The notes below the pieces were generated by a model. It saw only the letters and a list, made by a program, of their open reading frames with translations. It had not been told where the DNA came from and ran no database searches. From a virus (taxonomy: Duplodnaviria > Caudoviricetes), in the IMG/VR virus record IMGVR_UViG_3300048851_000204, positions 1 through 34,372 of that record: 34,372 nt of DNA. One strand, written 5' to 3'. This document shows positions 1 through 34,372 of the stretch, one piece after another. The position numbers were made by a program, and so were the translations under genes. Position 1 is the first letter of the stretch. Each line of letters begins with the position of its first letter.

Positions 1-161
1 CTACCGTCTGGCTGGCGCTGCATCGGCGTTGGAAGGCAAGGCTTTGTCGCCTCCGCCGGCACTGGTCGGATTGCGGGTGAATAGCTCAGCGTCGAGTGCG
101 TCGATCCCAAGCACGCGGTTAGCAGGAAGGCAGGCAGCACGGCCAGCATCAGTTTGCGCAT
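1..161 (-). CDS. Outer-membrane spanin lipoprotein (Rz1-like), partial, runs off the window
   Basis: Not in the ORF track. GAGGA-CCT-ATG at 161 gives MRKLMLAVLPAFLLTAC (lipobox LTA-C), then Pro-rich LGSTHSTLSYSPAIRPVPAEATKPCLPTP, in an alternative frame within the i-spanin. Confidence 0.85.
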   Translation of the reverse strand, partial: MRKLMLAVLPAFLLTACLGSTHSTLSYSPAIRPVPAEATKPCLPTPMQRQPDG

Positions 162-450
162 AGGTCCTCACAGTGTCCGTGGATCGAAGGATGATCGGCT
201 CGCGCGCCGCGAGGCGGTCGGCGTAGGTGGTCAGCGCGACCGCCTGTTGGGTGGCGAAGCGCCTCTCGGCGTCAGCACGCAGATGCTCAGCCTTGACGAT
301 TTCCGCAGTCCACGCGGCGCGCTCGGCCTTCAAGGTCGCCGTCCGGTCGTCGAGTTTTCCACGTGTTATCCACAGGGCTATGCACAGGCCTACAATGGGC
401 ACCGCCCACCAGAACCGGCGCAGCAGCGCCCAAATAACGGGCCAGGTCAT
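1..450 (-). CDS. Inner-membrane spanin (Rz-like)
   Basis: Starts MTWPVIWALLRRFWWAVPIVGLCIALW (N-terminal TM helix) followed by an Ala-rich coiled coil. ATG at 450 overlaps the endolysin stop (ATGA). A nested lipoprotein gene lies in its 3' part. Confidence 0.8.
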   Translation of the reverse strand: MTWPVIWALLRRFWWAVPIVGLCIALWITRGKLDDRTATLKAERAAWTAEIVKAEHLRADAERRFATQQAVALTTYADRLAAREPIILRSTDTVRTYAQTDAGRAACLPANRVLGIDALDAELFTRNPTSAGGGDKALPSNADAAPARR

Positions 451-962
451 GCTTCGTTCGAAGATGAGGGGACACCCGCGATCGAGGTCATCAGCCGGGG
501 CTTCCCGATAACCGCACGTCCGATCGGCCAGCGCCGCGCGATACACCGCGACTTCTCCAGACGCATGATGCTGACACGATCGCCTTGGTTGCCGCCGAGG
601 ACGTGATAGCTGGTGAGATCCTCGCCGACGTAGAAGCCGACATGGCCGCCACCGGCGCGGTCGAACACAAGGACGGTACCGGGTGCGAGCTTTGCCGCGG
701 CAAGGTTCGCGCCCCAGGTCGCCCACGCTTTCGCACGCACCGCGATCGGCGCGGCCGGGACGCCGTCTTCGGCGAGGCAAGTGGCGACGAACAGACCGCA
801 CCACGGCACGCTGTCGGCATTGTAGACCATGCCGAGAACCTTGGTGCCGAGCTTCTTCGCCCAGCCCATGATGGTCGCGCTGTTGGCAGCGCCGGCCGCT
901 TCGCGCGTGCCGATAAGGGACCGGGCATGGCGAAGCCACGCCGGCTCAAGTGCCGTCGTCAT
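447..962 (-). CDS. TIGR02594-like NlpC/P60-CHAP peptidoglycan hydrolase, probable endolysin
   Basis: Motifs PAWL..ARS.IGTRE, D.VPWCGLFV (catalytic Cys), GGGHVGF (His) and LGGNQ. GAAGGA RBS. Lies between holin and spanins. Confidence 0.85.
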   Translation of the reverse strand: MTTALEPAWLRHARSLIGTREAAGAANSATIMGWAKKLGTKVLGMVYNADSVPWCGLFVATCLAEDGVPAAPIAVRAKAWATWGANLAAAKLAPGTVLVFDRAGGGHVGFYVGEDLTSYHVLGGNQGDRVSIMRLEKSRCIARRWPIGRAVIGKPRLMTSIAGVPSSSNEA

Positions 963-1673
963 GTAAATTTCCTTCAGTGGTGAAGCTATCGGACCCTTGG
1001 GCCGTTCAGGCCGGTGCCGGGGTGTTCCTACCGTGCCCTTCGGCCGGCCCGCCCTTTCCTGATCTGTTGGGGCGGGCCGTTATAAAAAGTCACGCCGTGC
1101 ATCCGAATACGGCGGGTCTACGTACCTGCGCGTCCGCAGTGCGGTTCGCTCCCTTGCTGATCCACTGCGAGGCTCGTCACACGGGCTTGAGGCGGTCAGC
1201 CTACCCGTTTTTATCAGCATTTTTTTCGGGTAGGCTGACCGTTGCCGTACCGTGATACGGAATCATGATAATTCCTTCCGAAGTGAAGCCTTTTGCCTTT
1301 TGGGCCGTTCTCGACCCGCCGATCTCCGGATCGCACCCGGACCGGCCGGTCCGCCCTTTCCCTCATCTGTTAGGGCGGGCCGTCACCGATCAGCTTTGCG
1401 CGCTGTCTCTCATCGGGCACACCTGTTCGTTCGAAATGCCTTGTCAGCATGTTTTCGCTGTTTAACTTCGAAGGCGCGATACCGGGGCAGATTGCCTCGT
1501 ATCGCCTACTGCCGGACGGGTGACCGGTCGGCCCGCCTTTTTTATTCCAATTTTTAAGGCGGGCCGTTATGTCTTGCGAAGAGCGCGACAACCGGTCACT
1601 TTGAATGCGCTGGGTCTCCCTGAAAGTTTCCCGCCGGCCCGTCTCTCCCTGAACAAGAAGGGCGGGCCGTTAC
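963..1673. repeat. Non-coding array of five related GC-rich hairpins with variable structured spacers
   Basis: Inverted repeats at 1045-1079, 1193-1241, 1347-1382, 1529-1566 and 1635-1669. Four share the right arm GGCGGGCCG followed by TTA or TCA. Confidence 0.85.
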
Positions 1674-1976
1674 TCAGTCGACCTTGGTTGCCGTCAGCTG
1701 CCCAGCGATGTTGCGGGCGAGGACGAGGACGAAGCGCATCGTGCCAAACCCGATCCAGCCAGCGCTGGTGCCAGCGACGAGCGTCGACCATGCCGGCCAG
1801 CCGAAGTGGACAGTGGCAGCGCCGGCCATCGAGCCGAACGCGGGGAGCAGCGAGCACATCACGAAGATGTCCCGCCAGGTGACCGGCTTCCCGGCCTCGA
1901 TCTTCTGACCGACGCGCAGGATCTGTCCGGCGAAAACCGCAAACGCGGATAGGGCATATGCCTGCCAGTCTTTCAC
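1674..1976 (-). CDS. Probable holin
   Basis: 100 aa with 2-3 hydrophobic segments and a basic C-terminal region. GTG start overlaps the upstream stop. Upstream of the endolysin. Confidence 0.65.
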   Translation of the reverse strand: MKDWQAYALSAFAVFAGQILRVGQKIEAGKPVTWRDIFVMCSLLPAFGSMAGAATVHFGWPAWSTLVAGTSAGWIGFGTMRFVLVLARNIAGQLTATKVD

Positions 1977-2461
1977 AGCGTTACCACCCCGATGCCGATG
2001 CCCGTGGCGATCAGGACGCCAGAGACGAGAAAACTAGCCGTGCGACGTTGCGCAGTGGCGGCTTGAACGAAGGCCATGCCTGTGACCGACATGATCGAGG
2101 CGAGCGCGTCCGTCGTGATGTCGTAGCTTTTCCAAGCCTCAGGGTGCCTCGACACCAGCTGCACCGCGTCGCCAGAGGATCCGAAGAAATAGCCAAGCCC
2201 GATCAGGACAGAACCGGCGAACAGCAGCGAACCCGACCAAGGTGTCGTGATCGCCAAGTTCAGGTTGAGGTGCAGGAGGTCGACCGCGCGGACGAAGCGT
2301 ATTCGACACGTCCGTTTGTCCCGCTCGCGACAGCGCAAGAGTCGCCAGCCGGCGACGGTCACGGGCACGAGCCAATTTCCTGCCGCCGCGGCGAACCGCA
2401 GGCCGAAGAGCATCATAGTCCAGATGGCTACGACGCTGACGATGTGACCGAGAGGGGTCAT
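1973..2461 (-). CDS. Multi-pass membrane protein (possible antiholin or lysis accessory)
   Basis: Several hydrophobic segments, GGAAAGGA RBS, coupled to the holin gene. Confidence 0.6.
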   Translation of the reverse strand: MTPLGHIVSVVAIWTMMLFGLRFAAAAGNWLVPVTVAGWRLLRCRERDKRTCRIRFVRAVDLLHLNLNLAITTPWSGSLLFAGSVLIGLGYFFGSSGDAVQLVSRHPEAWKSYDITTDALASIMSVTGMAFVQAATAQRRTASFLVSGVLIATGIGIGVVTL

Positions 2462-2462
2462 G

Positions 2463-2823
2463 CGTCATCCTTTCCCGCGACCGCATAGGTCGCGATGCTG
2501 GTGGTGTTCAAAATTGGGATTCCCACTGTCGTTGACGGATTAGGCAGAGCAAAAATGTCTGCTACTGACCCGGCCCCAGTTCACCGCGCCGGAGAAAACT
2601 ATGCACGCATTGATCATCGTGCTCGCCTTGAGCGCCGCAGGTTCGATAGCATGGCGCCTATTCAAGGAGCGGAGGCGCGTCGCCCGTGGGCGAGCGATCC
2701 GCCAGCGGCAGGATGATGAGGCGAAGCAGAACTGGAGAGCGACTCAAGAGCGCGCCCTTCGCGACTCTCGGGGCTAAACGGCCTCCGTCATTCTTTCCCG
2801 CGACCGCATCGGTCGCGATGCTG
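2463..2823. repeat. 38-bp direct repeat pair (2463-2500 and 2786-2823), each with an internal hairpin
   Basis: cgtcatcctttcccgcgaccgcataggtcgcgatgctg versus cgtcattctttcccgcgaccgcatcggtcgcgatgctg (2 mismatches). Hairpin CGCGACC-N5-GGTCGCG. Confidence 0.9.
2555..2716 (+). CDS. Small hypothetical protein (53 aa), possible moron
   Basis: ORF lies between the 38-bp repeats and is antisense to the late operon. RBS is weak. Confidence 0.35.
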   Translation: MSATDPAPVHRAGENYARIDHRARLERRRFDSMAPIQGAEARRPWASDPPAAG

Positions 2824-2916
2824 CGGTTGCGAAACATCTATTTCCTTCAGGTAACCGGTCGCTTGTTGGCTCGTTTGCAAGCTAGGTCGGCGACATCCCC
2901 GACGAGGAGAACGCAG

Positions 2917-3081
2917 ATGATCAGTCACCTTGCCGGCAGAATTGCCTGCGTGTTCGGGTTCCACCGACGATCGCGGAGTCATGTACGCGAGATTGCGAAT
3001 GTCATGATAAGCCGCTGCAAATTTTGCGGAGTGCCGATGGAGAGAACCGCTCGCAGTAAGTGGATAGTCACCCGCCGTTGA
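2917..3081 (+). CDS. Small Cys/His protein (54 aa), putative zinc ribbon, moron
   Basis: Strong GAGGAG RBS. C-x4-H...CxxC pattern (IACVFGFHRRS...SRCKFCGVPMER...W), reminiscent of DUF1660-type prophage proteins. Confidence 0.65.
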   Translation: MISHLAGRIACVFGFHRRSRSHVREIANVMISRCKFCGVPMERTARSKWIVTRR

Positions 3082-3128
3082 TCATGACCGGGCGTAGTCG
3101 ACTTAAAGCGCGGCGGTTGCGGCGAGTG

Positions 3129-5507
3129 TTATCCGATCACCTCACCGCCCCAGACGCCCGCTGCAGGTGCGTAGATGTTCACGCCGTCGACGCTGACCGC
3201 AGACACCGGATAGTGCGTCGTAGTCAGGCTGATCTGGGTGCCGGTAACGACGCCATAGGCCAGCGGGATGTAGCCAACGCCGCGAAGGCTCGCGACCTGG
3301 CCCGGCGCGACGCCGTTGATCACCGCCGCGTTACTCTCGCGCACCGTGAAAATGGGTATGCCTACGTCCGCGCCCCCGTTGAGGCGGAAGCCCATCCCGA
3401 GCCCGGCGCCGAAGGTCGTGTCGGCAAAGTCGATCTGCTTCTCGCCGTCGACACGAACGACGTGTCGTTGGCCTTGGATCTCGATCGTGACCCGGTGGTA
3501 CAGGCCAGCCACCGAACGCACCGCAGCGTTCGCGCCCGAGACGTTTAGCTGCGTGGTGACGCCGTTGACGATCTTGGATAGCGAGGCCGTAAAGGCGAGG
3601 TCCGACACGCGCCCAACGTCGAACGTGAGCATGTAGCAATTCAGAATGTCACCAGGGGCCTGCATGCGGTAGAAGAAATTGATCGTGCCCGTGAGGGTAT
3701 TAGGCCGCACCACGAAGTCTGCCACGAACGACGAATGTGCCAGCGGATGAAGGATCGTGCCGTTCCCGCTGGTGGTCTTGCCCGCGAGTTCCTTGGTGGT
3801 GGGTTCCAGGATTGCGTACTTCAGGCGGCGCCCGACGTGATTGGAGCCAGACGGGCGCGGATCGGTATCGAACACGATTGGCACGTTGCCAAGGCCGTCC
3901 ATATCGACGACGCTGCCAAGCACCTTGGTCTTAGGGCTGGCCATGCCGATCGCGGTTGTGCCGTCCATCGGGCTGATGCGCTGCGTGACGACTGACGTGG
4001 CAGCAGACCAGTCCGTGAGGCTGTTGCTGAAGTAGGCCGCGTTGCTGTCCGTTGTTCCGATCGCCGGGTTGATGACGTTGGTCATCATCACCCACTTGTT
4101 CAGCACGGTGTGGAAGAAGACCTTGGGGTTCTCGTCCTGCCGGCGCACACCATCAGGCAACACAGGCGAGCCGGTGCGCGTCCATGGCCCGGTCGGGCTG
4201 GGGCCGGTAGCGCGGCCGATGTACCAGTTCGTCGCCGCCTTATCCGTCGCCGAATAGAACAGATGCCACAGACCGTTCGCATCCTTGATGGGCGGTCCAC
4301 CGATATAGGCGTCCAGCGCATCGAAGCTGCCAGCCGGCCCTGAGACAAGCTGCGACGCGACGAAGGTATAGGGGCCTTCGAACGTGTCAGCCGACCACAC
4401 GTCGCTGGTATAGGGTTGGCCCGCCACCTGGTTGTTCGAGATGGTCAGAGCCGTCAGCGTGTAGCAGTAGTATTTGCCATTGGTGTGCTTGAGGACGCCG
4501 AGGTTGCCGCGCGATGCCCAGTTGCCGCTGTCATAGCCGTGCTTCAGGCCAATGCCGCCGAACGCGCCCATCTTGGTCCACGTAAGACCGCGATCAGTGC
4601 TCTTCTCGTACTGGATGATCCACGGCCCGCCGGGATCGGTTGTAGAGCCGTTGCCGGAGTCCGACAGCATGTAATAGGTGCCGTCCGTGTCCTCGTACCA
4701 GTTGCCCTCGCGCACACCGCCGTAATCGGAGGCGCCGGGTGCGCCCGGTGCCCAGGGAATGACAGAGGACGGATTGAAGCTGACGAGCGCAGGCTTGGTG
4801 ACCGACGTCCATGCCGCAGTGTCGCCAGTCCAGCCGGTGAGCGTGCCGTCAGACTTGTAAAGCAGGCCTTTGCCAGTTCCACCGAGTGCGATGGCGGAAA
4901 GGCTGTCGCGAGCTGCCTGGGCTTGGGCGGCGGCGGTCTGAGCGGTCGCGGCCGATGCCGCTGCCGATTGAGCAAACGGTATGAGGATGTCGGCATCATC
5001 CAGCGTGACGTTGATGATCTGATCGCCGAAGGTCAGCGATCCCGTATCGTCCACGCTGGCTTGCTGCGACCCACCATAGCCGACGGGCCTATTCGCTGGA
5101 GCGCTGTCCGACCCGAACGCCGACGCCACCGCGATAAAGTCGCCGTAGAGGCGGGTCTGAGCGTCGCCGTTCAACGTCCACTGCATCGCATAGGCAAAGT
5201 TTGAGTTGTCACCCGCTTCGCCCGCGTACGGAACCTTGGTGGCATCGCTCATGGTCGAGGCGTTGATCCGCCCCTTGATGATGCTGGTCGGCACGCCGTT
5301 GGTCATGGTGACGCTGTCGAGTTTCAGCCCTTCGGCCGATACAGTTGCGACAGTGGCGAGCGCGAACAAGAGCATCGGATTATCCTTCGATAGGCGCACC
5401 TGCATCGCCATGTTCACGCCGGTCAGGTCAATGCCCTTCACCACGATCGTAAAGCGCGCGACTTCGTTGCGCCGGGCCGCAAGGTCCAAGCGTGCTGCAT
5501 TTGCCAT
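3129..5507 (-). CDS. Tail fibre / receptor-binding protein with glycoside-hydrolase-like beta-propeller and ConA-like C-terminal domain
   Basis: N-terminal adaptor and an SAAASAATAQ linker. Propeller-type motifs (KSTDRGLTW, WHLFYSA, IGRATGPSPTGPWTR, DENPKVF) resemble the GH32/43/117 clan. Last tail gene. Confidence 0.7.
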   Translation of the reverse strand: MANAARLDLAARRNEVARFTIVVKGIDLTGVNMAMQVRLSKDNPMLLFALATVATVSAEGLKLDSVTMTNGVPTSIIKGRINASTMSDATKVPYAGEAGDNSNFAYAMQWTLNGDAQTRLYGDFIAVASAFGSDSAPANRPVGYGGSQQASVDDTGSLTFGDQIINVTLDDADILIPFAQSAAASAATAQTAAAQAQAARDSLSAIALGGTGKGLLYKSDGTLTGWTGDTAAWTSVTKPALVSFNPSSVIPWAPGAPGASDYGGVREGNWYEDTDGTYYMLSDSGNGSTTDPGGPWIIQYEKSTDRGLTWTKMGAFGGIGLKHGYDSGNWASRGNLGVLKHTNGKYYCYTLTALTISNNQVAGQPYTSDVWSADTFEGPYTFVASQLVSGPAGSFDALDAYIGGPPIKDANGLWHLFYSATDKAATNWYIGRATGPSPTGPWTRTGSPVLPDGVRRQDENPKVFFHTVLNKWVMMTNVINPAIGTTDSNAAYFSNSLTDWSAATSVVTQRISPMDGTTAIGMASPKTKVLGSVVDMDGLGNVPIVFDTDPRPSGSNHVGRRLKYAILEPTTKELAGKTTSGNGTILHPLAHSSFVADFVVRPNTLTGTINFFYRMQAPGDILNCYMLTFDVGRVSDLAFTASLSKIVNGVTTQLNVSGANAAVRSVAGLYHRVTIEIQGQRHVVRVDGEKQIDFADTTFGAGLGMGFRLNGGADVGIPIFTVRESNAAVINGVAPGQVASLRGVGYIPLAYGVVTGTQISLTTTHYPVSAVSVDGVNIYAPAAGVWGGEVIG

Positions 5508-5521
5508 GGGTGTCTCCGGTA

Positions 5522-7198
5522 TTAGGGTTCGAGCGCGTCGAGGCGCTGTTCGAGGGCCTTGATCTGGGCCGGGGTGTAGCTGGTGGTGCCGTCGCTGATC
5601 GCGCTGGATGACGTCGCTGTGTCGGCGGTAGTGGCGTAGGTCGCAGTGCCATCGCTGACGTAATCGCTCGGCACCGCGGGACGTTCGAAAACAGTCACAG
5701 GCGGCAGGTCACCGGTAAGCGCAAAGACCCGGACATGCTTGTCCGGATCCTCGGTGCGAACCGTCAGGGTGACGGCGCCCGTGGCCGGATCAAGCGAACG
5801 CTTGATGATGATCAGCTGCACGTCGACCAGGCCCATCTCGGAAATTGCGCAGCTGATGCAGTCGCCCGTCCGATATCCAATCCATCGGAGCTTCAGAGGC
5901 AGGGAGATCGGCATACGCTCGCGGGAGAGTTCGACGTCGTATCCGGCCAGCTGCGTGGCTTGCGAAACGTCTTCGCCTGTCTCGACCTGGACGAGCGGGT
6001 ACTCGATCTCCTGCGTGCGGGTGCCGCCATCCTCGGTGACGAAAGCATCGATCCGCGCGACCGTGCCGGAGACCTGCTCCCAGAAATGCTCCTCCGAACG
6101 ATACTTCGGAATGATCCCGTTGATCCGCTCCTTGCGCGGGCGCGACCGCGGCACGGACGCCTTGCCGATCAGGTCGCCGGCTCCGATAGTCGCGATCGAT
6201 ACGCGCGGGGCCTGAATGATGCAGGACAGGATCGCGCCGTCGCGGATGGGCTCGCCACCCCCCGCCTGAAGGATCGCCTTCATCACCTCCCACTTATCAT
6301 CACCCGTCGTGACCTGGCCGCCGAGCGTCCAGCCGTTCAGATCGGCGATGTTCGCTGCCTCGACGAAACTGGCGATGTCGATCTGATCGGGCCGCAGACC
6401 AACACCACCACGCCGCTTGCCGTTCTGATGCCAGCCCAAAGCCCAGGTCGTGCCGACGACATAGGGGTTGTTCGACCACTGCCATGTCGTCTCGTCGTTG
6501 ACGCGCTGCGGACCGGAGCCGCCCGGATAGGTGCTATCCTCGCGAGCGTCGTACGCCAGAACCCAATGCCCGACGCGAAGCATCTGCGGCTCGGTCGTGA
6601 AGGTGTTCTTGCCTTTTGCATCGTAGAGCATCGTCACCTGGTCGGCAGCGAGGCCCGACATCTTATGCACCGAAGTCCACCCTGGCTTATTGCCGATACC
6701 GGTGTTGAGGGCCCCGGCTTCCGGGCAAGCGCCGAGCTGCCTCGCCATCCATAGCCGCCCAGAGTAAGGCGAGCCGGATGCCGCGGTGCCGACGAAGGAA
6801 ACCGGCTTGCGGTCGCAATAGAGCGCATCGATGCTCGCGACCGGCCCGAGCGACAGAACGGTGTTGATCGTCTCGTACTTGTTCTTGTCAGCGTCGCCAC
6901 TGCCCTTGCGGTAGGAGATGTTGCCGGCGACGCCGGTGCGCCCAAACAGGACCGGGATCGAGGCGTTCGGATCAGCTGACCAGTCGGTCTGTGTTCCGCC
7001 ACCGCTAGGCTTCTTCGCGAGCAGCCCGGCGCCAATGCTTACCGTCGCGGAGAACCCTGCCGCGATAGCGGTAGCGGTCGCAGCCGTGACGGTAGCTCCT
7101 GCCTGGGCCAAGCCGACGGCCAGCAGGGAGGTGCCCCCGGACGGGATCGCCGCAGCAATCGAGATCGCGACAGCCGCGATCATAGCAATTTTTGCCAT
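5522..7198 (-). CDS. Tail tip / central fibre protein (gpJ-like)
   Basis: Motifs IPVLFGRTGVAG, YDAR.DST...G.G.QR..DE.TW.WS.NP and ID.ASF..AAN..D. ATG at 7198 is coupled (TGATG) to the upstream gene. Confidence 0.8.
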   Translation of the reverse strand: MAKIAMIAAVAISIAAAIPSGGTSLLAVGLAQAGATVTAATATAIAAGFSATVSIGAGLLAKKPSGGGTQTDWSADPNASIPVLFGRTGVAGNISYRKGSGDADKNKYETINTVLSLGPVASIDALYCDRKPVSFVGTAASGSPYSGRLWMARQLGACPEAGALNTGIGNKPGWTSVHKMSGLAADQVTMLYDAKGKNTFTTEPQMLRVGHWVLAYDAREDSTYPGGSGPQRVNDETTWQWSNNPYVVGTTWALGWHQNGKRRGGVGLRPDQIDIASFVEAANIADLNGWTLGGQVTTGDDKWEVMKAILQAGGGEPIRDGAILSCIIQAPRVSIATIGAGDLIGKASVPRSRPRKERINGIIPKYRSEEHFWEQVSGTVARIDAFVTEDGGTRTQEIEYPLVQVETGEDVSQATQLAGYDVELSRERMPISLPLKLRWIGYRTGDCISCAISEMGLVDVQLIIIKRSLDPATGAVTLTVRTEDPDKHVRVFALTGDLPPVTVFERPAVPSDYVSDGTATYATTADTATSSSAISDGTTSYTPAQIKALEQRLDALEP

Positions 7199-7614
7199 CA
7201 GGTGCGCCAAGCCGATAGAGGCACGACGAGAGGCTGCGCGATTGTCAGCAAGTCAGTCTCTCCCAGGTAGCCCATGATGCGACCGTTCCCCATCACCACC
7301 GCAAGCGCGCCGAACGTGTCGTCCTCGCTGGGCATCTCGACGATGTCGCCGATGATCGCTCGCGCAGGCGCAACCGGCGTCAGAAGGCTGCTCATCATGT
7401 CTGCGAGGTTCGCCCACCCCTTTGACTGCAAGGCTCGCTTGGCAGTGAGAGCGCTCCGAAACGCCTTCATCGGAGGCGGCTTGTGTCCCATGCCGACCAG
7501 CTGCTTGCGGACGAGATGCACGCAGGTCGCGCCCGTGCGCCAGTCGAATGGCTTGGAGGCGAAATGATCCAGCGTGGCCTGCGTCACCTCGCGGCGTTTG
7601 AGGATGGCGCTCAT
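7198..7614 (-). CDS. Tail-associated NlpC/P60-like protein (DUF6950-like, gpK position)
   Basis: PFDW..G..C motif and GDIV. ATG at 7614 overlaps the upstream stop (ATGA). Confidence 0.7.
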   Translation of the reverse strand: MSAILKRREVTQATLDHFASKPFDWRTGATCVHLVRKQLVGMGHKPPPMKAFRSALTAKRALQSKGWANLADMMSSLLTPVAPARAIIGDIVEMPSEDDTFGALAVVMGNGRIMGYLGETDLLTIAQPLVVPLSAWRT

Positions 7615-8207
7615 CCCGTCTGCACCGCGCTCTGGTGGTTCATGCCCCAGTAGACCGGCTCGGTAACGCCGGTGATGAAGTCGAGCCCGAGCTCGCCGGG
7701 CCAGTATTCCTTGTGCGAGGTCGGCGAGAGGGTGATGCCTTCCTCGCTTTGAAAGAAACGCTCCATGCCGCCCACGACGTCGAAGGAGACGCTGTGTTCG
7801 TTCGGCCCGATCTCCAGCGTGGCAACGTCGAGTTCGGCATCCGACAGCAGCAGCGGGGGTGAGATAACCAGTCCGGTGTAATCGTCGCGCGCGCCTAGCC
7901 ATAGCCGCACGCGCGCGCCCTGGTCGCTCGGCAGCGACATCGCCAACGCGGCCTCTGCGGAAGGCGGCAACAGCGTGAAGCTGAAGCCGGGTGCTTCGTC
8001 GCCGGTGCCGTCGCTGAAGTCGTCGATGCTCTGCAGCGAGCCGTAATCAGAATCGTCGCCGCGGAACTTCTCTCCCCCGAAGCTGATCACCGCCGAGCCG
8101 TCGAGCAAGCGCACGGACTTGGCCGAGAAGTCGATCCCGACGGCGCCGAAGATGGTTGCCCGGTCTTTGGAGAGTTCGGCGTCGAGCGCGGGTGCGAGGA
8201 TGCTCAT
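7611..8207 (-). CDS. Minor tail / hub protein
   Basis: Synteny. C-terminal H...WPGELGLDF...V.WG motif typical of tail hub proteins. Translationally coupled. Confidence 0.65.
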   Translation of the reverse strand: MSILAPALDAELSKDRATIFGAVGIDFSAKSVRLLDGSAVISFGGEKFRGDDSDYGSLQSIDDFSDGTGDEAPGFSFTLLPPSAEAALAMSLPSDQGARVRLWLGARDDYTGLVISPPLLLSDAELDVATLEIGPNEHSVSFDVVGGMERFFQSEEGITLSPTSHKEYWPGELGLDFITGVTEPVYWGMNHQSAVQTG

Positions 8208-8797
8208 GCGATCTCCTCAATCCGGAACGACAGCCCGACCGTGCCGGCCGTGTCGATCGACCACTTCCAGCCGGCTTCCATGATCCGGCCGGCGATCACC
8301 GGCTTGGCAAGGTTCACCGGGTTGCCCACGGTCACCTCCTCGCGCAGCGGCACGTCGAGTTCGATCGATCCGGATCCAGCGCCGTCGAATATCACCGGCG
8401 CGCTGGCGATGTAGAAGTACCGCCGCCCGTTGGACGTGATGGTTAGCGCTTGCCCCTCGCGAACGGCGTAGCCCGGCGTCCCACCGGTCACGGCCAACAG
8501 CCGCCCCCCTTCAGTCGCTGTAGCTGCGGTGATCGAATAGCCCGGTGCACCAATCGAGAAGCCGACCTGCGGATACTCGATAAACCCGTCTTCCTGCTTC
8601 GCGCGGATCAGCCGGACAATCCATTGCCGCCCCTCGCTTTCAACAGGCATGATGGGCATCTCGACCGTGATCGCATGCCGAGTGCCGAGACGATCCAGGC
8701 GCTGGCTGGGGCCACCGAGGAACGGCGACAAGCTGGCTTCGAAGTCCACCAACTCTGGTTCGGCCGCGCGCTGGCGAATGTGGGTCAAGTCGATCAT
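8204..8797 (-). CDS. Distal tail protein (Dit-like)
   Basis: Immediately downstream of the tape measure gene. SPFLGG..QRL.RLG.R N-terminal motif. ATGA coupling. Confidence 0.65.
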   Translation of the reverse strand: MIDLTHIRQRAAEPELVDFEASLSPFLGGPSQRLDRLGTRHAITVEMPIMPVESEGRQWIVRLIRAKQEDGFIEYPQVGFSIGAPGYSITAATATEGGRLLAVTGGTPGYAVREGQALTITSNGRRYFYIASAPVIFDGAGSGSIELDVPLREEVTVGNPVNLAKPVIAGRIMEAGWKWSIDTAGTVGLSFRIEEIA

Positions 8798-11229
8798 CGT
8801 CCCAGCCTCCGGCCCGCGTACTTCGATTGCTGGCTGTTGTTTTGCTGGATGCCAGCCTGAGTGACGCGCGATGAGCCGCTGACGATTCGGGCGTCGAGCA
8901 TCTCGTCACGCAGACGAACCTCCATCACCCCGCCGCCGGCCCGACTTCCGTCATTGTCGTTGTTCGGCACGACCTTGATATGCTCGCCGCGATTGACGCG
9001 CGCTGCCGGCTGCCCGTTGATGCTCATCAGGTTCGTGTCGATGCCGCCCGATCCAGTGACCTGAACCGTGCCGCCGCCAGCGAGGCCCGGGGGTCCGCTT
9101 CCGGCGCGAGTAAGCCCGGCGCTGACTGCCGCAGTGGAATTGCCCTTGCCGCCGAAGATCGAACCGATTCCAGCGATCAGACCGCTAAGCCCGCCGCCAC
9201 CCGAGCCGCTCTTGCCGAAGATCGACGACTCCGCTTCCTGAAGGCCGATCTTGATTATGTCGGCCATGATCTGCTTGGCGACATTGCTGAACACGTCGCC
9301 GAGGCTCTTCGAGTTGACGATCGCGTCGACCAGACCGTCATTCAGCGACTTGATGCCGTCGACCTCGATCTGCTCCAGATCCTCCTTGATCTGCCCAGCG
9401 GTGCGGTGAAGGCTCTCGCCGAACGCCTCCATCGGGCCAGCCGTGTCACGGCGGTTTGTTTCCGCGTCGTGAGCCTTCAGCACGTCGATTTGGTCGAGCC
9501 GCGCCTGGGCGATCTTTTTCTCGGCATCCGTCGAGCTGTTGAGCGCGAGCACGGACTCCAAGGCCGCACGCTGCCGGTCATATTCGATGTCCAGCAACTG
9601 GCCTTGCAGCGTGCGCCGCTCGGCTTGCGTCTTGGCTTCGCTGAGTTCGCCGCGCAGTAGATCGGCCTGGAGACCGAGCCCGGCATCCTTCGTGTCGAGC
9701 GCCTGCTTAGTCAGGTCGTCGTCACGCTTTTGATTGATGAGATCGAGTTCGAGGTTCGTGTTGAAGTTTTTCCCGATCTGAAGCCGCTTCGCTTGCGCCG
9801 GCAGCAACTCGCCGAGCTTGACCTTTGACGCTAGCTCGAGCGTGTACGCCTCTGCCTCGTTCTTGACGCGCTGCCGCTCAAACTCGGCGCGCTCTTCGAT
9901 GTCGGTCGTCAGATTGCTGCTTAGGCCGATCTCGTCGTCTTCGAGGCCTGCCATCTCGCTGTTAAATCGGTCGACCTGCTTCTCGCGATCCCGAGCCTGC
10001 TTCTCGGCAAGGCGTGCAGCCTTCTCCTGAGCGGCCTTCAGCTTGGCCGCTGCTGCCGAGGCAGAAGCATCCGATGTGCCCGCGCCGGCGCCCGGCGTCC
10101 CAGGCTTCGGAAGTCCGGCCACCCGGTCAGCAGCGCTATCAAGATGCTGGACTGCATTGCGCCTAGCGGTGAGGCGCTTGAAGTCATCATCAAGCTTTCT
10201 GTTGGCGGCATCGTCAGCGCTACCGGTGACCTGGATTAGCCCACCGAGGTAGCTCTTCCGGCCACCGCGCCCAGTCGCGCGGTCCCTCGTGTTCTGCACG
10301 ATCTGATCATCGAGATAGTTGAGCAGCGTCGCACGGCCGGACTTGCTCTTACCGAGCGCGGCGCCGGACGCCATGTCGCCGCCCTTGTAACCCTGCAGAT
10401 TCTGAAAATTGGCGTAGGCCTCTGCCGCCCGGCCAGCCTTCACGATCAGCGTTTCCAGGGCATCGGCGAGAGCCAGGATTGCCGTCGCGTTGTTTGCAAC
10501 CGCACCGGCGATGTTCGCCTCGAGGACCTGCTTCAATTCGCCAAGCTTGTCCGCAGTGTTGTCGGCATTCGCGATCTGCTCTTCGGAAAGGACGAGACCT
10601 AGCCGCTGCGCTGCATCACGAAGCCCGTCGATCGCAGCGGATCCGCTCGCGAGCAGGGTGTCGAGCTGCTGCCCCGCCTTGCCGAAGAGGGCCACCTCAA
10701 GCGCCGCACGCGCCGACGGGTCTTTCACCTTCGCCAGCGCATCCGAGATCAGGGGTATGGCGTCGCCTGCGGTCTGCGCGCTCTTTAGCACGTCCTTGCC
10801 GAGCAGGTCACTGAGTTCCTTGAACGCCGCCTTGGGCTTCTCCACACCCGCGCGGGCCTGACCCATGCTGACAGTGAGCTTGGCCAAGCCCTTGTCCATC
10901 GTCTCTTGCGAGATGCCGACTTGGGTTGCCGCGTACCGGTATTCCTGAAGATCCTTCGTCGTCACGCCCAGCTGCTGAGCAACCTCGGCAAGTGAGCTTG
11001 CATAGTCGAGCGCACGACTGGCCGCGGCCACGAGGGCGCCCACAGATAGGGCGGCGGTTAGAGCACCCATGGCCGTCTTGATGTGATCGCCTGCGGTCGA
11101 ATAGGCCTTGCTGATGAGGCCGGCATCTCGCTTCGCAGTGGCGGCTGCGCGCTTGGATCCGCTTTCGAACGCGGCCGTGTCGATGCCAAGCGTGACGCGC
11201 AGCGCGCCAATGAGGCCTCCGGTAGCCAT
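8794..11229 (-). CDS. Tail tape measure protein
   Basis: 811 aa, Ala-rich and helical. N-terminal IGALRVTLGIDTAAF. Lies downstream of the tail chaperones. Confidence 0.92.
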   Translation of the reverse strand: MATGGLIGALRVTLGIDTAAFESGSKRAAATAKRDAGLISKAYSTAGDHIKTAMGALTAALSVGALVAAASRALDYASSLAEVAQQLGVTTKDLQEYRYAATQVGISQETMDKGLAKLTVSMGQARAGVEKPKAAFKELSDLLGKDVLKSAQTAGDAIPLISDALAKVKDPSARAALEVALFGKAGQQLDTLLASGSAAIDGLRDAAQRLGLVLSEEQIANADNTADKLGELKQVLEANIAGAVANNATAILALADALETLIVKAGRAAEAYANFQNLQGYKGGDMASGAALGKSKSGRATLLNYLDDQIVQNTRDRATGRGGRKSYLGGLIQVTGSADDAANRKLDDDFKRLTARRNAVQHLDSAADRVAGLPKPGTPGAGAGTSDASASAAAAKLKAAQEKAARLAEKQARDREKQVDRFNSEMAGLEDDEIGLSSNLTTDIEERAEFERQRVKNEAEAYTLELASKVKLGELLPAQAKRLQIGKNFNTNLELDLINQKRDDDLTKQALDTKDAGLGLQADLLRGELSEAKTQAERRTLQGQLLDIEYDRQRAALESVLALNSSTDAEKKIAQARLDQIDVLKAHDAETNRRDTAGPMEAFGESLHRTAGQIKEDLEQIEVDGIKSLNDGLVDAIVNSKSLGDVFSNVAKQIMADIIKIGLQEAESSIFGKSGSGGGGLSGLIAGIGSIFGGKGNSTAAVSAGLTRAGSGPPGLAGGGTVQVTGSGGIDTNLMSINGQPAARVNRGEHIKVVPNNDNDGSRAGGGVMEVRLRDEMLDARIVSGSSRVTQAGIQQNNSQQSKYAGRRLGR

Positions 11230-11245
11230 GCTCGCCTCCTATCAA

Positions 11246-11572
11246 CTAGTTCAGTTTTCTGACGTCCATCGGAACGCCGTGCGCCTGCATCGTCAGCATT
11301 GCGTCGAGGACCACCTCAGCCTGAACCGGGGCGCTGTCCGCCGGCCCCAGGTATTCGCTGGCCGGCTTCAGCTTCTTCTGTCTCGCAAGCATCTCGCCAT
11401 ACCAAGCGGTAAGGAAGGCTTGCTCATCGACTTGTTTTGCCGCGTGGGCTCGGCCCTTCATCACCGCCACGAACGAGCGTGGCGACTGAACCCAGAATAG
11501 ATCGGGGCTCAGGTCCGCGGCGCACCACGCGACGAAGAAGGCTTCGATGCTCCACGCGGCTTTCGAGGGTTT
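11246..11572 (-). CDS. Tail assembly chaperone GT C-terminal extension (via -1 frameshift)
   Basis: The -1 frame is open from AAACCCT: PSKAAWSIEAFFVAWCAADLSPDLFWVQSPRSF...AWYGEMLARQKKLK, a typical gpT-like FW..(T/S)PR motif. Confidence 0.75.
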   Translation of the reverse strand, partial: KPSKAAWSIEAFFVAWCAADLSPDLFWVQSPRSFVAVMKGRAHAAKQVDEQAFLTAWYGEMLARQKKLKPASEYLGPADSAPVQAEVVLDAMLTMQAHGVPMDVRKLN

Positions 11573-11916
11573 GTCGGTTTGGCTTTCGGGTCCGGCGCTG
11601 CCGCGCGGGGGAACGCCGTCTCGAAAAGCTTCCCTATCGCCACGCCTATTGCGGGAGCATCACCGCCATTTGTGAGGCCGGTTGCCTGATCGATGTCGAT
11701 GTCGGCATGATGCTCTCGCAGCAGCCCCCAAACGACCCGGCTAACCAATGACGTCGGTGGGACAGCCCCGCGCGCGGTCAGCTGGCTGAGGATGGTATCG
11801 AACGGCCGCTGCGTCTCGCTCTCGATCGCATCGAGCGCGCGGAAGTTGAGGACGAGACGCAGGGCGTCGTCACCGATCTTGACGACCTCCTCATGCCGGA
11901 AGGCCTGTATCGTCAC
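11509..11916 (-). CDS. Tail assembly chaperone (gpG-like)
   Basis: L.LNFRAL..IE, VWGLLREHH and TAFP motifs. Lies between the major tail and tape measure genes. Confidence 0.8.
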   Translation of the reverse strand: MTIQAFRHEEVVKIGDDALRLVLNFRALDAIESETQRPFDTILSQLTARGAVPPTSLVSRVVWGLLREHHADIDIDQATGLTNGGDAPAIGVAIGKLFETAFPRAAAPDPKAKPTNPRKPRGASKPSSSRGAPRT

Positions 11917-12359
11917 GGGGTAACCGTTCCGGTGCCGGCCGCCTCAGCGTCGATGCCGCTCCACTTGACCGTAAGCGTCGCCATGCGCAGCTCCGACTTG
12001 GGATTCGTCCGCACATAGTTGCGGACAATCAGGCTCCCGGTAATCTCCCAGGTCCCTGCCGCAGTCGGCAAAACCATCTTGTATGGACGGCTCTTCCCGT
12101 CAACCATCGCGGCCCGGCAGGCGAGATCGCTGGGAGAACCGAGCGCGATCTTCATGACGAGGTTACTTTCGGCACCGTCCTTCAACGGGCTGCCCATGTA
12201 GGTCATGAACCCACCCTCGGTTTTGAAGTTGGTCGTGTCGAGCAGGTCACGCGTGAACGACGGAAGATCGGGAAAGTCCTCGATGTTTGCGAGCTCGATC
12301 AGCGTCGTCGGGTTCCCGATCGAGAACGTCGAGCCGAAGCCCGTGGATTCGTCAGACAT
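11913..12359 (-). CDS. Major tail (tube) protein
   Basis: AAGGAGG RBS then MSDESTGFGSTFSIG. D.TNF...F..Y...LKD and ATLTVKWSG motifs. Confidence 0.85.
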   Translation of the reverse strand: MSDESTGFGSTFSIGNPTTLIELANIEDFPDLPSFTRDLLDTTNFKTEGGFMTYMGSPLKDGAESNLVMKIALGSPSDLACRAAMVDGKSRPYKMVLPTAAGTWEITGSLIVRNYVRTNPKSELRMATLTVKWSGIDAEAAGTGTVTP

Positions 12360-12370
12360 AGATGCCTCCT

Positions 12371-12763
12371 TCAGGCCGGTGCGTAATGAAAGGTGAAGTC
12401 GATGCTGGGGCGGTAGATGAACTTGGTGTCCGTCTTCTCGCTCAGATCGCGGGAACTGAAGAAGCCACGATCGAACCGGATGCCGGCAACCGTCGCGCGC
12501 GGCGCGAGGGCCGTGATCACAGCCTCCTTGACCGCCTTGGCTTGAGCATAGGTCGCGGCCCACACGTCGATTTGCACGTACCCAGGTTGCGAGCCGTCGA
12601 ATCCGGAATAGCTCTGCACGCGTTCGTCAGTGACCGCTTGCAGCGTGATGCCGGGGAGCGCGTCAGCCTGGGGTCGCTCAATCCAAGCCACTCGTTGACC
12701 GACAAGCGCGACCACCGGAGATGCGGCAAGTAGTCTTGCGCGCAGGGCACCCTCCATATCCAT
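12371..12763 (-). CDS. Tail terminator / completion protein (DUF3168-like)
   Basis: ALRARLLA...V.ALVG.RV.W..RPQ...LP.I and VQIDVWA.TY..A motifs. Confidence 0.85.
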   Translation of the reverse strand: MDMEGALRARLLAASPVVALVGQRVAWIERPQADALPGITLQAVTDERVQSYSGFDGSQPGYVQIDVWAATYAQAKAVKEAVITALAPRATVAGIRFDRGFFSSRDLSEKTDTKFIYRPSIDFTFHYAPA

Positions 12764-12768
12764 GGTAG

Positions 12769-12942
12769 TCAGTCGTTGCCGCTATCGAGCACCACAGTGC
12801 AGGGATTGATGAGGCAGGCGAGGCGCAAGAGGAAGGTGAAGACCCAGATGCGGAATCGCGTGCGCTTCATATGGGTCACCTTGATAGTCAGGGTGACCTG
12901 GCGCGCGGTGTCGCGCATAGAAAGTGGGTAAACCGTGGCCAT
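12769..12942 (-). CDS. Small hypothetical protein (57 aa)
   Basis: Not in the ORF track. MATVYPLSMRDTARQVTLTIKVTHMKRTRFRIWVFTFLLRLACLINPCTVVLDSGND fills the gap exactly, with AAGGGA upstream. Confidence 0.6.
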   Translation of the reverse strand: MATVYPLSMRDTARQVTLTIKVTHMKRTRFRIWVFTFLLRLACLINPCTVVLDSGND

Positions 12943-12945
12943 TTT

Positions 12946-13389
12946 TTATCCCTTCGCTGCCAGCTTTGCGGCCTTTGCCGCGAGCCGCGCCCGTGACTTC
13001 TCGATCTCGCCGCCAAGCTCATCGGCGATCGTGACGAGCGCACCATCCTGCGTCTCGTCCCATGCAGGGCGGCCGAACGGCTGCGCGCCCTCCTTGAAAG
13101 TGCCGAACTCCTGCGGGATTGCGGCCGGGTCGGCGGTTCCGATGTAAATCTCGGAGGAAGACTTACCTTCCGCCTTCGCGAACTGCTGCTGCCGCTTGGT
13201 GAGCTTCGTTCCGGTCCGGATCGATATCTTCAGAGTACCGGTGAGCTTCGGCGCGCGCTTTACCATCGCAGCCTCGACCGGTGCCGCAGCCTTTTTAAGC
13301 ACCCGTCGAAGCGTCGCCTTTCCCGTCGCTTTCGGTAACTCAGCGAGGGCACGTTCGAGGTCGGCCAATCCCTCCATCTTGAACGCCAT
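12946..13389 (-). CDS. HK97 gp10-family neck/tail protein
   Basis: EGL.DLERAL.EL, AP..TGTL..SI and QEFGT....AQPF.RPAWD motifs. Confidence 0.9.
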   Translation of the reverse strand: MAFKMEGLADLERALAELPKATGKATLRRVLKKAAAPVEAAMVKRAPKLTGTLKISIRTGTKLTKRQQQFAKAEGKSSSEIYIGTADPAAIPQEFGTFKEGAQPFGRPAWDETQDGALVTIADELGGEIEKSRARLAAKAAKLAAKG

Positions 13390-13709
13390 CAGACGGCCCG
13401 AATGGCGGTGATGTCCCGCCCATCTCTGCCGAGCGGGACGTTGGATGAGATGTCCCAAATGCTACCACCGAACACGAGGCGATCGGTTACGGCGATCTTG
13501 TCGGTCGCCGGGTCTGACCGAATGCGGAAGGTAGCTGCCAAGGAGGCGCTTTCCTGTGCGGCCGCTCTACGCTCGTCCGCCCGGCCGTATATGACTGCCG
13601 CAGCTCGTTGGCAGTAGACGGCCCACTTTTTAACTTCGCCGCCGTAGTCATCCGCGCTGATGGTTGCCCGCTCGATGACGATCAGATCCCTGAGTGTCCC
13701 GGCGCGCAT
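13389..13709 (-). CDS. Head closure protein (SPP1 gp16-like)
   Basis: MRAGTLRDLIVIER....DDYGG....W. TGATG coupling. Confidence 0.9.
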   Translation of the reverse strand: MRAGTLRDLIVIERATISADDYGGEVKKWAVYCQRAAAVIYGRADERRAAAQESASLAATFRIRSDPATDKIAVTDRLVFGGSIWDISSNVPLGRDGRDITAIRAV

Positions 13710-14296
13710 CAACCGATCACCGGCATGCGATAAGGATGACAGAGGTTCGTGACGGCGCCGGATGCCTGGATGCTCACGCCAACCGCAGTCTCCTCCCGCT
13801 GGTTGTAGAGATCGCCAACCATCAGCGAGATTGCGGCCTTCAGCGAATAGGGCACATCGGCGGGCGTCGCATAGCCCGCAAGCACCGTCACAGCGACAGG
13901 GCCTCCCGACGGCCATCTGCCACCGACTGCAGGCCGGATCGTAGCAGGACGGCTCCACGCGATGACGTTGAACCCGGTGGTCGTCTGCTCCTCACCAGCC
14001 GCGTCGATGTACCGGATCGTGGTCGCGGGCGAGACCGGCAGTGGCCAAGCGTTGATGGTCCGCAGACCGCAGAACGAGGGCGCAACCTCCGTCACTTCAC
14101 GACGCGTCAGGATCAGCCCCGTGTAGTTCTCGACCCACTCACGAGCAGCGACGATCATGCCGAGGAGCATGTCGTCCTGGTCGTTGCGGACGATATCGAG
14201 GTGGCGCTTGATCTCGGCAAGCGTCACCGGCTCCCCTGTGAAACCGGGGGCAGGCGCGGAATCGTACACGCCCGCGATGATAAGCTGTGCAAGCAT
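13709..14296 (-). CDS. Head-tail connector (gp6-like)
   Basis: EPVTLAEIKRHL, I.AAREWVENYTG and VP.SLKAAI.L.V.DLY.QRE motifs. Confidence 0.9.
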   Translation of the reverse strand: MLAQLIIAGVYDSAPAPGFTGEPVTLAEIKRHLDIVRNDQDDMLLGMIVAAREWVENYTGLILTRREVTEVAPSFCGLRTINAWPLPVSPATTIRYIDAAGEEQTTTGFNVIAWSRPATIRPAVGGRWPSGGPVAVTVLAGYATPADVPYSLKAAISLMVGDLYNQREETAVGVSIQASGAVTNLCHPYRMPVIG

Positions 14297-14369
14297 CAGC
14301 GGGCTCCTTTTGCAATGTCAGTGTGGTGACGGGGTCAGGGGTGGATTACCGCCGTTAGGGGCGGGCCTA

Positions 14370-16409
14370 TCAAGGGCCGACCTTGAGGTTCGTTGTGGTC
14401 ACGCGAACGCTGTTGGTTTGATTGGCAGGGATTGACCAGTTCACCGCTACCCCGGCTGGGTTTTTCGCCCAGATATTGTTAAAGCTGCAATCCTCCAGCA
14501 CGGCGGTGATGTTGACCGCGTTCGCAACAATGTCAGCGGTCACGTTGTTGACGTTGATGTTGTTAACCGCGCCGATCCCCGGGGTGTAGGTGCCGAACGT
14601 GCCGATCTCCACGCAACGGGAGTTGGACGCTATCTGGTGAACGTTATTGATCGTGATGTGATGTAACGATGTGCCTTGAGCGCCTGACGTGAATGCGCGA
14701 ACGATGCTAGCTGAACTGGAGCCGGTCACAGTGTCGATCACGATGTTGTAGGTGTCATCGCCCAAAGGGTTGGACGCATAACCAGCCGGCAACATCGGAT
14801 AATAGGTCCCGTCAGCGAAAGGCACCGCCGCGAAGACGCACACAATGTCATCGCTCGTAGCGCCGGTAATCCGCTCGATACGCCCATTGCGACAACCGTT
14901 ACGCATATCGATGCCGTCACCGTTCGCCACGGCCGATATGAAATTCAGGTCGTGATACCAGAAGTTTTCGACGCCATGAGAGTTCGTTATCGCCCATGCG
15001 CTCGGATAATTTGATGTGAAGCCAGCCACTTCCAAACCTCGAACGTTCGCGAACTGCACATTGGACGCCCGCCAGCCGAAATCATCACCGACCCAAGGAA
15101 CTGCTGCGCCACCGCCCGGAGGTGATGCAGCATACGGGGTGGTAGACCCTTCAAGTTTCGCATTGCCGATGCCAATCAAGCGGATGTTCTGGTTGGCGTT
15201 GAGAGCCGTCACCGTATTGTTCGGATCAGCCGAGTTCGGCACGATGCCGTCGTTTCTGACCACATTGTCGAAGATGCCATCGGCACGCTTGAGCAAACAG
15301 TTGTCGAGCAGCAACGTAACATTCGTCGGTATCGTAACGGCCTGCGTTATCAGCCATGTCGACGTATATGGCGCAGAGACCGTATCGCGGCCGAGACGCA
15401 ACCGGGCGGGCTTACCAAGGGCCTTGGCAGCAGCCATTGCTGCCTGAACGCGAAGGGTCTGCGTAGCGCCGGGATAGTTGTTAGGGTTGAACTCCTGGCG
15501 CGTCTCGGTCAGCAAGAATTTCTCGTAATCCGTCATCATGCCAGACGTGGCGAACCCGCCGGGCGGCGCCTTTCTGTAAGGATGGCCTTGGCGTAGATTG
15601 TCACGCAGGCCCCAGCGCCAAGCCAGATACCCCTCAACCTGCTGTCGCTCGTTGGTGGTAAGAGCGCGGCTGAAAACGAGGATCTCTTGTATCGATCCAG
15701 GCCAAACGGTGCCATTTACGGATCCGCCTATGCGCCCGTTCGTGGCGCTTAGAGCGGGTGTTGATGCACCCCCTGCCACACCTGAACTAGCACCGTTCAC
15801 ACGAAGGCTAGCCGCGCCAGTCGTGGCGAAGAAGTTAACAATCTGATCCTGACTGGTCCAAGGGGTGGCCGTGGACACCGCATCAAAGCCGAAAAGACCG
15901 CCGCGCACAGAACCGCTGCTTATGCCCACACCGACCGACTGCGAACTTGCGGCTGCGCCATAAGAAAACACGTTCGTGCTGCCGGAAGACGTCGTATGTC
16001 CTACGACAAAGACCGTGATCGGGTTAGAGCCCGATGGGAACCCTGTTGGTGTAAACGGAAGGACATCGTCTACACCGTCGAATACAACACTTGGTCTATT
16101 GTTTCTTCCGGTAGCCGAGTATGCGGGCTGGGCTGTGGCCGTCGCCTGCGACGCCGGCGTAGCGGCAGCAGCTTTATTCGCCCATGCAGCCACATTGCCG
16201 CCATTCAGGGTGAGCGTGGTACTATCAAGCGCGTCCCACCAGCCGCAAAGGCTCGTGAGAACGCTCGGCACCCATCGAGGTGCGCTAGTATCGAGAAAGT
16301 CAGAAACGGGTAGGCTGATCTGCCCCAAGGCCCCCCGCGCCACCCCATCAACAGCCTTTCCGTTCAGCGCCGCCTCTGCCATCTCTTGAGCTTCTGGATC
16401 GAACGCCAT
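14370..16409 (-). CDS. Virion fibre / depolymerase: LamG (ConA-like) domain plus pectin-lyase-like beta-helix
   Basis: N-terminal WWDA.D..T......V..W.NK, VVFDG.DD and G.I.EILVF.RAL...ERQQVEGYLAWRWG. C-terminal Asn-rich beta-helix with NGDGID and TSDD (GH28-like). ATG at 16409 is coupled to the upstream gene. Confidence 0.7.
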   Translation of the reverse strand: MAFDPEAQEMAEAALNGKAVDGVARGALGQISLPVSDFLDTSAPRWVPSVLTSLCGWWDALDSTTLTLNGGNVAAWANKAAAATPASQATATAQPAYSATGRNNRPSVVFDGVDDVLPFTPTGFPSGSNPITVFVVGHTTSSGSTNVFSYGAAASSQSVGVGISSGSVRGGLFGFDAVSTATPWTSQDQIVNFFATTGAASLRVNGASSGVAGGASTPALSATNGRIGGSVNGTVWPGSIQEILVFSRALTTNERQQVEGYLAWRWGLRDNLRQGHPYRKAPPGGFATSGMMTDYEKFLLTETRQEFNPNNYPGATQTLRVQAAMAAAKALGKPARLRLGRDTVSAPYTSTWLITQAVTIPTNVTLLLDNCLLKRADGIFDNVVRNDGIVPNSADPNNTVTALNANQNIRLIGIGNAKLEGSTTPYAASPPGGGAAVPWVGDDFGWRASNVQFANVRGLEVAGFTSNYPSAWAITNSHGVENFWYHDLNFISAVANGDGIDMRNGCRNGRIERITGATSDDIVCVFAAVPFADGTYYPMLPAGYASNPLGDDTYNIVIDTVTGSSSASIVRAFTSGAQGTSLHHITINNVHQIASNSRCVEIGTFGTYTPGIGAVNNINVNNVTADIVANAVNITAVLEDCSFNNIWAKNPAGVAVNWSIPANQTNSVRVTTTNLKVGP

Positions 16410-17197
16410 CAGTTGTACCCCCGAATGAGAATGGTCCCGGCGCCAGCCCATTTGAGGAACCCGCCACCCTTGAGGCTGTAGAACCCCGGCGCGAGGGGGC
16501 TTGCCGATGCAGCGCCCACGACGGACGCGGTGACCGGGACATAGGTCGCGTCGTCAGCAGACCGGGTGAACGTCGCCGCGGCCGTTGCCGTCACCTGGAT
16601 TTCGACGCCCGCATAGTTGCGCATGTCGTTCGCCGTGGCGGGTGCCCATGCGGTCCATGGCTTGATGAGGGGGAGGACGTTGAGTGTTGCAGCCAGCGCG
16701 GTGACGATCGCGGCGAGAGACGTGTTGCTCGCGTCCTGCTTGGCCTCCGTAGCAGGTGCCGCGATGGTCTTTGCCAACAGCGAGGCAAGCGTTGCCTGTG
16801 TCGCTGCACCAGCCGGAAGCGGGAGTGCGTTCGCCGATACCGCGAGCGTGCCCGCCAGTGCCGTTGCAATCGCCGTCAGGAGGGTGGATGCCGCATCCTG
16901 CTTGGCTGATGATGCCGCACCGGTTGGGAGCCCCACGGTTAGCGGGCCGGCGAGCAGCGCGCGGATCAGCTCAAGCTTGGCGTCGGTTGCAGCTCCTGTG
17001 GGGAGCGTTCCGGTTCCGGGGAGCAGGGCTTCGATCGCAGCTAGGAGCGCGGGATATTCGACGGGCAGCGGCGCATCCGGGCCAACAGCCGTATCGCCCG
17101 TCGCACCCATGACGAGCCGCGACGACTGGACTTCCTCGCCAAACGCGTTGGAAATGCCAGCCAGCTTCGTGCCGGCCGGGACTGGTGTGGTCAGCAT
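16409..17197 (-). CDS. Repeat-containing head fibre-like protein
   Basis: Internal repeats LP(T/A)GAA(T/S).AKQ/L and ALAGTL.V. GAGGT RBS before MLTTPVPAG. Lies in the head module. Confidence 0.6.
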   Translation of the reverse strand: MLTTPVPAGTKLAGISNAFGEEVQSSRLVMGATGDTAVGPDAPLPVEYPALLAAIEALLPGTGTLPTGAATDAKLELIRALLAGPLTVGLPTGAASSAKQDAASTLLTAIATALAGTLAVSANALPLPAGAATQATLASLLAKTIAAPATEAKQDASNTSLAAIVTALAATLNVLPLIKPWTAWAPATANDMRNYAGVEIQVTATAAATFTRSADDATYVPVTASVVGAASASPLAPGFYSLKGGGFLKWAGAGTILIRGYN

Positions 17198-17268
17198 GTC
17201 AGCTACCTCGCTGGAAATGAGGATCAGCACCGGCCGCCAAGGGGGCGAGACGGCCGATGCTGAAGGGG

Positions 17269-17553
17269 TTAGGGTTTGGGAGCGACCTTGCGCTGCGGCA
17301 TGCGAATGCCCGTCGAGCCGTCGCCGGATGCGTCGGTGTAGCCGCCTTCATTCACGGCGCTGCGCTCGCTTCCAAACGTGTGCCGTACGGCCGGTACGCG
17401 CTCGGCAGGGTCCTTGCCCTTTTCGGACAGTGCTCCCGATGCCAGCAGGGTTGCAGCATCCGCCTCAGTCATCTCGCGAGTGTCGCCACGCGCATAGTCT
17501 TTGCCGTCGCCGTGCATCGCGCGGTGAACGGTGAATGTCTTCTTATCGGCCAT
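17269..17553 (-). CDS. Small capsid-associated protein
   Basis: AAGGAG RBS. FTV.R.M.GDGK.Y..GD.RE.TEA.A..L...G pattern, typical of small genes after HK97 capsid genes. Confidence 0.65.
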   Translation of the reverse strand: MADKKTFTVHRAMHGDGKDYARGDTREMTEADAATLLASGALSEKGKDPAERVPAVRHTFGSERSAVNEGGYTDASGDGSTGIRMPQRKVAPKP

Positions 17554-17572
17554 TGCTCGATACTCCTTGAAG

Positions 17573-17600
17573 CGAGGGCGGACACGATGGCCCGCCCTCG
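17573..17600 (-). terminator. Stem-loop after the major capsid gene (stabiliser or weak terminator)
   Basis: CGAGGGCGGG-N8-TCCGCCCTCG on the minus strand, with no clear U-tract. Confidence 0.4.
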
Positions 17601-17606
17601 TCATGG

Positions 17607-18815
17607 TCATGCGTTGGCGAAGGTGCCGTCGACGAACGCTTCCGGGCGGTACACGGTCAGCGCGAGGCGCTCCTCGGCGAGGATCGTCACCATGTTCTTC
17701 CGGAAGTTGTCACCATCCTCGGTCGAAACCAGCACGCCCGACTGCTCGCGATCGAAGAGCTGGGCGCCCATCTTCCACGCACCGACGGTGAATTCGCCCA
17801 CGGTCTGCGCCATCGACGGGACAACCGGCAGGCCCCAGAGGGTCGGCGCGATCGTGCCCTGCGGGTTGCCGATGAGGTAACGACCTTCGCCGTCCTTCAT
17901 CATCTCGATGATCGCCCAGTCGATCGGGTGCAGGACCTGGCCGTCGGCCGGGTACAGCGCTAGAGCAACCTGCAACTGAGCAATGCGCAGCTTGTCGATC
18001 ATCGACGGGGTAGCAAACCCGGTCAGGCCGGCAGGCACGGCATAGTCTGCAGCCTGCGGCTTGATGCCGGAAAGGTTCTGCCCGGTGCCGTCGCCCTTCA
18101 GCAGCTGCACGTCCTCGACGAACGCGAGCCCGTACCGGAGGCGGTTGTCGATCATCGAACGCAGGCCCGGGGCGTCGGCGAGGATCTCGGCCGACGCCAG
18201 GAACCAATGCGCGATCTTACGGACCGGCGCGTTCTTCAGATCGAGCTTCAGGGTGGACTCAGGCTTGAGCGTGCCCTCCGCCACCATGCCTGCGTTGTTG
18301 GTGAAGCCCGTCTCCTGGACGTACTCGATAGCGCTCGACGACGTTTGGCCGGCGGCAATCAGTGCGCAAACCGTCAGCTGTCGATCCGGCAGCGCCACCA
18401 TTGGTGACTGGACGCGCTCGGTCCGGACGAGATCGCCCGCCGATCCGTTGGCATCGGTCGAGAGCGAGGTGATTGCCTTGACCTCAATACCGACGTTCTG
18501 GCCGGCGCGCGCGCCATTCACGAAAGCGGTCTTGTAGGCATCGCTCTCGACGTACTGCTCGCCGATCGACTTGACCTCGGCCTCGCCCCGGCCGCCGCGG
18601 CGAACCATCTTCTGCTCCAGCTCGTCGAGGCGCGACTTGGTCTCGTTGAGGCCGGTCAGCGCCTGGTCGGCGAGTTCCTTGGCCGTGGCCGTCATCGGGA
18701 AGCCCTTCTCGGCTTCGGCGACCGCCTTCTCAGCGATGCCCTTCACCTCGTTGTGCTTGGTCTCGAACAGCGTTTTGATTTCGGCGATCATCTCGCCGGT
18801 CGTCTTCTCGGTCAT
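17607..18815 (-). CDS. Major capsid protein, HK97 fold
   Basis: N-terminal coiled-coil delta domain. VAEG.LKPES, KIAHW...S.EIL.DAP.L, LWGLPVV and NF.KNMVTILAEERLAL.V.RP.AFV motifs. Confidence 0.97.
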   Translation of the reverse strand: MTEKTTGEMIAEIKTLFETKHNEVKGIAEKAVAEAEKGFPMTATAKELADQALTGLNETKSRLDELEQKMVRRGGRGEAEVKSIGEQYVESDAYKTAFVNGARAGQNVGIEVKAITSLSTDANGSAGDLVRTERVQSPMVALPDRQLTVCALIAAGQTSSSAIEYVQETGFTNNAGMVAEGTLKPESTLKLDLKNAPVRKIAHWFLASAEILADAPGLRSMIDNRLRYGLAFVEDVQLLKGDGTGQNLSGIKPQAADYAVPAGLTGFATPSMIDKLRIAQLQVALALYPADGQVLHPIDWAIIEMMKDGEGRYLIGNPQGTIAPTLWGLPVVPSMAQTVGEFTVGAWKMGAQLFDREQSGVLVSTEDGDNFRKNMVTILAEERLALTVYRPEAFVDGTFANA

Positions 18816-18843
18816 TATTTGCCCTTTCGGCAGAGAGGATTGA

Positions 18844-19464
18844 TTAGCCGCGCAGGTCCCGCAGGAGCTGCTCGAGCTCGTCGATCGCCTTCGCCTCGGG
18901 ATCCCCCCGAAGATGCGGCGTTGCCCTGGACGCGATTGCTGCGGCCACGGACTTGGAGAAGCCGCCTGCATCCCGCAGGAACTCCTCGAACTGTCGGACG
19001 GTCGGCTGTTCGCCGCCTCCCAGAATATCCTTGATGCTCAGAATGCGGGTGCGATTGTGCATCGGCACCGTGACCAGTGAGATTTCGTGCAGCCCGACCT
19101 GCAACAGGTGACGAGCCTTAGCCTCCAGCCGGTGCTTCAGCGTGATGAAGCCCATCGAAAGCCCAGAGATCGCGCCGGACTTCACGTCCTCGCGCGCCTC
19201 TCGGCCCGCGACCGACGTTGAAAAGCGGCCCTTCACGTGCAGCCCTTCGGGCCGTTCGGTGAACTCCGTCCAGACGCCGACCGGCCGCTTACGATCATGG
19301 TGCAGCAGCATGGGAAGGGACTTCCGGCCCTCGAGCAAAACCGCGCCGGGGTGGACGACATCGCCCCCGTGATCGACATCGCCGTAGCCAACGGCCAAGC
19401 CCTCGATGTTGCCGTCCTCGTCAACCGCCTTGGCGTCGAGAAGGAAATCAAGCTCGTCCATCAT
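18844..19464 (-). CDS. HK97-family prohead protease
   Basis: EG.A..YG.VD.GGD, MLLHHD, GLSMGF and EISLVTVPM motifs. Confidence 0.95.
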   Translation of the reverse strand: MMDELDFLLDAKAVDEDGNIEGLAVGYGDVDHGGDVVHPGAVLLEGRKSLPMLLHHDRKRPVGVWTEFTERPEGLHVKGRFSTSVAGREAREDVKSGAISGLSMGFITLKHRLEAKARHLLQVGLHEISLVTVPMHNRTRILSIKDILGGGEQPTVRQFEEFLRDAGGFSKSVAAAIASRATPHLRGDPEAKAIDELEQLLRDLRG

Positions 19465-20747
19465 TACGCTCCTGTCGGCTGCGGCACGACGTCAGTGATC
19501 GGTAGATCCTGCATCTGCTTGTAGATGACGTCGCCGCCTGGCACTGGTGCCCAGCCTTCGAGGGCGCGCACCTGGTTGACCGTCATGAAAGGCTGCATGT
19601 TCTTGTAAAACTCGGAGCGGCCCTTGCTGTCAGCGCGCAGGAAGGCTTCGACGTTAAATCGGATGGCGACACCTGCGGCTCGATCAGCCCGTGACAGAAG
19701 CTGCTTTGAGAGGGCGCCTTCGATCCGCTTCAGCCGTTTGCGCATCTTGAACTTCAGGACCGACAGGGTCTGATCGGCGATGCTTGACCCAAGCGATGAA
19801 TTGCCCTGCGTCTGTCCGACAAGATGCGGGTCGACCTCAAAGACGCGGCAGATTTCTTCGACCGAAAAGCGCCGGCTTTCCAGCATCTCAGCATCATTCG
19901 GATCGATCGAAAGCTGTTCCCACTTTAGCCCGTTATCGAGCAGCATGGGACGTCCGGCGTTCTGCGCGCCGACGAACTTCTCCTGCAGCAGCTGCTCGGC
20001 AAGGCTCCGCTGGTCTCCCGTTAGCGGCTTGTCGGTGGACAGGACCCCGGAAGTGCGAACGCCGTTTGCAAACATCGTCGACGCGGCGCGGTCAACCGCG
20101 AGGGCTGACGTGAACGCCTGCCGACAAGCCGCCAGCGGTGAGACGCTTCCGAGAGGCCCGCCGCCGAAGCCGCGGATGTGCAGCATGTCGCCCTGCAGAA
20201 CCTCATGACGACCGCCACCGTCTTTCCAGGTATAGAGCAATTCCCCCGTCGAGATGCGGCGAACGCCGACCAGGTCGGGCGGAATCGGCGTAAGCGAAAC
20301 AATGAAACCATCGTCTCGCCGTGCGATTTCAGCATAGGCGTTGCCGCGAAGCTCGATGCTTGCGACCATGAACTCCCAGAAGTCGAACGCGGATTGATCG
20401 TAATTCGGGCTGTCGTGCAGCAGCCAGTAGAGCGGGTGCGACGGGTCATCGACTGCGACGCCACCTTCGCCGCGGCGCTGCACCGTCAGCGGTAGAGAGG
20501 CGATGTTGCCCGCCCAGAAGCTGACGCATGCCCAAGTCGCAGACAGCCCGATCGCATGCCTTACCGCGCCGTTGCCGTCGTCATGCCGCTCCAGCGTGAT
20601 CTTGTTGGTGCGAAAGTTGTCACCATCCTGCCGCCCGGCTTCCAGGCCAGTGACGGTGATGTCCTTCCGCTCCAGCACCGCAACGCGGCTGCCTGCATAA
20701 GTGGCCTCGGCAAGTGCAGCGCGACGCGAGAGTGCGTAACCCGTCAC
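19464..20747 (-). CDS. Portal protein, HK97 family
   Basis: WACV......IASLPL, LRGNAYA, DMLHIRGF and D.EMLESRRFSVEEICR.F.V.P motifs. Confidence 0.96.
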   Translation of the reverse strand: MTGYALSRRAALAEATYAGSRVAVLERKDITVTGLEAGRQDGDNFRTNKITLERHDDGNGAVRHAIGLSATWACVSFWAGNIASLPLTVQRRGEGGVAVDDPSHPLYWLLHDSPNYDQSAFDFWEFMVASIELRGNAYAEIARRDDGFIVSLTPIPPDLVGVRRISTGELLYTWKDGGGRHEVLQGDMLHIRGFGGGPLGSVSPLAACRQAFTSALAVDRAASTMFANGVRTSGVLSTDKPLTGDQRSLAEQLLQEKFVGAQNAGRPMLLDNGLKWEQLSIDPNDAEMLESRRFSVEEICRVFEVDPHLVGQTQGNSSLGSSIADQTLSVLKFKMRKRLKRIEGALSKQLLSRADRAAGVAIRFNVEAFLRADSKGRSEFYKNMQPFMTVNQVRALEGWAPVPGGDVIYKQMQDLPITDVVPQPTGA

Positions 20748-22546
20748 GCGGCCAGGCTCGCAAGCCAGTCGTCAACGCCGGTCGCCACCGGCATCTGGAT
20801 GGGTGCCATCGCGTTGATCGTAGAATCGACGCCATCGATCTTGTTCATCGACATGGGCGTCTCCTTCTTCGGTAGAATTGAGCCGTCGATGCGCCGGGTG
20901 ACGACTGCGTTGCCGACGCACCACGTCATCACCGGATTGCCATCGTGCCGCAGCAGATGCGGGCCGCCGATCACGCGAGCTTCGAGGTTCCGCGCCGGGT
21001 CCGTCACCGACTTGGCGGACTTGTGAAGGATAGAGGCGAATGCCTCGCCGCCGTCGTCGAAATCCTCGTTCAACCTTGAGGCCATCGTTTCAGCCGCGGC
21101 GAAATGGTCGAACGTGGCACGGCGAACGCGAAGAACCTTTTGCAACCTGCGGATGCGGCGCTCGATAACCGCCTGGTCTACCCAGTCTCCTGCGGTCGTC
21201 TTCAGGTGGCCGCTCGCCTTCCACTGCCGATAGAGTGTCGCGTTGTTCCGGTCGGTCTGCCCGTCGCGCGTCAGAACAGCTTCGGGCAGGTAGAACCACG
21301 TCTTGACGAGAAGGCAGTCGTTCTCGTCGATCGCGACCAGCGACAGCGCCGTCATGTCGCTCTTGTGAGCGAGATCGGCGCCGATGTAGCAGTCGAGCCC
21401 GCGGAAGTCGGACAGACGAAGCGAGCGATCGGTGCAGGCGATCCATTGCGGAACAGAAAGCCAGGCCGATGCAGCCGACATCCACCGGTTGAGGCGCTTG
21501 GTGAAGAACTCGCCTTCCTCGCCCGGGGCTCCCTTCGCCTTGACCGCCAGCCGGCGCATCGACGAGATGCTCGGCGTGACAGGCATCAGCGGGTTCGCCT
21601 TCGGCCAGTTCTTTTCGTCGTACGGATCGTCGCCGACCGTCCGCTCTGGCGTGAAGTCCTTCGGACCGTCGAGGGTGAAGATGATACCGAAGACGTGGTC
21701 GGCGACGATCGCGCCTTCCAGCATCTTGGTCGAAAAGGTTCGCTGCTCGTAGCAGACGCCGTCCAGAATGTAGCCGGCCGTCGTGATCTTCCAATACAGC
21801 GGATTGCGGCGCGCACCGTCGGCGGAATGGATCACGTCGTAGAGGCCGCGGTCCTTATGCGCGTGCAGTTCGTCGAGGACGGCGAGGTGCGGGTTGTGCC
21901 CGTCCTGCGTTGCCGACTTCGAGTTGATCGTCTGGATCGTCCCGCCGTTGACGTCGCAGGTGATCGCGCGGGCCCATGCGTGCAGCCCGAAGGCCTCCTG
22001 AAGGTCCGGCGTCTTCTGCACCATGAGCTTCGCGGGATTGAAGACCTTCTGCGCCTGGGCGCCCGTGGTAGCACCGATCAGCACCAGCGGCCCCGGCTCG
22101 TCCTCGCAGGTCGTGCAGTAGAGCACCACGCCTGCGGTCAACGTCGACTTCGCGCCTTTGCGAGCCATCTCGATATAGGTGTCGGTGAACCGGCGCAGGC
22201 CGGTCGCCTTGTCCCGCCAGCCGAACACCATCGCGAGGATGAAGATCTGCGCCGGCTCGAGTGTGAGCGTCGGGGTTTCCCACTTGCCCTCTACGTGCGG
22301 AAGGCCCTCGATAAAGTCGCAGACGTCGTTCGCATGCCAGGGGTCGAACTTGAACGGCCAGTCCTTCTGCTTCGACCGCTTGAGGTCGTCGAGATGACGC
22401 TGCCCGGCAAGGCGAACCCACTTGCAGTGATTGACCTGTTTCTTGTCCGCTGCCGCCGCCCTTGCATAGGCGAGTGCAATGGCAGCAAAGTCACGCGCGG
22501 GCGCGGGCGCCGTTGCGGGCAAAGCGGTTTGTCGACTTGCTGACAT
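20744..22546 (-). CDS. terL: Terminase large subunit
   Basis: RRF...YIEMARKGAKST (Walker A), AVLDELH (Walker B), ITTAG, GADLA...D and KIDG nuclease motifs. Start may be 22546 or 22558. Confidence 0.96.
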   Translation of the reverse strand: MSASRQTALPATAPAPARDFAAIALAYARAAAADKKQVNHCKWVRLAGQRHLDDLKRSKQKDWPFKFDPWHANDVCDFIEGLPHVEGKWETPTLTLEPAQIFILAMVFGWRDKATGLRRFTDTYIEMARKGAKSTLTAGVVLYCTTCEDEPGPLVLIGATTGAQAQKVFNPAKLMVQKTPDLQEAFGLHAWARAITCDVNGGTIQTINSKSATQDGHNPHLAVLDELHAHKDRGLYDVIHSADGARRNPLYWKITTAGYILDGVCYEQRTFSTKMLEGAIVADHVFGIIFTLDGPKDFTPERTVGDDPYDEKNWPKANPLMPVTPSISSMRRLAVKAKGAPGEEGEFFTKRLNRWMSAASAWLSVPQWIACTDRSLRLSDFRGLDCYIGADLAHKSDMTALSLVAIDENDCLLVKTWFYLPEAVLTRDGQTDRNNATLYRQWKASGHLKTTAGDWVDQAVIERRIRRLQKVLRVRRATFDHFAAAETMASRLNEDFDDGGEAFASILHKSAKSVTDPARNLEARVIGGPHLLRHDGNPVMTWCVGNAVVTRRIDGSILPKKETPMSMNKIDGVDSTINAMAPIQMPVATGVDDWLASLAA

Positions 22547-22913
22547 CGGCACCCCCACCGCCGATCCGGCTCTTCGGTCCTGCGATCCGCAGAAGCTCCT
22601 CCATCTGGCGGAGGTTCGTCAGGTACGCAGCGGACGGCAGTTCGCCGTCCTTGGCACCGAAGGCAGCACGCACCTCCGCCTCCAGCGCACAGTACCGCGC
22701 GAGCAAGTTGCTATCGGCCTCGGTCACCCCCGCCGCCATCACGCGGCCGATGACATCTTGCCAAACCTCGATCGCGGCAGAGCTAAGATAATCTGGCCGG
22801 ACTGGCGGATCGCCGGGAACGACGATCTCGGTCTTCACGCCGTCGCGGATCGGTTGAAACGTGCCGCGGGCCAGCTTTGTGCTGGGCGTCTCTGGCTTGG
22901 GTCCTGGCTTCAT
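22491..22913 (-). CDS. terS: Terminase small subunit (P27-like)
   Basis: GPKP.....K.ARGT, P.YLS..A..VW and D..LLARYC motifs. Directly upstream of terL. Confidence 0.85.
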   Translation of the reverse strand: MKPGPKPETPSTKLARGTFQPIRDGVKTEIVVPGDPPVRPDYLSSAAIEVWQDVIGRVMAAGVTEADSNLLARYCALEAEVRAAFGAKDGELPSAAYLTNLRQMEELLRIAGPKSRIGGGGADVSKSTNRFARNGARARA

Positions 22914-23082
22914 GCGCCGGCCTCCTAAAGTTTAATGCGGCCCCGAGGTTTAATCTGCACGCGCTAAAAAAAGACTCCATCACCGGTCCCCAAGGCGATG
23001 CGCTCCGGACTTCTACATACCCCCCGGGGACTCGGCCCGTGCCGATGCAGTCGTGCGCGATGACGCAACATTCGTGCGCCTG
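22914..23082 (-). other. Probable cos / packaging-initiation region
   Basis: Intergenic between HNH and terS, the usual cos location in HK97-like phages. Minus strand reads CCCCGGGGGGT...GAAGT...GGACCG...TTTTTTT. Exact cut site not determinable. Confidence 0.55.
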
Positions 23083-23409
23083 TCACCGAGGATGACGTTG
23101 CCGCCCTCGACGCGCCTCCTTGCCGGTCTTGATAACGTCGCACGGCTTGCACAGGCCCTGGTAGTTGCCACGCTCGTTCCCGCCGCCTTCAGCCTTAGGG
23201 ATGATGTGGTCGGCGATCTCGGTCGCAGCATACCGACCTTGCTCCAGGCATAGGCGGCAGAGCGGTTCCTCACGCATCACGCGGGCACGCATCAGGTCGT
23301 GGTCTCGTCCATATCCACGGGACTGGCGGGACTCGCGCCTCGTCCAGTTCGAGAGCTTGCGTGCGGGCTTAGTCTTGCGTGCCTTGAGGTTCGGCGGGCG
23401 GCTGGGCAT
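23083..23409 (-). CDS. HNH endonuclease (terminase-associated, HK97 gp74-like)
   Basis: RGYG, EPLC..C, DHIIP..EGG and N.QGLCKPC motifs. Adjacent to cos and terS. Confidence 0.9.
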   Translation of the reverse strand: MPSRPPNLKARKTKPARKLSNWTRRESRQSRGYGRDHDLMRARVMREEPLCRLCLEQGRYAATEIADHIIPKAEGGGNERGNYQGLCKPCDVIKTGKEARRGRQRHPR

Positions 23410-23452
23410 CGGTACAGTCCTCCCGTACGCTGAGCCCCGGCGCCAAGGAGGA

Positions 23453-23716
23453 TCAGGTGGTCTCGGGCTCAACCTTCCCCAAGCTGATGCCGTCGTAGAG
23501 ATCCAACAGCGCGTTCACTTCGGCGATGACCACCTCAGCCTCAGCGCGGTGGCGAGCGGTTGCGTCGTGGAAAGGAACACCGTTCCTGCCGTCGTGAACG
23601 GTGTAGCCGGTGTCGAACAACCAGATGGCGTCAGCCGCACGCGCCCGTTGCCGACGCAGGTGATAGACCCACTGCTCAATGATGCCCGAAGGCACCAGCC
23701 GTTCTAACTCGCCCAT
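23453..23716 (-). CDS. Hypothetical protein
   Basis: 87-aa ORF with AGGT upstream, co-oriented with the late operon. Confidence 0.55.
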   Translation of the reverse strand: MGELERLVPSGIIEQWVYHLRRQRARAADAIWLFDTGYTVHDGRNGVPFHDATARHRAEAEVVIAEVNALLDLYDGISLGKVEPETT

Positions 23717-23807
23717 GCGGCGGGCCGTACCTAATCACCGGCGTTGGGGCTACAATCAAGACGATGGAATAGAGTGCAATCGCAGTAACATAGAGCAAGA
23801 TGCAAGT

Positions 23808-23999
23808 TTAACCGCCTGACCTCTTGTTACCACGGACGGCAGCTCGCAGATCCTGCGCCGCCTGCTCAACGTCCTCGATTAACCGGTCGCTACGGCCATG
23901 ATGGCGTGATCCACCGACCATATCCTCGGCGATGCGCAGCTCTCGCATGCCGATCGCCTCGATCATGTCAGCGGTGGTAGGTTTGCAGCGAGCAGGCAT
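23808..23999 (-). CDS. Hypothetical protein (63 aa)
   Basis: GGAGG RBS before MPARCKPTT. Helical composition. Confidence 0.5.
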   Translation of the reverse strand: MPARCKPTTADMIEAIGMRELRIAEDMVGGSRHHGRSDRLIEDVEQAAQDLRAAVRGNKRSGG

Positions 24000-24196
24000 C
24001 CGACCTCCAGAACCGGCCATCGTTCTTTCACGATTGCGCCACATGTCAGCCACATCCGAAGAGCACAAACCACTTGGCGATGGTCGACGACTACCGCCGA
24101 CTTCGTACGATGCTGGGCCGTGCAATCTTTCACACGGACACGCGGTCCAGCTACGAGGTTATCCTTTCGGTAATTCATCGGTGCGATCGTCGGACG

Positions 24197-24529
24197 ATGG
24201 ACTATCGCACGTACCGTCGTGAACAGCAGCGCGACGCCGCCGAGCAGCGACGCAACAGGCTCGGGCAGATGTCTTTCGGTAAGCAGGTCGGCATGGGAAT
24301 GGCGACCGTGGGCATTGTTACGTTCCTCGCCGCGCCATCACTACAGTCGGCGTGGGCGGGGTTTACCGCATCGCCCGAGGAGAGGCAGCGCGTCGAGCGG
24401 TCCGTGTACTATGCTGGCTGCGATGAGGCGCGCGCTGCGGGTGTGGCGCCAATCGATCGCGGGACACCTGGCTACCGGACGGAAATGGACGGCGACAGCG
24501 ATGGCATCGCATGTGAGCCTGTTCCCTGA
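24197..24529 (+). CDS. Membrane-anchored Excalibur calcium-binding domain protein
   Basis: One TM segment, then YY.GC.EARAAG.API.RG.PGYR..MDGDSDGIACE (Excalibur DxDxDG..CE). Confidence 0.88.
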   Translation: MDYRTYRREQQRDAAEQRRNRLGQMSFGKQVGMGMATVGIVTFLAAPSLQSAWAGFTASPEERQRVERSVYYAGCDEARAAGVAPIDRGTPGYRTEMDGDSDGIACEPVP

Positions 24530-24638
24530 ACCTCACCATACCGTAGGACAATCGCCCGAGCACCCTTGCGGGCCTCTGCGTTGGGGGACGAGGGCAGTAA
24601 GGCGAAATCGCCAGCCGGTCACGCTCGTCGCGGGCTGC

Positions 24639-25208
24639 TCAAGCAGCGGATGCTAAATCAGATACGAGGTGCGAGCGCAGATGTAAAGTCTCGACCTTGA
24701 TCTCCTGCGCTCGGCCGAACAGCGAGACTGACAGCGTGGTCGTCAGCCCATCGCTCAGCTCGACGTACGCCTCGAACCCGGTGAAAGCGCCACTGGTGAT
24801 CTTCACCGTATCCCCGTGCTCGAACGCCTGCCCTCGCGGTTTGCCCGGTGCCCGTCCGCTCGCCGGCAGCGCGCTGCGGTAGCTGTCTTGCTGACGCTCG
24901 CGGAGCGCGGCCAGCTCGCCGTGCCGCACGAACACCGTCTCACCGTAATACCGGAAGATCGAGAACCGCGGGTGAGGCGAAACGTCGAGACGCTCGATCT
25001 GCTTGAGGTCGTCCAGATGGACGGCCCGCACGAAGGCGTAGGTCGGCGCGAGTGGCACAATCCGGTGCTCGGTCGACTTGCAGCGCGGGACGCGTCGGCG
25101 AACGTGCTCGGTCGGTGTCCAGACGGCGAAGCCCGCGTCCTGCAGCGACGCCACGAGGCGCAACGTCCCAGGACCCGACGTGCGCAGGATGCACCAGCCA
25201 CCCGCCAT
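24639..25208 (-). CDS. NusG/RfaH-family transcription antiterminator (Q position)
   Basis: N-terminal W.ILRT...PL.P.Y.FV NGN domain. C-terminal KOW motif GDTVKITSGAFTGF and V.LFGR. Confidence 0.88.
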   Translation of the reverse strand: MAGGWCILRTSGPGTLRLVASLQDAGFAVWTPTEHVRRRVPRCKSTEHRIVPLAPTYAFVRAVHLDDLKQIERLDVSPHPRFSIFRYYGETVFVRHGELAALRERQQDSYRSALPASGRAPGKPRGQAFEHGDTVKITSGAFTGFEAYVELSDGLTTTLSVSLFGRAQEIKVETLHLRSHLVSDLASAA

Positions 25209-26089
25209 CAAACCATCTCCTGTGGCAGACTCAGGTCAGCGGGCGGCCCAGGTATTGCCATCCGCCGGTAACGCTCCGCGGTTGACCGGCTAGCCTCCCG
25301 AGCCTCGTCCTGCGCTGCGACCTTTGTTCGCAACCTGGCTTCGATCCACGACACGGGCTCAGCTCGGCCGGCAGCGCTGAGCAACGCTGCGTTCGTCGCC
25401 TCCTCGCCGTGAGCGTGGTACCACTTGGCGATCAGCCCCCGGGCCGACTTGGCCGACAGCCCCGCTTCCCCCAGCAACGCCACGCCAGCGTCGAACAAAG
25501 CCTTTTTCGGATCGCTCGGCGACGCGACAGCGTCAGTAGATTTATCTACTGAACTATCTCCTCCCTCCTTCCTCTGGCGGGACTTTTCCCCACCGGTGGG
25601 GAACTGGTTCCCCACCGCTTCCCCATTCGCACCCCCTTTACGGGGCCTCGGTTCCCCACTGGCTTTGGTTGAAGGGGGGGTGAGTTCCCCACTCGGCGTA
25701 GCTGAAGGGGTATCGAGTTCCCCACCGTCGCGTGTTGAACGGGCCTCAGTGTTCACCCAGTTCCGAACCGCTTCCGTCTGCGGGTAGGTCGAGTTCGGCT
25801 TTTTCGGGCGCTGGTATTGGCAAAAATTCCGGACCGCGCCGTAGCGCTTGCCGCCGACCTCGTACGACATCACGCAGCGTGCATCGGCCAGCTCTTCGAG
25901 CAATGCGACCGCGTCGACGCTGTCGGCCGGCAGGAGCCGCATCTTGAGCTTCACCGGCGACCAGTCGAACGAGCCCATGTCGTCGCACTCGTTCCAGATG
26001 CCGAGGAACAGGAGCCGCGCGAATGGTGACAGCGAGACATAGGTCTCGTCGGTCCAGAGGCCGGGATGGATCGATCGAATACGCGCCAT
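25208..26089 (-). CDS. Replication initiator protein (lambda O-analogue)
   Basis: MARIRSIHP..WTDE....LS..ARLLF.G.W...DD.G family pattern. Low-complexity linker contains iterons. TAATG coupling to the helicase gene. Confidence 0.75.
   Translation of the reverse strand: MARIRSIHPGLWTDETYVSLSPFARLLFLGIWNECDDMGSFDWSPVKLKMRLLPADSVDAVALLEELADARCVMSYEVGGKRYGAVRNFCQYQRPKKPNSTYPQTEAVRNWVNTEARSTRDGGELDTPSATPSGELTPPSTKASGEPRPRKGGANGEAVGNQFPTGGEKSRQRKEGGDSSVDKSTDAVASPSDPKKALFDAGVALLGEAGLSAKSARGLIAKWYHAHGEEATNAALLSAAGRAEPVSWIEARLRTKVAAQDEAREASRSTAERYRRMAIPGPPADLSLPQEMV
25535..25725. repeat. Iterons / probable replication origin
   Basis: GTTCCCCAC at 25651, 25684 and 25717 (33-bp period). TTCCCCA(C/T) at 25586, 25608 and 25619, an inverted copy at 25596, and AT-rich AGTAGA-TTTA-TCTACT at 25535-25550. 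Confidence 0.75.
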
Positions 26090-27513
26090 TATGCACCTTC
26101 CCTGGAACTGTAGAAATCGCTGCCGCGGACGGCTGAGTTTGCACCGAAGAACCAGCCGAGAGCCTTGCCCGAGGGGCCGCTGCGGCGCTTGGGAACGAGG
26201 AACTCGACCTTGTTGCGCACGGCCTCCATGTCGGTCCGCCAAGCCTCGTATTTGGGCCCGAACTGGTCCTCTGGTTCCTGCTTCTTCAGGTATTCTTCCT
26301 CGCGGTAGACGAAGAGGATCACGTCGGCGTCCTGCTCGATCTGGCCGCTGTCGCGCAGGTCGGACGGCATGGGACGCTTGTCCGGACGCTTTTCGACGTC
26401 GCGGCTGAGCTGCGCCACCGCCATCACGACGAGGCCCTCGGACTTGGCGAACTGCTTGAGCCCGACGCTGACCTCGCTCGCATGCTCGTACGGCGACATG
26501 CCCTTGCGGCTGTGCGCCATGAGCTGGAGGTAATCGACGACGACCAGTTCGAGCTTCTCGCCCTTGGCGGCAAGCTTGCGCTTGTGGCTGCGCGCCTGGC
26601 GGATCAGCTTGGCCAATGTCAGGCCAGACGTTTCGTTGATCTCGATCGGCAGTTCGTCGAACCGCGCCTTGGCGGCCATCATCGCGCCCATCTCGTGCGG
26701 CCGTACCGTCCCGTCGCGCACGTGCTCGTATGGTACGCCGCCCCGGGGCGAGAACGTCATGTCGGCGAGCATGCGGCGGGTGAGTTCGTCGGCGCTCATC
26801 TCGAGTGAGAAGATCAGGACGCCGTGTCCCATGCCGGCCGCGCCGATCGAGTACGACGTGACCAGCGATGTTTTGCCCATGCCGGGACGACCGCCGACGA
26901 CGACCAAGTTCGACGGCCGCAGCACGCCGATCGCGCCGTCGAGCGAGTTGATGGTCCCGCAGCGGACGCCGATGATCGGCTTGCCGAAGCTGTCGATGAC
27001 CGCCTGCGCGTACTCGCCGACAGATGCCTGTGCGGTGACGACCTGCTCGGCGAGTTCGGCGACCGCCTCGTCCGCGTCCGAGATCAGTTCCTCGCGGCTG
27101 ACCGACAGGTTGCGCGCCGATGCGACAACATCCTTGAGGCCTGCGACCATCCGGCGCCGGCTCGACAGCATGGTGATCTGGTCGAAGTACGCCTTGGTGC
27201 GCGCCTTAGGCCCTGCGTTAAGGTTGGCAGCGGCCAGCACCGAGTAAGCACGCGGCCATTCGCCATCCTCGGCAAAGTGCGGCGCCAGCGTCACCACGTC
27301 GACCGCCCCGGCCGCCGACTGCTCCAGCATCTTGCCGTAGATCCGGCCGTACAGCGGAACCGAGAAGTCTGCGGGGCGGCAACGATCGGCCACCTCGTCG
27401 ATTAGCTTGTTGTTCGCCAGCAGGTCGCCGAGAAAGCCGATCTCCGCCTCGACGTTGTAGAGCGGGCTGGAGGTCTCCGCCGTCGCGAACTGCTCCTCGA
27501 ACGCGCCGCTCAT
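26089..27513 (-). CDS. dnaB: DnaB-like replicative helicase
   Basis: GGRPGMGKTS, FSLEMS, VVDYLQL, AQLSR and SDLRDSGQIEQDAD motifs. ATG at 27513 is coupled to the primase gene. Confidence 0.95.
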   Translation of the reverse strand: MSGAFEEQFATAETSSPLYNVEAEIGFLGDLLANNKLIDEVADRCRPADFSVPLYGRIYGKMLEQSAAGAVDVVTLAPHFAEDGEWPRAYSVLAAANLNAGPKARTKAYFDQITMLSSRRRMVAGLKDVVASARNLSVSREELISDADEAVAELAEQVVTAQASVGEYAQAVIDSFGKPIIGVRCGTINSLDGAIGVLRPSNLVVVGGRPGMGKTSLVTSYSIGAAGMGHGVLIFSLEMSADELTRRMLADMTFSPRGGVPYEHVRDGTVRPHEMGAMMAAKARFDELPIEINETSGLTLAKLIRQARSHKRKLAAKGEKLELVVVDYLQLMAHSRKGMSPYEHASEVSVGLKQFAKSEGLVVMAVAQLSRDVEKRPDKRPMPSDLRDSGQIEQDADVILFVYREEEYLKKQEPEDQFGPKYEAWRTDMEAVRNKVEFLVPKRRSGPSGKALGWFFGANSAVRGSDFYSSREGA

Positions 27514-28505
27514 GCCCGGATGCCCCGGAGCTGGTCGTTCCAGTCCTTGAAGCCCTCGGCAGGCCACATGATCCGGGTTGCGTAGCCGCGCTCGATCAGC
27601 TCCTCCTCGGCCTTCTCGACGGCGACACGGCCCGCGGCGTCGTTCTGTCCGGCGATGACGATCGAGACGATGCGACGCGGATATTCGATATGCGGCATCA
27701 TAGCGGTGCCGAGGGTCACCCAAACCTCAGCGCCAAGCTCCTGCGCTAGCGAGAGTCCATCCTCGGGGCCCTCCGTCACGATCAGCTCGTCGCCTACGCT
27801 GTCGGCGTCCGAGTTGATTCGCAGCGCGCCGCCCTTGATCCTGCCCAGGCTGCGCTTGGGCTTCTCCATACGCGCCTTCTGCTTCCCACCGTCGGCGAGG
27901 AAGATGCGCTGCAGACCGATCAGCTGATCGTGGCCATCGACCACGGCACCGACAAGCGCGGGCAGATCGGGACCGCACTCGCCGGTCGCGTCGTCGTACC
28001 ATGCCGGCGTCTTCGCGAACCGAATGGTATGCGGGATCGGCATGATGATGCCGCGGGCGCGTAGGTAGGTCTCGGCGGGCGTGCCGGAGGCAGGTACCGC
28101 CTTCTCCCAGACCAGCCGTGCGCGATCGATGGCGCGTTGCCGATCGCCCTCGTCCTCCGCCGCCGCCTTCGCGCGCTGTGCCGGATCCACGCCGGGCAGG
28201 CTCGCAGCGCCCAGCCACTTCATCGCGTCGAGAAAGCCGAGGTTCTCGGTCTTCATTACATACTTCACGATGTCGCCGGACGCGTTGCACCCGAAGCAGT
28301 GGTACGTGCCCTTCGCATCATTCAGCTGCATCGATGGCGTGCGTTCGTTGTGAAAGGCGCAGAGGGCGCGCTTCTCGTTCTTGCCGGCGCGCACGACCTT
28401 GCGAGTGCGGGCAACGACATCGCTGATGTTGTAGCGCTGCTTGGCCTCGTCGACCGCTTGGCGGAAGGCTGCGTCACGCTCTGCACGGTCTGCGGAACGG
28501 CTCAT
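27510..28505 (-). CDS. DNA primase (CHC2 zinc finger plus TOPRIM)
   Basis: LCAFHNERTPS...YHCFGC..SGD, YLRARGI, TEGPEDGLS, NDAAG and KDWND motifs. Confidence 0.92.
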   Translation of the reverse strand: MSRSADRAERDAAFRQAVDEAKQRYNISDVVARTRKVVRAGKNEKRALCAFHNERTPSMQLNDAKGTYHCFGCNASGDIVKYVMKTENLGFLDAMKWLGAASLPGVDPAQRAKAAAEDEGDRQRAIDRARLVWEKAVPASGTPAETYLRARGIIMPIPHTIRFAKTPAWYDDATGECGPDLPALVGAVVDGHDQLIGLQRIFLADGGKQKARMEKPKRSLGRIKGGALRINSDADSVGDELIVTEGPEDGLSLAQELGAEVWVTLGTAMMPHIEYPRRIVSIVIAGQNDAAGRVAVEKAEEELIERGYATRIMWPAEGFKDWNDQLRGIRA

Positions 28506-28972
28506 TGTCCCCTGCCCTTCTCGGCTGCGATCATCTCAAGCCAGTGGCAGGTGATCGCATGCGCCCGGCGGATCAGCGCTTCGTGCGGCGCGACTTCCTC
28601 GACCGTCGTTTGGCCGTCGAGTTCGGCACGGATGATCGAGGGCAGCAAGGTCGCCAGCGTCACCGATGCGGGATCGTCGCCTGAGCAGACTGAACCGGCA
28701 TCCGCCCAGCGCCCACCGACCAGTGCGAGCAGCGGATCCGCGAACCGTCCGCCCCATTCGTGGCAACCGGCAAGGAACGTCGGCAGGTCAATCGGCGATG
28801 CGGTGTTGGCATAGGCCGCCGCACGGTCCTCCGACTTGCCCAGCACGCGGCCCATATCGCCCCAGGTCGCGCCGTCGTCGGTCTTGATCGACGTGATGAC
28901 GGCGTTCTGCGTATCGACCGCGGCTGACGCGGAGAACGTACGACGGCGTCCGTGGATGTACGGTGCGTTCAT
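28502..28972 (-). CDS. CII-position regulatory / hypothetical protein
   Basis: Downstream of cro. HTH-like TWGDMGRVLGKSEDRAAAY. Coupled to the primase gene. Confidence 0.55.
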   Translation of the reverse strand: MNAPYIHGRRRTFSASAAVDTQNAVITSIKTDDGATWGDMGRVLGKSEDRAAAYANTASPIDLPTFLAGCHEWGGRFADPLLALVGGRWADAGSVCSGDDPASVTLATLLPSIIRAELDGQTTVEEVAPHEALIRRAHAITCHWLEMIAAEKGRGQ

Positions 28973-28989
28973 GCGGCAAATGCCTCTGC

Positions 28990-29223
28990 ATGGTGAAAGA
29001 CAGGAAAGCGCGGCAGCGGATCGACCTTACGGTCATCGCGATTGCCAATCTGATCGCGGCGGTGACGGACGCCATGCGCAACGCCGACCTCGGCAACGAC
29101 GTCGTGCATAAATTCCTCGACGAGCTGGATCATCTGAACTGGATGACGATCCACGGCACGCCGCAGCGGGTGCTCAACGATATCATCGAGGTCGTTCGCG
29201 GTACGGTGCCGGTCAATGACTGA
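28990..29223 (+). CDS. Hypothetical helical protein (77 aa), antisense to the early-right operon
   Basis: Protein-like amphipathic sequence (IDLTVIAIANLIAAVTDAMRNAD...FLDELDHLN) with GC-ending codons. Confidence 0.5.
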   Translation: MVKDRKARQRIDLTVIAIANLIAAVTDAMRNADLGNDVVHKFLDELDHLNWMTIHGTPQRVLNDIIEVVRGTVPVND

Positions 29224-29451
29224 GGGTGGGGTGACCGCAGGCATCTTGGAGAGCGCGATCACCCCTGCATCCGTCGCACCGCGTGAGGCGCGCACAGTCG
29301 CTGGTATGGGGTGGGTGAACCAGCCGCGTGGATGTTGCGGGCTGCATGCACCGCATGGCTGGCTCGCGCCAACGGGCATCAATGCACACAGAGATCGGAC
29401 AAAACGATCACGGAAAGTCATGAGCGCTGCCCTCCGAAGGCAGAGGCCGGG

Positions 29452-29712
29452 TCACGCCGCGATATTCGCGTCGGAAGGCGAGGCATGTTCGATCGGATAT
29501 AGGTCGGGGCGGAGATCATGGCGGCTGCCGAGCCCCGCCCGTTCGGCCTTCAAGACGTACTCGCCAGGAAGCGGCCGCGCGTTCTTAAGCCAATACGAGA
29601 CTAACTGTTGCGATGTGCCGACCGCCGCGGCGAAGCGGGACTGGTTGTTGCCAGCTTTGGCCACTGCCCGCTTCAGTGCGGCGTGGAGGCATTTGGGAGA
29701 TGGCTCGCTCAT
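29452..29712 (-). CDS. cro: Cro-like repressor (YdaS family)
   Basis: ALKRAV..AG.NQS.FA.AVG.SQQ.VS.W HTH and RHDLRPDLY. Divergent from cI. Confidence 0.9.
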   Translation of the reverse strand: MSEPSPKCLHAALKRAVAKAGNNQSRFAAAVGTSQQLVSYWLKNARPLPGEYVLKAERAGLGSRHDLRPDLYPIEHASPSDANIAA

Positions 29713-29720
29713 AGGCCAAC

Positions 29721-29789
29721 CCCCTACAGAGGTCTTGTAGCTCGTGCAACAAGAGTTTTGTAGCACTCTCCCGACAAGATTGTTTGTAG
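29721..29789. promoter_or_regulatory. OR operator cluster with PR
   Basis: CTACAGAGGTCTTGTAG (29724-40), CAACAAGAGTTTTGTAG (29747-63) and CGACAAGATTGTTTGTAG (29772-89). Minus-strand TTGCAC-N17-TAGGGG lies just before cro. Confidence 0.8.
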
Positions 29790-29800
29790 GGTTGCGAGCG

Positions 29801-30514
29801 ATGACGGACAAGCCAGACAGAAAACTGCCTGTAGACGCAGCCGGGTTCGCCGCATGGATTAAAGCGGAGCGTGACGCGCGTAATTGGTCGACGCCGGTCT
29901 TAGCGGAGCGCGCCCGCGCTTTCGCTCGCGCCGACGGGAGCATGATCGCGCTGACGCAGCAGACGATATCCGGTTTCGAGCAAGGCCAAGCGAAGCGTAT
30001 CCCGCAGTGGATCCGCTACGTGCGAGAAGCATTTGAGAATGACGGCGCGTTGCCTAGCGCGTTAGAGGCAGAACAGCCCAAGATGCACACCGCAGACGGC
30101 GGGGAGACGGTCGAGATCACGAAGCTCGATCTATCCTTGCCGATGGGCCCGGGCGCAACGGTAGACGACTACATTGAGGAAGAGCCGGTGCTGTTCGACC
30201 TAGGCTATGTGCGCGGCTTCACTCGCACACCGCCCCACCGACTACGCATCGCGCGAGGCGTAGGCGACAGCATGTTTCCGACCCTCAACAGCAATGACCT
30301 GGTGTGGATCGACAGCACGCAAACGCGACTCAATCAGCAGGACCGGGTTTGGGCCGTGTCGATCAACGGTGCCGCTGCCATCAAACGCTTGCGATCTCTT
30401 AGGGATAGCCGCGTGATGGTGATTTCCGACAACCCGGCAATCGACAACTACGAGGTCGATGGTGACGAGATCATGATCGGCGGGCGTGTGATCCGGTTTG
30501 CGAGGGATTTGTGA
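29801..30514 (+). CDS. cI: CI-like repressor (HTH plus S24 peptidase)
   Basis: N-terminal HTH (LTQQTISGFEQG), putative MGPG cleavage region, GDSM.PT catalytic Ser and IKRL Lys. Confidence 0.92.
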   Translation: MTDKPDRKLPVDAAGFAAWIKAERDARNWSTPVLAERARAFARADGSMIALTQQTISGFEQGQAKRIPQWIRYVREAFENDGALPSALEAEQPKMHTADGGETVEITKLDLSLPMGPGATVDDYIEEEPVLFDLGYVRGFTRTPPHRLRIARGVGDSMFPTLNSNDLVWIDSTQTRLNQQDRVWAVSINGAAAIKRLRSLRDSRVMVISDNPAIDNYEVDGDEIMIGGRVIRFARDL

Positions 30515-31020
30515 GTAAGCAGCGCTCAATTCCGTTAATGAATCCACATGAATTATTCAGCCACGCGAATGATTTTTGGGACGCGGCTGACCGACTGGTC
30601 CCAAAATTTCCACAAAACCCGGCCCCAGGCGATCAGGTAAAGCGCTTAGCTTTTGCACCACATATTACGTGCATAGCTTTTGCGACAGAAATCTACCTAA
30701 AATGCTTGTTGCGGATCGAGACCGGGAAAAATGCTCCTAACGGCCACAATCTAAAGCTACTATTTAACCGGCTATCGGCTCAAACAGTGGAGCGGCTGGA
30801 ACGGGATTGGAAGTCACATCCTGCGGCCGTACATTATAATACGGCCATTCGGCTCCCGCTTGGTCTCAAGCAAGCATCAATGCTAGATGCTCTTGAGGAA
30901 AGTGCAGGCGCATTCGAAAACTGGAGATATTCGTTCGAAAGCGACCCCGGCTCTTGGACAGCCTCGCCAGCGGTTCAAATAATTCAGAAGCTAATAGAGG
31001 AGCGCTTAGAGATTAGCTAA
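30511..31020 (+). CDS. HEPN-like domain protein in the rex position
   Basis: AFATEIYLK, GHNL..LF..L and F..WRY motifs. Visibly AT-richer than its neighbours. GTGA coupling with cI (alternative ATG at 30538). Confidence 0.65.
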   Translation: MSKQRSIPLMNPHELFSHANDFWDAADRLVPKFPQNPAPGDQVKRLAFAPHITCIAFATEIYLKCLLRIETGKNAPNGHNLKLLFNRLSAQTVERLERDWKSHPAAVHYNTAIRLPLGLKQASMLDALEESAGAFENWRYSFESDPGSWTASPAVQIIQKLIEERLEIS

Positions 31021-31240
31021 CCGTCTCAGACTCCCACATACCCAACTCATTGAATTCAAACACGATGGTCTTGGCGGAGGATGCACCGTCCGGTACGTAT
31101 TCAATAACGAGACCGCCGCCTTCGAAGCGACCTCGCTCCACCTCAGCGCCCTCGAAGCGAACAATGCGAGCGCCGATTAAATCGGCCGGCACCGGCTCAC
31201 CTGGTCTAAACAGGCCCGGAAGAAGGGGCTCGCAAATCAT
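31013..31240 (-). CDS. Hypothetical beta-rich protein (75 aa)
   Basis: MICEPLLP...LIGARIVRF...GGLVIEYVP....IVFEFNELGMW. Convergent with the HEPN-like gene. Start uncertain. Confidence 0.5.
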   Translation of the reverse strand: MICEPLLPGLFRPGEPVPADLIGARIVRFEGAEVERGRFEGGGLVIEYVPDGASSAKTIVFEFNELGMWESETVS

Positions 31241-31265
31241 AGTAGGCAAGCATACAGCTGTACAT

Positions 31266-31439
31266 GTGGTTAGACAATTGTCCCTCGCGATCGTCGACAT
31301 AGACTACCCCAACAAGCGGGGACTTGGCCCACGGTTCGAGCCAGAGCTATGCCAGCCGGGTGAGCCGATCGAACTGCGCCCCGAGCCCAACAGTCAGTTC
31401 GACGAGGACGCAATCGCGATATCCAACTTGGCTATCTAG
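31266..31439 (+). pseudogene. Truncated HIRAN-domain remnant
   Basis: LSLAIV..DYPN...RF....C.PGEPIELRPEPN...DEDAIAI matches the HIRAN N-terminal half, but it stops before the IGY motif. Confidence 0.6.
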
Positions 31440-31474
31440 CGGTTAACAGCGCGGTCTCCCGAGCGCCGCAGTCG

Positions 31475-31804
31475 TCACGCCGCAATTCTCATATCCTGCG
31501 AGTGATCATAGGCGACTTGTTCGCACTGATCGATGTGCGCCATCGCCCTCCCCCGTTCCTCCGACGCGATCCAAAGGAGCTTCTCGATACGATCGAGTAG
31601 ATTTTCCGCCCACACACTATTCAGCAGGAACTGCGGATTGTTCACCCGGTCCTTCGCCTGCGTCACCATGTCCTCCACAGTGCTGAGCAGCACGGTCAAA
31701 TTCAGCACGCAGCCGCGGACATCCTCGATCGGCGAGCTGATCTCCACCAGCGGAAAAGGGGTGATGCACATCACCGTCGTTGTGGTATTGTGAGTCGAAG
31801 CCAT
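31475..31804 (-). CDS. Hypothetical protein downstream of the antirepressor
   Basis: GGAGGA RBS. Preceded by hairpin AACGGCGC...GCGCCGTT (about 31835-31866). Confidence 0.65.
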   Translation of the reverse strand: MASTHNTTTTVMCITPFPLVEISSPIEDVRGCVLNLTVLLSTVEDMVTQAKDRVNNPQFLLNSVWAENLLDRIEKLLWIASEERGRAMAHIDQCEQVAYDHSQDMRIAA

Positions 31805-31871
31805 GGTCGTTCCTCCAGTGCGATAGTGGTTAGGAACGGCGCGGGGTGGGCAAACCCAGCGCCGTTCTGCT

Positions 31872-32456
31872 TTAGGCGGCTTTCCGCATTTCCGGCGTAC
31901 CGACAGTGATCGTCACGCTGCCGGGCGGGTTGTCGCGATCGAACATGTCGCCTTGCGAGAAAACAGACGCCATCGCAGGCACCCATTCCAGATCGACCTT
32001 CCGCCACATCTGCTGTCCAGCGCGCTCGCCGAACAACCGATGGCACATGTTCACTTTGCGAAGCTTGAGCGAGTCCATCATCTGGAGGTCGTCGGTCATG
32101 CCGGGCACGGCGTCGGGTACATCGACAGACCCGCCCGAGCGAAGCTGCGGCAGAACCTCGCTCGTCACCCACTTGCGAAAGCGATGGGCGACCGTCCCAG
32201 GTTTTGTTGCATCGCGACTACGCAGGATCAGGGTGTAAAGCCCGGACTCCGAAACGACGATGACATCGCCCTGACGCCCTATGTTAAACATAGACCGTTC
32301 GTCAGGATCGAGTGGCGCGACAGCCTGCGTCACGTTTTTGATGCCGTGGATTGCGCAGACATCGACTGCTACGAACCAGGGTTTGCCGCTGCGTTCGATT
32401 TCGCGAACCGTGTGCTCGCCTTCGAATAGGAAAGGCGTTATGCGTCCGTTTGTCAT
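31872..32456 (-). CDS. BRO-N domain antirepressor
   Basis: F.FEG...VR.....PWFVA.DVC, SESGLY.LI.RSR and F.KWVTSEVLP.LR..G motifs. Confidence 0.93.
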   Translation of the reverse strand: MTNGRITPFLFEGEHTVREIERSGKPWFVAVDVCAIHGIKNVTQAVAPLDPDERSMFNIGRQGDVIVVSESGLYTLILRSRDATKPGTVAHRFRKWVTSEVLPQLRSGGSVDVPDAVPGMTDDLQMMDSLKLRKVNMCHRLFGERAGQQMWRKVDLEWVPAMASVFSQGDMFDRDNPPGSVTITVGTPEMRKAA

Positions 32457-32479
32457 AGGTGCTTCCTTTGATGAGGCGT

Positions 32480-32668
32480 TCAGGGTTGGGTTTGGCGATT
32501 TGACCCTGACGCCGTTTCCGCGGCCATGCCGCGTTTGATGAGGAACAGCAGTTCCCCGTTCAGTGGCCGGCAGTTTTCTGCCGCCCGGTCTTCAAGCTCA
32601 TGCTTCATGCCATCGGGCATCCGCACCAGCACGCGATCCCACTCGCGGATCGGCTTGCTCACTGTCAT
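32480..32668 (-). CDS. Arc-family ribbon-helix-helix repressor
   Basis: VLVRMPDGMK..L..RA.EN.R.LN.EL. AGGGG RBS. Confidence 0.88.
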   Translation of the reverse strand: MTVSKPIREWDRVLVRMPDGMKHELEDRAAENCRPLNGELLFLIKRGMAAETASGSNRQTQP

Positions 32669-32691
32669 AGTCCCCTGTATTGCGCCGCTAG

Positions 32692-32754
32692 GTGCCACGG
32701 CATAGCCTTGTTGCCACGCAACGTGGCAACGGTCAACGACCGTGTTGCCACACG
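32692..32754. promoter_or_regulatory. Arc/Mnt-type operator region between divergent RHH genes
   Basis: Perfect palindrome GTTGCCACG-CAA-CGTGGCAAC (32710-32730), flanking TGCCAC half-sites, and minus-strand TTGACC at 32731-32736. Confidence 0.75.
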
Positions 32755-32788
32755 ACGCTTTTTCTCGAATTATTGTGCTAGGCGACCG

Positions 32789-33181
32789 ATGACCGACCCG
32801 ATCAGAGTCCGCGATATGGAGCGGCTGGTACTCCGCATCTCGCCCAATCTCCGGGAGCTTCTGGAGACGCGCGCGAAGGTCAACGGTCGATCGATGAATG
32901 CTGAGGCCGCAGCCATCTTGGAGCAGGCGCTTGATGCAGGGCCCGCTGCGTTGATCAGCAGGGCGCTAACTCAGTACCACCTCCTCAGCAGGAGGATAAG
33001 CAGCACGGAAGAGCGGCGTCAGTATCTTGCCGCCCAGCGCGACGAATTACGATCTGCAATAGTAGAACTGATGCCTGATGAGCGAGCTGCGGACGCTCTA
33101 ATTAGAGGATACGAGGCCGATCGCGCTAAGGAAGATGCGACCGCGCGGGGGCATGATTTGCGGGACGTGATGGAGGGCTAA
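32789..33181 (+). CDS. Arc/Mnt-family repressor with C-terminal coiled coil
   Basis: LVLRI...LRE.L..RA..NGRSMNAE...ILE.AL motif. Confidence 0.88.
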   Translation: MTDPIRVRDMERLVLRISPNLRELLETRAKVNGRSMNAEAAAILEQALDAGPAALISRALTQYHLLSRRISSTEERRQYLAAQRDELRSAIVELMPDERAADALIRGYEADRAKEDATARGHDLRDVMEG

Positions 33182-33303
33182 CCCACCCGCCCCCGGCAAA
33201 TCCAATGCGCCTTCAGACCACTGCCTCCTGCAACACGAGGTTCCCCGGCTTCACGTACCCATGGCGGCGAGCCGGACCGAACCCGGGACGATTGAGAAGC
33301 ATC

Positions 33304-33347
33304 CTACAAAAGTCTTGTTGACTTAATCTACAGATGTTTTGTAGAAG
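33304..33347 (+). promoter_or_regulatory. OL operators and PL promoter
   Basis: CTACAAAAGTCTTGTTG (33304-20) and CTACAGATGTTTTGTAG (33328-44) match the OR consensus CTACA-N7-TGTAG. TTGACT at 33318 and TAGAAG at 33342. Confidence 0.8.
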
Positions 33348-33394
33348 GCTCACGCAGACAGCGACGCTCGGGTCGCACTGCGGGAGACGCCAAG

Positions 33395-34294
33395 ATGGCA
33401 ACGCAGCTCAAACACACCGATTTCGCATACACCCCAGCGCCGACCCCGCGCCCGAACATCCGGGTCGCCTTCATCGCAGGCGAGGCGGCCACCGCAGTTC
33501 ACGACGCGATGGCGAAACTGCCGGCGGACACTCGCGACGGCACACTGGACGACCTGGTTTGGGACCAGGGGGTCGCAGATCCGGCGGACGTGCAGATCCT
33601 GCAGAGCATGACCTGCTCGCTGATCGAGACGGCGCGCGAGCTGCTGTCGCCGGCGATGTACACGGCGTTTCTAAGGTGGGGTGAGACGGCGTCGCACGCC
33701 TGCTCATTCTGCACGAGCGATGATGATGGAGATGCGCGTTGCGCTGCGACGGCGGAGGCCAGAGGCCTCGTTAGCGACATCACCGCCGAGAACGTGCACG
33801 ACCTGCTCTTCACGACGCTGCTCGCGTGCATCGAGACCGCAGATGCGCCGGCGTTCGGGCCGTTCGACCGCAAATACGGCGAGTTCGACGTGAATGGAGG
33901 CGACCTGCTCGCCGGGCTTAGCAGGGACCTGCGCAAGTTCTCGCCGATCCCTGACCTCGTCAACGAACTGAGTTCGCGCGCTTGGAAGGCGTCGAAGTGC
34001 AGGCTGGCGATCTCGGCTGAGGTTGGCCGGGCGATCACCAGCGCGTTCAGCTTCGCACGGGGCGAAGACGTCGCTCACCTCGACACGAGCGCGTCGGAGC
34101 TGGTGATGGACGGCTACGATCGCTTCATGCGCGGCCCGCTAATCCAGTGGCGTCGCGCGTACGACAGCTACCGGGAGATCAAGACGGAAGCCGACGCGTA
34201 CTACAAGGACGTCGTGCTGCCAGCCGATGAGCGGTTTCAAGCGGTTAGGGGCAAGTGGCCGACCGACTACGACTTCACGAGCGATCCGGTAGCC
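33395..34294 (+). pseudogene. First early-left gene (hypothetical), interrupted by an IS
   Basis: GGAG RBS downstream of PL. The reading frame runs into the IS end at 34295. Confidence 0.6.
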
Positions 34295-34372
34295 TGTGGA
34301 TCGGCGTGGAAAAAGGACCCCGGTAGCGGGGTGATCGGCGTCGAAAAAGGACCCCTCATTCCGTTGGTCTAA
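34295..34372. mobile_element. Terminal end of an IS21-family insertion sequence (partial)
   Basis: Begins with TG. Tandem 23-bp repeats GATCGGCGT(G/C)GAAAAAGGACCCC at 34299-34321 and 34333-34355 are typical of IS21 multi-repeat ends. No transposase lies in the window. Confidence 0.75.

Follow-up and report, generated by a model that had tools for sequence, protein, structure and literature searches.

C-rich recognition loops characterize the SuhB/GsrN/MmgR family (RF00519) and the 6C RNA, which are sRNAs of Alphaproteobacteria linked to stress, or RNAs of two hairpins. The sRNA genes of prophages are known to occur singly or in pairs. The cuckoo RNAs (CcsR1-4, alpha-r14; RF02344) of Alphaproteobacteria are, in the available portions of the two sources, built of adjacent hairpins with C/U-rich anti-Shine-Dalgarno loops, occur in two-hairpin forms and in clusters of up to 9, and are under stress-sigma control (PMC4615179, PMC8034643). 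Their loop, CCUCCUCCC, is fixed while their stems vary, and the genes, located on the chromosome, share a single RpoH promoter and transcript with a DUF1127 gene, the RNAs being cut by RNase E (PMC4615179, PMC8034643). AsxR and AgvB, from prophages of pathogenic E. coli, occupy a conserved late-region cargo site antisense to the late transcript and join a conserved scaffold to a variable part (PMC4104026). As far as the accessible text of the sources goes, these RNAs and Pas are 51-60 nt long with one variable 14-18-nt 5′ tail, lie as convergent pairs after PR′ and are kept in chromosomes after phage decay (PMC4104026, 10.64898/2026.05.13.724894).

The array considered here lies between the lysis genes in a 34,372-nt stretch of viral DNA (Duplodnaviria; Caudoviricetes; IMG/VR record IMGVR_UViG_3300048851_000204), hereafter the window. 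The array is real and conserved, and no description of it was found in the open-access literature, subscription papers and supplements aside. The main reading, to which we assign a probability of about 0.6, is that the gap is a recombination-shuffled bay of independently promoted, trans-acting anti-Shine-Dalgarno sRNA genes placed antisense to the lysis genes; it starts from the directly observed unit anatomy, strand, covariation, copy-number variation, mix-and-match of hairpins and persistence of arrays without an intact endolysin.

The lysis-cassette gap and its predicted elements

By gene annotation the window is a partial temperate siphophage genome with terminase, portal, capsid, tail, replication and repressor genes, and its host genus is probably Sphingomonas, to which the named genomes with such arrays belong. 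An earlier note made from this DNA had placed the gap between a holin and an endolysin gene, and the flanks agree, with a TIGR02594 endolysin-type gene at 447-962 and a superfamily III holin look-alike at 1674-1976. The closest Atlas clusters of the latter protein are superfamily III holins (score 0.92); it has no PHROG or NCBIfam match, and Pfam returned one spurious sub-threshold match. The N-terminus of the endolysin, MTTA, is common to unrelated endolysins positioned after such arrays, and the GH19-like endolysin of locus L353 (weak match, E=0.001) has the identical start. After the endolysin, a membrane protein (154-450) overlaps a lipoprotein-like ORF (3-161), an arrangement on the minus strand (3-450) that fits a spanin pair; these ORFs have no family match. 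Farther along the minus strand are a 792-aa tail-region protein (3129-5507) with a weak glycoside hydrolase 43 match, possibly a receptor-binding protein or depolymerase, and a NusG/RfaH/UpxY-like antiterminator (24639-25208), which sits where lambdoid phages have Q and is common to 6 of the 12 array-bearing phages. A lone ACGGCCCGCC is found at 23719-23728 (minus strand), just ahead of the first late gene; taken as a second such motif near the late promoter, it was considered as a loading site for the NusG-like protein and rejected as inconsistent across 5 relatives, and it is probably a chance occurrence.

The 721-nt gap folds far better than its dinucleotide shuffles (z of -8.2 and -8.5 on the two strands; 0/20 shuffles each), and all five stem-loops listed in the earlier note are found where it had placed them. 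Four have their arms at 1045-1054/1070-1079, 1193-1207/1227-1241 (perfect 15 bp), 1347-1357/1372-1382 and 1529-1539/1556-1566, and the fifth, 1635-1669, is a member of repeat family D1. The repeat unit is larger than proposed there, as a second hairpin and promoter-like boxes, counted there as spacer, belong to it. The units are ~105 bp long and, in an alignment made on the strand opposite to that of the lysis genes, start with a -35-like box; a GTT/GTA box comes after 16-18 nt and hairpin A after a further 8-9 nt, followed by hairpin B and UUA. The two hairpins abut directly, have variable C/U-rich loops and as a pair measure 58-69 nt (191 units). The flanking features and the elements of the gap, the latter all predicted, are the following, with bit scores from the covariance model R1.

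447..962, minus strand: endolysin (TIGR02594 / NlpC-P60-like), from the TIGR02594 match
969..975, minus strand: endolysin ribosome-binding site, from sequence; on the opposite strand, the first sRNA unit has its -35-like box directly beside it
981..1006, plus strand: promoter-like boxes TGAAGC-N16-CGTT of the terminal-unit type, predicted to drive the 1013-1083 RNA
1013..1083, plus strand: predicted sRNA unit a, from fold and R1 match (55.3 bits, training set member)
1016-1044, plus strand: hairpin A of unit a, loop with UUCCUACC
1045-1079, plus strand: hairpin B of unit a, loop with UUUCCUGAUCUGU
1098..1124, plus strand: promoter-like boxes TGCATC-N17-CGTA ahead of the type-2 RNA, equally spaced in homologs
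1133..1245, plus strand: predicted type-2 RNA of ~115 nt with three hairpins, a separate conserved family
1214..1278, minus strand: putative vestigial copy of the endolysin start region, with ribosome-binding site, start codon and a remnant frame of 17 codons
1284..1309, plus strand: promoter-like boxes TGAAGC-N16-CGTT for unit c
1315..1386, plus strand: predicted sRNA unit c, R1 match (48.7 bits, training set member)
1318-1346 and 1347-1382, plus strand: hairpins A and B of unit c, the loop of B with UUCCCUCAUCUGU
1430..1570, plus strand: predicted longer unit d, with family core 1508-1570 (R1 42.7 bits, outside the training set)
1574..1602, plus strand: candidate housekeeping-type promoter TTGCGA-N17-CACTTT for unit e, proposed from position only
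1606..1673, plus strand: predicted sRNA unit e, R1 match (45.4 bits, outside the training set)
1674..1976, minus strand: holin-like membrane protein, from Atlas look-alike, hydropathy and cassette position

R1 finds four full-length plus-strand units in the window (1013-1083, 1315-1386, 1508-1570 and 1606-1673), the last two of which were not part of its training set. Upstream of its family core, unit d has two extra hairpins (about 1444-1459 and 1475-1507); its 5′ end and promoter, with a candidate TTGCGC box at 1396, are conjectural, and no ECF-type boxes occur within 1380-1640 of the window. Leaders resembling 1574-1602 are found in units of L237 and L256, and a UCUCCCUGAA seed is present in each of the two loops of unit e.

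The stem-loop at 1193-1241, previously regarded as a divergent copy of the repeat, is not matched by R1 and is instead the 3′ hairpin of a different conserved RNA, the type-2 RNA, with a U-rich UCAGCA loop. Seven homologous loci could be aligned, with boxes arranged upstream as in the sRNA units; 7 of 40 pairs show two-sided change, in 5 sequences, and Rfam gave no match for this RNA. The 1093-1114 segment, read before as a folded spacer, overlaps the promoter-like element and its fold is absent from homologs. A stand-alone hairpin at L369:1626-1836 (plus strand) has a U-rich UCAGCA loop like that of 1193-1241 on other stems. A third conserved structured RNA family, for which Rfam gave no gathering match, is located inside related arrays (L373:1352-1546, minus strand; L381:1518-1712, plus strand; L220:3234-3428, minus strand), and one of its forms has a terminal hairpin with an A-rich run after it. 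Because second and third conserved RNA families occur, the gap appears to serve as a bay for several RNA families. The minus-strand remnant at 1214-1278 is, on the evidence of repeat family D4 (969-1007 versus 1272-1310), apparently the trace of a terminal-unit duplication, and similar endolysin-start stubs are found in L034 and L160.

Strand, pairing and promoter-like boxes

Pattern scans of viral, genome and metagenome contigs, together with R1, yielded 191 distinct units of Sphingomonas prophages and chromosomes, which are related by descent, so that the counts overstate independence. Covariation, which the earlier note had set as a check, is seen in both stems: of the stem cells in 57 units, 95.6% are paired, compared with 32-51% in slid-partner controls, and two-sided changes occur in 11 of 18 stem pairs. 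This test is biased toward structure, since the same stems served to set the ends of the alignment. In stem B, G·U pairs outnumber A·C by 44:2 in the first 76 units (5 of 81 having been dropped as false), by 36:3 in 44 held-out units and by 37:1 in 91 further ones, or by 52:3 when distinct position, type and loop-family variants are counted in all 191. The corresponding ratios for stem A are 63:3 and, in the 91 further units, 77:15. The G·U excess is seen on one strand only, which sets the predicted RNA strand as the one antisense to the lysis genes; of 216 loci, 0 have a unit oriented like the endolysin or units on each of the two strands. Readings on the lysis strand (stop-codon read-through hairpins, purine-loop decoys and ribozyme-like folds) are ruled out by the G·U bias, and resemblances to ribozymes and attC were not borne out by the alignment. 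Conservation at the base of hairpin B, invariant in 57 of 57 units, goes further than pairing would demand. GUU is present upstream of stem A and downstream of stem B; most units end in UUA with no U-tract, and some have a true U-tail on the predicted strand.

The promoter boxes were counted after 18 of the 76 units, with a weak or mis-called stem A, had been dropped. Of 37 non-redundant units, 31 have a -10-like box at a constant distance and 25 have both boxes so placed (shuffle means 4.2 and 0.4); the held-out sets gave 29/43 and 17/43, and 83/91 and 63/91, respectively. Among internal units, AAC-N16-18-GT(T/A) occurs in 20 of 30 non-redundant ones, against 1.7 expected with the -10 box fixed. 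These internal-unit boxes resemble the published EcfG general-stress motif, given in the consulted parts of the sources as GGAAC-N17-20-GTT for Sphingomonas melonis (PMC6599016) and as GGAAC-N16-CGTT, with the variants TGTT, CATT and GGTT, for Sphingopyxis granuli (PMC7083833). TGARNC-type -35 boxes are found in 34 of 100 units, 29 of the 34 being terminal, endolysin-proximal units. Units a and c of the window have boxes of the TGAAGC type (981-1006 and 1284-1309), a type not identified among the Sinorhizobium ECF motifs in the available part of PMC6180224. The terminal-unit TGAAGC box overlaps the endolysin leader, which may constrain it independently, and TTG-type boxes occur in a few units, units d and e probably among them. 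No canonical EcfG -35 box is present ahead of the window's own five elements, and a standard scan for sigma-70 promoters and terminators returned 0 and 0. Since five near-complete relatives encode no phage sigma factor (PF08281), a host sigma factor would presumably read these boxes.

Distribution, loop exchange and candidate targets

Among 80 loci that have a related endolysin, the hairpin stands upstream in 5, and an array is present in 2 of 6 holin relatives; three holin relatives have merely a short plain spacer between the lysis genes. Relatives, to which the earlier note had looked for variation, do differ in unit number (1-5) and loop content: the 106 distinct arrays comprise 46, 37, 17, 5 and 1 with one to five units, sizes that are undercounts as units outside the 191-unit list are missed. 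R1 matches occur in 11 of 151 Sphingomonas genomes, with up to 17-18 units in one genome, and beyond the seed genome weak matches were seen in 2 of 151 genomes of the family and 1 of 151 of the class; the best 33-150 candidates per genome were scored, and absence means not found among those. In the 11 Sphingomonas genomes the copies (1-18) cluster at prophage lysis regions or remnants thereof. GenBank phages and PLSDB plasmids gave no match to the window gap or the L261 array, and Rfam no gathering match in the window or 8 loci, with sub-threshold chance matches at E<=10. The array is therefore neither the known Rfam motif nor the host-wide REP family that the earlier note had allowed for, as no Rfam family matches and the 1-18 copies are clustered in a single orientation, not dispersed in large numbers and in both orientations like a host REP/MITE. 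A host-wide palindromic REP-like repeat does exist, at 7-8 copies per genome by one motif (L704, L705, L706, L712, L713, L717 and others, around position 1500 in those loci), and is unrelated to the array.

An intact endolysin with the shared start follows 61 of the 106 arrays, a stub follows 16, and 5 were left unjudged; in the other 24 there is no shared-start endolysin within 420 nt, other starts being possible in some. Stand-alone copies beside SRAP-peptidase and unrelated chromosomal genes keep their boxes and stems largely intact. In L365, L368 and L382, arrays without lysis genes adjoin an SRAP (SOS-response peptidase) gene and a short-protein cluster, which suggests decayed prophage ends with a retained sRNA bay. 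The 12 array-bearing phages have no non-structural protein cluster in common, only near-universal structural genes. No common candidate for a CRISPR/TIGR-like effector was found among them; the window is incomplete, a host-encoded partner is possible, and stand-alone chromosomal arrays occur.

Loop motifs of the anti-Shine-Dalgarno type are present in 173 of 191 units and of the Shine-Dalgarno type in 32, and some common loops, for example the CCGGAAAGUG and CUUGGCAGUGG types, are not anti-Shine-Dalgarno. In 100 units, 43 A types and 34 B types form 72 pairings; at least two partners were found for 12 A and 15 B types, and the commonest B type has 13 A partners. The examined loci hold 85 seed families, and loop types recur across different phages. 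Unrelated endolysins after arrays share identical first codons, and stubs of that start are stranded within arrays; the crossover points between co-resident prophages would be the conserved stem bases and the endolysin start.

Three complementarities were picked post hoc. Loop B of unit a, one of these picks, is complementary over 12-14 nt to a conserved leader in related prophages, one that covers the Shine-Dalgarno site and is found at 8 high-GC viral loci, usually before an excisionase-like gene adjoining the integrase; in a second such pick, both loops of unit e are complementary to one leader, CAGGGAGAG, in G161 and G009a; and in the third, likewise chosen afterwards, the commonest A loop, CCGGAAAGUGA, shows 12-nt complementarity to the opening codons of a host carbonic anhydrase gene, in 7 of the 30 loci read. 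A conserved leader of ~30 nt stands before different small early genes, often excisionase-like (L458, L466, L475, L477; further L492, L512, L535 and L547, around 1500 or the listed match), and in Sphingomonas-type prophages it looks like a modular exchange point. Seed pairing of at least 11 bp gave 52 matches over 934 phage windows, as against 14 over 386 host windows, the latter from 400 kb of one genome, a modest excess with no enrichment beyond controls. Family-window pairs per 100 amount to 8.7 for early, 6.1 for late and 6.5 for host windows; the respective pairs number 42, 28 and 25 versus 24, 21 and 15 for reversed seeds, and lie below those for flank-shuffled seeds. For four further seeds, 3 host genomes yielded no more matches than did the reversed controls, or matches in the unrelated REP-like repeat, and a CCAAC-type seed has no conserved start-proximal host site in 12 genomes. 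An energy-based target ranking was discarded as confounded by array-derived windows.

RNA-labelled data comprise two runs at a share of 0.06, as contigs and so without strand or ends. Among the listed matches of a soil metatranscriptome, two full-length contigs of 149 and 140 nt, each with 2 differences and at depth 2, fall on the array of L238 within a 20-kb stretch, and in the second run one contig lies on a flanking gene. These contigs are not counted as evidence, because the run was selected with this stretch and the contigs are strandless.

Weighing the readings and relation to described RNAs

In the main reading, each cassette would likely give an RNA of ~65-70 nt in the lysogen, whose C/U-rich loops would pair with ribosome-binding regions and so repress other mRNAs in trans. 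Host RNA polymerase with EcfG, or a related ECF sigma factor, would read the AAC-N16-18-GTT boxes of the internal units, and the TGAAGC-type, endolysin-proximal boxes and the few TTG-type boxes possibly depend on other sigma factors. Hairpin B would end or protect the RNA, with read-through and trimming where a U-tail is missing, and the loops would be seeds that pair with Shine-Dalgarno sites or the first part of the coding sequence, in genes of the host or of co-resident prophages. Exchange of whole units and half-units between co-resident prophages may use two short homology anchors, the almost constant base of hairpin B and the common endolysin start. The earlier suggestion of an sRNA array processed at its repeats accordingly survives in its first half; the idea of repeats as processing sites around informative spacers mostly falls away, as it is the hairpin loops that carry the information, and what was called spacer consists largely of promoter-like boxes and a first hairpin. 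A single large structured RNA, also proposed there, does not accord with units and half-units that assort independently.

It is unlikely that the RNAs of the same strand are instead protein-binding or decoy molecules, such as chaperone or repressor sponges or defence-nuclease decoys, cut from a precursor at GUU. The base of hairpin B, constant beyond pairing needs, would suit a protein ligand, and the GUU flanking the units recalls the CcsR RNAs, which in the accessible text are cut by RNase E at GUUUCC (PMC8034643); most units have no U-tail, several recurrent loops have neither anti-Shine-Dalgarno motifs nor host matches, and the two RNA-library contigs cross unit borders. However, cleavage does not account for an AAC that resembles a -35 box and lies at sigma spacing in 20 of 30 internal units, the 85 seed families exceed the diversity needed for one protein ligand, and nothing but near-universal structural proteins is shared by the array-bearing phages. 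Because most units are without a U-tail, GUU-trimmed read-through precursors still have a place within the main reading. Very unlikely, in our view, is the action of the loops as anti-sRNA sponges that pair with host regulatory sRNAs, like AsxR and AgvB of E. coli prophages: the logic of a conserved 3′ part, a variable part and a position antisense to the late transcript is the same in the part of PMC4104026 consulted, and purine-rich Shine-Dalgarno-like motifs do occur in 32 of 191 units, but the loops are mostly pyrimidine-rich and hence resemble sRNA seeds, not mRNA mimics.

The constant orientation, together with the terminal promoter that overlaps the endolysin leader, the hairpin B that abuts or overlaps the holin stop codon and the intact endolysin after 61 of 106 arrays, would also suit cis-antisense control of lysis, in which convergent transcription or pairing with the late mRNA curbs leaky lysis or delays the endolysin. 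Such an RNA would be complementary whatever its loops, though, which does not account for conserved loop types that are used repeatedly or for arrays of several units. No intact endolysin start lies near 40 of the 106 arrays and close holin and endolysin relatives have a short plain spacer, and we regard this reading as quite unlikely. Stacked cis-elements that delay endolysin expression, an option of the earlier note, are likewise disfavoured, as the RNA is antisense to the lysis genes and the arrays outlast the intact endolysin. It is highly improbable that the repeats are DNA-only elements, REP/MITE-like or recombination sites, with no RNA function: their strong primary-sequence conservation, shuffling at unit junctions and as many as 17-18 copies per genome would fit, whereas the one-stranded G·U bias, the promoter boxes, the single orientation, the clustering of copies at lysis regions of prophages or at what is left of them (11 of 151 Sphingomonas genomes) and the different sequence of the dispersed REP-like repeat of the host would not. 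Trans action of the sRNAs is favoured because arrays persist without an intact endolysin and stand-alone copies retain boxes and stems.

A further step, which we consider rather doubtful, is that Sphingomonas prophages build stress-induced dual-seed sRNAs from a common stock of interchangeable hairpins and with them silence the excision and early genes of competing prophages as well as chosen host genes; if true, new specificities in such an arsenal would come from recombination at conserved stems, not from spacer acquisition. The array of the main reading would be a large natural sRNA library (191 units, 85 seed families) on one scaffold with per-unit promoters and half-unit shuffling, and would show how new sRNA specificities arise and spread. 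It would also connect what prophages carry with the general stress response of their plant-surface Sphingomonas hosts, and control of one prophage by the RNA of another would become directly testable in cultured strains; the scaffold, if it works as predicted, would be a ready two-seed knock-down tool.

Among the described RNAs, the SuhB/GsrN/MmgR family and 6C are chromosomal with fixed seeds, unlike the array; SuhB is treated in a preprint (10.64898/2025.12.09.693200). The array has no Rfam match to these families at E<=10, and six-C runs, as in the 6C RNA, are found in 6 of 191 units and in both loops of 0 of 191. With AsxR and AgvB the array shares the late-region cargo site, the conserved position antisense to the late transcript, the conserved 3′ part or scaffold with variable parts and, as also in Pas, the retention in chromosomes after phage decay; it differs from all three in having two variable loops, 1-5 head-to-tail units between holin and endolysin and half-unit swapping. 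The fixed cuckoo loop CCUCCUCCC occurs in 0 of 191 units, and Rfam gave no match of the array to RF02344. Conserved stems with hypervariable loops here replace the reverse arrangement in cuckoo RNAs, and the neighbours are the holin-like and endolysin genes of a prophage lysis cassette, with no DUF1127 gene and no single RpoH promoter, most units having promoter-like boxes of their own. Still, the array likewise consists of two abutting, covarying hairpins, where 2-4 adjacent ones characterize cuckoo/CcsR RNAs, with mostly C/U-rich anti-Shine-Dalgarno loops, clustering and, perhaps, stress-sigma control, and by this analogy it would work most like the cuckoo/CcsR clusters.
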